Shown: piece by piece, positions 1 through 64,000 of the stretch
Numbering within the stretch: the stretch's first letter is position 1
How the letters are laid out: every line of letters starts with the position of its first letter
Position numbers and translations under genes: made by a program
Assembly (NCBI GenBank): GCA_002011125.2
Contig: MTMF02000009.1
Location: forward strand, 482,995-546,994
From: Candidatus Hydrothermarchaeum profundi
GTDB taxonomy: Archaea; Hydrothermarchaeota; Hydrothermarchaeia; Hydrothermarchaeales; Hydrothermarchaeaceae
Reading direction: 5' to 3'
DNA: 64,000 bases
The notes under the pieces: generated by a model
The model's database searches: none
The model's input: only the letters and a program-made list of their open reading frames with translations
What the model was told of the DNA's origin: nothing

Positions 1-834
1 AATTTCAGCGTTTTCCCTTTCAGCTACCTCTCCTGCCACTCTAAGAAGGTCTAAAGCCTTTCTCGCATCACCATGCTCACGAGCAGCAAGAGCAGCGCAA
101 AGAGGAATAACGAACTCATCCAATACTCCCGGCTTGAAAGCCATTTCCGCTCTCTGTCTAAGTATATCCTCAAGTTGCCTTGCGTTATACGGTGAAAATA
201 CTAATTCCTCCTCGCTTAAAGAACTTTGAACTCTAGGATCTAGGTAATTTGTGAATCTCAGATCGTTAGAAATCCCTACAATACTTACCTTAGCGTTTTT
301 AAGTTCAGAATTTATTCTTGTTAGATTATATACTACAGTATCACCACTTTTACTTACTAGCTTATCTATTTCATCTAGAATTATTATTACACATCTATTT
401 TCCTCATCTATAGATTTTTTAAAGGCGTTGTAGACTTTATCTGTGGGCCATCCAGTAAACGGTATTTTTTCTCCAAAATGTTTAGCGAGATTTGCCAAAA
501 TCCTATACTGCGTATCAGTTACTTCGCAATTTAGATAGATAGGCGTAACAGGATAGAAGTTAGTATTTTTCTTTAATGTTTCAACTAATAAATCACATAC
601 AAATTTTGTTACAATAGTTTTTCCTGTACCATTTTTTCCATAAATTAGAATATTGGAGGGAGTTTCTCCTTTTAATGCCGGAGCAAGTATCGTAGCAAGT
701 TGTTTAATCTCTGATTCTCTATGAGGGAGCTCTGAAGGTGTATAAGAATGCCTGAGTATATCTTTATCTTTAAATAGTGGTTCTTTCGATAGAATAGATT
801 CAAATATGCCACTAAACGAACTTTTAAGGTCCAT
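1..834 (-). CDS. cdc6: Orc1/Cdc6 replication initiator (5' part; runs off window start)
   Basis: Manual translation from ATG at 834: MDLKSSFSGIFESILSKEPLFKDKDILRHSYTPSELPHRESEIKQLATILAPALKGETPSNILIYGKNGTGKT (Walker A), then IIILDEID (Walker B) and HGDARKALDLLR. Missing from the ORF track. Confidence 0.96.
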   Translation of the reverse strand, partial: MDLKSSFSGIFESILSKEPLFKDKDILRHSYTPSELPHRESEIKQLATILAPALKGETPSNILIYGKNGTGKTIVTKFVCDLLVETLKKNTNFYPVTPIYLNCEVTDTQYRILANLAKHFGEKIPFTGWPTDKVYNAFKKSIDEENRCVIIILDEIDKLVSKSGDTVVYNLTRINSELKNAKVSIVGISNDLRFTNYLDPRVQSSLSEEELVFSPYNARQLEDILRQRAEMAFKPGVLDEFVIPLCAALAAREHGDARKALDLLRVAGEVAERENAEI

Positions 835-869
835 ACGAAACCCCGGCCTTTAATTTCATGTTTTCACCC

Positions 870-1378
870 ACAGCTCCATAAGAAATAAAGGTTTTCTGTA
901 AAACTTCGTAGTAGAGATAGTTTAAATTAATATTTAATGCTTTTGTGTCGACAACTAATACTTCCTATGGAGTTAATTATCTTGAGTAATTTAAAGGGTA
1001 AGGTAGCCCCGAAAGATTGTTTAAAAAATTATTGCAAAAATATTTAATGACAAGAGGGTATTATTTCCACTGGAAATTTGACTGTTTTAATATTTCTATA
1101 CCCTTATATTTCCACTGGAAATTTGCAGAATACTGTGTGTGCTTTAAATACTGGAGATATTCCAACGACAAAATTTAAAAAGGAATTTATTAATGTCTCC
1201 TTTAGCATATTTACTTCATATAATAACTTACTGTTTTTATTCAAAAATTTATCCGACTTAATAAGTTTTCAATAAATATTTATAGTAGTAAGTGAAAGAA
1301 AAGATAGGGGATTTTTGATTAAAACTTTTTTGTAATACCATTATAGTAATTTATTTGCATTAGAAATATAGGGGTCTC
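870..1378. promoter_or_regulatory. Replication origin oriC with ORB repeats and AT-rich unwinding element
   Basis: TTTCCACTGGAAAT at 1064 and 1109; the second reads ATTTCCAGTGGAAATATAAGGG on the minus strand, matching the archaeal ORB. Oppositely oriented degenerate ORBs near 874 and 1355 (TTGCATTAGAAATATAGGGGT). AT-rich spacer; directly upstream of cdc6. Confidence 0.88.
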
Positions 1379-1379
1379 T

Positions 1380-1904
1380 CTAGTATTCCAGCTTATTTAG
1401 CTGTTGTCGTAATTTATCCAATTTCACTTTTATTGGCTTTAAACCTTCAGCATCATGATTCTCAAATAAAAACCTATATAGAGAATGATATTTTATTGAC
1501 AAATCAAAATATCGTAATTCTAATTTTTTTGGGTCTTCATAGTGCTTAATTAAATCTTCCTTCAAAAAGTTGATGTCATTTTCAAGATCTTTAATTATTC
1601 TCTGTGAAAAAAGATCCCATTTAACTATAGAATGATCTCTTCTTGTAAAACCTTTTTCTATTATTATTTTACTGACAGAGTAATCTTCATAAGGTTCCGA
1701 GTTTCCTAAAATATATCCGAGTTTATTCTCCGAATTCTCTTCTGGAAAAATCTTATAAATTATGTATTCGTTTTCAAGCTCTTCTAAATAATTATTCAAT
1801 ATTTTTAAATTCTTTCTGTCAGTTAGTTCATTCCAAACTATCTCAATTTCATCATTAAAAGCAATAAAGAGCGAGTATACTATAGAAAGTATTAATTTTT
1901 TCAT
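1380..1904 (-). CDS. Hypothetical protein
   Basis: 174-aa ORF co-oriented with UPF0147; hydrophobic N-terminus; no family recognised. Confidence 0.6.
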   Translation of the reverse strand: MKKLILSIVYSLFIAFNDEIEIVWNELTDRKNLKILNNYLEELENEYIIYKIFPEENSENKLGYILGNSEPYEDYSVSKIIIEKGFTRRDHSIVKWDLFSQRIIKDLENDINFLKEDLIKHYEDPKKLELRYFDLSIKYHSLYRFLFENHDAEGLKPIKVKLDKLRQQLNKLEY

Positions 1905-1908
1905 CTAA

Positions 1909-2163
1909 TTAACTTATTTTGATAGTTTCTAATTCGCTCGACACATTCCATACGATAGTCCTAGCATGAATAGGAAGATTTCTATCGTTACTAATCTCTT
2001 CTAGTATGTATATTGCAGAAGAAACTCTTACCCCTAAATCCTCCTTATCGTTTAAAAGTATATTTTTTGCTTCTTCTGCCGATCTTCTAATATTTCTAGG
2101 AACAGAAGTGTCTTCAATAAGCTGATCTAAAACTTCTGCTACCTGTTTTATTTTCTTCTCCAT
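1909..2163 (-). CDS. UPF0147 family protein
   Basis: IEDTSVPRNIRR...LEEISNDRNLPIHART signature; GGAGGT SD upstream. Confidence 0.9.
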   Translation of the reverse strand: MEKKIKQVAEVLDQLIEDTSVPRNIRRSAEEAKNILLNDKEDLGVRVSSAIYILEEISNDRNLPIHARTIVWNVSSELETIKIS

Positions 2164-2211
2164 ATCAATACCTCCATAATAATAAATATAACTCCATTAA
2201 TAAAAATTACC

Positions 2212-2511
2212 ATGGAAAAGGAAAAAGCTTTGAAAGAGATGGCAGATCTTCTATTATCCAAAGCTACGATGTTAAGATACCACTGTGCGGAATGTAAATC
2301 TCCCTTATTTGAGAAAGACGGTAAGATAATATGTCCCGTCTGTGGAGAATTTGATCGAAAATCAGCGAAAGAGAAAAAGAAGAAATCCCATACTAGGGAT
2401 ATACTAAAGAAAAAAAGAGATGAATTGCTTAAACAATTAGAGAAGGAGAAAGATCCAAAAAAAATTTCGGAACTTGCAGAAGCGATAAGCAAGCTTGAAA
2501 AAATACTCTAA
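2212..2511 (+). CDS. UPF0148 / Sjogren autoantigen p27-like Zn-ribbon protein
   Basis: MADLLLSKATMLRYHCAECKSPLF...CPVC motif. Confidence 0.85.
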   Translation: MEKEKALKEMADLLLSKATMLRYHCAECKSPLFEKDGKIICPVCGEFDRKSAKEKKKKSHTRDILKKKRDELLKQLEKEKDPKKISELAEAISKLEKIL

Positions 2512-2515
2512 AAGT

Positions 2516-4225
2516 TTATATATTCTCAATAGTAATTTCGCCTTTAAGTAGATTTTTAATTATCTTAGAAACATCTTTAATATGGACTCTAAATTGTTTC
2601 GTCGTATCTCTATCTCTAATCGTCACCATATCGTCTTTAAGGCTCTCAAAGTCTACGGTAATAGCATACGGCACACCGATCTCATCAACTCGAGCATATC
2701 TTCTTCCAATAGAGTCATTTTCATCATAAGTGACATAAAATCCTTCATTTTTTAATGAATCATAGATTCTCTTAGCGACTTCATTAAGTTGGGGTTTATT
2801 TATCAAAGGAAATACAGCTACTTCTATAGGAGCTAAAGGTTTCTTTAACATTAACACTACTTTATTATCCCTCTCGGTATAGGCTGTTTCTAACATGCAG
2901 TAGAGTATCCTGTCAATTCCATATGAGGGCTCTATAACATGAGGAGTTATTTTCTCTCCAGTAATAGTTTCTTCAACATACTTAACTTCTAGATATCTCT
3001 CATCCAATTTGATTTTCTGGCCCATTATCTCAATCTCAATAAACCCAGATTCCAAAAAATCTCTGACGCCTTCATCACCGATTGAATTTATCTTATTTAC
3101 TATTTCACCTACCATTTGCTTAAACCGAGGCCCTAATTCTCGCATATTAGGGATTAAAATCTCTTTCTTTTTCTTTTTAGGCTTTGAATATTGTTTGAAT
3201 GCTTTAAGTTCTGTTTTACTCTCTTTTTCATGGGATTCTAAATCATAGCAGGTTCTATCCGCTATACCTACTACTTCAACCCATCCAAATCTTTCAGTAG
3301 AAACTTCAGCATCCCAACAATCTGCTGCATAATGAGCCATCTCATTTTGTGCATGTTGCCTAAATCTAATTTTTTGAGAGGGAATTCCAATTTCTAACAA
3401 AAATTCCTGAGTAAGAATTATTTGATAGGCCAGTAACTCATGAGCAATAATATTCTTTTTAACAGCATCTCCAGCAGTGATTATAATTTCTTTTCCATCT
3501 CTAGGAAGTAATCTCAATTTTTTATTAGCAACGGACGAAAATCCTTTATGAGTCTTATCCTCAGGATCAACGAATATTTCAACTTCCGCCTGGCTAAACT
3601 CTCTAAGCCTTAGGAGGCCTTGCCGTGGTGAGATTTCATTTCTATAGGCTTTTCCCAATTGAGCAACTCCAAAAGGTAATTTTTTTCTATAAAAGGAATA
3701 AAGGCGATTAAAAAGAACAAACATATTTTGAGCAGTCTCCGGTCTTAAATATCCCACCTTTCTTTCTCCGGGACCAATATGTGTTTTGAACATTAAATTA
3801 TAGCTCCAAACACCGCTAAGTTCTCCTCCACAGTCAGGACATTTTATGCGTTTTTCTCTAATTAGGTCTTCCAATTCCTTAAATGATAAACCGTCTAATT
3901 TAATGTCTAAAACAGAAGTAATTAAATGATCAGCTCTGAAAGGAGTTCTACATTTTTTACATTCCACCATAGGATCAACAAAACTTTCTACATGGCCGCT
4001 AGCAATAAAGACTTCTTCAGGCCCAATTGTAGGTGAAAATATTTCAAGATATCCCTCTTTAACACAGTAAAACTCTCGCCACTTGTCTTCTATCTTCTTC
4101 TTTAAAGTAGCTCCAAGAGGTCCATAGTCATAAAATCCGCTAACGCCACCATAAATCTCGAAGCTAGGCCAAAAGAATCCTCTCCGAAGGGCAAGCTCCA
4201 TTACTTTGTCGTGCTTATCGGCCAA
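2516..4225 (-). CDS. glyS: Glycine--tRNA ligase (archaeal/eukaryotic type)
   Basis: RRGFFWPSFEIYGG, YLRPETAQ, RNEISPRQGLLRLREF, VIEPSYGIDR motifs. Confidence 0.98.
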   Translation of the reverse strand: MADKHDKVMELALRRGFFWPSFEIYGGVSGFYDYGPLGATLKKKIEDKWREFYCVKEGYLEIFSPTIGPEEVFIASGHVESFVDPMVECKKCRTPFRADHLITSVLDIKLDGLSFKELEDLIREKRIKCPDCGGELSGVWSYNLMFKTHIGPGERKVGYLRPETAQNMFVLFNRLYSFYRKKLPFGVAQLGKAYRNEISPRQGLLRLREFSQAEVEIFVDPEDKTHKGFSSVANKKLRLLPRDGKEIIITAGDAVKKNIIAHELLAYQIILTQEFLLEIGIPSQKIRFRQHAQNEMAHYAADCWDAEVSTERFGWVEVVGIADRTCYDLESHEKESKTELKAFKQYSKPKKKKKEILIPNMRELGPRFKQMVGEIVNKINSIGDEGVRDFLESGFIEIEIMGQKIKLDERYLEVKYVEETITGEKITPHVIEPSYGIDRILYCMLETAYTERDNKVVLMLKKPLAPIEVAVFPLINKPQLNEVAKRIYDSLKNEGFYVTYDENDSIGRRYARVDEIGVPYAITVDFESLKDDMVTIRDRDTTKQFRVHIKDVSKIIKNLLKGEITIENI

Positions 4226-4276
4226 GTTTCCTCACCAGTCTTCTAATAAGCTAACGAATATTTAGTAGACGCCTGA

Positions 4277-4513
4277 CTATTTTTTCTTTCTTTTTTTCTT
4301 GGCTTTCCCTTTTTTATCATCGTAAAGAGAAATAGGACAACTCCCTCTTCTCCGATCTAGGAACACCAATATAATTCCAGCTCCAATCAAGATAAACGGC
4401 AAAATAAATTTTACGCTCTGAAATGTTGTGATTATAAAAAGTCCTCCAAATGCACCTATCACAGCGGCTATAATTGCCCCTATGGATATCAACAGCTTTT
4501 TTGAAGATACCAT
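4277..4513 (-). CDS. Small membrane protein
   Basis: Two hydrophobic helices and a basic tail; in operon context. Confidence 0.65.
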   Translation of the reverse strand: MVSSKKLLISIGAIIAAVIGAFGGLFIITTFQSVKFILPFILIGAGIILVFLDRRRGSCPISLYDDKKGKAKKKRKKK

Positions 4514-4517
4514 TGTT

Positions 4518-5366
4518 TTATCTCAACGCTTTTAATAAATTCGTATCTTTCACAATACCTATTATTCTACCCTCAGCATCTATCACAGGCACTTGTTCAA
4601 TTCTTGCGTCAGCCATCCTTTTCGAGCACTCAGAAACCGGAGTCTTTCTAGTCACGGTCACGACTTTTTTAACCATTAGATCACGAACGAGTATGTCTGG
4701 AACTTCGAATTTTTTTTTCATTATATAAACAACGCTTTTACTATCCCATCCCCATCTATCGCCTTCAGTACCGCTTGATATCTCTGACTTTTCTGTAGAT
4801 TCGGTTAATTCTATAACTTTAAGTATATCTGTATCTCCAATCACTCCTACAAGAGTGTTATCAGAATCCAGCACGGGCAGCGCTCTCGTTTTAGCGAGGC
4901 TCATTATTTGATATGCAACTTTTAGGGGCGTTCCGTCCCAAATTGCGGTCAGTGAGTCGTCCATGTACTTTTCAATAGGCTCTGATATGTCCATTTTTGC
5001 AAGCGCTCTCCATACAATATCGCTTATCGTAACTATCCCTATTAGATCAGAATTTTCCACTACAGGAAGCCTGCGGAAGCCTTTTTCTTTAAATATTTTG
5101 GCCGCTTCAGAAATATCAGCGTCAGGGGAAATTGTCATTACAGTTCTAGTCATAAGTAAAGCAAGTTGACTTTCATCGGGATTTCTAGAAAAATCGTTTC
5201 TAGTTACTACTCCCACAATCTCTTTAGTTCCTCTTTTTACTACGGGCAAACCAGAAACGTTGCTTTTTAAAAGTAATTCTAATGCATCGCTGGCATTGCC
5301 AGGAACCTCAGCATATACTACATCTTTAGTCATTATGTCTTTAACCAGCATTGGAAAAACCTCCAT
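4518..5366 (-). CDS. CBS domain protein (4 CBS)
   Basis: Repeated VKDIMT...LPVV...GIVT CBS motifs. Confidence 0.92.
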   Translation of the reverse strand: MEVFPMLVKDIMTKDVVYAEVPGNASDALELLLKSNVSGLPVVKRGTKEIVGVVTRNDFSRNPDESQLALLMTRTVMTISPDADISEAAKIFKEKGFRRLPVVENSDLIGIVTISDIVWRALAKMDISEPIEKYMDDSLTAIWDGTPLKVAYQIMSLAKTRALPVLDSDNTLVGVIGDTDILKVIELTESTEKSEISSGTEGDRWGWDSKSVVYIMKKKFEVPDILVRDLMVKKVVTVTRKTPVSECSKRMADARIEQVPVIDAEGRIIGIVKDTNLLKALR

Positions 5367-5795
5367 TTATTTATGCACTACTAATACAGGACAAGCGGAA
5401 GTCCTAACCACTTTCTCGGTTACACTCCCTAATAAGAAGCGATCAAGTCCTGTCCTACCTGCCGTGCCCATTACTATTAAATCTACCCCTTTTTCTTTAG
5501 ATATCCTAACAATATCTTCTGATGGAACACCCTCCTCAAGTATATTCTCAAATTTTACTCGGTTCTCTTTTGCTACTTTTTCGATTTTTTCAAGAGCTTT
5601 TTTACCTTCGTCTTCAAGAAGTTCTCGCATGTTTTCCCATATTGCTTCTGTAGGCACTCCTGTGAAGGCTGATACGTCTATTACATAGAGGCCGTAGACC
5701 TTAGCATTCACAGCCTTAGCTAACTTTACGCCATGTTCAACAGCTAGCTCTGCAGTATCAGATCCATCGGTAGGTATTAATATCTTTTTATACAT
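5367..5795 (-). CDS. Universal stress protein
   Basis: KKILIPTDGS...DLIVMGTAGRTGLDRFLLGSVTEKVVR. Confidence 0.96.
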   Translation of the reverse strand: MYKKILIPTDGSDTAELAVEHGVKLAKAVNAKVYGLYVIDVSAFTGVPTEAIWENMRELLEDEGKKALEKIEKVAKENRVKFENILEEGVPSEDIVRISKEKGVDLIVMGTAGRTGLDRFLLGSVTEKVVRTSACPVLVVHK

Positions 5796-6865
5796 TTTGA
5801 CCCCTTAACGAGTGCCCTGATGTCTTTTATTTCGAATCTGTGTAGAATAGCTATTATCGGGTCATATATATATTTTCTGTTATGGAAAATTAAGAAGTCT
5901 GCTTTAGCTCCTTCTTTAATTGCATTATCTTCTAAACCAAGAACGCGCCTACCGTTTAATGTCGCAGCTTTCAATATCCTCTCTCCATTAAATCTATAGT
6001 CTTTGGATAGTCCTCTTATAATCTTAAACGCGAATTCCATCTCTCGCAACATATTTAATGAATTTACCATAACGTTATCAGTTCCAAAAGCAGCTAATGT
6101 ATTACTTAAAATCTCTTTAATAGGAGGGATACCCACCCCAAGCATGGCATTTGCTCTAGGGCAAAGCACTACCGGAAGATTTTTTGAAAACACTAGCTCA
6201 AGGCTTTCTTCATTCACATTAGTTAGATGAACTAGAAAATCAGGCTCTAGTTTTAAGGCTTCCTCTAAATCATCCCTTACCTCTCCTGCGTGAATTGCCA
6301 GCAACTTTCCAGAACTTTTTACAGCGGTTGAGATTTTTTTAAGTTCAGTTTCATTATAGGAGCTGATACTGCTTATGCCGATTCCATTACTCTCGTTTAG
6401 GACGCTTTGAATAGGGTCTCCATCAGGCCTACCGAGAATAACAGCTTCATGAAGAGGCGTTAAGCATCCTTTTAATTTTTTAATCCCTTCTACTCCCCCC
6501 TCCCTAAAATCGCAGAAAGATGTTGTTCCGCTTGAAATCATTTCTTTAAGAGAGGCTTTTATTCCAGGAATTATGTTTCTTTTAAGAATCTTAAACTTTA
6601 TACTCTCTTTTCCAACCCTCTTCTCAATAGGCTCATAAGCCCCAATGTCCTGCGCGATGCCGTCTCCTAAATGTACATGGGCATTGGTAAAAGAGGGAAC
6701 TACATATCCTCTTTTAACGTCGATAGCTCTCTTTTTTGGAGTTTTTCCCTCTCCTATTTCAGTAATAACGCCATCTTCTACTACTAAATATCCTCGGGTT
6801 ATCTCAAATTCCTCTCCCTCTAAAATAATTGCGTTATTAAAGATCATACTTTTCATTTTTCGCAT
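5777..6865 (-). CDS. Amidohydrolase family metal-dependent hydrolase
   Basis: NAHVH, IHAGE, VHL and FGTDN metal-binding motifs; true start may be slightly downstream. Confidence 0.9.
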   Translation of the reverse strand: MRKMKSMIFNNAIILEGEEFEITRGYLVVEDGVITEIGEGKTPKKRAIDVKRGYVVPSFTNAHVHLGDGIAQDIGAYEPIEKRVGKESIKFKILKRNIIPGIKASLKEMISSGTTSFCDFREGGVEGIKKLKGCLTPLHEAVILGRPDGDPIQSVLNESNGIGISSISSYNETELKKISTAVKSSGKLLAIHAGEVRDDLEEALKLEPDFLVHLTNVNEESLELVFSKNLPVVLCPRANAMLGVGIPPIKEILSNTLAAFGTDNVMVNSLNMLREMEFAFKIIRGLSKDYRFNGERILKAATLNGRRVLGLEDNAIKEGAKADFLIFHNRKYIYDPIIAILHRFEIKDIRALVKGSKCIKRY

Positions 6866-7140
6866 TGGCAGGGGGCTTGCCTACAGTAGTTGCACACACC
6901 CGGATATTTACGACTCAAGGAATCCTCAAGATCTATATTAAGTAAATTTGCCAAGGAAGTTGTCCACGCGATTACATCAGCGAGTTCGTTCTCAATAGAT
7001 TGAGCATCTCCTTTACGCAAGGCCTGTGAGAGTTCTCCTATCTCCTCTAAAAGCCATAGAAAAGTTTTATCAACGCCTCTCTTTTTATCTTTTTCATAGT
7101 ATAGCACTCGCATTAAGGATTGAAATTCTTTAATATCCAT
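6853..7140 (-). CDS. MazG-like nucleotide pyrophosphohydrolase
   Basis: WLLEEIGEL...EEL-like ENELADV motif; C-terminal Cys cluster. Confidence 0.9.
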   Translation of the reverse strand: MDIKEFQSLMRVLYYEKDKKRGVDKTFLWLLEEIGELSQALRKGDAQSIENELADVIAWTTSLANLLNIDLEDSLSRKYPGVCNYCRQAPCQCEK

Positions 7141-7206
7141 TAATATCCAAATATGGTAATGGTGATAAATAATTTACTCAACGTTAAAAATAAATATGAA
7201 TGAGTA

Positions 7207-7419
7207 ATGAACCAACTCGAGAGCTTCCGGCAGAAAAAAAAGGAAATGGGGGTTACCCACAAAGAGGACATGAGGGTAATAGAGAGGCTAGTGAAGCTTA
7301 ACCCGGGGATTGTCAAATGCCCTAACTGTGGAGAACCTCTAGAAGTTCATCACTGGGTAAGAGAGGAAGAAGTGAGGATACCTATTTTCAAGTGCCGTGC
7401 TTGTGGTTTTTTGGGGTAA
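7207..7419 (+). CDS. Small Zn-ribbon protein
   Basis: CPNC...CRAC pairs. Confidence 0.65.
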   Translation: MNQLESFRQKKKEMGVTHKEDMRVIERLVKLNPGIVKCPNCGEPLEVHHWVREEEVRIPIFKCRACGFLG

Positions 7420-7554
7420 CCTAAGATAAACAAAAAACGAGGTGATAACGCCTCGTTAATTAACTTATTTTATAGTTTATTTAGGAACTCTAGAATCTTA
7501 TTTCACCAAAACAAGGGCAAGGAATATATATCCACAAATTGGACATTCTCGGAC

Positions 7555-8043
7555 ATGCATTTTAGTAACTATATTAGCAAAGCTGCCGCAAAAAAATGTT
7601 TAAGAAATGTAGCCGAAGTTTCGGTTACACCTACAGCTTTGAAGCAAACTCCGAAAGAGAATTTAAAATTTCTTGAAGAAAATGGAATTAAAATACGCAT
7701 AGTTAATAGGCGGGGTAGACCGAGGAGGCTAGTTGAAAAGGATATTAGGAGAATACTAGCGATTAGAAGGGACAGTGGGCTGAGCTTTTATAGGATCTCT
7801 AGAATGTTAGGCATCCCAAAAAGCACGGTATTTGACTATTTTAGAAGATATTCTACCGAGGAACTTGATGGCAAATATATAGAGGAGCTTAAAATAAGTG
7901 AGGCGAGGTCTTTATTTCACCAGCTAATGAAATCCGATATAGACGATCAAATAATTGCTCTAGCTAAGCAGGGTTATGAAAGCAATGACTTAGCGGAGAT
8001 AGAAGAAATAATGAGAGAGATAAAGGAGTTAATTTTTATATAG
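7555..8043 (+). CDS. Putative HTH DNA-binding protein
   Basis: RGRPRR followed by GLSFYRISRMLGIPKSTVFDY helix-turn-helix. Confidence 0.7.
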   Translation: MHFSNYISKAAAKKCLRNVAEVSVTPTALKQTPKENLKFLEENGIKIRIVNRRGRPRRLVEKDIRRILAIRRDSGLSFYRISRMLGIPKSTVFDYFRRYSTEELDGKYIEELKISEARSLFHQLMKSDIDDQIIALAKQGYESNDLAEIEEIMREIKELIFI

Positions 8044-8064
8044 TTAGGTTTAAAAATCTGATAT

Positions 8065-8232
8065 ATGGTAAAGAGGAAGAAAAGCAAAGTTTCAATGCCC
8101 GCGTCTGGCGCTGGTCTAGTTCGGTATGTGGACGAGGAGGGTAGGGGAATAAAGTTCAAGCCTGAGCATGTCCTCGCTGCCGCAGTGGGATTTATAATAA
8201 TAGAAGTAGCGCTGAAGATGGGGCTTATCTAG
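8065..8232 (+). CDS. secG: Preprotein translocase subunit Sec61beta
   Basis: Manual translation MVKRKKSKVSMPASGAGLVRYVDEEGRGIKFKPEHVLAAAVGFIIIEVALKMGLI; below the ORF-track cutoff. Confidence 0.92.
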   Translation: MVKRKKSKVSMPASGAGLVRYVDEEGRGIKFKPEHVLAAAVGFIIIEVALKMGLI

Positions 8233-8279
8233 TTTTGAAGTAACTTTAGCATTATAGTTACATAAAAAGGAGCACTTAA

Positions 8280-8984
8280 ATGAAGATTGCCATAACTAGA
8301 CCCCGAGAGAAGGCGGATGAAACAATTAAGAGGGTAGAAAATAAGGGCTGGAAGGCAGTAATAATCCCTGGAGTCGAGATAATCCCAAGGGCCGAAGAAG
8401 AAGTTAAAAAAGAAATAGGAAGGTTAGAAGAATATCACTGGCTTATTCTTACTAGTGCTTCAGGTGCTGAAATAATGTTGCAATATTTTGGTGAAGAGTT
8501 AAAAAAGGTAAAGTTAGCTGTGATAGGACCAAAAACTAAGAAAGTATTAGAAGAAAAAGGTGTTAATGTAGACCTCGTACCTAAAGAATATAAAGGAGAA
8601 AATTTGGCAGAAGAACTGATATCGCGAGGGGTAGATGGTACAAAGATTTTAGTTGCAAGAGCGTCTATTGGGAGAGAGGTTTTAATAGAGAGGCTTAGAA
8701 GACATGCTGAGATAAATGAGGTCGTGCTTTATGATGTTGCACAGCCGAGGGATATCCCAGACAGTAAGATAATGGATGGGGTAGATGCAGTAATTTTTAC
8801 TAGCTCTCAAAGTGTTAAAAACCTATACAAGGCATGGGGAGAAGAGTTCGGTAAACTCCTTAAAAATAAGAAAATTTGTGCGATAGGGCCTATAACCGCC
8901 GGAACCTTAAGAGGATTAGGTGTAAGAGTGGATGTAATGCCAGAAGAGTATACAGTTGACGCTTGTCTGGAGGCCCTACGATGA
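8280..8984 (+). CDS. hemD: Uroporphyrinogen-III synthase
   Basis: IAITRP, LILTS, AVIGPKT, IFTSSQSV, AIGPITA motifs. Confidence 0.93.
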   Translation: MKIAITRPREKADETIKRVENKGWKAVIIPGVEIIPRAEEEVKKEIGRLEEYHWLILTSASGAEIMLQYFGEELKKVKLAVIGPKTKKVLEEKGVNVDLVPKEYKGENLAEELISRGVDGTKILVARASIGREVLIERLRRHAEINEVVLYDVAQPRDIPDSKIMDGVDAVIFTSSQSVKNLYKAWGEEFGKLLKNKKICAIGPITAGTLRGLGVRVDVMPEEYTVDACLEALR

Positions 8985-9259
8985 GAGACAAGATTGTTAT
9001 TTGGCCAGCGTATATAGATTCTCATAAATCTAGATCAGAGGGAAGAAAAATATCAGAAAAAGAAGCTATACCCTCTCCTACACTTGAGGAGATTAAAGCC
9101 GCTGCGGATAAAATTGGACTTAATCCCATTGTGGAAAAAGATAAGGCCTTTCCTAGGGAGTGGTGGGAGGTGAGTGGAAGAGTTCTAGTTGATAAAAGAA
9201 AGCCAAAGAGTTTGTTGCTTAAGGATATAGCCCGCGAAATAAGAAGGAGTAGAGGATAA
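8981..9259 (+). CDS. srp19: Signal recognition particle protein SRP19
   Basis: VIWPAYIDSHKSRSEGRK...PREWWEVSGRVLV; ATG at 8981 overlaps the hemD stop. Confidence 0.95.
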   Translation: MRDKIVIWPAYIDSHKSRSEGRKISEKEAIPSPTLEEIKAAADKIGLNPIVEKDKAFPREWWEVSGRVLVDKRKPKSLLLKDIAREIRRSRG

Positions 9260-9550
9260 ATGTCAGTGAATATTAATCTATCCAATATAAGAAAATGTAT
9301 ATGCGGTAAATGTCCTAGTTTTCCTGGAAAGTTGAACGAAATTGTTAGGTTCACGATGCCCGGTCTTTACTGTGCTGCTGGTAAAAGCCGATCAAAAATA
9401 GAAAGAAAAGGCTGTATTTGCAAAGATTGTTTGGTGCAAATTGAAAACAGTTTATTAGGGTCCTATTACTGTATAGGTGGAAGGGCATATGTGGAAGCGC
9501 GTGAATTGATTGATAAACGAGACAAGCCCATATCTACTATAGCACGCTGA
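9260..9550 (+). CDS. Cys-rich DUF2769-like protein
   Basis: CICGKCPSF...LYCAAGKS...GCICKDC...YYC pattern. Confidence 0.75.
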   Translation: MSVNINLSNIRKCICGKCPSFPGKLNEIVRFTMPGLYCAAGKSRSKIERKGCICKDCLVQIENSLLGSYYCIGGRAYVEARELIDKRDKPISTIAR

Positions 9551-9632
9551 TAGTCATCATAAAATTATATTTCTGTAATAGGAAATGAAGCCTTTGAGAA
9601 GGCAGAAAAAGACGGTAAAGCTTAGTTCCGAC

Positions 9633-10358
9633 TTATAGAAAATTCTGTCTTTTTAAATACTTCACTGTTTCTTTAAAATCTTTTTCTAGATCTCTTGGGC
9701 GATATTCAACGCAGAGCTGAGATTTTCTAAGCATCTTAACTATTTTTTCAAAATTAAGAAGCCCCTGCCCAGGCGGTTTTGATTCTGTATCCTTTAAATG
9801 GACTTCTGCTAGTTTATCTCTGAAGCGTAATAAAGTGTTTTCAACATCCTCGCCACAGTCGTAGATATGCCCTGTGTCGGCCATTAATTTTACATTATCT
9901 CTATTTATTGTAGAAACTAGGGAATCGACATCTACTAATGAAGGCAAAAAAGAAGTCTTAATAGGACTTAATCCCTCAATTAATATGCATATTTCGCCTG
10001 CGAACTTAGAAAGATTCCTAAAAATGTTTACGCATTCCCCAAAAGTATTTTCCATAAAATTAAACCCATATGCCGGTACGGTAATTACATTCCCTGCTCC
10101 AACATTCCTTGCTAGCGTAATTGACTCTTTTATGTGTTTGACTGCAGCTTTTCGAACTCCTTTATCCCTGCTAAGAAGATTAAGTCGATGAAGAAGATAT
10201 GCTTGCACTGATCTTACTTCAATTTCATATGAAGATAAGGCATTGAGATCCCTTTCACCTGTGCAAATCATTTCAAGCCACAGCCTGTGAGCTTGAATCT
10301 GAAATAGCTTATCTTCAAGGGAATTACCAGGAACGCAAAACTCTGCAAATCCAAGCAT
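9633..10358 (-). CDS. Sugar phosphate isomerase/epimerase (AP endonuclease 2-type TIM barrel)
   Basis: ILIE, ADTGH, VHLKD, PGQG, VEY motifs. Confidence 0.85.
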   Translation of the reverse strand: MLGFAEFCVPGNSLEDKLFQIQAHRLWLEMICTGERDLNALSSYEIEVRSVQAYLLHRLNLLSRDKGVRKAAVKHIKESITLARNVGAGNVITVPAYGFNFMENTFGECVNIFRNLSKFAGEICILIEGLSPIKTSFLPSLVDVDSLVSTINRDNVKLMADTGHIYDCGEDVENTLLRFRDKLAEVHLKDTESKPPGQGLLNFEKIVKMLRKSQLCVEYRPRDLEKDFKETVKYLKRQNFL

Positions 10359-10393
10359 AAGTTAAATATATTCCATAGTTTAATTTAGCTTCT

Positions 10394-11044
10394 ATGTTTG
10401 ACTTTCATGTACACTCTATATTTAGTGATGGAGAATTAATACCCGCCGAGATAGCTCAGAGATGCTCTATCCTAGGACATAAAGCCGTGGCTATTACTGA
10501 TCATGCTGACAAATCAAATTTAGAACTTATATTATCAAATCTAGTACCCGCGTGCGAGGACCTAAATAAATACGTAGATATTGAAGTTTTACCGGGAATT
10601 GAAATAACGCACTCTCCTATTGATATGCTTGAAGATCTTATCAAAAAGTCAAAAAAGCTAGGAGCAAAAGTTATCATCGTTCATGGTGAAACGCTTGTAG
10701 AACCGGTTCCCAAAGGAACAAATCTCGCCGCAGTAAAAATCCCTGAGGTAGACATTTTAGCTCATCCCGGTCTTCTTACAGTAGAAGAAGCGGAATTAGC
10801 GAAAGAGAACGGCATATTCTTAGAACTCTCAGCAAGAAAGGGGCATTGTTTATCAAATGGGCATGTTGCTATGGTGGCAAATGAAGTAAAAGCGGATTTA
10901 TTAGTTAATACAGATGCACATTCTCCAAGTGATTTTATAACGGAAAAAGAGGCTTATAATGTAGCTAGAGGATCAGGCTTGTCTGAGAAAAATTCAGGAA
11001 TTGTTATAAGTGTTAATCCCCAAAGGTTTCTAAAGAATATATAA
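10394..11044 (+). CDS. PHP-family phosphoesterase (histidinol phosphatase domain)
   Basis: DFHVHSIFSDGEL, ITDH, HGET, LAHPG, NTDAH. Confidence 0.92.
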   Translation: MFDFHVHSIFSDGELIPAEIAQRCSILGHKAVAITDHADKSNLELILSNLVPACEDLNKYVDIEVLPGIEITHSPIDMLEDLIKKSKKLGAKVIIVHGETLVEPVPKGTNLAAVKIPEVDILAHPGLLTVEEAELAKENGIFLELSARKGHCLSNGHVAMVANEVKADLLVNTDAHSPSDFITEKEAYNVARGSGLSEKNSGIVISVNPQRFLKNI

Positions 11045-11080
11045 GCTTTTCGAAAATTTTATATAAGAGGAGGATATTGT

Positions 11081-11347
11081 TTGAGGTCCTTAGGTAAGGT
11101 TATCAATATTACTAGAGGGGGGGATATAATTTTAAGGGGAGGAGAAATTCCAGCTCTTTTTTCACAGGTTGGGACAAAAACGTCTAAAATCGGAAAAGTG
11201 AAAGATATTATCGGCCCAGTATCTAATCCCTATATTGTAGTAAAGCCGATAAAGAATTTTACAGAAGAGGAATTGCAATCACTAAAAAATGAAACCCTCT
11301 ACGAATATAGGAGGAAACGTAGTGGAAAAAAAAGTAGAGTACATTGA
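11081..11347 (+). CDS. gar1: H/ACA RNP component Gar1/Naf1
   Basis: [21 protein letters not shown] motif; conserved gar1-tfb linkage. Confidence 0.88.
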
Positions 11348-12242
11348 AGAATGCCCAGAATGTGGCTGTAGGAGTATAACGAGAGATTATGAGAGAGCAG
11401 AAATAGTGTGTAATGAATGTGGCCTGGTAATAGATGAAAAAATCATGGATACAGGCCCGGAGTGGAGAGCCTTCGATTATGAACAAAGGGTTAAGAGAAG
11501 CAGGGTTGGAGCCCCAATGACGTATACAATCCATGATAAGGGTCTTTCCACGGTTATTGACTGGAGGAACCGGGATAGCTATGGAAAAGACATCGTGAGG
11601 CATAGAGCACAACTTCACCGGATGAGGAAGTGGCAGCAGAGGATCAGGGTCTCTAACGCTACTGAGCGCAACCTCGCCTTCGCCTTAACAGAGCTAGACC
11701 GTGTCGCATCACGCCTAGGCCTGCCGAGGAACGTACGGGAGACGGCCGCGGTAGTCTACCGCAGGGCAGTGGAAAAAGGCCTTATACGCGGAAGAAGCAT
11801 AGAAGGCGTAGCCGCCTCAGCCCTTTATGCTGCATGCCGGCAGTGCCGGGTGCCTAGGACCCTTGACGAGATCGCTGACGCGGCCAAGCTCAACCGGAAA
11901 GAGATCGGCAGGACATACCGCTTCGTAGCCAGGGAGCTAGGCATCAACCTTAACCCGACCACGCCCATAGACTACGTGCCCAGGTTCGGCTCAGCCCTCA
12001 AGCTCTCAGGCGAGGTCCAGAGCAAGGCCATCGAGATACTTAAGAAGGCCATGGAGCAAGAGCTCACCTCAGGCAGGGGGCCTACGGGCGTCTCAGCCGC
12101 GGCGATATACATCGCCAGCGTCCTGCTCGGCGAAAGAAGGACCCAGCGGGAGGTCGCCGACGTAGCCGGCGTAACCGAGGTCACCATCAGAAACAGATAC
12201 AAGGAGCTAGCCGAAAGACTAGACATCGAAATCACCATCTAA
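11322..12242 (+). CDS. tfb: Transcription initiation factor IIB
   Basis: CPEC...CNECG Zn ribbon, GPEWRAF B-reader, two cyclin folds; GTG at 11322 follows GGAGG. Confidence 0.98.
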
Positions 12243-12259
12243 GACTACTTTTTCTCAAA

Positions 12260-12343
12260 AAAAGGGAAAAAAAGCAAAGGTAAGAGAAGCCTGGAGTTGG
12301 TGGCAAATTCGGGGGATAGGGGAGAACTCTCTTACCTTTGCCT
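12260..12343 (-). ncRNA. Candidate ~80-nt small RNA convergent with tfb
   Basis: 14-bp perfect inverted repeat (12274-12287 / 12328-12341), BRE/TATA-like element at 12367-12381 on the minus strand, oligo-T tract after the stem. Confidence 0.5.
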
Positions 12344-12471
12344 GGTTACTAAAAATGATAATTTACATATAAAAAACTTTTGTATGAATATTCAAACTAT
12401 TTATACATTATAAGGATTTAAATTTGGATAAAAATTGGATAAAAGTCATAATATTTTAAAATTTATTGGAT

Positions 12472-13110
12472 TTATATACAAATTGTTCCTATTATTTTTG
12501 AAAATTCTTCAGTAGCTTCCCGTGGGTCAGAAGCTTGATATATCCCTCTTCCTATTATTTCAAAATCTGCACCTGATCTTATAGCATCACCTACCTTAGC
12601 GCCCTGTGCCTTTATACCGGGGGATATTATTATGAGATCTCCCACAGTTTTTCGTAATATCTTTATTCTTTCAGGCCTTGTTGCAGGAGCTACAATGCCA
12701 TATGCATAGCGTCTAGCTATCTCTGCTATCCTTTCTGCTCCAGTAGTAAGGAAATCTTTTGAGCCTGGATGGCTCATTTCTGCTACTACAAAAATTTCGG
12801 CGACTTCTGAGCATGCTTTTATTACGTCTTCGCCAACGAAGCCGTGAACAATTACGTAATCAGCCCCGTTATTTTGAGCTAGCTGGCAAATTTTTTGGCT
12901 TATTATGGGGATATCAGCTACTTTAAAGTCTGCTATTATTGGATTTCCGAATTTCTTCAACTCTCGTAAAAACCTTATTCCTGTTGGAAGAATTAAGGGA
13001 TATCCGACTTTTATTGCGTCAACTAAATCGGATACTTCTCCCGCTATCCGTAAAGCTTCTTTTTTCGAATCCACATCTAAGGCCAGTATGATACCACTCT
13101 TTTTTTTCAA
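12472..13110 (-). CDS. pyrF: Orotidine-5'-phosphate decarboxylase
   Basis: ILALD, IKVG, ADFKVADIP, EMSHPG, PATRPER, SPG, IGRGIY; likely TTG start at 13110. Confidence 0.96.
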   Translation of the reverse strand: MKKKSGIILALDVDSKKEALRIAGEVSDLVDAIKVGYPLILPTGIRFLRELKKFGNPIIADFKVADIPIISQKICQLAQNNGADYVIVHGFVGEDVIKACSEVAEIFVVAEMSHPGSKDFLTTGAERIAEIARRYAYGIVAPATRPERIKILRKTVGDLIIISPGIKAQGAKVGDAIRSGADFEIIGRGIYQASDPREATEEFSKIIGTICI

Positions 13111-14027
13111 TCCAATCTCTCCATTAGTGCAGCTACTATTAGAGGGAATAGTACGGTAACGTCCCCTACTACTGATACGAATTTCCCTGTTTCTCTTCCT
13201 TTTCCCCACGAAATGCCTTCTTCCAGCTTAGCGCCGCTGAGACTTCCTGCTTCATCTCTATCCATGGTTATTTGAATCCCGTAGTCGATCCCATCTTTAA
13301 GGAGATTGGCTCCAAGAATATAATGTTTTGGAACACCTCCGCCAAGAAATACTCCTCCCGTTTTTTCGGATTGGAATACCATTTCTACCAGATCATGCAT
13401 GTCTTTTAATGAATTTAATACTATCTTATTATGTTGAGAGAAAAAATAAAGCTGTAATCCCAGCATAGAGTCTATTAATGCCGGCGAGAATATTGGCACT
13501 TTTTTTTCGTAGGCGTTACGTAGTATTGACTCCTCATCATCTATTCTTGAACCTATCTCCCATAATAGTTCTTTGACTGAGATATTCTCTCTCTTCTCTT
13601 CACTTATGTCACCTAGCATTTCTTGGACTTTATCTTCGAAGGTCTCGAAGTTACCGATTTTTGTATAAATGTTCCCGATTCTCCCGATCTTCTTTTTCTT
13701 TAATTTTCTATCATCTGCTGTAAAGTCTCCTACATAGTGGCAGCCTTTAAAAGACTCTATGAGGTCATGAACCATATTGGCTCCGTTTGTAACTATAGCG
13801 TCTACGTATCCTTTTCTAATGAGTTCGGATACAATGCCTCGTAAACCTGAAGCGGATAATGGTCCGGCCATTCCTAGAAATACTGTTGATTCTTTAATCA
13901 TTTCCTCAAAAATGTCTACAGCCTTAGCGACACTTCCAGCTCCTAAAACTCCTGCTTTTTTATACTCATGAATTAAAGAATTAACACTCATTATTCCTCT
14001 TATTTTCATATTCCCTACTTTTTTCAA
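13107..14027 (-). CDS. dys: Deoxyhypusine synthase
   Basis: GGGVPKH and GSLSGAKLEEGISWGK motifs. Confidence 0.95.
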   Translation of the reverse strand: MKKVGNMKIRGIMSVNSLIHEYKKAGVLGAGSVAKAVDIFEEMIKESTVFLGMAGPLSASGLRGIVSELIRKGYVDAIVTNGANMVHDLIESFKGCHYVGDFTADDRKLKKKKIGRIGNIYTKIGNFETFEDKVQEMLGDISEEKRENISVKELLWEIGSRIDDEESILRNAYEKKVPIFSPALIDSMLGLQLYFFSQHNKIVLNSLKDMHDLVEMVFQSEKTGGVFLGGGVPKHYILGANLLKDGIDYGIQITMDRDEAGSLSGAKLEEGISWGKGRETGKFVSVVGDVTVLFPLIVAALMERLD

Positions 14028-15449
14028 TTATTTCACCTTTTTAAGCTCTTTCAAGGCTTTTTCTAATTCGTATAGTCTTGCCATAATGTCGTTTATCTTA
14101 TTTTCTACCCTCTTTTTTTCAGAGTTATAGGTCCTACCGGTTATCTCTCCAGAAGCCTTCTTTCTTCTTAACTCTTCGAGCACGATATCCATTTTTTCTT
14201 TTTCTTTTTTCAGGTCTCTGATTTCTTTTGCTATACTAACTCTTTTATTTACAGTTTCAATTTTCTTCTCGAAACCTGTGAAAGTCCTTCTCTTAAGGTT
14301 ATTTATTACCCGGAATTCTTGTAGCGTTTTCCTCTTTTCTAACATACTTCTTGTCACATAAACCATACCAATAGACAGGGCAAGTATTACTGCTATGAAA
14401 GCGGCCAAAAAGTTGTTTATATTGAAGCTCTTTTCTTCTGACTTTATAACAATAGGACTCTCTTGGAGTCCTTCGATTCTCTCATCAAGGCTTTTTCCTA
14501 TCTCCTCTATTTGTCTTTCAAGGGCTGATTGAACGCCTAGATTTGCTAAATTTTTAGCTTGTAGTGCTAGCCGATACGAATCCCTAGCATATTCAATAGA
14601 GTCAGTAGAGCTTATGTATGCTTCATAGGGAGAATACTCTGGGTATTCGGGATTGTTTTTAATTCTCGCTATTACAACAAGGTCCTTTGCTTTCTCTAAA
14701 AGCGCATATGCTTTATTATATGTATCGTTTGCATTACTCAGATTTATATTGTGTTCTGCGGCGTTAGTTATTCCGCTCCGGGTATCATTAATGATGAACT
14801 CTGCCTCTAAGATGAAATCCTCGGCTTTCTTTATTTGTTCCTCAGCGAGTTCTTTGTAGTTAGCATACTCTATTTTTACTGGGAAGCCGTCTCTAATAGC
14901 GGATAAATCTTTAATTGTTATAGGTATTGCTTCATAGGATATTTTTTCTCTCCCTCCCTCTAGAGTCTTATCAGCTGGAGGAGTTATATTGCCGAACTGG
15001 TATCCTACGGGAGTTTTAAACTCAATGTAGACCCTTCCGGGTATCCATGGATATTTACCTAGCGCTAAGCCGCTTAAAACGTTTATGTTTTCACCTCTAA
15101 AGAGCATATCCGTTCTGCGATATTTGAGTATAATCCATCTCTTCTCTCCTCGCCACATTGTCAGGTTTACTGTTATAATCGTATTTTTATTTGAAGTAAA
15201 AACGCTGTATTTAGAGGGTTCACCTATGACTTCTACCTCTACATCTTGGGCATCTCCTCTAGCAAAATAAATCGAATCTCTAAAAAGATTACCAGTAGGA
15301 CCTCCGACATTCTCTATATGGATGTTCTCCTCAACTAAAAAATCGTTTTCACCAAGAGTGTAGCTCAGGTTATGTGCCTTGATAAGTATCTCCTGAGCAT
15401 TAACTCCGGGTACGAAAATAATAAACAAAACTAAATAGGCTAATTTCAT
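14028..15449 (-). CDS. Exported membrane-anchored protein with coiled-coil tail
   Basis: Signal peptide, one TM helix near aa 350, basic coiled-coil C-terminus. Confidence 0.75.
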   Translation of the reverse strand: MKLAYLVLFIIFVPGVNAQEILIKAHNLSYTLGENDFLVEENIHIENVGGPTGNLFRDSIYFARGDAQDVEVEVIGEPSKYSVFTSNKNTIITVNLTMWRGEKRWIILKYRRTDMLFRGENINVLSGLALGKYPWIPGRVYIEFKTPVGYQFGNITPPADKTLEGGREKISYEAIPITIKDLSAIRDGFPVKIEYANYKELAEEQIKKAEDFILEAEFIINDTRSGITNAAEHNINLSNANDTYNKAYALLEKAKDLVVIARIKNNPEYPEYSPYEAYISSTDSIEYARDSYRLALQAKNLANLGVQSALERQIEEIGKSLDERIEGLQESPIVIKSEEKSFNINNFLAAFIAVILALSIGMVYVTRSMLEKRKTLQEFRVINNLKRRTFTGFEKKIETVNKRVSIAKEIRDLKKEKEKMDIVLEELRRKKASGEITGRTYNSEKKRVENKINDIMARLYELEKALKELKKVK

Positions 15450-15606
15450 CTCTATTTCTTTTTATACCCAGTTTAATTTAAATTTTTGTGGGAAAAATTT
15501 TTAGCTCTTTATTGCAACAGCAAGAGATTATTTCCTGCACTTGTTATGGTTATCAAAAGCATTTTAAACGTTGAATATAAATACGGGAAAATTAGAGAAG
15601 TCCTTA

Positions 15607-15680
15607 CCCGGCGTAGCTCAACCTGGTAGAGCGGTGGACTGTAGATCCACTGGTTGCTGGTTCAAATCCGGCCGCCGGGA
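15607..15680 (+). tRNA. tRNA-Tyr(GTA)
   Basis: Cloverleaf CCCGGCG...CGCCGGGA; anticodon arm GTGGA-CT-GTA-GA-TCCAC; C1-G72 pair typical of archaeal tRNA-Tyr. Confidence 0.97.
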
Positions 15681-15851
15681 CTACTAAAATTCTACTACTC
15701 TTTTTAGCTGAGCAGTAAAAGATCCCCAGATTTTGAGCTTGGTGGATAAGAAGCTATATCTTAAAAGAAAAAGCTGGAGATTAATTTAATTCCGCACAGC
15801 TGGTTAAAACGGTGGTATTCTTGCGGAATCTTTATAAATAATGGAACAAAA

Positions 15852-16406
15852 ATGTTACACATGGAACAAAATTTAATCTTCGAAATTGTGGATGCCCTTC
15901 TAGGCGAGGAGCTTCATGCAAGGGCGCTGGCTAAAAAGCTGAAAACCAACCACATGACGGTTGTGAGAAAGTTGAGGGGGCTTGTAGAGGAGAATGTGTT
16001 AGACTTTAGGCTGGAGGGAAGAAATAAGGTCTACTTCCTTAAAAAGAGCGTGGAGGCTAGGAGCTATGCAATCATGACAGAACTCTATAAGTTGAACAAA
16101 ACGCTGAGGAGGTATCCAGAATTGAGAAATATAGTTGCGAGCATCCAGAAAAACGCAAAGATAAAGCTTGCCGTTCTCTTTGGGAGCTATGCAAAAGGTA
16201 TAGCAAAGGAAGGCAGTGACATAGACCTTTTCATAGAAACAAGAGATAGGAGCCTGAAACGGGAGTTGGAACTTCTGAATTCAAAGCTGAGCGTTAAAAT
16301 TGGAGATTACGACAAGTCAAGTCTGCTCATTGGGGAAATTGAGAAAAATCATGTAATAGTAAAAGGAGCAGAATTGTACTATGAGAAAAACAGGTTTTTT
16401 TACTAA
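15852..16406 (+). CDS. HTH + minimal nucleotidyltransferase (MNT antitoxin)
   Basis: N-terminal wHTH and LFGSYAKG...SDIDL. Confidence 0.9.
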   Translation: MLHMEQNLIFEIVDALLGEELHARALAKKLKTNHMTVVRKLRGLVEENVLDFRLEGRNKVYFLKKSVEARSYAIMTELYKLNKTLRRYPELRNIVASIQKNAKIKLAVLFGSYAKGIAKEGSDIDLFIETRDRSLKRELELLNSKLSVKIGDYDKSSLLIGEIEKNHVIVKGAELYYEKNRFFY

Positions 16407-16854
16407 GTTGCATGAAGAAGGCAAGCTACAACTTGCTGAACCCAGTGAGGAGATAAAGGCAGCCTACCTGAAAAAATCTGAAAGCTACCTTGTATCCGCA
16501 AAGCTCCTCTTAGATAATGGTAGGCTAGAAGAATCCGTTTCTATGGCATACTATAGCATGTATTACATACTTCTCGCCCTACTTTTCAGGGTCGGTATAA
16601 AATGTGAAAATCACTCTGCTGCAATAATTCTGCTTAAAAAGATATTCAACATAGATAACTCAGAGATATCTTCAGCTAAAAGGGAGAGGATTGACAAGCA
16701 GTACTATGTCGATTTCTCCAGTGTCGAGGAAGAAGTCGAAGAATTAATTACTACAGCAGAGAGGTTCAATTCCAAAATTCTAGACTTTATAGAGAAACTG
16801 AATAGTGAAAAGATATCAGAGTTCAGGAAGAAGATGGAAAAGCTACTGAGGTAA
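16381..16854 (+). CDS. HEPN domain protein (toxin of HEPN-MNT pair)
   Basis: AYYSMY...ALL...ENH...RIDKQY pattern; overlaps the MNT gene. Confidence 0.85.
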   Translation: MRKTGFFTKLHEEGKLQLAEPSEEIKAAYLKKSESYLVSAKLLLDNGRLEESVSMAYYSMYYILLALLFRVGIKCENHSAAIILLKKIFNIDNSEISSAKRERIDKQYYVDFSSVEEEVEELITTAERFNSKILDFIEKLNSEKISEFRKKMEKLLR

Positions 16855-17088
16855 TATGCCAACCTTCATGGGATATTATAAAAATTATTAAAAGATTTTT
16901 GTCCTGATTTTTGGTTCAAGGTTTTTCACTTTTAAAGCCTTTCTAATGGGTTAGATTTTTTTCATTTTTCACTTTTCCAGTGCTCTTGGAAAATATATTA
17001 GGTGTTTAATTGAGAATAAAAAGTGTTAATGAGTATGTTAGGTTGTTAGAAGATAAAGGAAGTTTTAGCTTTATTTTTAATCTTTCTA

Positions 17089-17883
17089 GTGGTATCTTCT
17101 CTTGGATGTGCTGCGCCTACTAGCGTTAAAAAGAGAGATTTCGTTCAGCAACATGGTGTCCTCTCTTCCTTTGATGATCTAAAGAACTGCGGTTATGATG
17201 AAGAACTAATAGCTTTAATACAGAGTTTTTCAGAGCTAGATGCGGGGTTCGATCAGTCCCTTGCTGCTGGGGTTGCAGTAAAGATTTCTTCAGGATTAGA
17301 AGAACTTGAACCTATCGATCCCACGAGGCTTGAAGACTATGAGAGCTTCAAAAGAAACGTAGAGAGATTTAACAGGGTCTCTGATATAATCAAGGAGAAC
17401 ACTGGTAAGGATTTTGGAAAAATAACGATATCGCGAGGTAAATACGACGAAATAATGTCAACTGCAGTGAAATACGCTCCTCTTGTCAACTCTTATAACG
17501 AGCTAATCGAATCGTCTAAAAATCTTGATCCAGAGGATGAGGACTCGGTAAGGAGATTTTATATCGCGCTATTCCTAGTAGGCGTGGATATTGCGCTAAT
17601 AAACTCGGGGGCAATCTACAAAGGGACATATAAGTCGGTCTGGGAGATAAACCAAGCGCTTGGACTGAGAGAAGTTGTTCCTTTCATAGGATACAAAGGA
17701 TATGGTTTTCTCCTTTCATCCATACACTGGACGTTAAGGGGGTATATTGAAGGGTTTAAGAACGACGTTTATGAAGTTTTATTAGATGAGACCACGCAAG
17801 ACCTTAAACGGGGCCTTAAGAACAAAGGAAAAGACATAAGCGCAACTATTGAAAAAACTCTACAGAGGTTATTGAGACGATAG
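17089..17883 (+). CDS. Hypothetical lipoprotein
   Basis: In-frame upstream KIKEVLALFLIFLVVSSLGC lipobox; start probably upstream of 17089. Confidence 0.7.
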   Translation: MVSSLGCAAPTSVKKRDFVQQHGVLSSFDDLKNCGYDEELIALIQSFSELDAGFDQSLAAGVAVKISSGLEELEPIDPTRLEDYESFKRNVERFNRVSDIIKENTGKDFGKITISRGKYDEIMSTAVKYAPLVNSYNELIESSKNLDPEDEDSVRRFYIALFLVGVDIALINSGAIYKGTYKSVWEINQALGLREVVPFIGYKGYGFLLSSIHWTLRGYIEGFKNDVYEVLLDETTQDLKRGLKNKGKDISATIEKTLQRLLRR

Positions 17884-17972
17884 AGTGATCCAAGAAGTAG
17901 GATCTCTTTAAGATGTAGTAATCAGTAGACGGAAACTTCACTCTCTAGTTCAGATCCTAGTATTCTTCTATT

Positions 17973-17988
17973 CGCCGGGACTACTAAA
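17973..17988 (+). repeat. Copy of tRNA-Tyr 3' end plus flank (att-like)
   Basis: CGCCGGGACTACTAAA identical to 15673-15688. Confidence 0.85.
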
Positions 17989-18286
17989 TCTTCCAATCCG
18001 GGCGTGATTCTTGCCCTATTTCTGCGTGTTTTTTCCATTCCGCTTCTACGTCTAATTAAAAAACTATCATCAAATGTTTTAGATGGAGCATCCAAAAAAT
18101 AGGAAATCCTATCGTTCAGGCTATCGGGGGGATTTCTAAGATTCTCGGGAGAGACCTGATAGAAAGCCTCAAAACGCTATTTAATACTTAGGCTTCCAGT
18201 CTGATTTCTCCGGCAGCGATAGGGTGAGCCAAGGGCCTACCCTCATAGAAGTCCCTCATCACCTTGTCAATCTTCCGCGAGATCGA

Positions 18287-18796
18287 TTAAATATCTTCTA
18301 TTTTCCGGATAGCTTCTTCTATTATCTTTGGTTCGATCCAGTATTCCTCGGGCTTTTCTATAAATTTCTCTAGTAATGCTACAGCATCTCTTCTGTCAAT
18401 TACTCCTCTTTTTGTTGCCTCAAATATAATCCCAATGGTACCTTTGACCTGTAATCCTTCATTTTTTGCGGCGTCTCTACCTTCCCCTTCGTTCATGAGG
18501 ACAAGAGAAGCTCCAACTTCTCTTGCCAACTGGATGGAATCGGCCTCCCCCTTGTGAATGCGATACTTTTTAATCAAGTGTTCAGAAGAGGATTCAGGAT
18601 TTTTAATGTAGATGCTCTTGTCTATGTAATTCTGGATGAGTTCTGCATCTTCTTTTTCTAGGAGAGTTCCCTCTTCAACAACCTCTCTATAAACCTCACT
18701 TGTAATCGCCACTTTTTTATACAATGAGAAAAGGACATCCAAGCGACCTATTTTAGCGAGGTGAATTAGAGGCGTAGAATCGCTCACCACGATCAT
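18287..18796 (-). CDS. PIN-domain toxin (DUF3368-like)
   Basis: VVSDSTPLIHLAKIG...GEADSI...GTIGI. Confidence 0.9.
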   Translation of the reverse strand: MIVVSDSTPLIHLAKIGRLDVLFSLYKKVAITSEVYREVVEEGTLLEKEDAELIQNYIDKSIYIKNPESSSEHLIKKYRIHKGEADSIQLAREVGASLVLMNEGEGRDAAKNEGLQVKGTIGIIFEATKRGVIDRRDAVALLEKFIEKPEEYWIEPKIIEEAIRKIEDI

Positions 18797-19098
18797 GTAG
18801 TGTCCTCGGCGAGTTCTTCTTTACCGTAGTGGATATACACTCCTCTTTTTCCAAGCTCCTCTAACGTCTCCCGTAGGGTGAGGCCCATAATATCTGCAGC
18901 TTCGCGCATAGTTATTTTGCCCTCTCTGTATAATTCTGCCACTTCATCTATGGACTCTTTTTTGCTGTACTCTCTAAGTATTCTCCTTATTCCGTCCCTT
19001 ATAACTTCTGAAAGATTAGAATAGTGTTTGCCTATTAGATATTTCTCTACGTCTTTTTCCAATTCTCTGGGTATAGTTATAGTTTTTTTCACATACAT
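18793..19098 (-). CDS. RHH/UPF0175 antitoxin
   Basis: N-terminal RHH (TITIP...YSNLSEVIRDGIR) and ELYREGKITMREAA. Confidence 0.88.
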   Translation of the reverse strand: MYVKKTITIPRELEKDVEKYLIGKHYSNLSEVIRDGIRRILREYSKKESIDEVAELYREGKITMREAADIMGLTLRETLEELGKRGVYIHYGKEELAEDTT

Positions 19099-19246
19099 AT
19101 TTAATACCTCTTTTATGCGTATTGAATATTTAACGATATTAATTTTTTATCAACAACTCAACCAAGCTAATAAAATAGTTTTAGGCGTTTTTAGTTAGTA
19201 GTTTTAATTGTATGTTTTCTAGTTAAAACCTAAGCTTTTATCTAGT

Positions 19247-19262
19247 CGCTGGGACTGCTAAA
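19247..19262 (+). repeat. Second, degenerate copy of tRNA-Tyr 3' end plus flank
   Basis: CGCTGGGACTGCTAAA, 2 mismatches versus 15673-15688; downstream sequence resembles that after 17988. Confidence 0.7.
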
Positions 19263-19433
19263 ATCTTCTACTCTGGCGTAATTTTTACCTATTTTTTGAA
19301 AATAGTTAGGGGTTTTCTTGCTCGATGTATCGTATTTTTTCTATTTCACTTCTATTTAACCAAATCTCCTCTTTAGAGTAGAACAAGCTGAAGCAAACCG
19401 GCTGATAGTTTTTTATTCTAGTTTGTTTTTTGG

Positions 19434-19910
19434 CTACTTAGTAAAATAGGATGTCAATATCTCTATAAATTTCTCTGGATCCCTAGTAGTTAATACAAGA
19501 GCCCTGAACACTCCGTTCTTTTTCTCAATTTCTACGGCAGGCTTATGCATACTCACATAAGCTAACCTTCTTCTCCAAATTCTAAGACCCCAACCTACAT
19601 ACCAAGGGATCTTTTCAATTACCCGGACTTTTTTGATTTCATTAAATGAGATCCTATAAGTAAAAGGGGGCATTATGGCTTCTACACCCTTAGATGTTAT
19701 TCTAAACCGCATATTAAAAAAGGACCAATACGCTACTACAAGAATAGTGCTTACGGCCGCAAGGAGAGTAGGAGGGGCATCTGACATTTTATAAATACCT
19801 ACAAGAGAGAATAATGTCGCGACGATCAAAAACAGAACAGAGCATAGAAAGATCGCTCTTATTCTAAAGGAATATGGTGCACTCTCTTCGTACATAATCG
19901 CGGACATCAT
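19434..19910 (-). CDS. Membrane protein with bacterial PH-like domain
   Basis: Two TM helices, then GWGLRI...AVEI...LTTRDPEKF. Confidence 0.75.
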   Translation of the reverse strand: MMSAIMYEESAPYSFRIRAIFLCSVLFLIVATLFSLVGIYKMSDAPPTLLAAVSTILVVAYWSFFNMRFRITSKGVEAIMPPFTYRISFNEIKKVRVIEKIPWYVGWGLRIWRRRLAYVSMHKPAVEIEKKNGVFRALVLTTRDPEKFIEILTSYFTK

Positions 19911-20102
19911 TTTTTTAGATATTTATAACTTGGCATTATAACTGGCCACAATATCCCCTCCGATTTCTATGAATCTTTTTGTTAATGTATTTTAAGCCGT
20001 TAACATTATATCAATTTACCAGCCATTACTAATACTAGGACTGAAATAAAGCGTTACGAAAAGTTTATATATAGATATAATAATGTCATGGTTACCATAC
20101 AT

Positions 20103-20230
20103 TGGGTATGGCGGCCATAGCGGAGGGGCCACACCCGTTCCCATCCGAACACGGAAGTAAAGTCCTCCAGCGATCCTGGCGGTACTATGGTGCGCGAGCC
20201 CATGGGAAACCAGGGACGCCGCCAGCCCAC
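20103..20230 (+). rRNA. rrf: 5S rRNA
   Basis: GGCGGCCATAGCGGAGGGG...CCCGTTCCCATCCGAACACGGAAGT...CGCCGCCA; terminal helix; not linked to 16S/23S. Confidence 0.97.
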
Positions 20231-20282
20231 TTAAAATCACCCAAGAGAGTGATCAAAATAGTTTGTGATAGGTATCTAGATA

Positions 20283-20357
20283 GCCCTGGTAGTGTAGCGT
20301 GGCCTATCATACGGGACTGTCACTCCCGTGACTCGGGTTCAAATCCCGACCAGGGCG
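20283..20357 (+). tRNA. tRNA-Asp(GTC)
   Basis: GCCCTGG...CCAGGGCG; anticodon arm CGGGA-CT-GTC-AC-TCCCG. Confidence 0.97.
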
Positions 20358-20405
20358 CCTCCCAAAAGGAGTATGAAGGGGACGCGAAAATGAGGCAGAG
20401 CAAAT

Positions 20406-20519
20406 GGGCCCGTAGCTCAGTCTGGCTAGAGCACCGGCCTTTTAACAGTCCTTTTCACTGCGTTACTGGAAGGGTTGAAAGAAAGCCGGGTGTCGCGGGT
20501 TCAAATCCCGTCGGGCCCG
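20406..20519 (+). tRNA. tRNA-Lys(TTT) with canonical 37/38 intron (~20445-20483)
   Basis: GGGCCCG...CGGGCCCG; CCGGC-CT-TTT-A-[intron]-A-GCCGG. Confidence 0.93.
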
Positions 20520-20545
20520 CTAGCTAAATAAAGGGGGATGAGAAA

Positions 20546-20785
20546 ATAGTAAAGGTAGATATATCGAAACATGAGTTGGTTCCAAAACATGAAATACTTC
20601 CAAAGGAGGAGGTTGAGAGGGTATTAGAAAAATATAATATTACAAAAGGTCAGATTCCTAAAATATTGGAATCTGATCCGATGGTGAAAAAAATCAAGGC
20701 GAAGCCAGGGGACGTTATAAAGATAACTAGAAAAAGCAAGACCGCTGGGGAGAGCATTTATTACAGGGTAGTGGTTTCTGATTGA
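20546..20785 (+). CDS. rpoH: RNA polymerase subunit Rpo5 (H)
   Basis: [14 protein letters not shown]...[10 protein letters not shown]...[17 protein letters not shown]; start proposed at ATA 20546 (track uses TTG 20576). Confidence 0.95.
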
Positions 20786-20794
20786 GGTGATAGA

Positions 20795-22279
20795 GTGATC
20801 GATACTAAACCGGTTATGCGTGCGTTTCTTAAGAAACGTGAGCTCGTTAGGCAACATATAGATTCTTTCAATGATTTCGTTGAAAACAGGCTACAGCAGA
20901 TCGTTGATGAAACTAAAGAAATTGAGACCGATGTAGGAGTAACTGTTCGCTTTGGTAAAATCGAAGTGGAAAAAGCTGAGGTTATAGAAGCTGATGGAGC
21001 GAGGAATAGAATAAAACCGTTTGAAGCTCGGCTGAGAAATTTGAGCTATTTTTCTCCGATTTATCTGGAAATGACTCCAATTAAAGATGATCAGGAAGGG
21101 GAGACAGAGAGAGTCAAAATAGGAATGCTGCCGACCATGATTAAATCAAAAATATGTAACTTGTATGGCTTGACGAGGGAGGAGCTTATTGAAGCGGGTG
21201 AAGACCCATTAGATCCTGGCGGTTATTTCATTGTTAACGGCTCTGAGAGGGCTTTAGTTACAATAGAAGATCTCGCTCCTAATAAAATAATGCTTGAAAG
21301 AACAGAGAAATATAACCGAATAACTGAAGTAGCCAAAGTATTTTCTAAGAGAGGGGGATTTAGAGCCTTAGTTACCGTTGAAAGGGATAAAGAGGGAATG
21401 ATTGGTGTTTCATTTCCTTCAGTGCCCGGGAATATTCCTTTTGTCATACTTATGAGAGCATTGGGGGTGGAAACAGATCAGGGCATAGTAAATACGATTT
21501 CCGATGATCCTGAGATAATTCAGACAATATTAGAGAATCTGGAAGAGTTTCTTGAGGTAAAAAGCTCGGCTGATGCTATGGAAATAATTGGAAAGAAAGT
21601 CGCTGCAGGTCAGACTAGAGACTACAGGCTTAAGAGAGCTGAGCAGGTTATAGATAGATATCTGCTCCCGCACATAGGAGTTGAACCTGAAGACAGAATA
21701 AGGAAAGCATATTATCTTGGCAGAATGGTATTAAGGGTATTAGAACTTGCTCTTGGAAGGAGAGAGCCTGATGATAAAGATCACTATGCTAATAAGAGGC
21801 TTCGTTTAGCAGGGGACCTGATGGAGGACCTTTTCAGAGTGGCGTTTTATAATCTTACTAGAGATATAAAATACCAGCTGGAAAGAGCAGTTGTCCGCGG
21901 TAAAGAGCCCTCTGTGCAAACCGCTGTGCGTGCTGATGTTCTTACCGAGAGGATACGCCATGCTCTCGCTACTGGCAATTGGGTCGGAGGTAGGGCGGGA
22001 GTTAGTCAGTTGCTTGATAGGACAAATTACATATCGGTATTATCTCATCTGAGAAGGGCGGTTTCACCTTTAAGCCGGTCTCAACCGCATTTCGAAGCTA
22101 GGGATCTTCATCCGACTCAATGGGGTAAGATTTGTCCAAGTGAAACTCCAGAAGGCCCTAACTGTGGTCTGGTTAAAAATCTAGCTTTAGCATGTGAGTT
22201 CTCTACGGGTTATGATGAAACATTACTTTTACCGAAGTTATACGAATTAGGGGTTAAGAAGATTCAGAAGACAGGGTGA
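20795..22279 (+). CDS. rpoB2: RNA polymerase subunit Rpo2N (B'')
   Basis: [39 protein letters not shown]. Confidence 0.98.
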
Positions 22280-24096
22280 AAAAAATGGAAGCTAATATAT
22301 ATGTTAATGGCAACCTCATAGGCACTCATTCAAATCCTTTAGAGTTTGTTAAGGAGTTAAAAGAGCTCAGAAGGAAGGGAAAAATCTCCGGGCAGACCAA
22401 CATAGCTTATTTTGAGGATACCAATGAGGTAGTAATTAATACGGATGCCGGTAGGGCTAGGAGGCCTCTTATAGTCGTAGAGAATGGGGTACCTAAGCTT
22501 AAGGAATCCCATGTAGAGGCACTAAAGAAAGGGGAAATGGATTGGGATGACCTGGTATCTAAAGGAATTGTTGAGTATTTGGACTCAGAAGAAGAGGAAA
22601 ACGCCTATATAGCGGTTAAGGCCGAAGAGCTTACGCCTGAGCATACTCACCTGGAGATTGATCCTCTTTTCATGCTTGGCATTTGTACGGCTATTCTCCC
22701 CTTTCCCGAGTACAACTCTTCTCCCAGGAACACTATGGGTGCAGGTATGTCAAAACAGGCCTTAGGCTTTTACTCTTCAAATTATAAGTATAGGGTTGAT
22801 ACGAGAGGACATCTACTTCATTATCCACAGAAGTCTCTTGTTCAAACTGAGGTGATGGATAGTATTGGTTACAATAATAGAGCTAGTGGTCAGAATTTTG
22901 TAGTTGCTGTGCTATCCTACGCCGGGTATAATATGGAAGATGCCTTGGTACTCAATAAAGCCTCGATAGAGCGTGGATTAGGCAGGTCAACATTCTTTAG
23001 AGCATATGAGGCTGAGGAAAGGCGTTATCCTGGAGGACAACTCGACAAGTTTGAGTTGCCAGATGAAGAAATAAGAGGCTATCGTTCTGAAGAAGATTAT
23101 GCTCATCTGGGAGAGGATGGTCTAGTAGAACTTGAGGCTGATGTTAATTCTGGGCAGGTATTAATAGGAAAGACGTCACCTCCTAGATTTTTAGAGGAGA
23201 TAAGTGAGTTTGGAATAGCACGTGAAAAAAGAAGAGAGACGTCTGTAACCGTTAGACATGGGGAGACAGGTACAGTTGACTTTGTAATGCTAACTGAAAA
23301 TGTAGGTGGGAATAGACTCGCAAAAGTTAGGGTTAGAGATCAGAGAATACCTGAGCTGGGCGATAAATTTGCTTCTAGACATGGGCAAAAGGGCGTGATA
23401 GGTGCTATAGTTCCACAGGAGGATCTTCCTTTTACGGAGGAGGGAATTATTCCTGACCTTATAATTAATCCGCATGCCATACCCTCTAGGATGACGGTGG
23501 GTCAGGTTCTAGAGATGATCGGAGGCAAGGTCGCTTCCTTAGAGGGGAAGAATACGGATGGAACAGCGTTTTCAGGGAATACTGAGGAAGAGCTAAGAAG
23601 GGCTCTTAAAGAGAATGGCTATAAGTCGACCGGCAGAGAAGTCATGTATAATGGGATGACTGGAGAGAAAATAGAAGCAGAGGTTTTCATAGGGGTTGCG
23701 TATTATCAGAAACTTCATCATATGGTTGCAGGTAAGATTCACGCAAGATCAAGAGGCCCTGTGCAGGTATTGACTAGGCAACCTACGGAAGGAAGAGCCC
23801 GAGAGGGTGGCTTGAGGTTTGGTGAGATGGAGAGAGACTGTCTTATAGGCTATGGTGCAGCCTTGTTACTCAAAGAGAGACTATTAGATGAATCTGATCG
23901 ATATGTGATGAACGTTTGCGAGAAATGTGGTTCAATAGCAGTCCATGATAAAATTAGAGATACTATCTACTGCTCTATTTGTGGAAGAGATATTGATGCG
24001 GCTGAAGTAGAAGTAAGCTATGCATTTAAATTACTCCTAGATGAGTTGAAATCGCTAGGAATAAATCCTAAGCTTATTTTGGGTGAAAAGGCATAA
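22276..24096 (+). CDS. rpoB1: RNA polymerase subunit Rpo2C (B')
   Basis: [23 protein letters not shown]. Confidence 0.98.
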
Positions 24097-24106
24097 GGTG
24101 GTATGA

Positions 24107-27931
<3,825 letters not shown>

Positions 27932-27932
<1 letters not shown>

Positions 27933-28234
27933 TGGTTAATGTTGACAGAGCAATACGAGTTGCGGTAGACACAGGAGATGTATTAATGGGTGAGAGGGAG
28001 ACTCTTAAGGCAGTAAAGAACGGGGAATGCAAGCTGGTAATAGTTGCTTCTAATTGCCCTTCTAATCTAAGAGAAGATTTAGAGAGGTTTGCAAAGATTT
28101 CTGGTGTACAAATCTACGAATATAAGGGTTCTAGCCTTGACTTAGGTGCTGTATGCGGCAGGCCTCATGTTATATCAATGCTTGGAGTTAAAGAAGCAGG
28201 CGATTCAGATATTTTTGAACTTGGTAGGAGGTAA
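27932..28234 (+). CDS. rpl30e: 50S ribosomal protein L30e
   Basis: VIVASNCP...LGAVCGRPH; conserved position. Confidence 0.95.
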
Positions 28235-28238
28235 TCTC

Positions 28239-28658
28239 TTGAAGTCGCTCAAGCTATCTTCTGAGGATATACGATATATTGCCCTCTTTGAGAATCTAAC
28301 TGGAGCAGTTACAAAGGACTGCATTCCAGATGACAACGAGAACAAGATCACTTTCATCGTAAGAAAAGGAGACATGGGCTTAGCCATTGGAAAAAAAGGG
28401 ACAAATATCCAGAAAGTAAAGCAAACCTTAGGAAAAAAAGTTGAGGTCATTGAGCATTCCGATGATCCCAAAGAGTTTCTGAGGAATCTCTTCTCTCCCT
28501 ATAGGGTTAAAAAAGTAAATATAACAGAAAAAGTTGCCCACGTTGAAATCGATGAACGTGACAAAGCCATGGCGATTGGTAGAAAGGGAAAAAATTTAGA
28601 AAAGATAAAGTTATTAGCAAAAAGACATCATGATGTTCATGATATAATAGTAATTTGA
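28239..28658 (+). CDS. nusA: Archaeal NusA (KH domains)
   Basis: MGLAIGKKG and [10 protein letters not shown] motifs; TTG at 28239 after GGAGGT. Confidence 0.94.
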
Positions 28659-28668
28659 GGTGCAAGTG

Positions 28669-29106
28669 ATGGCCAAAAAAACTACAGGAGAATTTGCAGG
28701 TAGGAAGCTAAAACTCCGTAGGAAGACGTTTAGATGGAACGATCCAAAATATAAAAAGAGAGTTCTAAAACTAAAGGAAAAGTCAAATCCTCTAGAAGGA
28801 GCTCCTATGGCGAGGGGAATCGTACTCGAGAAGGTGGGTATAGAAGCTAAACAACCAAATTCAGCAATAAGAAAATGTGTCCGAGTACAGCTCATAAAAA
28901 GCGGCAGACAGGTCACCGCATTCACGCCTGGAAACAGGGCAATAGATTTTATCGACGAGCATGATGAAGTAATTATTGATGGAATAGGCGGTAGAAAAGG
29001 AGGTAGTATGGGAGACATCCCTGGAGTAAGATTTAAGGTTATAGCGGTTAACAATGTTAGTCTTAAGGAACTTGTAAGGGGGAGAAAAGAGAAACCCATA
29101 AGGTGA
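28669..29106 (+). CDS. rps12: 30S ribosomal protein S12
   Basis: [27 protein letters not shown]. Confidence 0.98.
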
Positions 29107-29702
29107 TGGGATTGAAGATATTTGGTATATGGGATACTAGCGGTGTAGAGGTCAGAGATCCGGGTTTAAAATCGTATATTAATTTGAAGCCGTATTATGT
29201 TCCTCACAGTGGAGGAAGACATGCAAAAAAACCGTTTGGTAAATCTGAAATTAATATAGTTGAAAGACTTATTAATAGGATAGCAGTTACGGGGCATGAG
29301 GGTAAAAAACATAAAAGGACTAGCGGGAGGAATACCGGAAAGAAAATCCTTCATAGTAGAATTGTCAAAGAGGCCTTTGAGATTATAGAAAAAAGAACAA
29401 AGAAAAACCCAATCCAGGTGCTAGTAGATGCGTTAGCTAATGCTGCGCCTAGGGAAGATACAACTCGGATTAGATATGGAGGTATAGTATATCACCAGAG
29501 TGTTGATATATCGCCGCAGAGGAGATTGGATCTCGCATTGAGATATATAACTGTAGGTGCAGCTAAATCCGCTTTTAGAACCAAGAAATCAATAGCTGCT
29601 GCCCTCGCAGACGAAATAATAGCGGCAGCAAACTATGATATGAAATGCTACTCAATATCTAAGAAGGAAGAGCTGGAAAGGATAGCCAAAGCTGCAAGGT
29701 GA
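29106..29702 (+). CDS. rps7: 30S ribosomal protein S7
   Basis: NPIQVLV...PRED...[10 protein letters not shown]. Confidence 0.97.
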
Positions 29703-29707
29703 TAACT

Positions 29708-31867
29708 ATGGGTAGAAGAGAAGAGATGATCAAAAAAATCGAGAAGCTCATGAATGAGAGAGATAGAATCAGAAATATGGGTATAGTGGCTCACATAGAT
29801 CATGGGAAAACTACTTTAAGTGATCATCTTCTCGCAGGGGCCGGCATGATTTCTACCGAACTTGCAGGTCAACAGCTCTATCTAGATTCTGACATATTAG
29901 AGCAGACTAGGGGTATAACAATTGATGCAGCAAATTGTTCAATGGTCCACGAATATAAGGGAGAGTCGTATCTTATTAACATGATAGACACCCCAGGGCA
30001 TGTTGACTTCGGGGGGGACGTCACGAGGGCTATGAGGGCGGTAGATGGAGTTATAGTTGTAGTTGATGCGGTAGAAGGAACCATGCCACAAACTGAAACT
30101 GTTTTGAGGCAAGCGTTGAAAGAGAGGGTGAAACCTATTCTGTTTATAAATAAGGTTGATAGACTCATCAACGAGTTAAAGCTAACGCCTGAAGAAATGC
30201 AACGTCGATTCATCATGATAATAACAGAATTCAATAAAATAGTTAGGGACATGGCACCTCCAGAGTTTAAAGATAAGTGGCAAGTAAAAGTTGAAGATGG
30301 AAGCGTCTCCTTCGGTTCAGCGTATCACAGGTGGGCTATAAATGTTCCTTTGATGAAAGAGAGTGGGCTGACCTTCAAGGATATTATAGAATATAATGAG
30401 AAAGGTAATCACAAGGAGCTTCGGTTAAAGGCCAAGATTCATGAGGTTATACTGGATATGGTAACGAAACACCTGCCCAGTCCAGTTGAAGCGCAGAAAT
30501 ATAGAATACCTAACATTTGGCCTGGCGACATAAATAGTCCTGAGGGACAAGCTATGTTGAATTGTGACCCGGATGGTAAGCTGGCTATAATGATTACAGA
30601 TCTAACAGTAGACCCTCAGGCAGGTGAGGTAGCTACGGGGAGAATTTTCTCAGGAACTTTAAAGAAGAGTCAAGAGGTATATCTGCACAACTTAAAAACT
30701 AAGGCTAGGGCTCAGCAGGTTGGCGTATATTTTGGCCCTGAAAGGATGCCGACGGCCTATGTTAAAGCAGGCAACATCGCTATGATTACTGGACTTAAAA
30801 ATGTGCAGGCAGGTGAAACGGTATCTGAAGGAGAAGGATTATCTGAGCCTTTCGAGGAGATAAAGCATGTATCTGATCCGGTTATAACCGTGGCAGTGGA
30901 AGCGAAGAATACAAAGGACCTACCTAAGCTAATAGAAATACTGAATGTTACTGCAAGAGAGGATCCTACAATAAGGGTTGAGATTAACGAAGAGACAGGA
31001 GAGCATCTGCTCTCAGGCATGGGTGAATTGCATCTTGAAGTTCTTACATATAGGATTAGAGAAAAAGGCGTTGACATAGAAGTATCCCCTCCAATAGTGG
31101 TATACCGTGAATCAGTGCAAAAAATCTCTCCAGTAATAGAGGGGAAATCTCCTAATAAGCATAATAAATTCTATCTTCAGGTAGAACCTCTTGAGCCTGA
31201 AGTGCTCCAGGCTTTAGTATCAAAAGAAATAAAATATGATAGACTTAAGGGCAAAGAGCTAGCGGATGCTTTTATGAAACATGGTATGAACAAAGCTGAG
31301 GCTAAAGGCGTTATAGATGTCTATGAGAACAATGTTTTAGTTGATGTTACTAGGGGTATACAATATCTTAACGAAGTCATATCGCTAGTGCAAGAAGGCT
31401 TCCGTGAAGCTATGGAAGATGGGCCTCTCGCAAAAGAAAAATGCTTAGGTGTTAAGGTTAAGCTAACGGACGCAAAGTTGCATGAGGACTCTATTCACCG
31501 CGGCCCCGCCCAAGTGATTCCAGCGGTTAGGGACGCTATACGGCAAGCCATGCTTCAGGCGGGAGCGCTTTTATTAGAACCAAAGCAAAAGGTATTTATC
31601 CATGTGCCGCAGGATTATATGGGAGCAGCTACTAGGGAGATCCAGAGTAGAAGAGGCCAGATCCTTGACATCCGGCAGGAGGACGGGCTTGTAGTAATGG
31701 AATCTAAGTGCCCTGTGTCAGAGATGTTTGGATTTGCTGGGGATATCAGGTCTGCCACGGAGGGCAGAGCTCTTTGGTCAACTGAGCTGGTTGGATTTGA
31801 AAAATTGCCGGCCGAGCTTCAAGACCAGGTTATAAGTGAAATAAGAAAGAGGAAAGGTTTAAATTAA
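29708..31867 (+). CDS. fusA: Elongation factor 2
   Basis: [18 protein letters not shown]; diphthamide loop [11 protein letters not shown]. Confidence 0.98.
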
Positions 31868-31912
31868 CAAAAAATAAGTTCATTTGCAAGAAAGATAAAT
31901 AGGAGGTATAAT

Positions 31913-33199
31913 ATGGCTGAGAAACCACATCTAAACTTGGTATTTATTGGACATGTAGATCACGGCAAGTCCACCGCCGTGGGCAGGCTTCTCTTTGAGT
32001 TAAAGGCAGTTGGAGAGCATGTATTGAGACAATATAAAGAAGAAGCCGAGAAGATAGGGAAGGCTACCTTTGAGTTTGCATGGGTGATGGACAGACTAAA
32101 GGAAGAAAGGCAAAGAGGCCTGACTATAGATATATCTCACACTAAGTTGGAAACCGATAAATATTATTTCACCGTTATTGATGCTCCAGGGCATAGAGAT
32201 TTCGTTAAAAACATGATTACTGGAGCTAGCCAGGCAGATGCCGCAGTACTGGTAGTTGACGTGGCACAGAAAGATGAAAAAGGCGGACTAATGCCTCAGA
32301 CTAAAGAGCACGTTTTCCTGTCCAGAACCCTTGGTATAGGGCAGATAATTGCAGCGATTAACAAGATGGACACAGTAAATTACGACCAAAAGAAATTCGA
32401 GGAAACAAAAGCACAGCTTGAGAAGCTTTTCCAGATAGTAGGCTATAAGTCTGATCAAATAATTTATCTGCCAATGTCTGCTCTGAAAGGCGATAATGTA
32501 ACTACTAAGAGCGATAAGATGCCGTGGTGGGATGGTCCAACTCTCAAGGAAGCTATCGATATGCTTAAGGTGCCTGAGAAACCCACGCATTTGCCACTTC
32601 GCATACCTATCCAAGATGTCTATTCTATAACGGGCATAGGTACTGTTCCAGTAGGCAGAGTAGAGACAGGCGTACTAAAGGTAGGCGATAAGGTTGTCTT
32701 TGAGCCGGCAGGAGTTACAGGTGAAGTAAAGAGTATAGAAATGCACCACGAGTCTATCCCTAAAGCCGAGCCTGGAGACAATATAGGTTTTAACGTGAGA
32801 GGCGTAGGCAAAAATGATATAAGAAGAGGAGACGTATGCGGACATCCTGATAATCCTCCAACAGTAGCAAAGGAGTTTACCGCCCAGATAGTAGTACTCC
32901 AGCATCCAAGCGCTATAACAGTGGGCTATACGCCTGTGTTCCATTCACACACAGCTCAAGTGGCTTGCAGAATTACAGAGTTGATCAGTAAGCTTGATCC
33001 AAGGACAGGCAATGTCCTAGAAGAGAATCCGAAATTCTTAAAGACTGGAGATGCAGGGGTTATTAGAGTAGAGCCTACTAGGCCCATGGTAATCGAGAAA
33101 GTCAAAGAGATACCCCAGATGGGCCGATTTGCTATTCGGGACATGGGTATGACGGTTGCAGCAGGCATGGTAGTTAACATTACTCCGGCGAAGAAATAA
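31913..33199 (+). CDS. tuf: Elongation factor 1-alpha
   Basis: [21 protein letters not shown]. Confidence 0.99.
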
Positions 33200-33214
33200 T
33201 ATAAGGGACGCAAT

Positions 33215-33523
33215 ATGCAGAAGGCAAGAATAAAGCTCAGTGGAACAGATCATAAGAAGCTAGAAGAGGTCTGTGCTCAGGTTAAAGAGATTGCCAAGAA
33301 GACAGGGGTAGATATGGCTGGGCCTATACCCCTACCAACCAAGAGGCTGAGAGTACCGGTAAGAAAATCACCATCTGGAGATGGAACGGCCACTTGGGAG
33401 AAATGGGAAATGAGGATTCACAAGCGCTTGATAGACATTGAGGCGGATGAGAGGACTATGAGGCAGATAATGCGGGTTAAAGTACCTGACGGCGTTAACA
33501 TCGAAGTTGAGCTTAGAGCATAA
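33215..33523 (+). CDS. rps10: 30S ribosomal protein S10
   Basis: GPIPLPT...RKSP...[12 protein letters not shown]. Confidence 0.98.
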
Positions 33524-33575
33524 TTCTTGCCTTTTAGGAAATTTTTTATTAGGGTATTATATAAGGATGTTTTAT

Positions 33576-33695
33576 GCCGGGGTAGTCTAGACCGGTAAGG
33601 CGCAGGCCTGGAGTTTTATCTAATATATTCTAGTTAGGAAACCAGATAGCCTGTGTTGCTCATGCAACGCGGGAGTTCAAATCTCCCCCCCGGCG
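33576..33695 (+). tRNA. tRNA-Ser(GGA) with canonical intron (~33614-33647)
   Basis: GCCGGGG...CCCCGGCG; CAGGC-CT-GGA-G-[intron]-A-GCCTG; long variable arm. Confidence 0.93.
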
Positions 33696-33833
33696 CTCAT
33701 TAAAATCCTTCATCAAAGCACGATTCATGCTTATTTTCCGCAGATTTACCCTAATTATCTTGTGCTATTTTTTCATTCACCCTTTAATTCACTCTCAGAT
33801 TTGAACTTGTATCTAATTTTCAGATCAGCAGAG

Positions 33834-34118
33834 CTAACCTTTTTCTATCACTCTCTCTATATAGTCCGTTATCTCTTTGCTTAGAGCCGGATTGAGGGAT
33901 ACTGTTTTCCCACCCTTATGTAAAAGGAGATAACCGTCCTCCACAAGAACCTTGACGAGCCCTTTAATCCGCTTCCCATTCCTCTTGACTTTTTTGGAAA
34001 GCCAGTTAATCAGGGTGTCTACGGGCAAATACTTCGCTCCCCAACAACCTTTTCTTAACAACCTGTTCATTATGTCGGCTTTTATTTCCGCATCGCTTTT
34101 GACTGACATAAAGTTCAC
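33834..34118 (-). CDS. Small winged-helix-like protein
   Basis: VKVLVEDGYLL...VSLNP wing pattern; divergent from an HTH gene. Confidence 0.65.
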   Translation of the reverse strand: MNFMSVKSDAEIKADIMNRLLRKGCWGAKYLPVDTLINWLSKKVKRNGKRIKGLVKVLVEDGYLLLHKGGKTVSLNPALSKEITDYIERVIEKG

Positions 34119-34179
34119 TTATAATACCTTTTAAAGGAAAAATATAAATACTTTTATCCTCCAATTTGTTCTTGAGAAG

Positions 34180-34557
34180 ATGCCAGAAGAGCTGTACACA
34201 AAAAAAGAATACGGGTCGTTACTGATAAAGACCCTGGGAGACTCGCCAAAGCTGAGGATAATAGATTTCTTCCTAGACAACCCTATGTTCGACTTTACCA
34301 AGAAAGAAGTCATCGAAGCCCTAGGAATGAGCAAGCAAACCCTCTACAAGTACTTCCCGGATTTGGAAGAATATGGGGTGATCGAAGTTTCTAGGAAGAT
34401 AGGAAAAGCCAAACTCTACAAGATAAACTTGAAGCATCCCCTAGTCAGTATGCTTAGGGAATACGAGAAAAAAATCTCGCTTCAAATAGCAGAGAAAGAA
34501 AGAGCCAAACTTCAAGAACCCGTGCCAACGCAGCCCAGGGAAAAATTGAAAACTTAA
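34180..34557 (+). CDS. ArsR-like winged HTH protein
   Basis: LGDSPKLRIIDFF...GMSKQTLY...IGKAKLYKIN. Confidence 0.8.
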   Translation: MPEELYTKKEYGSLLIKTLGDSPKLRIIDFFLDNPMFDFTKKEVIEALGMSKQTLYKYFPDLEEYGVIEVSRKIGKAKLYKINLKHPLVSMLREYEKKISLQIAEKERAKLQEPVPTQPREKLKT

Positions 34558-34750
34558 ATCGGCTAACCGCAAAAACCTAAAACCACCAAAAACGGCCATT
34601 ATAAGTTTTTAAGTTCAGACCTGAATATTTACCTAGCCCTCGGCGCTTTTTTTACCGGTAAATTAGGGAAAGACAAAGACTATCTAGGAAAGGGCTATTT
34701 ATGTCTAATTGCCCCAAGACGTCCATAAAAAATGTTTACATCTACTAGGA

Positions 34751-35200
34751 TCATGCTCTCATCCTTTCCCAGATTATTTTCCTGATTTCTCGCTTCTCTT
34801 CTTCAAGAGACATCTCAGACTGGGTCCCGACAAGATTGAATAACGCTTTATCCACCCTGGATGAGGGGAAGTGCTGCATGAACTCCTCTTCTGGGGTGAG
34901 AACTTTCCGATGGATCTTCGACTTCCGGATGAACTCACCGTACCGAATAAACGTATCTGAGGAGATCGTGGAGGGCATGTGGTTATACTTCTTCTTTATT
35001 TTCGATATACCGACCTCTCCTCCTGTGAAAGCCTTTCCCACAGAACTCTGCCAATCTTGAGCCCGTTCTCTGTCAGGCTGAAGACCTCGATCTTCATTTC
35101 TTTTATCTGGGCCGGGGGGAGGTTTTCCACACACTATTCATCTGCTACTTTAAGGTAGTCCCCGTCGAAAATCTCCACAGGTTTTTCTTCTATCTCTAAG
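34751..35200 (-). pseudogene. Degraded SocA/Panacea-like antitoxin gene
   Basis: Frame-joined translation KIEVFSLTENGLKIGRVLWERLSQEER../SKIKKKYNHMP...RKSKIHRKVL with stops and frameshifts. Confidence 0.45.
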
Positions 35201-35297
35201 GCTCAAATCTGATTCAAAGTTTCTCTGTAGTTGAAGACCTTCCTTGAAGGCAAGTTTGGCCTAGGGGGTCGCAATTTATGGGTTTCGGGTGGGTAAT

Positions 35298-35333
35298 AAA
35301 TGACAACCTAAATGACAACCTAAACGACAACCA
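35298..35333. repeat. 3 x 12-bp tandem repeat AAATGACAACCT
   Basis: Immediately after the Fic gene stop; third copy has 2 mismatches. Confidence 0.85.
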
Positions 35334-36371
35334 TCATTTAAGTTCATAATGGGCGCCTCTCCCGCTTCCTTTGAGTTCTATCACATCCATTTTGACGAGT
35401 TTTGATAGTTCCTTTAAGGCTGCCTGCCTGGTGATTTTAAACATATTTGCCACATTTCCTGCCGTTATCCTTCCGTTTCTCTGCATGAATTCTATTATTT
35501 TCATTTGTCTTTCGGTTAAAGCAATCTGTCCTTTTTCCTTTCTTTTTCTTCCTTCAACAGAGAGCTGTAGAACTTTTTCTTTAACCCTTGATATTGAAAT
35601 CTTTACTCCTTCTGTGAAATACTCAAGCCATGGGGTCAAATCAAGTGCGTTCTGATCAACCGATTTTAGAGCTTCATAATAGGCTCTTCTGTCACTGTCA
35701 TAATAATCATCCAGTGTAAAGAACCTTTTGATGTCAAATTCTCTTAGATAGAGAATAAGGGTGGCAAGTGCCCTTGCGGTTCTTCCATTTCCGTCTGCAA
35801 AGGGATGAACCCTCACGAATTCATAGTGGGAAATGCCAGCAACAATAACAGGATGAAGTTCAAGAGTTTCTTTGGAATTAAGCCATTTGATAAAGTTTTT
35901 CATCAATTCGGGGACTTCCTCTGACGGTGGAGGCATGAATATAACCTGGCCTGTAATTCTATTGCCAACATAGACCAGAATTTTTCTGTATTTTCCTTCC
36001 CATTCTGGATTATCAAGCGTGTCTTTTGTTATGTCTTTATGCAACTTTAAGATGTGTTCCTCTGTAATCTTTCCGTTTTTCTGATATTTTTCTATGTTTT
36101 CAAGCACTTTTAGATAATTCAGGACTTCCTGTTTTGCCCTTCTTGTCGCGGTTACCTTTCTTCCCTGTGCGAGGTTGCTTACTTCCTCAAGAGTTAATGG
36201 ATTTCCTTCAATGGCTGTGGATGCATGGGTTGCCCTGATTAGGGCTTCTCTTCTCAAAGATATCTCCCATTTAGGAATGAGATATGCATTCAGAATAACC
36301 TCTCTTGCCGAGGTAATTTCAACGAGGTTGTTGACTATGGCGTTCGTGTATCTGAAATTTGGCTTAAGCAT
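35334..36371 (-). CDS. Fic family protein with C-terminal HTH
   Basis: HPFADGNGRTAR catalytic motif; STAIEGN inhibitory-type motif. Confidence 0.95.
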   Translation of the reverse strand: MLKPNFRYTNAIVNNLVEITSAREVILNAYLIPKWEISLRREALIRATHASTAIEGNPLTLEEVSNLAQGRKVTATRRAKQEVLNYLKVLENIEKYQKNGKITEEHILKLHKDITKDTLDNPEWEGKYRKILVYVGNRITGQVIFMPPPSEEVPELMKNFIKWLNSKETLELHPVIVAGISHYEFVRVHPFADGNGRTARALATLILYLREFDIKRFFTLDDYYDSDRRAYYEALKSVDQNALDLTPWLEYFTEGVKISISRVKEKVLQLSVEGRKRKEKGQIALTERQMKIIEFMQRNGRITAGNVANMFKITRQAALKELSKLVKMDVIELKGSGRGAHYELK

Positions 36372-39300
36372 TTTCTCCCTCTATCACTTTAACCCAAGGG
36401 TGGGATTTTATCTTTTTAATAGTTTCCATTATCTCCCCATCCGCAGTTATCTCCTCATAGACCTTTTCAATGGCTGTCATCTTTTCTTCATCCGACCCCA
36501 ACTCTTCAATATCAATAAGATAGGGCTCCACCAGTTCGGCAAGATTGGTGGGCACGCCGTCTTCTTGGAATTTTTCTTTGAAGTATAATGAATAAATTAA
36601 AGAATCAAGTATTTTTCCAGAAAAAAAATCAATAATTTTAGAAACTTGATGAGCATTATTATTGAGAAAAATTAAGTAACTTGACAGTTTTAAAAATCCT
36701 GTAATTTTTTCGGGGATTATAATTGGAAGATCTTTTAGAAACGAAATTGGATATCTTAAAGAACCTTGTGGGATTCTAGCAGAATAGAATTTTTTCTTGT
36801 GAATCCAGTTAAATAATTTTGAATTCAACAACGTTAAAATATACTTATTTTTCTCGATGTCGTTTGTACTAAAAGAATGGACAGCAACTAATAAACCAAT
36901 GCCTTCAGTGTCAATAGCTGCAGTTAATTTTTTTGCAACCCCTCGAATTATTATTTTGTTTTTCTGTAAAAACAAATCTTTTGTGTCATCAGATAGAGGA
37001 GCACTCTCAATGGAGATATGCGGAAAATTGAAATTCTTTTTATAGATTTTTACATTTTTACCCCACAAAAATCCATAAGGTTTTATGTAGCTATTTGTTA
37101 CGATTTTGCAAGATTTTTTGTCAGTCTTTCCTTCGTGTATATAGGACTCCATATTCCAATATTCAAATCCCATGACCCCTGTTCGAACATCTCCGACCTG
37201 TCCCAATGGAACTGAATTAGAACTACTTGAGCTGAGTATTTCATTTACACTCTTATCACTGAAGACTTGGAAATGTCCACTGGCAGAATCAATTAATTCG
37301 CTTTTTTTGATAGATTTGCCTTTATTTTTATTTAAAGTTCCTAGTTCTTTTTCGGATTCAATTATGATAATTTTTACTTGATAGTCTCTTTCATTTTTTT
37401 CTTTTCTTAGGATCATTACAGCTGTCGAAACTAAAGCATCTTGGAAGATACTCTTTGCTTTTGAAAAATCAATTATTTCCCTGATAGTACAATTTTTTAA
37501 AAGAAAATCTCTTAACTTTTTCCCGTAATCTGCAACAAAATATTTGTTAGATGTAATATAACCCATAAGCCCCTTTTCGTTCAAAACATTGATTGATTTT
37601 TCAAAGAACAGAATGTAGATATCATACGGCCCGTATGCAGTAGAATAAATTTTATTAAATATCTTTTTTTCAGCAGGGATCTTTGAGGCTTTCACATATG
37701 GTGGATTCCCTATCAAAATATCGAAACCTCTTTCACCTTTTGGTCTATCAGGATCAAAAACTTCATAGAACTCAAAGCCCCAATGGAAGGGGTGGAGGGC
37801 CTCAAGCTCTTCTTTGGAGATTTTGATTTTGTAATCCACAGTAAGCATCCTGTGGAATTTTTCATTGAGCTCTGGTCTGAACTTCTCGTTAATCCGCTCG
37901 ATGTCCCTTTTCAAATTCTCGGCAATCTTCGGGTCAGTAGTGGCTTTGTATTGATCAAGAAGAGCCCCCTTTGCTTTTATTATTTGCATTGTCGTATCTG
38001 CAGAGTCCAGGGTCGTCTGTTCCACAAGGGGGGCTTCCACAAAGCCGATTAGACTGTTGCCGTGCATGATATTGTAATCGATGTTGGGGAGGGGTTCCAC
38101 GCTCTCGATACTCAGGTCAGAGATCATGGAAAGCCACAGCCTGAGCTTTGCGATTTCGACAGCCCCATCCTCTAAATCGACGCCGTAGATGTTTTGGGTG
38201 GCTATGATCCTCTTAAAATAATAATCTGGGGAACCATAACTATCAATGGCCTTGTTCTCGGCGGAAAAAACCAACTCGTCTTTAAGAATTCTATAGCACT
38301 TGCGATAGAGGGCAAGAAGTATCTTGTGGGCGGCCATGAGAAATGCTCCGCTCCCGCAGGCGTTATCCAGCACCCGGAGTTCTTTCAAAATATTGAAATA
38401 GAGATAGGAGACCCTGTCAATTTCATTTTTGGAGAATTCCTGCTTGTCCAGCAATTCGGACCAGATGTTCTTGTAATCTGTCCCAAACCTCTCGTTCAGC
38501 CTGTCCCGTAGATATGGATAGATGGTGTTCATGGATATGTATTCGGTTATTTCCGAGGGGGTATAATAGGCCCCCTTGCACTTCCTCCCTGTTACACTCT
38601 GCTCGAAAATGTGGCCGAGTATCGAGGGAGTCAGGACGACCGCATCCTCATGCCGTTCCTCAACGACCCACTCATAGGAGTCAAAGAGTCTGAAAATCTC
38701 TCCCCATATCCCGTCCTTTATCGATATCTCATTATCAATCTCAACCTCCTTCTTTCTAAAAAGACCTCCATTGAGATAGGGAATGTTTCCAAGATTTACT
38801 CCGTTCACTTCGATTTTTTCATGAAAAGGGTGGTCATAGTTGAAGGCATTGAAGAAGAGGGGTTTGAGGTAGTCGTTGAAGAAATTCCTTTTTTTGTCCC
38901 TGTTTCTATAGAGATTTGTTAAGTAATCCTTTTCTATAATCTCTCTGCTTTGGAGGAAATAGATGAAAATAATCCTATCAAGAAGCACTTGGGAATAAAA
39001 CCATCTCTCATCGTCATCCAGTCCCTTTAGCGAATCTGAAAGTCTGGTCTTTATAACCTTATATTCATCATAGAACTTCTTTACAAGGGGTTTGGTATCA
39101 AAAAGTGCCTGGAAACTGTCATTGTATGCTTTGTCTTCATATTTCAGGGCATTCAGCAACTGGAGCCTGCTCAGCTTTGTATAGTCCCTCTCCCTGCGGT
39201 TCTTGTCATAGACGAACTTGAAAGGAGTATGGTATTCAGAGAATATATAGTAAACGTCGAAGTCATTATCTATGAAAATGTAGTAGGGCGTCATATGGAC

Positions 39301-39480
39301 ACCCTTCTTTTCTCGAAATAATTGATAGGCGTGTGAGTAATTCAAATCATCAGTGAAATAATACTTGGCTTTATGCTCCCTGTCGATCCAGAAAGTCTCC
39401 TCATCAATGTATACAAAACCCTTATCATGGAAAAAATGCTCCTCAAAGTCTTCCCTCGAAGAGATGTCTTCAAACTTCAT
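36364..39480 (-). CDS. Eco57I/type IIG-like N6-adenine DNA methyltransferase with C-terminal TRD
   Basis: GAYYTP, LDNACGSGAF (motif I), IGNPPY (motif IV), YLNGGLF, TaqI_C-like LLNSKL. Confidence 0.92.
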   Translation of the reverse strand: MKFEDISSREDFEEHFFHDKGFVYIDEETFWIDREHKAKYYFTDDLNYSHAYQLFREKKGVHMTPYYIFIDNDFDVYYIFSEYHTPFKFVYDKNRRERDYTKLSRLQLLNALKYEDKAYNDSFQALFDTKPLVKKFYDEYKVIKTRLSDSLKGLDDDERWFYSQVLLDRIIFIYFLQSREIIEKDYLTNLYRNRDKKRNFFNDYLKPLFFNAFNYDHPFHEKIEVNGVNLGNIPYLNGGLFRKKEVEIDNEISIKDGIWGEIFRLFDSYEWVVEERHEDAVVLTPSILGHIFEQSVTGRKCKGAYYTPSEITEYISMNTIYPYLRDRLNERFGTDYKNIWSELLDKQEFSKNEIDRVSYLYFNILKELRVLDNACGSGAFLMAAHKILLALYRKCYRILKDELVFSAENKAIDSYGSPDYYFKRIIATQNIYGVDLEDGAVEIAKLRLWLSMISDLSIESVEPLPNIDYNIMHGNSLIGFVEAPLVEQTTLDSADTTMQIIKAKGALLDQYKATTDPKIAENLKRDIERINEKFRPELNEKFHRMLTVDYKIKISKEELEALHPFHWGFEFYEVFDPDRPKGERGFDILIGNPPYVKASKIPAEKKIFNKIYSTAYGPYDIYILFFEKSINVLNEKGLMGYITSNKYFVADYGKKLRDFLLKNCTIREIIDFSKAKSIFQDALVSTAVMILRKEKNERDYQVKIIIIESEKELGTLNKNKGKSIKKSELIDSASGHFQVFSDKSVNEILSSSSSNSVPLGQVGDVRTGVMGFEYWNMESYIHEGKTDKKSCKIVTNSYIKPYGFLWGKNVKIYKKNFNFPHISIESAPLSDDTKDLFLQKNKIIIRGVAKKLTAAIDTEGIGLLVAVHSFSTNDIEKNKYILTLLNSKLFNWIHKKKFYSARIPQGSLRYPISFLKDLPIIIPEKITGFLKLSSYLIFLNNNAHQVSKIIDFFSGKILDSLIYSLYFKEKFQEDGVPTNLAELVEPYLIDIEELGSDEEKMTAIEKVYEEITADGEIMETIKKIKSHPWVKVIEGENA

Positions 39481-42400
39481 TCTAAGGCCTCACTGCAAAC
39501 GATGTAGGTAAGGGGATCCTCTTTCTCCTCAATCTCCTCAACCATTCTCGCAAGATTGTGGTCATAATACAATATCTCAAGTTTCTTCATCAACTCTTCC
39601 CCCTTAATCTCGTTGTTTTTAATCAATGTTAACTGTTTGTTCAACGGCTTTGATGGAATCTCTGTGGTGAAGACCCTTTCAAACTCTACGATCTTCGATA
39701 TTAGGTCTTCCTTCTCTTTCGCATCTTCGAATTCTGATACCTCGACCTCTTTTCGAAACTCGTTTAGGGCTTTTTTGATATACCTCTGGCCGGTAGTGAG
39801 CTTCACTTTCTCCCCGGCATCTTCGGCCTCTTTAACCATCTGGGAAAACTTCTTCTTCATATCAGAAACCGTCTTGTTATATCCTGGCGGAATCTTGAGC
39901 ACCGGCTCATCCTTATTACATTTTATGATTTTGAGAATCTTAGCCTCATCTTCAAAGACGATATTACCCTTCGGGTCCAGTAAGTATAGCCTCTTGTAGT
40001 TGCCTTTCTTCAAAAACACAAACCGATACTTGTTCCCATCTGGTGATTGTCTGGCGCTCCTGACCCCCATGGAGATATTTTTAATCCTTTCAAGGAGTTC
40101 AGGCTCTTCTTTCTGGAGTTTTCTGATGATATCCTCTGCCTCAGATACCTTTACTTTCTCATCCTCTTCTTCAAACCGGTCAAGCTCTTCTGGGTTCTCG
40201 TCATATATTGCATACATGGCTTCGGTGTTCAACATTTCCCTAGTATGGAGGATGTACGTATCCTCGCCGATGGCAGTATGTATCTCTTTTATTCTAATAT
40301 CGAGTTTTTCCTTAAGCTTCAGGTTCTTCTCAAGCTTTTTCTCAGGGAGAAAATTGTAAACTCTGATAACCTCGGCCTCTGTTCCGATCCGATCCACCCT
40401 GCCAATCCTCTGAATCAGTCTGACTGGGTTCCAGTGAAGGTCGTAGTTAATAACATCAGAGCAGTCCTGTAGATTTAAGCCTTCTGAGAGGACATCTGTT
40501 GATATTAGGATATCTATCTCTTCCTCTCCATTTTCAAACGTATATTGATTAGAGCGTGGAGCGAACCGTCCAACAACCTTATGCCGGTCTTTAGTATTAC
40601 CGGTTATGACCTCCATGTTCCTCTTGAAGTGACCTTTAAGTTCTTCATAGATATAATTGGCTGTGTCCACGAATTCTGTAAAAACAAGAACCTTCTTTCC
40701 CTTGAGTTCCGGGGATTTTAATTTAGTCATTAGTTCGCGAAGTTTTGTATCAGTCCATAGCCCGGGAATATCCTTTACAAGACCGAATATCTCCTCCAAA
40801 ATCCTCAGGTCTGAACTGATATCGGCTTCAAGAGCCGGGACATCAAAATCTTTTATGTCATATTTCTCTGACAGGCCTTCAATATTCTGCAAAATCTCAG
40901 CAAGGTCCTCATCTTCCTCAATTTGCGAGTCATAGATGACCTTCTGGACCTCTTCCCCAGCAGGTACATATCCTTTTTTTAATGCTTCAAGAAAAATTGT
41001 ATTGATTTTTATAAAGTTCTCAATGCTTCTTTTGAAGGCAAAGCTTGAGCTCTCAAACCTTTTGAAGAGACCTGATCTCACAAGTCCCTTGAGATTCTGT
41101 CCTGCACTTTTCAGTTCGAGATAAGGATGTTTATTCTGTTTGGCTGGCAATACGTAATCATAAAGGCCGTATCTTGCAAGAGTTAGCCTAGATAACGACT
41201 CGTAAACCCTGTCGTAGATGCCTTCATAAACCTCGTCTATACTGTAACTCAAGGTCTTCAAGTCCCTCTCGGGGAAATAGTTTCTTTTCTTGCCGATTCT
41301 AACATAATACTTTCCGTTATTATCCTTTTTTCCATAATATTTTATGATCTGCTTTCTCGTCCTTCTGACAAGGAGATGGCTCAAGATGCTTGAAAGAGCG
41401 GCTTCACCGTTTTCAACAGTCTTGAAGAACTCTTTGAGGTTTGCCGGGGCCACGGGAATTTTAGTCCTGTCCTTTGCATGAAAGAGCTTAATCTGATAGT
41501 AAATATCTAGTGGCGTATTGTTTAGAGGGGTTGCTGTTAAAAGAACCGTCTTTCTCCTTGATGTGAAGGGCTGGAGCAGTTCATATCTCTTGGTGTTGGG
41601 GTATCTGAAATTGTGACTCTCATCGATTAGGACAATATCACAGTTCTCGTATCTCTTAAGTAGGTTCTTATTTCTATCACTCAGCATGCTCATGGACAAA
41701 ACCTTGGCTCCGAGTTCGTATTTCTCGTTGGATTCTTCCCACATATCCACAAGCGACTTGGGACAGATTATCAGCGGTTTATAACCATAAACATCGGCGA
41801 AATATTTGAGGACACCTGAGCCGATATAGGTCTTTCCCAACCCAACAACATCAGAAATAAAGGCACCATTGTACTGTTTGATTATGGATATTGCAGTTTT
41901 AACAGCCACTTCCTGAAAGTTGGTGAGAGTCGGCAGAGTGTCCTTCCAGAACAGCTTGATATCCTTTTCCTCCTCAAGCCGGTCTTCCACCAAATGGTAG
42001 AGGGTTTTGAGATATAGTTCGTATGGCGTGACTTCAGCTATGGGCCAGGAGACTTTTAACAGTTCCATTAAGCTTTCATCAAAATTTTCTGAGTTTTTCC
42101 ATAAATCCATGAACCATTTTGTCAAATCTTCATGGTCTCTTTCGTCTCGTGTTTTGATATTGAGTTCCGTATTGTGATACATCCCTGCCATTGACAGATT
42201 GCTTGATCCGATGATTGCCATACCCGGGCCATATTGGGCTCGAAGATCTGGCGGATAGTCGAAAATATATGCCTTGCTGTGAAGCCTCCCCCGCGTATAA
42301 ACTCTCACCCGGATTTTCTCTTTGGAAATCAACTCAGCAAGGTTATACATCCACCCCTCATTTTCATCGGTTTGATCCATCCCTTCGAGAGTAGATTTAA

Positions 42401-42719
42401 CTCGTTGCTTAGTATCGTCCAATTTTTGTTTTTTCTTCCCAAATTCAATTTTTTTATTTGCAGACTTTACACGTTCGAGATGGTTATATCCTTCTGCCAA
42501 CTGTTCTATTGTTTCTCTATCCGATGTGTTACCTATCAAAAGCCGGAGCTTTTTGAATCCTTCCCTATTCAATTCCCTCTGAATGCCACTAAATCCGCTG
42601 AGAAAGAAGTAGCCAATTGCGAATTTTGCTTCTACACTCCCATCAAGGGCTTTCTTTACATTATAAAGGAGTTGCCTTTCGATGACATCTTTATTGTTAT
42701 CTATTATATTGGATGCCAT
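39477..42719 (-). CDS. PLD-nuclease / SNF2-family helicase fusion
   Basis: HSKAYIFD...GSSNLS (HKD), DVVGLGKT, DESH, LTATP, SEGLNLQ, WNPVRLIQRIGRVDR. Confidence 0.92.
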   Translation of the reverse strand: MASNIIDNNKDVIERQLLYNVKKALDGSVEAKFAIGYFFLSGFSGIQRELNREGFKKLRLLIGNTSDRETIEQLAEGYNHLERVKSANKKIEFGKKKQKLDDTKQRVKSTLEGMDQTDENEGWMYNLAELISKEKIRVRVYTRGRLHSKAYIFDYPPDLRAQYGPGMAIIGSSNLSMAGMYHNTELNIKTRDERDHEDLTKWFMDLWKNSENFDESLMELLKVSWPIAEVTPYELYLKTLYHLVEDRLEEEKDIKLFWKDTLPTLTNFQEVAVKTAISIIKQYNGAFISDVVGLGKTYIGSGVLKYFADVYGYKPLIICPKSLVDMWEESNEKYELGAKVLSMSMLSDRNKNLLKRYENCDIVLIDESHNFRYPNTKRYELLQPFTSRRKTVLLTATPLNNTPLDIYYQIKLFHAKDRTKIPVAPANLKEFFKTVENGEAALSSILSHLLVRRTRKQIIKYYGKKDNNGKYYVRIGKKRNYFPERDLKTLSYSIDEVYEGIYDRVYESLSRLTLARYGLYDYVLPAKQNKHPYLELKSAGQNLKGLVRSGLFKRFESSSFAFKRSIENFIKINTIFLEALKKGYVPAGEEVQKVIYDSQIEEDEDLAEILQNIEGLSEKYDIKDFDVPALEADISSDLRILEEIFGLVKDIPGLWTDTKLRELMTKLKSPELKGKKVLVFTEFVDTANYIYEELKGHFKRNMEVITGNTKDRHKVVGRFAPRSNQYTFENGEEEIDILISTDVLSEGLNLQDCSDVINYDLHWNPVRLIQRIGRVDRIGTEAEVIRVYNFLPEKKLEKNLKLKEKLDIRIKEIHTAIGEDTYILHTREMLNTEAMYAIYDENPEELDRFEEEDEKVKVSEAEDIIRKLQKEEPELLERIKNISMGVRSARQSPDGNKYRFVFLKKGNYKRLYLLDPKGNIVFEDEAKILKIIKCNKDEPVLKIPPGYNKTVSDMKKKFSQMVKEAEDAGEKVKLTTGQRYIKKALNEFRKEVEVSEFEDAKEKEDLISKIVEFERVFTTEIPSKPLNKQLTLIKNNEIKGEELMKKLEILYYDHNLARMVEEIEEKEDPLTYIVCSEALE

Positions 42720-43086
42720 CTCTTCTCCTCCTCAACCACACTTGCGTAATTGTCGATGATCCTTTCTGCCGGGTTCATATTCATCCCCCATATATGGGTC
42801 TTATTTTATGTCCCTTTCCCAAGGATGCGCAAGAAAGGTGTTCGGTTAAAATTAGGTGGGTTTAGTATAAAAAATATCCGAAAACCAAAATTAGGATTTA
42901 CTAGTAGAGCTCCGCCGAAACATCGCCCCGGCGTACGTCTACTCTAACTTTATATACATAGTCTGTCTGAAAATATGCGTTAATGAGAGAGGAATAAGTT
43001 AATAGTATTTCCTCTGCGACTCGCTGAAGAAGCTGTGTAAAATAGATAAAATTTTATTTCGGTAAAAATCTTTCTAAACTTAATAA

Positions 43087-43172
43087 GCGGGGGTGCCCGA
43101 GATTGGTCAAAGGGGACAGGCTTAGGACCTGTTAGCTTAGTGCTTGCGAGGGTTCGAATCCCTTCCCCCGCA
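43087..43172 (+). tRNA. tRNA-Leu(TAG)
   Basis: GCGGGGG...CCCCCGCA; ACAGG-CT-TAG-GA-CCTGT; long variable arm. Confidence 0.96.
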
Positions 43173-43363
43173 TTTAATATTTTTTCTTGTACAAATTTAA
43201 TGCTTTTTATCTGTTTTACCGGTAAAAAACTGCATTATCATTCAACATCGAAAAACCCATTATTCGAAGGAATGAGGGACTCTAAAAAGTCCGTAGCCAT
43301 TCCATTATTGTTTTCTTACGAAGAGTGAAACTTTAATAGAATGCGCATCCAACTTAAAAAGGA

Positions 43364-43705
43364 ATGTTTGAAATTTTAAAAATAGATAAAATTAAGAGAG
43401 GAAGGATTTATTCTTTGAAAGTCGGGGAGAGGGAAATAAGGATTCTCCTCACATTTCATGCAGTTGAACGGGCGAGGGTCTGGAATTTAAAAGATAAACA
43501 TGTGCTGTCTGCTATTTTATACCCGGAAGAAGTGTTAGAGGGACATCGCCGCAGATTCATCGCCCACAAGAGGAGAGGAAGACATTTAATAAGAGCAGTT
43601 TATGAGTATGATAAAATGTTGCCCGTCGTTATAACAGTGTATTATCCGTATAAAGAGAGATATTTCAAAGGAGGCAAGACTTTTGCAGATAAGATACTCC
43701 CCTGA
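43364..43705 (+). CDS. DUF4258-like putative toxin
   Basis: LTFHAVER...LIRAVYE...VITVY; coupled to a DUF2283-like gene. Confidence 0.75.
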   Translation: MFEILKIDKIKRGRIYSLKVGEREIRILLTFHAVERARVWNLKDKHVLSAILYPEEVLEGHRRRFIAHKRRGRHLIRAVYEYDKMLPVVITVYYPYKERYFKGGKTFADKILP

Positions 43706-43895
43706 TGCAGACGTTCTAATAATCAAGCTGAGAGAAGGCAAACCCATGGATTCAAGGGATGTCGCAGAGGGCATCATCGCCCATTATTCGAAGGATAAAA
43801 AAATCCTAGAGATAGAGATCTTGGATGCTTCCAAGGTTGTTCAGCTTAAGGACTTAAGCCTTTCGATAAAGGGGCTAGAAGCTGTTAAGGCTTAA
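43683..43895 (+). CDS. DUF2283-like putative antitoxin
   Basis: IRYSPDADVLII...EIEILDASK. Confidence 0.85.
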   Translation: MQIRYSPDADVLIIKLREGKPMDSRDVAEGIIAHYSKDKKILEIEILDASKVVQLKDLSLSIKGLEAVKA

Positions 43896-43999
43896 AAAGA
43901 ACCTTACCAGCAAATTCGTACTGGGATTCCTCCCCCCTACCTCCCCTACACTTATTTTAACATCTAGGAAACAGGGCATTTCTATCTAGAGTTTGGTTA

Positions 44000-44253
44000 T
44001 TAAGTATGTGAAGTTTACGGAGCGATAGCGGAGTTAGATGGCTTTGTCTGCAAGATAGAGGATGAAATATTAGAATAGGGTCAAAATAATTAAAGTTCTA
44101 GAAGTTTGCATGTTTATTTCATTGATAATGGAACAATCAGAAAGGGAAATGATGTCTTCACATTAATTGAAAGACCTAGAGAAGCCAGAAGTGCTGTCAT
44201 TGAGGTAATATAGAAGAAACAGGTGAGACGCTGTTCTCTGAGAGATGCATAAG
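44000..44253 (+). pseudogene. Gene remnant ending in a copy of the 3' end of ORF 54843-56255
   Basis: 44213-44247 identical to 56214-56248; frameshifted reading ...AVIEVI/EETGETLFSERC. Left boundary approximate. Confidence 0.5.
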
Positions 44254-44282
44254 AATGAGAAATATATCAGGGGAGTTATAAT

Positions 44283-44726
44283 TTATATCTCCTTCACGAA
44301 GTGGGTGCCCAAGCGTGAGAGTTCTGCAATGAGGTAAGGGAATTCGTAGACCTTTTCGCGCCTGAAGCCCATCTTTTCCATAGTTCTCATGGAGGCTATA
44401 TTGCCTTTTCTGACGAAGGCGATTATCCTCTTTACTCCCATTTCTTTAAGGACTTTTTCCGTCTCCTCCATCAACATTGTGCCAATTCCTTTCCTCCTGT
44501 AGCTTTTCAAAACTCCGATAGCAATAAGCTCTGCTGTTCTGCTCCCTTGGGAAATACGGCAGTAGGTGAAACCAACCTGTTTATCTTCATCCTTCGCAAA
44601 CAGTATCAGTCTTCTGGAAGATATTATGAAGAGGAGGTTTGCTGTAATGAGCCACCCACAGGTTCTATAGCATAGTTTAATGGCCATTAAGACCTCGTCC
44701 GACTTTTCGATCCGTATCTCAGCCAT
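44283..44726 (-). CDS. GNAT family acetyltransferase
   Basis: IGVLKSYRRKGIGT...N..S...EKMGF. Confidence 0.88.
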   Translation of the reverse strand: MAEIRIEKSDEVLMAIKLCYRTCGWLITANLLFIISSRRLILFAKDEDKQVGFTYCRISQGSRTAELIAIGVLKSYRRKGIGTMLMEETEKVLKEMGVKRIIAFVRKGNIASMRTMEKMGFRREKVYEFPYLIAELSRLGTHFVKEI

Positions 44727-44730
44727 TTTT

Positions 44731-45402
44731 CTATTTTACCTCCAAATAAGCTGCCAAAAGTAAAAGCAATTGTATGAATATTACCTTCCTTAAGGTTTCT
44801 CCCCCTACTATTCTCTCTTGTAACTCCCTAGTGAAGCCTTCAAAATCTTCCTTAAATAACGTGACTTTTAGGTCACGAGCTATGTTGAGAGCTATTACAA
44901 CACTTGCAACCATAGCTGGGAACTCAATGAGTCCATGAGGCATCAAAGAGCTGAGAAAATATCTGATGGGATAATGGGTCAAGAGGAGTCCCATAACAAC
45001 CCCATTAACCCCGATAGCAAAGAGAGGCACAAAGTTCAGGAAAAAATAGCACGACCGGAAGAAGGGACTAAAGTCTTTGAAAGGTGGATGAAGGGCCTCA
45101 GCCACCTTATAGAGGGGCTTGGTTAAGGTCTTTAGTAAACCGTAGGTTTCCTCCGGTAAAACTGTGTATACTTTCACCTCAATCAAGACGAAAAGAATCC
45201 CCAAATAAATGATAGTGAGGGAGGCGAGAGAGTTCTTCAAGAATATCTGGAAGAAAGGATTTCCGCCTGAAACAGGTGCAAAGAGACTTGGAAGTGATGA
45301 AATCTTCTCCATGGCAGCATCAGAATAGCTAGGAACAAGTCCAAAAAGGAGTCCGATAGTAAACAGGTAGAGCCAAACTAAAAGAGTGAGCTGTAAGGCC
45401 AT
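44731..45402 (-). CDS. SpoIIM (DUF95) family membrane protein
   Basis: IFLKNS, VNG, LMPHGLIEFPA, LAAYLE. Confidence 0.85.
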   Translation of the reverse strand: MALQLTLLVWLYLFTIGLLFGLVPSYSDAAMEKISSLPSLFAPVSGGNPFFQIFLKNSLASLTIIYLGILFVLIEVKVYTVLPEETYGLLKTLTKPLYKVAEALHPPFKDFSPFFRSCYFFLNFVPLFAIGVNGVVMGLLLTHYPIRYFLSSLMPHGLIEFPAMVASVVIALNIARDLKVTLFKEDFEGFTRELQERIVGGETLRKVIFIQLLLLLAAYLEVK

Positions 45403-45612
45403 GTAGAAATTATATTAAGGAAATATTTATAGATTTTATTTGGTTTTCTTTTTACAACAAATAATTTTCCAGATAAGGCTTTCTTCTTCCTTGATTAAGA
45501 TGATTAATAAGACTAAATAGTATCTTCTAGTGAATTTAGGATTCAATGTTCAATATAGTAAATTGTGCATTATTTTTTTTAAGTTTGATAAAGAAGATAA
45601 TGTAGTAGCCCT

Positions 45613-46359
45613 ATGGGAACAAAAAATAGGAAAGCTGGCAGCCATAGCGTCCATTGGGGCGCTGTTGCAGATTCAGATGATGAGGTTAAATCGTTCATAA
45701 TTGGAGCTGTGGAAAAACCTAGGTGGATAGAATCGCTGGAGTTGCATGATAGAAAGATAGACACCTACTTTTCAAAGGGTGAATACTTGAACACCTGTAC
45801 CATAATCGTTAACAACGAGATTTGGACGGCCTATCCTTTTATCTCCAGTGGAGTGGTCCATAGGATTCAGATAGATGAGATTGAGGAATGGGAGAACGGT
45901 ATTGAGGCGCAAATTCATGGTGGCCTAGAGGACGCTTCTATAACATTTTTTGACACCATGTATTTTAAGAACAAAGACACCTATAAAGGGGGGGAGAAAT
46001 ACAGATTTTCTATTTCAGCCTTGGCATATGCCCTATCTAAGGCTGACTCCAGAGTTATCAAAGATATTGATGGAATGGAATTCTCAACTGAAGGACTAGC
46101 CGGATATTTTCCCTTCGGTGAAGGGGATGTTGATGACTTTCTCTTTCAGACCCCGGTAAAGGAAGTCTCAGAACTAGGCTTTGGGGATAAGAGGGTTTAT
46201 AAAGTCAAGGCAGCTCTTTTCAGGGCAGATTACGGCTCAAGGGATGTGGATATTTTCATCTATGCTTCAGAAAAGGCGACCAAGGGCTATGTTCCAAAGG
46301 TAGGCGAGGACATCGGTGGGCTTCTCTGGCTACAGGGGTATCTCACTGGAGATGAATGA
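45613..46359 (+). CDS. Hypothetical protein
   Basis: 248-aa acidic ORF ending PKVGEDIGGLLWLQGY; no function recognised. Confidence 0.75.
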   Translation: MGTKNRKAGSHSVHWGAVADSDDEVKSFIIGAVEKPRWIESLELHDRKIDTYFSKGEYLNTCTIIVNNEIWTAYPFISSGVVHRIQIDEIEEWENGIEAQIHGGLEDASITFFDTMYFKNKDTYKGGEKYRFSISALAYALSKADSRVIKDIDGMEFSTEGLAGYFPFGEGDVDDFLFQTPVKEVSELGFGDKRVYKVKAALFRADYGSRDVDIFIYASEKATKGYVPKVGEDIGGLLWLQGYLTGDE

Positions 46360-46512
46360 GTTCTATAACTTCCATGGAGTCGTTGGAGAAGGGGTTTTTA
46401 GCTAGGGTGATGGTGTTCCATGTTTTTTGACGGTTCAACTGCATAGGCATATTTATTCTATGTCTGTTCCCGAATAAAAAAATTGGTCCTCTGGGAAAAA
46501 TAGTTATTTAAG

Positions 46513-46530
46513 AAATTAGAATTCTAATTT
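46513..46530. promoter_or_regulatory. Perfect 18-bp palindrome (putative operator)
   Basis: AAATTAGAATTCTAATTT between TTATTTAA and the GGAGGTG SD. Confidence 0.5.
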
Positions 46531-46545
46531 GTCGGAGGTGCACGA

Positions 46546-46782
46546 ATGATTGCAAAGCAGGGGGACAAGATTGTCCTGATTGAGCCTGTCAGGAGCGAAT
46601 TCAGCGATACCGTTTATCCACCCGGAACCGAAGGAGTAGTTGTTGAAGTATATGCGAGCCCTGAAGAGGGCTACGCTGTTGACCTGAGCATCCCTGACGA
46701 CACCCAGCCCGGAGGGTACCGATATGATAACGTAGTCTTATCTCCCGAGCAGTTCAGGATCGTTGATTTCGAGGAAAAATAA
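46546..46782 (+). CDS. DUF4926-like protein
   Basis: GDKIVL...PPGTEGVVVEVY...GYAVD. Confidence 0.7.
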   Translation: MIAKQGDKIVLIEPVRSEFSDTVYPPGTEGVVVEVYASPEEGYAVDLSIPDDTQPGGYRYDNVVLSPEQFRIVDFEEK

Positions 46783-46834
46783 AATTAGCTCCTTGGCGTC
46801 TTATGACCTTGTGCCTTCCTGCCTTCGATAGCAA

Positions 46835-47392
46835 TCATCGAGGCCGATATATGAGCCGTAGATTTGGCCAGGTGTATCCAAAGGCAATAGTCATCCATGC
46901 TTCTTGGAGAAGCTCTTCTCTTTTTCCTTCTACTTCCCGACAATTAAAACGATTTTCAAATCCTTCATCGAATGAGAGTATTATTTCTCGATCAGAGAAA
47001 TTTTCAAAAAGGTTTCTCATGAACCTAAGAACAGGAAGATCTAGTGGGGGAGTTGTGCGATAAAATTCATTTACTTTTTCCATGGTTCCGAATTCCAATG
47101 TATCCCAACCAGGTATGTTAAGCTGTTTTGCTAACTTACGATAGTAACGAATCATAGATTCTCCATTATAGTCGCCATATAGGGCGGTATAGACTTCATT
47201 TTTCAGCTCAAATACCAAGAAGCGTTCTTTACGGTCTTTGGGGATATTGAATAATTCTTCAATAGAGTAATTATGTTGAAGTTCTTCAAAATCAAGATTC
47301 CAAGCTACCTCTTTAGCTAATTTTAATATTTTTTCAGTTATACCATTTTTGTCGTTTTTTAGCTCGACCGCACCATAAAAGAAGAGGCTCAT
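46835..47392 (-). CDS. Hypothetical protein (immunity-like)
   Basis: 185-aa acidic, AT-rich orphan ORF. Confidence 0.7.
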   Translation of the reverse strand: MSLFFYGAVELKNDKNGITEKILKLAKEVAWNLDFEELQHNYSIEELFNIPKDRKERFLVFELKNEVYTALYGDYNGESMIRYYRKLAKQLNIPGWDTLEFGTMEKVNEFYRTTPPLDLPVLRFMRNLFENFSDREIILSFDEGFENRFNCREVEGKREELLQEAWMTIAFGYTWPNLRLIYRPR

Positions 47393-47471
47393 TTTATTCC
47401 TTTAATTCCCATTCAATTTTGTGAGGCAAGCATATATTCCATATTTAATTCCACTAGTATCTTACTCATTA

Positions 47472-47942
47472 TTATTCAAATCTTTCTTTCTCTTTATCGA
47501 TTATCGAGTATATTATCTTTTTAATGTCTCTTATTTCCTTGGTCTCTGCGCCTCTTACCACTACCTCTACCGCCCAACCACCGATCCTAGTATAGGGCAG
47601 AACCACCTTCATCATACTCTTCTCATCCCCGGGAGGGATGAATGTGATCTCCAAATCAATTCCATCCTTCTCCGGGTAGAATGGTATCTCTTTAGGAATA
47701 TGCCGTCTTAACCTCACAGGCTGTATCTTATCTCGTTCCTTCTCTTCTTTTACAAGCTTCTCGTAATCTGGATTTGGTATGTATTGCACATTATTGCTGT
47801 AGTCTATCCACAGGCCGTAGGCGTGTTTTTTTACATCGAAGTTCTTAAAATGCTCAAAGTAGGCGGTCTGGCTTTTTATTTCCTTCGCAATATGCTGGAC
47901 TATGTCTTCCATGACCCTCCGATCGGGAATTTCAATTTTCAT
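47472..47942 (-). CDS. Hypothetical protein
   Basis: 156-aa ORF with an upstream TATA at leaderless spacing. Confidence 0.7.
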   Translation of the reverse strand: MKIEIPDRRVMEDIVQHIAKEIKSQTAYFEHFKNFDVKKHAYGLWIDYSNNVQYIPNPDYEKLVKEEKERDKIQPVRLRRHIPKEIPFYPEKDGIDLEITFIPPGDEKSMMKVVLPYTRIGGWAVEVVVRGAETKEIRDIKKIIYSIIDKEKERFE

Positions 47943-48108
47943 TTAATTTATATTATAGATGTTTTGAAGATTAATACTTTTACCTTAGGAGTAATACGTT
48001 AGGTGTAGGCATTACTGCTACTACTTTGACTCGAAGAAAAAATATAATAAAGAAAGACATCTTCTAGTTGGGAAAGCTTTAATACAGAAGATAGATAATT
48101 ATAGAATC

Positions 48109-48312
48109 ATGTGCCTTATACCGCCTGAGCATATGAGGCGCTATGAGCAGGGGGAGGTACCTTTAGGTAAGGAGTTTGAATGTAGAAACTGTGGAGAATC
48201 CGGGATAGTGAATGTATGGAAGAACAAGCGGCCAGTATGCCCGAAATGTGGCTCCTCTGATGTAATCCTAACTCCTGGCGGGACTCATATGCCTGATGGT
48301 TGCCGCGACTAA
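48109..48312 (+). CDS. Small Zn-ribbon protein (copy 1)
   Basis: CRNC...CPKC; near-identical paralog at 53050. Confidence 0.7.
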   Translation: MCLIPPEHMRRYEQGEVPLGKEFECRNCGESGIVNVWKNKRPVCPKCGSSDVILTPGGTHMPDGCRD

Positions 48313-50639
48313 CAGGGTGGTTTTTTAACATGTTTTATTGTTAGGACACCTGTCATGGAGTACTCGATCAGGGTCCTCGGTGCCCCGGGTATGAATCTTT
48401 TCTCTCCCCTGTCAAGGGCTTCTTCTTCTTTCCAGAGGGATAAGCCGTGGTATGGGAAGTCTGGGTCGTTTATCTTCGCCCATGGCCAGCCGAGGGCGGG
48501 TTCGCCGTCCTTGACTAATATTATATCGCTCTTAGAAGCCACGGCTAGCTTAAGCTCTTTTTGCGTTATCCTTGTGGCCCAGAAGACCTTGTCTCTTAGA
48601 GCTTCTGACAGCGCTGTTACCTTGCTGGTTATCTCGTAGGCTGTTTCAGCAGGCTCTAGGTCTATGAATCCAACGTAGGCGTCATCTATGATGAAGTGAA
48701 GGCTGGGGGCTCCATCGTTTACTACGTACTGGGCCTTTAAGCCTTCTCCAAGGCTCAGGGCGGCCTTCGGTTCGAACTCGCTGTACGCCAGAAGGGTCTT
48801 AACTTTTGCTGGGGCTATGCTCATTCTGTAGTTCTCGGAGCTCGTTACTAGGTAGTCTTTTCCCTCGTAGGCGAAGACCCCGCCTGCCTCTGGGCCTGCG
48901 AGGACCTTGCCGAGCCTTATCCTCACCGGGGGCCCGCTGTCATGGAGGTAGAGGGAGTCATAGAGGGAGTCGCCTTCGATGTCTTTTATCGGTGAGAGGG
49001 TGTAGACCTCCCCTGATTCTCCTTTGATGTCCACGCTCAGCAGGGTCTCGTAGTCTCCTACTTCCTCTGGGAGCTTGTGCACGGTTACAGGGAGGGATGT
49101 TGTAACCCCCCCGATGGCGGCGGAGATGATGCCTGAGCCGGGGGCTTCAGGGGAGAAGGCGAGGGTCTCCCCGGTCTGGGAAATTCTGAACTCCGTTGAA
49201 CTCCAGGAGACCTCTACAGGGTTGCCCGCGGGGCCGTAGGCAGTGAAGGTGGCTTGCTCGCCCTCATAGAAGCACGTGCGGTTACCCGGGGTGCCTATTG
49301 TCACCCCGCCGGTAATAGTTGCATTTCCTTTTTCAACACAATGAGCTATACCATTGCCGCTTATCCCTCCGAACACGTAGTTATCCGGAGCCTCTTCTGG
49401 CGACATTTTAAAGGAAAAAGTAACGCTATGATAACCCGACCCTTCGCGAATACAGGTAAACTTGAATTTTTTAGTCCAGCGTTCACCTGGCCTAAGAAGG
49501 GGATATACTGTGCCGTCCTTTTCTAACTCCAAACTACCTTTAGCAGTGGGTTCTATTTCCACATTTTTTAATTCAGTTGGTAGTTGTCCTTCTTCTAACT
49601 CCCCCTTAGGAAGGTTCTGGATAATGAATGTTGCTTCAAAAGAATTGCCCACAGAAAGACTAATTTCATGGGGAATTATCATAATTTTAACCGTGCCAGC
49701 TTGTATAGTTTGTTGTCCTCCAACTCCGGTAATTGTAGCTTCTTTAGTTATAATTGGTATTAGATATTTTTCATCAACGCATTCAGCAGTGCCTCTTATC
49801 CATATAGATACGTCAATAAGATTACTCGGCTCCTCCACCTGTGGAACCCAATAGCCAACACTAGCGCCATATCTACCTTTTCCGCCGTGGCAAATATAAT
49901 AAAAGGTTGTTTGGTAATGCTCCCCAGATTTAAGGATTCCAATCTCTTTTGAACTGCTTATCGTACCCACAGGAATATCCCAGACTTCGGGCCATATCGC
50001 TGCATATTTTATATCTGTAGGTTTTCCTTCCTTTAACTCCTCGGCTGGTAAGTTCCAGATTTCAAAATCCGCCTTAAAAATACTTTCAGGAGGAAGGCTT
50101 ATTCTTTCCGGACGCATTTTAAATTTAATAGTCCCCATCCGTTTAACCACCCAACTGAAATGGCTGGTGTTTCCTTCTATATACGCCTCTCCAGGTCCCA
50201 CCACCACCCTCTGATCCTGGAGGAGCTCGACTTCTCCCCTGCCATTAACGGTGAGGAGGATGGGTGGCGCTACTTCTGTCTTGTTCGCGGTTATGTTGTA
50301 GAGGGAGCTGTCTAGGGCTATCTTGATGGTCACTGGCTTCTTGAAGGCTATGCCCTCTGGTCCGAGGCGGTATGGCTGCCCGATGACTGGCATCTCCCTC
50401 AGAGCCTTTGGTAGTTCATCTACGGAGGTAGCCTCACAGGTGACGGTGGTTTCCTTCTTTAAGGCGCCCTCTGGCACATCTACCAACACTCTGCCGTTGT
50501 CGCAGCTGAGGTTACCGCCCCCGGGGCCTATGATCGCTGAGGCTACTGCGATTTCGCCTGGGCCGTGGAGGAGAAATAACAGGGCAACACTCGTGGCTAA
50601 GGCAGCCAATAATAAGAGATAAGTCTTACTCCTACCCAT
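48309..50639 (-). CDS. Exported protein with ZU5-like domain (HFS motif) and two Ig-like repeats
   Basis: Signal/anchor helix; IIGPGGG...VDVPEGAL...YRLGPEGIAFKKPVTI...TSHFSW; duplicated ~140-aa beta-rich unit. Confidence 0.75.
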   Translation of the reverse strand: MGRSKTYLLLLAALATSVALLFLLHGPGEIAVASAIIGPGGGNLSCDNGRVLVDVPEGALKKETTVTCEATSVDELPKALREMPVIGQPYRLGPEGIAFKKPVTIKIALDSSLYNITANKTEVAPPILLTVNGRGEVELLQDQRVVVGPGEAYIEGNTSHFSWVVKRMGTIKFKMRPERISLPPESIFKADFEIWNLPAEELKEGKPTDIKYAAIWPEVWDIPVGTISSSKEIGILKSGEHYQTTFYYICHGGKGRYGASVGYWVPQVEEPSNLIDVSIWIRGTAECVDEKYLIPIITKEATITGVGGQQTIQAGTVKIMIIPHEISLSVGNSFEATFIIQNLPKGELEEGQLPTELKNVEIEPTAKGSLELEKDGTVYPLLRPGERWTKKFKFTCIREGSGYHSVTFSFKMSPEEAPDNYVFGGISGNGIAHCVEKGNATITGGVTIGTPGNRTCFYEGEQATFTAYGPAGNPVEVSWSSTEFRISQTGETLAFSPEAPGSGIISAAIGGVTTSLPVTVHKLPEEVGDYETLLSVDIKGESGEVYTLSPIKDIEGDSLYDSLYLHDSGPPVRIRLGKVLAGPEAGGVFAYEGKDYLVTSSENYRMSIAPAKVKTLLAYSEFEPKAALSLGEGLKAQYVVNDGAPSLHFIIDDAYVGFIDLEPAETAYEITSKVTALSEALRDKVFWATRITQKELKLAVASKSDIILVKDGEPALGWPWAKINDPDFPYHGLSLWKEEEALDRGEKRFIPGAPRTLIEYSMTGVLTIKHVKKPPC

Positions 50640-50701
50640 AAATATAGATTAGCTCTTGGAATAAAGAATTTTCCTTTTCCTGCATTATAGACTTGGTAAT
50701 A

Positions 50702-51628
50702 CTATTTTTTCTCATGAATTATCAGAAGTTTTAGCTTGGGGTCTAGGGTGTAGATGACCTGGTTTAGCACGCTCTGGCCGAGCATTGGGTAAATCCACAT
50801 GGGTTGCTGCATGAGAAACACTAAGCTGTCGTTGAAGGTAAGGTTGTCGATCTGTAGGTTGGCGAAGGCGTAGTCGAGCCTCCCGAGGTTAGGTGTTTCA
50901 AAGCCGGTTTTCTTCCTCTCTATCCCCAGCTCCTCAACAGTGCTGGGAGGCAAGGTTGTGTCGCTTAACCCCGTGTCCAGGAAGAAAGACACCTCTCTAC
51001 CGTTTATCTTCCCCGGGAGAAAAACGATTCCATTCTCTATCCTCAAGGGGATAACAGCAAGGGCTTCTCCCGGCAGGCTACCCGGCTCTCGGACTACAAT
51101 GATGTTGCTCTCCGCGTCAATCGTCCACTGATACCTCAAGATGATGTCTGTTCCAAGGAAGCCGTCGATTCCGGGGAAGACCTCCTCCCGGTAGACCTTA
51201 ACAGGATAATCCCTGTAGGTGTCGTTGAAAAGCCTGAAGGATAGCCTCGCCTCCCCCACGAGTATCGGCTTGCCCATGGAGTCCCTCCAGCTCGTATCCT
51301 TGACAGGAAGCAGTTCTAAGCCGAGCTCTCTGGCGAGCCTCGAGGATACTAGGGTCCCCACGATAGCCCCGGTGTCCCAGCTGAAAAACTTGGAGAAACT
51401 CTGGAACTCCACTTCAACACCGAAGACCCTGTTGTCCCTCCCTGGGGCTTTGCTTCCAAGGATCGGCACGAGCTCAGCCCGGAAGCCTCGTTGGAGGTAG
51501 TCTTTTTCTTCAATCCCAGGCTTCTGATGAGTTTCTCCCGTCTGCCGGAAAAAAAGTATTAAGACTGCAAACACCATGAGAGCCAGCAGTAATGGCAGGA
51601 AACGGAGGTTGTTAGATACCAGGGACAT
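50702..51628 (-). CDS. Membrane-anchored two-domain retropepsin-like aspartic protease
   Basis: WDTGA...DGFLG and FLDTGL...MLG motifs; N-terminal TM helix. Confidence 0.85.
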   Translation of the reverse strand: MSLVSNNLRFLPLLLALMVFAVLILFFRQTGETHQKPGIEEKDYLQRGFRAELVPILGSKAPGRDNRVFGVEVEFQSFSKFFSWDTGAIVGTLVSSRLARELGLELLPVKDTSWRDSMGKPILVGEARLSFRLFNDTYRDYPVKVYREEVFPGIDGFLGTDIILRYQWTIDAESNIIVVREPGSLPGEALAVIPLRIENGIVFLPGKINGREVSFFLDTGLSDTTLPPSTVEELGIERKKTGFETPNLGRLDYAFANLQIDNLTFNDSLVFLMQQPMWIYPMLGQSVLNQVIYTLDPKLKLLIIHEKK

Positions 51629-51869
51629 TAATATAAAATTACTCGGCGAATAAAAAAAATTTTTCTTCTCTAGTTAATCGTAACTAGGCGGGAATAAACC
51701 CTAAAAAATGAGGTCTGGAATAACTTGAAGTGAGCAATCTGATATCCCCGAACTTTTAGTGAAATTCTTAAGGAAAAATTAGAAAGTACCCCATGGGTAT
51801 AGGCAATGAAGAGTTCCGTCCATGAGCTTTCCAACATAACTGTAAAAAGGCCCCTGTCAGGGTGGTTAT

Positions 51870-52580
51870 CTACAAAATTTTTTCAAGGCCCCTGATATCT
51901 TTTCTTAGATGAGTGGTATAGCGGGGCAGGTACTCTAATATTATATTGCCCTGCCAGCCTTTACTTTGTAATAGTTTGACTACTTCAGCGCAGAAACTGT
52001 CAATAGGCAGATGATGCTCCTTTTCTCCTTTTGCAGATAGGTGTACCACCCTTATATTATGCCAATAGCTTTCTATGATCCGAAGTATCAATGAATTATC
52101 CCGTATGTGAGATACATCTAATGTCATGGGCAGCCCTCTTTCAACTATTTCTAGGGGCTGAAACAGCCTTTTCCTTCCTCTGAAGGTTTCAATACAAAAC
52201 TTGGCATCTGAACCTTCCTGCAGTCTCCTTAGGAACATTAAAGCTTTCTCCTGAAGCGTGGCTCTGTTAGATTTAACTTGGTTAGGATGAACTGTAACAT
52301 CTCTAACACCAAGAGCATTTGCAAATTCTAAGGTCTTTTTACCCCAGGTTAAAAAAGCCTCTTCCGAGATCCTCCCCTGCGTGGCATGTATAGACAGTAT
52401 CTCTAATTTCTCCTTTAAGAAAAACTCCAGTACTTCCTTCAGTCTATCCTCTATGGGAAGCCAGAGTTCCTGATATCGCCACGGCAAGGCGAGTTCTATG
52501 GGAAAATCTACATCAGAAAAGCTCTCTAGGTCCTCGAGTCTGTCAAAGCTAACTCTGCCGCCTATTCTAACAGCTGCCAT
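51870..52580 (-). CDS. Xylose isomerase-like/AP endonuclease TIM-barrel protein
   Basis: SIHA, TVHP, IET, LDVSH, VHLS, HLP, ILEY. Confidence 0.82.
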   Translation of the reverse strand: MAAVRIGGRVSFDRLEDLESFSDVDFPIELALPWRYQELWLPIEDRLKEVLEFFLKEKLEILSIHATQGRISEEAFLTWGKKTLEFANALGVRDVTVHPNQVKSNRATLQEKALMFLRRLQEGSDAKFCIETFRGRKRLFQPLEIVERGLPMTLDVSHIRDNSLILRIIESYWHNIRVVHLSAKGEKEHHLPIDSFCAEVVKLLQSKGWQGNIILEYLPRYTTHLRKDIRGLEKIL

Positions 52581-52704
52581 ATACTTTAATAATGAGCCCC
52601 TAGATAGTTTTTTAAGTATTGGGAACCGTTTTTAGTAATAGCGACTTGAAGAGCCTGCAAGGAATAGATATAAGAGATTAGAAAATAAAAAGAGGGGAGA
52701 CATT

Positions 52705-52944
52705 ATGTCGAAACAAACTATCAAGAAAAAATATATTGGCTCTGCTACTATGCAAGACAACGGCACGATTTTACTACAACTTCGAGCCGAAAGCTCTGAG
52801 GGCACTATCGGTGATGTGCTGTTGAAGTATCCACCCCAGCATCCACAATATCGCAAAATCCTCCGGCATGTTGGTGGATTAAAACCGGGCGAGTGCAAAC
52901 CTGTTTCACCTTGGCCTGAAGAAGAGAATTCAAAGTATAGCTGA
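52705..52944 (+). CDS. Small hypothetical protein
   Basis: IGSATMQDNGTILLQLRAE...HVGGLKPGECKPVSPWPE; GAGGGG SD. Confidence 0.7.
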   Translation: MSKQTIKKKYIGSATMQDNGTILLQLRAESSEGTIGDVLLKYPPQHPQYRKILRHVGGLKPGECKPVSPWPEEENSKYS

Positions 52945-53049
52945 AAGGTAGGACCAATACTTTTCTTTAGAGCTCTTTTTTTGATTATTAAAACAAAACA
53001 ATAAATACTCCATACCATTACTAATAAAATAAAGGGAAGGGCTGTTGCA

Positions 53050-53296
53050 ATGTGCATTATACCTCCGGAAGTAGCAGATGCCTATGAAAAGGGGGGAGGT
53101 ACCCCTGGGCAGGGAGTTCGACTGTAGAAACTGTGGAGAATCCGGGATAGTGAATGTGTGGAAGAACAAGCAACCGGTATGCCCAAAATGTGGCTTCCCT
53201 GATGTAATCCTAACTCCTGGCGGGACTCATATGCTTAATAGACCTATTTTCTGGTACAGGCTACAATGGTGGCTTTCCCATCTTCTCCTAAACTAG
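53050..53296 (+). pseudogene. Zn-ribbon protein copy 2, frameshifted in a G6 run
   Basis: ATG at 53050 aligns with 48109; G6 at 53091-53096 versus G5 in copy 1. Confidence 0.7.
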
Positions 53297-53340
53297 ATTC
53301 CGCAAGATTTTTGATGTTGGAAGGAGAAATTATTTTAAAA

Positions 53341-53598
53341 ATGAAGTTGCTTTCCAAGGAAGAAAGGGAATATTTCGAGGACCTCGAGAAGAATTTCGAC
53401 AGCCATGTGGAGAAGTACAGGGAAGAAAAGGAAAGGCAGCTGAAAGAAGGAAAGAGGAAAGAACTCGAGGAGGAACTCAGAGGCATAGAGGGTTACCTGG
53501 AAGGTATTTGGAGAGGAGAAATTTCTGACATCCAGGTAAATATCAGGTTCCATAGCGCTAAGTTACAGGTACTTAAAGAGGTTCTTGAAATTTGTTGA
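53341..53598 (+). CDS. Hypothetical charged helical protein
   Basis: ATG after GGAG; first gene of a + strand cluster. Confidence 0.6.
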   Translation: MKLLSKEEREYFEDLEKNFDSHVEKYREEKERQLKEGKRKELEEELRGIEGYLEGIWRGEISDIQVNIRFHSAKLQVLKEVLEIC

Positions 53599-54437
53599 TA
53601 GAAAAAATGAAAGAACTCGACGAGAGTTTTATTTCGGGTGTAATTATAGAGGAACTCTGGAAAGACGAGGACAAGGTTGAACAACAGGGTAGTGGTTGGT
53701 TTTCCAGAGAGGGAGAGTGGAGTTGTAACCTTAGAGAGGTAAAAGTAGACGATGTCAAGAAGCTCCGGGAGGGAGGCTACGAAGTATCTGCAACCTGCAA
53801 CATGGAAATCCAAACAGCACAAGTATATTCCTTTGACCATCCCCCAAAAGAAGCTCTTGGACGGGTAACGGTAAAAGTAAACGAGGACCTCAAGGTGGAG
53901 GAGTTCGATTATAAATGGATGAGCGAAGCTTTGGGTGGGCGATGTGGCTATAGCTTGGAAGAGATAACTGAGTGCAGGGACCTGCAGATGCTAGAGTTGG
54001 AATATCAGAAGCTCACCGAGCTACCTCCCGAGATAGGAGAGCTAAGGGACCTTAGGTATCTGATTATAAGAGGTAATTCCCTAACTCAGCTTCCACCAGA
54101 GATAGGGAAGCTTAAAAACTTGGAGTATCTTGATTTATGCTTAAACCGCCTTACTGCTCTCCCAGCAGAAATAGGAGAGCTTCGAAGCTTGTGGAAGCTT
54201 GATTTAAGGAGCAACCAACTCACTCGTCTTCCAGTTGAGATCAGGAACTTAACAAATCTGAGGTATCTCTACCTAGGAAATAATAAATTCTCTAAGGATG
54301 AAAAATCAAGGATCAGGGAGTTCCTGCCGAGGTGCCGGGTTTCCTTCTGGTTCTGGGGACCGCATTACGGCGTGTTTTTAGGGAATTTGGATGAGGAGTT
54401 AGAGGAGTTAGAGGAATCATTCAGGAGGCACTCATAA
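53592..54437 (+). CDS. Leucine-rich-repeat protein with uncharacterised N-terminal domain
   Basis: 4-5 LxxLxLxxNxLxxLPxEIGxL repeats. Confidence 0.9.
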   Translation: MLIEKMKELDESFISGVIIEELWKDEDKVEQQGSGWFSREGEWSCNLREVKVDDVKKLREGGYEVSATCNMEIQTAQVYSFDHPPKEALGRVTVKVNEDLKVEEFDYKWMSEALGGRCGYSLEEITECRDLQMLELEYQKLTELPPEIGELRDLRYLIIRGNSLTQLPPEIGKLKNLEYLDLCLNRLTALPAEIGELRSLWKLDLRSNQLTRLPVEIRNLTNLRYLYLGNNKFSKDEKSRIREFLPRCRVSFWFWGPHYGVFLGNLDEELEELEESFRRHS

Positions 54438-54841
54438 TGAAAATGCTTACAAAGGAAGTTATAGAGAAACTGGTACGCCGGGAGCTTGAAAAAGGTGAAA
54501 AGGAATTTGGGGAGTTATTCACAGCAGCTCAAGAAGGGAGGATAACTTGGGAGGAATTCAGGGATAAGAGCAGGACGCTACAAGGCTACGGCGTCTGGTG
54601 GAGCTCGGAGGCGCACTATTCCCTTGGAAAGGTGGAGGTAAACGAGGTCAACGAGCTGGGAGATGGTCTCTATGAAATCTCCGCGACATGTGACATGTTT
54701 TACGAGAGCGGGCATATAGTCTGGGGTGAAGGAGGAGAACTCGAAGAGTATGCCATAAGGCCTAAAAAAGCATCTGTAAAGATAAAGCTCAGGGTCAATG
54801 ACGCTCTTAAGGTGGAGGAGTTCAACTTCCGGTGGATTTGA
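54437..54841 (+). CDS. Hypothetical protein, paralog of the LRR protein N-domain
   Basis: YEISATCDM...VNDALKVEEFNFRW versus YEVSATCNM...VNEDLKVEEFDYKW. Confidence 0.75.
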   Translation: MKMLTKEVIEKLVRRELEKGEKEFGELFTAAQEGRITWEEFRDKSRTLQGYGVWWSSEAHYSLGKVEVNEVNELGDGLYEISATCDMFYESGHIVWGEGGELEEYAIRPKKASVKIKLRVNDALKVEEFNFRWI

Positions 54842-54842
54842 A

Positions 54843-64000: not shown

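Follow-up and report, generated by a model that had tools for sequence, protein, structure and literature searches.

Repeat-bounded accessory-gene cassettes behind an archaeal tRNA-Tyr gene, and an arm family that recurs at five tRNAs

In the 64,000-nt stretch of archaeal DNA that we analysed (the window), short copies of the 3' end of a tRNA-Tyr gene recur downstream of that gene, raising the question of whether they mark the junctions of inserted DNA and, if so, what inserted it. A preliminary description had placed three copies of CGCCGGGACTACTAAA here, and we confirmed all of them: the first at 15673-15688, an exact second at 17973-17988 and a third, with 2 mismatches, at 19247-19262. With up to 3 mismatches allowed, the window holds 3 matches to this core against 0.37 expected, a number reached in 0 of 100 shuffles; with up to 2 allowed, the whole genome (2,186,281 nt; 2.19 Mb) holds 3 on the forward and 0 on the reverse strand, all of them at the tRNA-Tyr locus, and the reversed control gave 0. 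Since the tRNA occupies 15607-15680, only the first 8 nt of the 16-nt core belong to the tRNA, as its 3' end, the remaining 8 nt being trailer, and exact identity at tRNA-Tyr spans only those 16 nt. Directly behind the tRNA end the motif CTAyT is common among the tRNAs of this genome. The features of the locus, in window coordinates, are as follows.

15607..15680, +, tRNA-Tyr (GTA), intact, the attachment target (ARAGORN; Rfam RF00005, 68.1 bits)
15673..15688, +, core copy 1 (attL-type): the final 8 nt of the tRNA followed by CTACTAAA
15852..16406, +, cassette 1: MNT-type nucleotidyltransferase with N-terminal wHTH, antitoxin-like (PF18765 6e-12; PF01909 2.4e-10)
16381..16854, +, cassette 1: HEPN protein, toxin-like partner of the MNT protein (PF05168 1.5e-11)
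17089..17883, +, cassette 1: 264-aa ORF with lipobox-like N-terminus
17941..17972, +, left arm of junction 2, a family-B left arm beginning AGTTCAGATCCTAGTATT (nhmmer E 7.8e-4, as a training sequence; pattern match)
17973..17988, +, core copy 2, exact
17982..18065, +, right arm of junction 2, family B (nhmmer 2.5e-11)
18188..18284, -, remnant of a gene for a YgiT-type zinc-finger antitoxin, its final 32 codons, missed by the preliminary description
18287..18796, -, cassette 2: PIN-like protein (DUF3368), toxin-like (PF11848 2.6e-8; PF20698 5.6e-6; PADLOC PDC-S70 9e-33)
18793..19098, -, cassette 2: UPF0175 protein with weak RHH-like N-terminus, antitoxin-like (PF03683 2.2e-13)
19214..19246, +, left arm of junction 3 (nhmmer 1.3e-3, as a training member; alignment to the left arm of copy 2)
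19247..19262, +, core copy 3, 2 mismatches
19255..19364, +, right arm of junction 3, more complete than any other family-B right arm at the locus (nhmmer 4.9e-14)
19434..19910, -, 158-aa membrane protein (sub-threshold Pfam match only)
20107..20227, +, 5S rRNA; the slot ends here, where the conserved block 5S-tRNA-Asp-tRNA-rpoH-rpoB begins (Rfam 96.9 bits)

The similarity extends beyond the core. Downstream sequence had been described as common to copies 2 and 3, which holds, and we found that 29 nt upstream are shared as well: local alignment of 17944-18021 with 19218-19294 scored 50, while 100 shuffles gave a mean of 22.9 and a maximum of 30. Just past copy 1, positions 15689-15701 are still similar to the right arm of copy 3, and copies 1 and 3 align over 29 nt with a score of 36, where shuffles reached no more than 31. 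Copies 2 and 3 are thus attP-like junctions with both arms present, each built from a left arm of about 32 nt, a middle in which CTACTAAA follows 8 nt of the tRNA-Tyr acceptor end, and a right arm of 55-110 nt; copy 1 consists of tRNA, core and a weak right arm. Chance similarity or an assembly artefact could be suspected, the core being short (16 nt) and the genome metagenome-assembled in 19 contigs; three copies, however, arose in none of the 100 shuffles, the flanking arms are shared above shuffle levels, and mismatch-free contigs of a second, independent run (X2) bridge all three junctions, so that we regard this explanation as extremely improbable. The claim that divergence grows with distance from the tRNA was weakened, since the mismatch series is merely 0, 0, 2.

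The same arms, which we call family B, bound islets of 0.95-3.5 kb at five tRNAs, namely tRNA-Tyr, tRNA-Ser(GCT), an intron-bearing tRNA-Ser at window position 33576, tRNA-Leu(CAA) and tRNA-Phe, with the middle part swapped to suit the local tRNA. A right-arm nhmmer search returned six matches with E up to 2.5e-11, all six being training sequences, and the next match stood at 0.51; they lie behind tRNA-Phe, tRNA-Leu(CAA) and the tRNA at 33576, in the distal repeat at tRNA-Ser(GCT), and at tRNA-Tyr copies 2 and 3. The right arm of junction 3 is 80% identical to the tRNA-Phe trailer over 53-54 nt. The left arm was first found with a pattern from three sites, which gave 8 matches against 3 in the reversed control and revealed two new sites, 0.9 kb behind the tRNA at 33576 and 2.8 kb behind tRNA-Leu(CAA); the top non-training nhmmer match (E 0.057) lies 3.4 kb behind tRNA-Phe. 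All of these statistics on the arms derive from a single genome, and the profiles were built from most of the sequences concerned. Each such left arm is oriented as its tRNA and is followed by about 10 nt similar to the acceptor end of that tRNA, the distal cores at tRNA-Phe (6 of 10 nt matching) and tRNA-Leu(CAA) being decayed. A second islet of the family lies within the window.

33576..34647, +, second family-B islet (Rfam tRNA 43.5 bits; nhmmer right arm 7.8e-16, left arm 2.7e-5)

Here a class II tRNA (33576-33695, with its intron) is followed by a right arm at 33698-33787, two small ORFs at 33834-34118 (-) and 34180-34557 (+), and, at the far end, a left arm at 34605-34636 with a decayed core, GCCCTCGGCGCT, at 34636-34647.

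One explanation would dispense with a site-specific recombinase altogether: the repeats would be a tRNA trailer/terminator module, and host homologous or short-homology recombination would shuffle the cassettes after uptake of DNA from relatives. Such an event may be seen at tRNA-Ser(TGA), where a HicAB pair lies between 90-nt direct repeats (about 90% identical, mostly trailer and lacking family-B arms), as expected from a single crossover over long homology; the frequency of CTAyT behind tRNA ends also fits, and the available part of PMC8371274 discusses module exchange between tandem archaeal elements by homologous recombination. At tRNA-Tyr, however, exact identity is limited to 16 nt, and at tRNA-Phe, for which 9 of 12 relatives gave a match, none of the matches extends past position 82 of 175, so that the family-B trailer is not shared. 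Moreover, the left arm is conserved from one tRNA to another whereas the 8-12 nt next to it vary with the tRNA, a pattern that points to a protein-recognised site over plain homology. We therefore consider shuffling by host recombination improbable.

The islets carry toxin-antitoxin or defence genes: MNT-HEPN, PIN/UPF0175, Fic and a ThaI restriction-modification system. At tRNA-Tyr the MNT-type product scored 35 bits against NCBIfam MntA, under the cut-off, and all VapB/ParD-type matches of the UPF0175 protein were likewise under theirs. The 264-aa ORF has no clean start codon upstream and no match in Pfam, NCBIfam or PADLOC. The YgiT remnant, truncated against the PIN gene, is 81.4% identical over 97 nt (E 2e-20) to an intact copy at C9:789254-789350, whose 81-aa ORF matches TIGR03831 at 1.4e-11 and adjoins a DUF4258 gene. 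The membrane protein is either the cargo of the oldest cassette or native; between 19905 and 20110 copies of the repeat unit did not rise above shuffle level, leaving the Tyr stack with no fourth repeat there and no outermost attR.

The locus had also been described as free of an integrase, and this is borne out: PF00589 has 5 matches in the genome, 0 of them in the window and 0 in the family-B islets. Searching with four recombinases by tblastn against eight islet stretches (six cassettes with a left-arm boundary and two outer stretches), the best E was 0.079. Tyrosine recombinases do exist elsewhere in the genome, and tRNA-Cys harbours an autonomous tRNA-end element of 10.6 kb, whose repeat is 12 nt long and whose 397-aa integrase is intact; none of these is linked to family-B arms. 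An autonomous relative of family B was found in neither the viral contig set (0) nor the genome contig set (0), nor in the 37 other genomes of the class (0).

We then compared the locus between samples and relatives. X2, the sole run holding this species, has the same array as the window; X3, X4 and X5 are three other metagenome runs, whose contigs are short-read unitig assemblies of mixed populations. In X3-X5 the tRNA end is joined straight to the cassette 2 arm (15686->17986), and X3 shows a joint 19260->20103. Cassette content thus differs between samples, with these breakpoints at the core, and the view of the repeats as recombination junctions delimiting discrete cassettes is supported. 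At junction 2 the right arm is about 25-37 nt shorter than that of copy 3, and contigs of X3-X5 hold 25 additional letters there resembling copy 3; those of X3 and X4 match the left arm from 17944 on and are unlike the DNA ahead of that point. The MNT-HEPN cassette (15672-17370) is 99.5% identical in X3-X5, against about 93% for neighbouring stretches, and begins exactly at the core at another array position. One 3191-nt contig of X5 (record 24) runs from the tRNA-Tyr tail through the core and the cassette-2 arm (+25 nt) to 18284, then through 1013 nt outside the comparison, then through 15672-17370 and finally 19031-19127. It differs from the window by 8 substitutions and one 4-nt insertion in the 1699 nt of 15672-17370, by 13 substitutions and 18 gap letters in the 277 nt of 18008-18284, and by 7 in the 97 nt of 19031-19127, and its joints recur in X3 and X4. 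The MNT-HEPN cassette thus stands first here and behind another cassette in X3-X5, so that position is no clean clock and the idea of an ordered record is weakened. Upstream, the synteny OMPdc-DHS-473aa-tRNA-Tyr is retained in 7 relatives, and downstream the 5S-tRNA-Asp-tRNA-rpoH-rpoB block is conserved; in a relative from the same taxonomic order (G015), unrelated genes fill about 2 kb between tRNA-Tyr and 5S. Of the 6 island proteins, 0 match any of 38 relatives' loci. The slot behind tRNA-Tyr is ancestral and variable.

In the best reading, to which we give a probability of roughly 0.6, non-autonomous cassettes accreted by Campbell-type integration, using a recombinase provided in trans; we infer the circular intermediate, the kind of recombinase and its action in trans. 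The 4.4 kb from tRNA-Tyr to the 5S rRNA gene would hold three small cassettes of accessory genes stacked in tandem, each of which may have arrived as a circular DNA that recombined with the tRNA gene at its extreme 3' end. The attP of the circle would comprise the left arm, a short match to the tRNA acceptor end plus CTACTAAA, and the right arm; insertion would leave the tRNA intact with the right arm of the element directly behind it. Each newcomer would shift the previous junction outward, which is why inner junctions would be attP-like, with both arms. Neither a circular junction nor an empty site turned up. That a recombinase acts in trans had been proposed before; the cassettes do lack their own, and since no family-B member carries a recombinase gene the enzyme would have to come from elsewhere, the candidates being the tyrosine recombinases with genes at other sites of the assembly, or an autonomous element that this genome lacks, but no enzyme could be tied to the arms. 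The cassettes are probably retained more readily for their toxin-antitoxin genes, the tRNA probably gains a new terminator from the T-rich right arm, and illegitimate deletions may later have eroded the cassettes.

Such erosion is central to the competing view, already raised in the preliminary description, that larger integrase-bearing elements at the tRNA lost their integrase and most genes by internal deletion, keeping the toxin-antitoxin genes and att sites. In part it is right: YgiT is cut to 32 codons, the copy 2 arm is shortened, and the joint 17370->19031 in X3-X5 lies inside genes, away from any repeat (in these runs the 264-aa ORF gains 4 nt at 17297 and breaks off at 17370), so that, together with the truncated gene in cassette 2, deletion or decay contributes to the array. 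Decay could in principle account for the small cassettes, an integrase pseudogene with 2 stops adjoins tRNA-Thr(CGT) in this same genome, and the accessible portions of PMC8371274 and PMC5704250 report, respectively, archaeal elements that lose the integrase post-integration and a route to CIMEs by decay in streptococcal islands. Against it, no member seen at the five tRNAs has an integrase or detectable fragment though all retain arms, the cassettes measure merely 0.95-3.5 kb, and the MNT-HEPN cassette, given its identity and its start at the core, moved or was exchanged recently in small form. Decay of larger elements is thus unlikely as the whole explanation, yet it is the strongest competitor to accretion in trans.

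Mobile integrons hold small recombinase-less gene cassettes, toxin-antitoxin cassettes among them, at one site, with the enzyme encoded elsewhere. The label 'integron-like' given to this locus holds by analogy only: folding gave no attC-type hairpin at the junctions, PF00589 detected no IntI next to the array, and family-B cassettes, unlike those of mobile integrons, hold 1-3 genes that run either way, presumably driven by promoters of their own, and sit at a tRNA end. Tandem integration at archaeal tRNA genes was reportedly described by She et al. (2001) in 'Gene capture in archaeal chromosomes'. The archaeal tyrosine-recombinase elements covered in the available parts of PMC6563490 and PMC8371274 resemble family B in targeting the tRNA 3' end, in tRNA-tail direct repeats, in arrays from a re-used site and in captured genes left behind; they comprise proviruses, plasmids and cryptic elements, measure several kb to tens of kb and encode an integrase, whole or in split halves, whereas family B has no integrase or fragment and repeats of 8-12 tRNA nt plus conserved non-tRNA arms. 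In bacteria, tandem accretion and integrase-less att-flanked CIMEs are known (PMC5704250, in the part available): the CIMEs of Firmicutes ICESt1-related islands likewise have attL/attR flanks at a tRNA 3' end without integration genes, and stack in tandem by site-specific recombination with chimeric inner att sites. As that source portrays them, CIMEs are decay products of ICEs/IMEs with known autonomous relatives, of which we found none for family B; the latter further differs in its units of 0.95-3.5 kb and its archaeal host. Prochlorococcus tycheposon islands, as outlined in the accessible text of bioRxiv 10.1101/2020.12.28.424599, are also tRNA-adjacent, with partial tRNA copies between successive integrations, newcomers pushing older ones outward, degenerate remnants, and defence and niche cargo; tycheposons, however, have their own tyrosine or serine recombinase, often replication genes, and about 10 kb or more, while family B has neither gene type. 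What is new here, and sets family B apart from CIMEs, is the use of one arm family at five tRNAs.

The preliminary description had placed three copies of one short sequence at tRNA-Tyr, and searches of the window and the genome, shuffled controls and contigs of an independent metagenome run all bear this out. In this archaeal assembly (2.19 Mb, 19 contigs; RpoB 79% identical to that of Candidatus Hydrothermarchaeota MAGs), CGCCGGGACTACTAAA forms direct repeats of the tRNA-Tyr 3' end, and this core takes only its first 8 nt from the terminus of the tRNA, the other 8 nt being trailer.

Landmarks at tRNA-Tyr (window positions)
15607-15680, intact tRNA-Tyr(GTA), called by ARAGORN and Rfam
15673, core copy 1
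17973, core copy 2, exact
19247, core copy 3, 2 mismatches

No extra copy was found in the window at up to 3 mismatches, where 0.37 would be expected by chance and where three copies arose in 0 of 100 shuffles, nor across the whole genome at up to 2 mismatches. An assembly artefact is ruled out by contigs of X2, an independent run containing this species, which span each of the three junctions mismatch-free. A fourth, outer repeat ahead of the 5S rRNA gene was looked for and is absent, and the GC content of the island (0.33-0.42) shows no compositional contrast with its flanks (0.35-0.45). Elsewhere in the window, the TFB gene region at 11600-12199 has a GC content of 0.60 against 0.35-0.45 around it. 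The exact 16-mer gave 24 matches in genome_contigs, every one bacterial and in an unrelated context, and 2 in viral_contigs, both in unrelated sequence, one of them where a small ORF seems to end. In metagenome_contigs no match was obtained with the 26-nt stretch of tRNA tail and trailer, and CTACTAAA was absent from the tRNA-Tyr trailers of 15 relatives.

The sequence that copies 2 and 3 had been said to share beyond the core withstood alignment against shuffles, and it lies on both sides: 17944-18021 and 19218-19294 align with a score of 50 (shuffle mean 22.9, maximum 30), and a second common block follows further right, beyond a 25-37-nt gap in copy 2. Copies 1 and 3 have just 13 more bases in common past the core. 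The inner junctions are thus attP-like, and the anatomy of the three copies is what tandem Campbell-type insertions would predict, in that the tRNA-proximal junction would be composed of the tRNA, the core and the right arm of an element, and each inner junction of the left arm of one element and the right arm of the next. Two known architectures can be weighed against these junctions. An integron has an IntI gene, with attI and a promoter beside the array, and its attC sites are imperfect palindromes that fold as single-strand hairpins; here the array abuts the tRNA and 5S genes and the window has no PF00589 match. Folded as DNA, the four junction units gave z-scores of -1.4, -1.6, -0.7 and +1.0 on the plus strand, while one of two minus-strand folds stood out (z = -3.45). 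As the junction units do not fold into such hairpins, an integron-type single-strand attC mechanism is unlikely, and the integron-like array of the preliminary description has to be given up in its literal sense. In integrase elements of the SSV ('suicidal') type, the integrase ORF itself contains attP, so that int(N) and int(C) fragments come to flank the insert, which is not so here: indels in the arm alignments are not multiples of three and no integrase-like coding sequence was found adjoining any junction, which together make a split integrase of this type unlikely.

The right arm is not unique to tRNA-Tyr. It recurs with 80% identity over 53-54 nt behind tRNA-Phe (C9:284265; the window is C9:482995-546994), and related trailers stand behind tRNA-Leu(CAA) (C9:1079084) and behind an intron-bearing class II tRNA at 33576-33695, which was missed by ARAGORN and confirmed by Rfam (43.5 bits). 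A repeat screen near the 3' ends of all 45 ARAGORN tRNAs added two cases, an exact 17-nt repeat 1.9 kb behind tRNA-Ser(GCT) and a 90-nt repeat 0.66 kb behind tRNA-Ser(TGA). At tRNA-Ser(GCT), the distal copy has a left arm, AGTTCAGACCTGAGTATT-ACCTAG, that resembles those of Tyr copies 2 and 3; next come the acceptor end of tRNA-Ser and a right arm of the same family, which we call family B. A pattern made from these three left arms hit 8 genome sites, compared with 3 for the reversed control, and revealed two new left arms, 0.9 kb behind the tRNA at 33576 and 2.8 kb behind tRNA-Leu(CAA), both in tRNA orientation and followed by TACCTA and about 10 nt like the acceptor end of that tRNA. With a profile of the five left arms, the best non-training match (E 0.057) lay 3.4 kb behind tRNA-Phe, next to a decayed core (6/10 nt). 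No distal core had been detected at up to 3/16 mismatches for tRNA-Phe, tRNA-Leu(CAA) or the tRNA at 33576; those later located via the left arm are more decayed. By our own arithmetic the probability that a random site lies no more than 4 kb behind any of these three tRNAs, and correctly oriented, is about 0.003, and therefore the three left arms found there are not due to chance. Thus, one arm family with tRNA-matched middles is present at five tRNA genes.

The tRNA-Phe trailer is not kept in relatives, 9 of 12 of which had a tRNA-Phe match, none of them reaching beyond position 82 of 175; on sequence conservation, this fits an arm that would be borne by an element. Synteny around tRNA-Phe was usable in none of 6 relatives. 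Neither family-B arms nor an autonomous element carrying them were found in the 37 other genomes of the class, in viral_contigs or in genome_contigs, collections that contain no close relative of this genus.

The islets bounded by these arms, together with the outermost stretch at tRNA-Tyr, carry the following genes.

Cargo by tRNA gene
tRNA-Tyr, cassette 1, 2.3 kb: MNT-HEPN and a 264-aa ORF of no family
tRNA-Tyr, cassette 2, 1.27 kb: YgiT-type antitoxin gene remnant and PIN(DUF3368)/UPF0175 (PADLOC candidate PDC-S70)
tRNA-Tyr, outermost stretch, about 0.85 kb: 158-aa membrane protein
tRNA-Ser(GCT) islet, 1.9 kb: Fic
islet at the tRNA at 33576 (33576-34647), 0.95 kb: two small proteins, one with HTH
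tRNA-Leu(CAA) islet, 2.8 kb: two proteins of no family
tRNA-Phe islet, 3.45 kb: ThaI endonuclease, N6/N4 methylase, wHTH and a DUF7718/HVO_A0114 pair

The YgiT gene of cassette 2 is reduced to 32 codons abutting the PIN stop codon. An intact DUF4258/YgiT-type pair is located at C9:~788000-789350, adjoining sequence that is CRISPR-array-like by translation and near a Cas1 gene at C9:784208. Beyond the islet at 33576, the stretch 35334-39480 encodes a Fic protein and a 1038-aa restriction-modification-like enzyme. The HicB/HicA pair at tRNA-Ser(TGA) (C9:1423070-1423893) is enclosed by direct repeats of 90 nt, with about 90% identity, that consist of the last 14 nt of this tRNA and its trailer; considered as a family-B islet, it was rejected because its flanks differ and have no family-B arms, and it is kept as a separate case. 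Among 47 loci of genome_contigs the best match to the MNT protein reached 59%, and among the 80 loci kept from metagenome_contigs it reached 73%, with a tRNA in the flanks at 1 of 15 loci and, in the second set, 2 of 29; the core was present at 0 of 29, so that these relatives gave no context.

The absence of an integrase from the locus, as claimed earlier, was confirmed: the five PF00589 matches of the genome (C9:157112, a pseudogene at C9:1303608, and one each on contigs C16, C8 and C3) all lie outside the window and the islets, and tblastn of three tyrosine recombinases and a single resolvase against eight islet stretches gave a best E of 0.079. Other recombinase families are represented by one resolvase (C9:1376706) and one Cas1 beside a CRISPR array, neither of them near an islet, and the genome has no IS110 transposase. 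The islets are thus without recombinase genes. An autonomous element of another arm family, 10.6 kb in size, occupies tRNA-Cys (C9:~147430-158138), where a 12-nt repeat of the tRNA terminus marks its limits and an intact integrase of 397 aa is encoded immediately behind the tRNA. This integrase ends in a C-terminal Zn ribbon, and the conserved, hairpin-containing trailer of the element also stands behind tRNA-Thr(CGT), with an integrase pseudogene there, and tRNA-Glu(CTC). Contig C3 (1-25245) begins inside a tRNA-Val(TAC)-like gene unlike the chromosomal tRNA-Val(TAC), ends with a ~49-nt repeat of the 3' half of that tRNA and has a divergent 317-aa tyrosine-recombinase-like ORF at the contig end; such a layout suggests an element that is integrated or belongs to an alternative allele, and it may stem from a different organism of the bin. 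Its trailer was set aside as a relative of the right arm, the 18-nt motif being marginal (scores 24-25, shuffle maxima 26-27).

The comparison across relatives that the preliminary description had proposed revealed gene content that is not identical. The block of OMPdc, deoxyhypusine synthase, a 473-aa protein and tRNA-Tyr is conserved in 7 relatives, and none of the six island proteins matched any of 38 loci of relatives. In one relative of the same taxonomic order (G015), about 2 kb of unrelated genes separate tRNA-Tyr from the block 5S-tRNA-Asp-tRNA-Lys-rpoH, a layout indicating that the slot between tRNA-Tyr and 5S is old and variable. The upstream 473-aa protein had no close relative in genome_contigs. 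At 20406-20519, where relatives have tRNA-Lys(TTT), Rfam (57.4 bits) and not ARAGORN calls an intron-containing tRNA; ARAGORN calls a tRNA-Pyl (CTA) at C9:1321583-1321652.

Parts of the locus occur in seven metagenome runs, and four of these (X2-X5), out of nine runs listed, were compared as assembled contigs; no RNA dataset was listed for the locus. The array in X2 has the arrangement of the window; X3-X5 carry variants. Read in window orientation, a 3191-nt X5 contig (depth 26) starts with 30 nt of tRNA-Tyr tail including the core, and continues with 17986-18015, 25 additional letters like the arm of copy 3, 18008-18284, 1013 letters unplaced on the window, 15672-17370 and 19031-19127; these joints recur in X3 and X4, where the depth is about 340-800. 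This order shows that in X3-X5 the MNT-HEPN cassette begins exactly at the core and is not tRNA-proximal. The tRNA tail is fused there directly to the arm of cassette 2, the product expected with cassette 1 absent from the first position.

Likeness of the variant arrays to the window
15672-17370, cassette 1: 8 substitutions and one 4-nt insertion in 1699 nt, 99.5% identity
18008-18284, cassette-2 arm: 13 substitutions and 18 gap letters in 277 nt, about 95% by substitutions, 89% including gaps
19031-19127: 7 substitutions in 97 nt, about 93%
20054-20277, 5S region (X4): 16 substitutions and 3 gap letters in 224 nt, about 93%

The contrast in identity between cassette 1 and its neighbours points to a recent transfer of this cassette as a unit. 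Contigs of X3 and X4 match from 17944, the start of the left arm, and are unlike the window before it; one X3 contig passes from 19260 in copy 3 to 20103, just ahead of the 5S gene, possibly with intervening letters, and a low-depth X3 contig has copy 2, 67 nt and then the UPF0175 gene, the PIN gene being missing. Indel boundaries, which the preliminary description tied to the repeats, thus coincide with the core at the joints 15686->17986 (X3, X4 and X5) and 19260->20103 (X3), but the joint 17370->19031 is off-core and inside two genes, which speaks against strict modularity. This off-core joint is flanked by an inverted repeat of 18 nt (83% complementary; 17351-17368 and 19041-19058), whose arms would form a hairpin in the X3-X5 variant. 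No excised-circle joint is among the joints listed for the assembled contigs of X2-X5. The joint 15685->20332 in X5 links two tRNA T-arms and was set aside as cross-matching between tRNAs, and most chromosomal flanks of X3-X5, unmatched at a likeness of at least 90%, were not counted as evidence.

We propose that circular cassettes are inserted by a tyrosine-type recombinase supplied in trans, which would exchange strands within a short identity; the oligo-T of the right arm may be the displaced tRNA terminator, and toxin-antitoxin cargo may favour retention. Candidate tyrosine recombinases encoded by this assembly are the 397-aa protein (C9:156815-158008), a protein of 437 aa (C8:115024-116337) and the 317-aa protein (C3:24171-25124). 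Site-specific cassette capture at tRNA-Tyr, as first suggested, stands in part: the tRNA-end repeats, attP-like junctions and core breakpoints speak for it, while the off-core joint and the truncated YgiT gene speak against it, and decay clearly contributes to the locus. If the islets were decay products only, they would constitute an ordinary, though tidy, case in which elements integrated in tandem at a tRNA gene and then eroded. More tentatively, at a probability of about 0.3, we consider a retargetable, tRNA-end-directed cassette system in Archaea, in which one putative recombinase would read two conserved arms and the 8-12-nt middle would pick the tRNA. The exchangeable middle of such a retargetable system would be identical to the acceptor end of the chosen tRNA, recombinase-free toxin-antitoxin and defence cassettes could be shuffled among tRNA loci and lineages, and the whole would be functionally equivalent to integrons, with tRNA ends as its basis. 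Mobilisation in trans would make this a compact archaeal capture system for defence and addiction modules, needing about 100-150 nt of cis sequence per cassette, that can be aimed at different tRNA genes; it would help to explain small tRNA-adjacent accessory islets in archaea without visible mobile-element genes, and the left arm-core-right arm unit paired with a tRNA end would offer a concrete substrate for finding the enzyme.

Our limited literature search found no account of a recombinase-free cassette family, present at several archaeal tRNAs, whose arms are conserved while the middles are specific to each tRNA. Published work describes arrays of archaeal elements formed by re-use of one tRNA site (PMC6563490, PMC8371274), tRNA fragments left behind by integrations in Thermococcaceae (PMC9897764), ssrA-linked islands in Dehalococcoides (PMC3146451), and Prochlorococcus tycheposons, in which newcomers shift older elements outward while partial tRNAs and remnants stay (10.1101/2020.12.28.424599). 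With tRNA-targeting tyrosine-recombinase elements the locus has in common tRNA-end direct repeats, an intact tRNA and core breakpoints, whereas such elements contain an integrase gene or its remnant and the cassettes here contain none. In this respect the cassettes are like cis-mobilizable elements (CIMEs), since they keep attL and attR without integration or transfer genes; integrase-less, att-flanked CIMEs and CIME accretion are described for streptococci (PMC5704250). A CIME would also descend by decay from a known autonomous ICE or IME with the same att family, and no autonomous element bearing the family-B arms turned up in viral_contigs, genome_contigs or the 37 genomes of the class. The locus is most aptly classed as one where small, recombinase-free, defence- or toxin-antitoxin-carrying cassettes of one arm family have accreted in tandem at a tRNA gene.

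Follow-up and report, generated by a model that had tools for sequence, protein, structure and literature searches.

PIDD1, UNC5CL, the FIIND of NLRP1-CARD8 and Nup98 are autoproteolytic and carry an H/S-F-S motif at the C-terminal end of the domain, and many eukaryotic ZU5 domains do not cleave. For CARD8/NLRP1, cleavage occurs between F and S of the motif SFS (PMC3210808). The protein described here shares with this group a ZU5 fold, an H/S-F-S motif at the C-terminal end of that fold and a beta-sandwich domain immediately following it. It differs in that PIDD1, UNC5CL, the FIIND proteins and Nup98 are cytosolic signalling proteins of eukaryotes, and no UPA or death-fold domain was detected in it. 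The domain following ZU5 yields only generic Ig/MG/CARDB-like matches.

Zhang et al. 2012 (PMC3482391) predicted that surface proteins of prokaryotes can carry a ZU5 autopeptidase at the N-terminus, noted that related ZU5 domains occur alongside adhesion modules in surface proteins, and proposed that ZU5 cleaves at the base of the protein, which is then released at the cell surface. The present protein resembles theirs in being a large surface protein whose N-terminal export signal is followed directly by ZU5. It departs from them in being archaeal, in carrying a transmembrane anchor and not a signal peptide or lipobox, and in ending with an S-layer-type unit. Furthermore, the active site was assigned by Zhang et al. 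to a C-terminal 'CxH' motif (PMC3482391), whereas the conserved triad here is H-F-S, and the locus lacks the RHS, SpvB, beta-propeller and toxin domains and the immunity gene that mark polymorphic toxins.

As far as the accessible literature goes, experimental proof of HFS self-cleaving joints on microbial surface proteins is recent and concerns only the order ectodomain first and anchor last, mainly in Gram-positive bacteria. For the MAIN domains, cleavage between F and S of HFS was demonstrated by Edman degradation for B. subtilis YfkN, replacement of S by A abolishes cleavage, and the fragments co-purify (Brogan & Rudner 2026 preprint, 10.64898/2026.05.12.724683). 'Virtually all' of these proteins show the order signal peptide, ectodomains, MAIN and C-terminal anchor (10.64898/2026.05.12.724683). 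Like them, the present protein is a surface protein anchored to the envelope and bears a beta-sandwich of the ZU/GPS fold class; also shared are an HFS motif in the turn between two strands, which is where GAIN and MAIN domains cleave, Ig-like or adhesion fusion partners, and the model of a cleaved, non-covalently held joint that releases the ectodomain. The architecture, however, is reversed, with anchor, ZU5 and ectodomain in that order, so that a released piece would carry only the last strand. The accessible text of the preprint mentions neither lipoproteins nor N-terminal anchoring. The module described here matches Pfam ZU5 directly, whereas Pfam ZU5 matches nothing in B. subtilis.

The locus suggests a large sister class built in the reverse order, from anchor or lipobox through ZU5 to ectodomain, and comprising about 1,300 clusters at 50% identity. 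By analogy, the self-cleaving joint itself would be of an already known kind, with cleavage at the HFS of this protein as a prediction. A search of the freely accessible literature, supplementary files apart, listed no paper on an archaeal or S-layer-type protein with a ZU5 joint at its N-terminus.

The gene, an ORF of 776 aa (48309..50639, minus strand), lies in a window of 64,000 nucleotides, the whole stretch of DNA that was analysed, and encodes an exported archaeal surface protein with an N-terminal ZU5 domain. The reading that we favour, and consider reasonably probable, is that of a membrane-anchored accessory surface protein which cuts itself between F161 and S162, carries an S-layer-docking ectodomain and is encoded by a recombinant gene.

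N-terminal anchor and ZU5 domain

The leader (aa 1-27; 50559..50639, minus strand) has a basic beginning, MGRSK, and then a hydrophobic helix of 18 residues, in agreement with the original prediction of an exported protein with a signal anchor. It contains no Cys and no lipobox, and the HG/PG junction after the helix is a poor signal-peptidase site; for these reasons we read it as an uncleaved signal anchor, most likely that of a type II membrane protein, and the helix would hold the protein in the membrane. Among the homologs, a hydrophobic leader precedes the N-terminal module in 98 of 103 evaluable cases, a lipobox-like motif is present in 65 of 103, and in 100 of 122 the start of the module is found among the first 60 aa. 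Their downstream modules are surface or adhesion domains, and the protein of Larkinella sp. VNQ87, combining a lipobox, ZU5 and THFS, may be named as an example.

The ZU5 domain (aa 31-169; 50133..50549, minus strand; GC3 about 0.63-0.66 and foreign-like in composition) matches the Pfam ZU5 profile (PF00791) over aa 33-108 (profile 1-79 of 97, E 1.8e-6) with 28.6 bits, against a gathering cut-off of 21 bits. Nothing else was found by Pfam in the 776-aa protein even at E up to 10, no NCBIfam family matched it, and an Atlas feature search gave no usable match. In a genome-wide Pfam ZU5 search the gene scores 32.7 bits and its in-genome paralog 34.4 bits, and none of 14 control genomes, B. subtilis among them, produced a match. 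The AF2 model of the region has a mean pLDDT of 94.0 and a pTM of 0.88, and its top structural matches are ZU5 structures both in Foldseek (ankyrin-B ZU5-ZU5-UPA-DD 4d8o, E 6.1e-10; UNC5b 3g5b, E 8.1e-8) and in VIA (3f59_A, Z 11.2, rmsd 2.6 A, 122 aligned, with model residues 1-139 corresponding to aa 31-169). The ZU5-like domain that had been named from the sequence, with structure prediction put forward as a check, is therefore a true ZU5 fold, confidently modelled and above the Pfam cut-off. When the N-module profile was compared with PDB sequences, only weak matches to the ZU5 domains of ankyrin-1 and ZO-1 appeared (E 0.05-0.8), and no GAIN, FIIND or Nup98 sequence was matched.

The HFS motif and predicted self-cleavage

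The HFS motif was correctly placed by the original prediction at residues 160-162 (50154..50162, minus strand; H160 at 50162-50160), and the predicted autoproteolytic cut would fall between F161 and S162. DSSP on the AF2 model places F and S in a two-residue turn (model residues 131-132) between strands 121-130 and 133-138, the second of which (aa 163-168, WVVKRM; 50136..50153, minus strand) is the last ZU5 beta-strand and lies inside the range aligned to ankyrin ZU5.

A homolog search with the N-module gave 1298 matches at E<=1e-3, and among 144 N-module domains, drawn from clusters less than 50% identical, 122 reach the motif. HFS occurs in 106 of these 122, HFT in 6 and HLS in 5; residue by residue, the counts are 119 for H, 114 for F and 113 for S, with F or L in all 122 and S or T in 120. 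The triad is thereby the most conserved feature of the N-module, which points to selection on chemistry, and the consensus following the motif S is W/P/T-[LIV]-[VT]-[RK]-T-K-G. A His-hydrophobic-Ser/Thr triad, conserved in the family and located in a turn before the last strand, is what characterises the autoproteolytic class, and on the basis of sequence and model we predict cleavage.

We propose that ZU5 (aa 31-169) would fold outside the cell and cut its own chain between F161 and S162 by the HX(S/T) N-O acyl shift of ZU5/GAIN/MAIN domains. After the cut, the strand aa 163-168 would remain part of the C-terminal fragment and keep it joined to the N-terminal one. Since the cut would lie in the turn leading into the final strand of the sandwich, only that strand would retain the ectodomain of 615 residues, which could then be pulled away or shed from the stub in the membrane.

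The motif has been lost in the closest archaeal relatives, the in-genome paralog carrying RFS, the short form of the G017 type RLG and G009 HLG, such that cleavage is dispensable in that clade. As ZU5 is otherwise well conserved in these proteins, and as the structures that match best are the non-cleaving ZU5 domains of ankyrin and UNC5, one could envisage that ZU5 is a non-catalytic structural or spacer domain, that HFS was inherited from cleaving ancestors and is unused, and that the protein is a surface or stalk protein tethered permanently to the membrane. We consider this rather unlikely, given that HFS is intact in the gene and in its two closest relatives, P0002 and P0003, that no other part of the 122 domains is as well conserved, and that the motif occupies a cleavage-competent turn. 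If self-cleavage does occur, the RFS paralog would provide a natural non-cleaving control in the same genome, and the idea of mechanosensitive release would extend to archaeal envelopes.

Middle repeats and the mosaic gene

ZU5 is followed by repeat 1 (aa 170-300; 49740..50132, minus strand; GC3 0.32), an Ig/macroglobulin-like, CARDB-like beta-sandwich with conserved C250 and C287, and by the paralogous repeat 2 (aa 313-442; 49314..49703, minus strand; GC3 0.34) with conserved C396 and C434. Two related beta-rich repeats had been anticipated for the middle of the protein, and they align at 31% identity (aa 166-297 with aa 313-445, E 3e-15). VIA matches repeat 1 at Z about 10 to C3 MG domains, RbmA and bacterial alpha-2-macroglobulin, and for the domain after ZU5 the matches at about this level are MG, FnIII, arrestin and CARDB-like sandwiches; UPA is absent from the matches listed, although 4d8o and 3g5b contain one. 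An Atlas structure search with repeat 1 gave TM values of 0.66-0.72 to CARDB/COG1361 clusters, to be taken as a lead only.

Local GC content along the gene passes from about 0.55-0.59 to about 0.33-0.45 and then to 0.53-0.65, and GC3 in the three segments is 0.63, 0.31 and 0.65. A model with two breakpoints attains a 2dlnL of 80.1, compared with a maximum of 19.0 in 100 permutations. The genome has 39.1% GC and a mean GC3 of 0.354, with a 99th percentile of 0.594, and it follows that the middle is native-like and the GC-rich flanks are the outliers. Thus, the AT-rich middle between GC-rich flanks of the original prediction reflects a real shift, far beyond chance, but the anomaly resides in the flanks. 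The 5' switch has its maximum likelihood after codon 169 (2-lnL support 145-172), at the end of the ZU5 fold and 7 codons past S162, and not exactly at HFS as had been claimed, though the motif is within the support interval; the 3' switch follows codon 442 (support 439-448), where repeat 2 gives way to the PKD-like domain. So sharp a GC3 mosaic at fold boundaries clearly illustrates recombination at the level of domains following horizontal transfer.

The genome is metagenome-assembled (19 contigs) and GC-rich relatives exist in the order, both of which would fit a chimeric assembly of two organisms; an effect of amino-acid composition could also be imagined. Either artefact is, nevertheless, highly improbable. 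A contig from run X2 of an independent study, from another habitat, covers 49036-50930 and spans both switch points with 0 differences, which argues that the mosaic is no product of assembly; the probable source run also contains a single contig across 48263-51700. Moreover, the GC3 signal resides in third codon positions and hence does not stem from amino-acid composition.

Proportional branch lengths for middle and flanks were rejected (partition likelihood-ratio test, 2dlnL 264.1, df 4, p 6e-56), and to this extent the claim of an exchangeable middle holds, in that the history of the middle differs from that of the flanks. Between P0001 and P0003, identity is 80% in ZU5, 27/23% in the repeats and 79% in the Ig domain; between P0001 and P0002 it is 75% in ZU5, 86/83% in the repeats, 63% in the Ig domain and 51% in the link. 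A free tree of repeat 1 sets P0003 apart from P0001 and P0002, but a topology holding them together was not rejected (AU p 0.18), and the branch-length test was used for this reason. The amino-acid GARP/FYMINK ratio is uninformative as a proxy for homolog GC, since for the middle it comes to about 0.8 in every homolog. Metagenome scans with the A2 profile and with P0003 revealed no confirmed relative, a scan of the genome collection gave only 4 distant bacterial ZU5 loci, and among the 35 genomes of the order none besides G000 carries a full-length relative.

The gene is a recombinant with junctions at fold boundaries, and this mosaic history is new here. Codon usage is foreign and GC-rich in the ZU5 module, in the C-terminal half and in the protease gene upstream, it is native in the two middle repeats, and the order of the transfer events is a matter of inference.

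Discordant histories of middle and flanks, composition switches at domain boundaries and the surface-type, CARDB-like nature of the repeats would all be compatible with cassette exchange, in which the middle repeats form a swappable binder or decoy, shed through the ZU5 joint in a manner resembling antigenic variation. This we regard as doubtful and decidedly improbable. A genome search for silent or donor cassettes recovered only the gene itself and its paralog, with no DNA-level copy; nothing supports the proposed binders or decoys; the gene is identical in two independent samples; and only three independent sequences support the mosaic history. Where homologs with a variable middle had been expected, all versions proved to be divergent forms of one two-repeat module with the same cysteines, and the domain order recurs in P0003 (97% coverage) and in the in-genome paralog P0004 (aa 26-776), so that at the level of architecture the homologs show the full-length collinearity which the original prediction took as evidence against itself. 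Nor would the cargo be the middle alone, as the side to be released would comprise all 615 aa that follow the cut, with the conserved PKD-like domain and the S-layer-type unit among them.

The C-terminal half, the S-layer and neighbouring genes

Under our favoured reading of a self-cutting accessory protein, the ectodomain would begin with the two CARDB-like sandwiches, continue with a PKD-like Ig domain and end in the S-layer-type unit at the C-terminus. The PKD-like domain (aa 443-522; 49074..49313, minus strand; GC3 0.73) is modelled by AF2 at a mean pLDDT of 94.1, aligns in VIA with the ColG PKD domain 4tn9_A (Z 10.2, rmsd 2.0 A, 75 aligned) and is repeated 7-14 times in other matches. The terminal unit (aa 523-776; 48312..49073, minus strand), with GC3 of 0.71 and then 0.57, has a conserved KKPPC at its end.

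This unit is homologous to one found twice in S_layer_C-positive archaeal proteins (P0013, E 2.5e-38), and P0013, P0019 and P0024 are all S_layer_C-positive by Pfam. Against the genome's own S-layer protein, BLASTP gives 27% identity over 222 aa (E 6e-11) and a profile built from the ZU5 family only gives E 8e-20 for each of two copies. The unit of about 230 aa that is repeated within S-layer proteins is therefore present in the 776-aa protein, in which the Pfam models S_layer_C and S_layer_N find no match. Judged by these comparisons, homology of the C-terminal 250 aa to the unit repeated in the genome's own S-layer protein is a new result. The single S_layer_C protein of the genome is encoded elsewhere (C9, about 1.82 Mb) and has no hydrophobic C-terminal anchor of its own.

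Structural comparisons gave the DUF1608 S-layer domain 3u2h as the best Foldseek match of the C-terminal unit (E 5.3e-6, TM about 0.3); 3u2h is absent among the best 50 VIA rows, which are filled by PKD/Ig matches to aa 441-522. The Pfam DUF1608 model (PF07752) found nothing in the genome, and a profile of the C-terminal half had 0 matches among PDB sequences. Complex prediction for one unit of the S-layer protein (aa 81-410) with the C-terminal unit (aa 523-776) scored 0.00, which counts neither way.

As a paralog of the cell's S-layer building block, the C-terminal unit would dock the protein to the S-layer, and this is its most likely role. Among the 35 genomes of the order, the fusion of ZU5 with an S-layer unit was found only in G000, and it is consequently not a general S-layer component. 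In Sulfolobales, SlaA and SlaB form a two-component S-layer with a separate membrane stalk (PMC5744192). The present protein resembles SlaB in being a membrane-anchored beta-sandwich chain which could span the pseudo-periplasm and contact the lattice. SlaB, however, has a C-terminal helix anchor and a coiled coil, and the two proteins show no sequence relation. Ours also differs in containing a self-cleavage motif and in being accessory, as it occurs in 1 of 35 genomes.

The locus represents an archaeal member of the sister class in which the part predicted to be released ends in an S-layer building block. If cleavage does take place, it would offer a candidate route for attaching accessory proteins to the S-layer or handing them over to it. 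A more elaborate version, which we put forward tentatively as a minor possibility, is a pre-cut, breakable link between membrane and S-layer, with a stub, the ZU5 strand and an Ig stalk tipped by a lattice unit. ZU5 autoproteolysis might then serve as the mechanical fuse of a tether, or create a self-removing signal anchor that passes the ectodomain on to the lattice; the gene as a whole would be exchanged between archaeal lineages of very different GC, and the stalk repeats would be swapped as cassettes.

The neighbours of the gene encode an aspartyl protease, a TIM-barrel protein and a Zn-ribbon protein, with no immunity gene among them. The aspartyl protease gene (50702..51628, minus strand; GC3 0.67) lies upstream in the same orientation, encodes a membrane-anchored protein with two retropepsin-like lobes (Pfam Asp_protease_2, gag-asp_proteas) and was probably co-acquired with the ZU5 gene. 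It was ruled out as a conserved partner, since it was found in 1 of 35 genomes of the order, G000 itself, and the protease gene is absent beside the in-genome paralog and beside the G009 gene. A 4.9-kb block is bracketed by direct repeats of 148 nt with 89% identity, the left copy (48150..48297, plus strand) lying inside a 67-aa zinc-ribbon ORF (48109-48312) and the right copy (53092..53239, plus strand) inside a second zinc-ribbon ORF.

Predicted self-cleaving joint of the ZU5 protein

The ZU5 gene (48309..50639, minus strand) encodes a protein of 776 aa, P0001, which starts with MGRSK and a hydrophobic helix of 18 residues. ZU5 (PF00791) is its single Pfam family, at aa 33-108 (E 1.8e-6; 28.6 bits, the cut-off being 21), and no NCBIfam family was matched. 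An AlphaFold2 model of aa 31-300, built with 89 aligned homologs (mean pLDDT 94.0, pTM 0.88), yielded ankyrin-B ZU5-ZU5-UPA-DD (E 6.1e-10), UNC5b (8.1e-8) and erythrocyte ankyrin ZU5 as best PDB matches with Foldseek, and VIA-align matched ZU5-ANK (3f59_A) to aa 31-169 (model residues 1-139) with Z 11.2 and rmsd 2.6 Å over 122 aligned residues, such that the originally predicted ZU5 fold was borne out. A UPA domain following ZU5 was absent among the structure matches listed for this model.

The HFS motif was located at H160-F161-S162, as proposed earlier. In the model a strand ends at H160, the next two residues, F161 and S162, make up a turn, and the last ZU5 strand spans aa 163-168. The fold, the position of the motif and its conservation give good support to the predicted self-cleaving joint. 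The two related repeats anticipated after the motif are also present: aa 166-297 and aa 313-445 are paralogs that share 31% identity (E 3e-15). The region aa ~170-289 forms a generic Ig/macroglobulin-like sandwich, with Z ~10 to C3 MG domains, RbmA and bacterial alpha-2-macroglobulin (VIA-align); a CARDB-like resemblance from an ESM Atlas structure search (TM 0.66-0.72) serves as a lead only.

When a profile built from the four nearest sequences was run against 1.84 billion representatives, 1298 proteins passed E<=1e-3, of which 129 also passed E<=1e-10 and 13 E<=1e-30. Conserved ends with a variable middle had been expected among homologs, but P0003 (797 aa) and an in-genome paralog (P0004, identical to P0005), and these alone, are collinear with P0001 over the full length. 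At 547 aa, the close relative P0002 is truncated, and most of the other matches have the N-terminal module alone in common with P0001. The 150 matches listed contained 144 module domains, 122 of which reach the motif, with the triads HFS (106), HFT (6), HLS (5), RFS (2), RLG, HLG and HLT (one each); among these listed matches the module starts <=60 residues from the N-terminus in 100 of the 122, and of 103 evaluable proteins 98 have a hydrophobic leader ahead of it and 65 a lipobox-like motif. Domains following the module in 88 scanned homologs include InlB B-repeats, CarboxypepD_reg, Big, PKD, DUF11, dockerin, beta-helix and other surface modules of this kind. These counts therefore define a large class in which a leader or lipid anchor is followed by ZU5(HFS) and then by variable surface domains, exemplified by a Larkinella lipoprotein of 446 aa with THFS; a Pseudoalteromonas example carries NFG at the motif site.

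In the nearest archaeal relatives HFS has decayed, to RFS in the paralog and to RLG and HLG in short forms. The paralog (796 aa, 42% identity, same architecture) is encoded ~32 kb past the window, at G000:C9:565428-567689 of the source genome (L002:1375-3765, plus strand), with native GC, and its neighbours encode a subtilase, which is transcribed divergently, and a KaiC-like/PAS protein. A short form of 294 aa in G009, a genome of the same order (L006:1471-2355), consists of leader, ZU5 with HLG, and one repeat; its gene has ~50-55% GC within a neighbourhood of 60-66% GC, a contrast opposite to that of the window gene.

For prokaryotic surface proteins with an N-terminal ZU5 autopeptidase, Zhang et al. 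2012 (PMC3482391) put forward cleavage at the base, releasing the protein. GAIN-like MAIN domains, as described in sections of Brogan & Rudner (bioRxiv, May 2026, 10.64898/2026.05.12.724683), are cut between F and S of HFS, lose cleavage on S->A exchange, and leave fragments that remain together; in those sections "virtually all" MAIN proteins carry signal peptide, ectodomains, MAIN and anchor, and lipoproteins go unmentioned. Thus, on that description, the anchor comes last in MAIN proteins, whereas in the ZU5 family it comes first. Since Pfam ZU5 gave zero matches in B. subtilis, used as a control, the ZU5 family and MAIN are probably different sequence families of the same superfamily.

Mosaic composition and history

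Source genome G000 averages 39.1% GC, and 1176 long frames gave a mean GC3 of 0.354 (sd 0.066, 99th percentile 0.594). Within the gene, GC3 is 0.66 for ZU5, 0.32 and 0.34 for repeats 1 and 2, 0.73 for the PKD-like domain, 0.71 for the following 89 codons and 0.57 for the final 165. The middle is indeed AT-rich relative to its flanks, as originally noted, but judged against the genome it is the middle that is native-like and both flanks that are foreign-like. A two-breakpoint likelihood scan (2dlnL 80.1 versus <=19.0 in 100 permutations) placed the first switch after codon 169 (support 145-172), where the ZU5 fold ends, and the second after codon 442 (support 439-448), where repeat 2 gives way to the PKD-like domain; the first had originally been put exactly at HFS, which precedes the first optimum but lies within its support.

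P0001 and P0003 share 80% identity in ZU5, 27% in repeat 1, 23% in repeat 2, 79% in the Ig (PKD-like) domain, 74% in the link and 61% in the C-domain. Corresponding values for P0002 are 75, 86, 83, 63 and 51% (its truncation leaves the C-domain unscored), and for the paralog 59, 31, 25, 48, 39 and 42%. In a further comparison of repeat 1 that takes in the G009 short form, P0001 is nearer to the paralog (32%) and to that short form (35%) than to P0003 (22%); an AU test on repeat 1 did not reject grouping P0001 with P0003 (p 0.18). Branch lengths to P0003, P0002 and the paralog are 0.08, 0.39 and 0.83 for the flanks and 1.84, 0.007 and 1.45 for the middle; in a partition model, lengths proportional between the two were rejected against unlinked ones (2dlnL 264.1, df 4, p 6e-56; BIC 8750 versus 8512). 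This test, together with the GC3 switch points, therefore indicates that the gene recombined at domain borders. GC-rich lineages occur within the order, the neighbours of the G009 gene having 60-66% GC, and no further copy of the middle was found in G000.

An assembly chimera was rejected as the source of the mosaic: a contig from X2, a run of a different study and habitat, spans 49036-50930 with 0 differences, and the probable source run gave a single contig across 48263-51700.

Genomic neighbourhood

G000 (2.19 Mb, 19 contigs, the window lying within one of 1.9 Mb) is archaeal: under clan competition, the Rfam model for archaea gave its SSU fragment 758.8 bits. Upstream of the ZU5 gene and co-oriented with it is a gene for a membrane-anchored aspartyl protease (50702-51628, minus strand; GC3 0.67) with two retropepsin-like lobes and two DTG motifs; the next gene has GC3 0.41. 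Because such a protease is confined to one genome among 35 from the order, it was probably acquired horizontally along with the flanks of the ZU5 gene.

The genes around the locus are of an accessory kind and encode LRR (53592-54437), beta-propeller (54798-56255) and HEAT-repeat (56287-57831; 514 aa) proteins. At 36364-42719 (minus strand), an MmeI/Eco57I-type restriction-modification methylase (1038 aa) adjoins an SNF2 helicase (1080 aa) that also has a PLD nuclease domain, the pair being a likely defence locus. Eight of the 30 GC-rich islands of G000 (>=500 bp, GC >=0.52) occur in C9 531-559 kb, around the ZU5 locus. This GC-rich cluster, which takes in the beta-propeller and HEAT-repeat genes and has the LRR gene with it, covers window positions 54857-59806 and, more broadly, C9 531-559 kb.

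Two copies of a small zinc-ribbon gene form a direct repeat of 148 nt with 89% identity (48150-48297 and 53092-53239). They enclose a 4.9-kb block containing the ZU5, aspartyl protease and TIM-barrel genes and small ORFs, and no integrase was seen at this block.

C-terminal half and the S-layer

In an AlphaFold2 model of aa 441-776 (mean pLDDT 94.1), aa 441-522 are PKD-like (ColG PKD: Z 10.2, rmsd 2.0 Å, 75 aligned; VIA-align). The top match of the whole model, with Foldseek only, was the DUF1608 domain of a Methanosarcina acetivorans S-layer protein (E 5.3e-6, TM ~0.3), and further S-layer proteins ranked next; the DUF1608 match was absent from the best 50 VIA-align rows, all taken by the Ig domain. 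The sequence evidence for S-layer kinship of the C-terminal unit is stronger. The unit (aa ~545-776) is present twice in each of the database proteins P0013, P0019 and P0024, all three positive for Pfam S_layer_C (E 2e-21 to 3e-15). The single S_layer_C protein of G000 (831 aa, signal peptide, C-terminus not hydrophobic) also has two copies, and aa 523-776 match it by BLASTP (27% identity over 222 aa, E 6e-11), as does a ZU5-family-only profile (E 8e-20 for each copy).

The Ig domain and unit are also C-terminal in P0006, a subtilase-type protein of 1325 aa (E 1e-94), and, being common to both proteins, this block thus behaves like a shared module for envelope association. By homology, we infer that P0001 may dock to the S-layer. 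Since just one genome among 35 from the order has the fusion of ZU5 with an S-layer unit, P0001 is considered an accessory protein. Its C-terminal end is a conserved KKPPC (IPPPC in the paralog), and C456 and C776 are kept in P0003 and the paralog; their involvement in a disulfide or in attachment is speculative.

Concerted evolution, or else an assembly effect, could account for two observations on the S-layer gene. The G000 S-layer protein, encoded outside the window at C9 ~1.8236-1.8261 Mb (L021:2116-4611, minus strand), contains an exact internal duplication of 325 aa (aa 81-405 = 411-735), and in G024, another genome of the order, the unit matches one 831-aa frame twice with equal score, at a distance of 990 nt.
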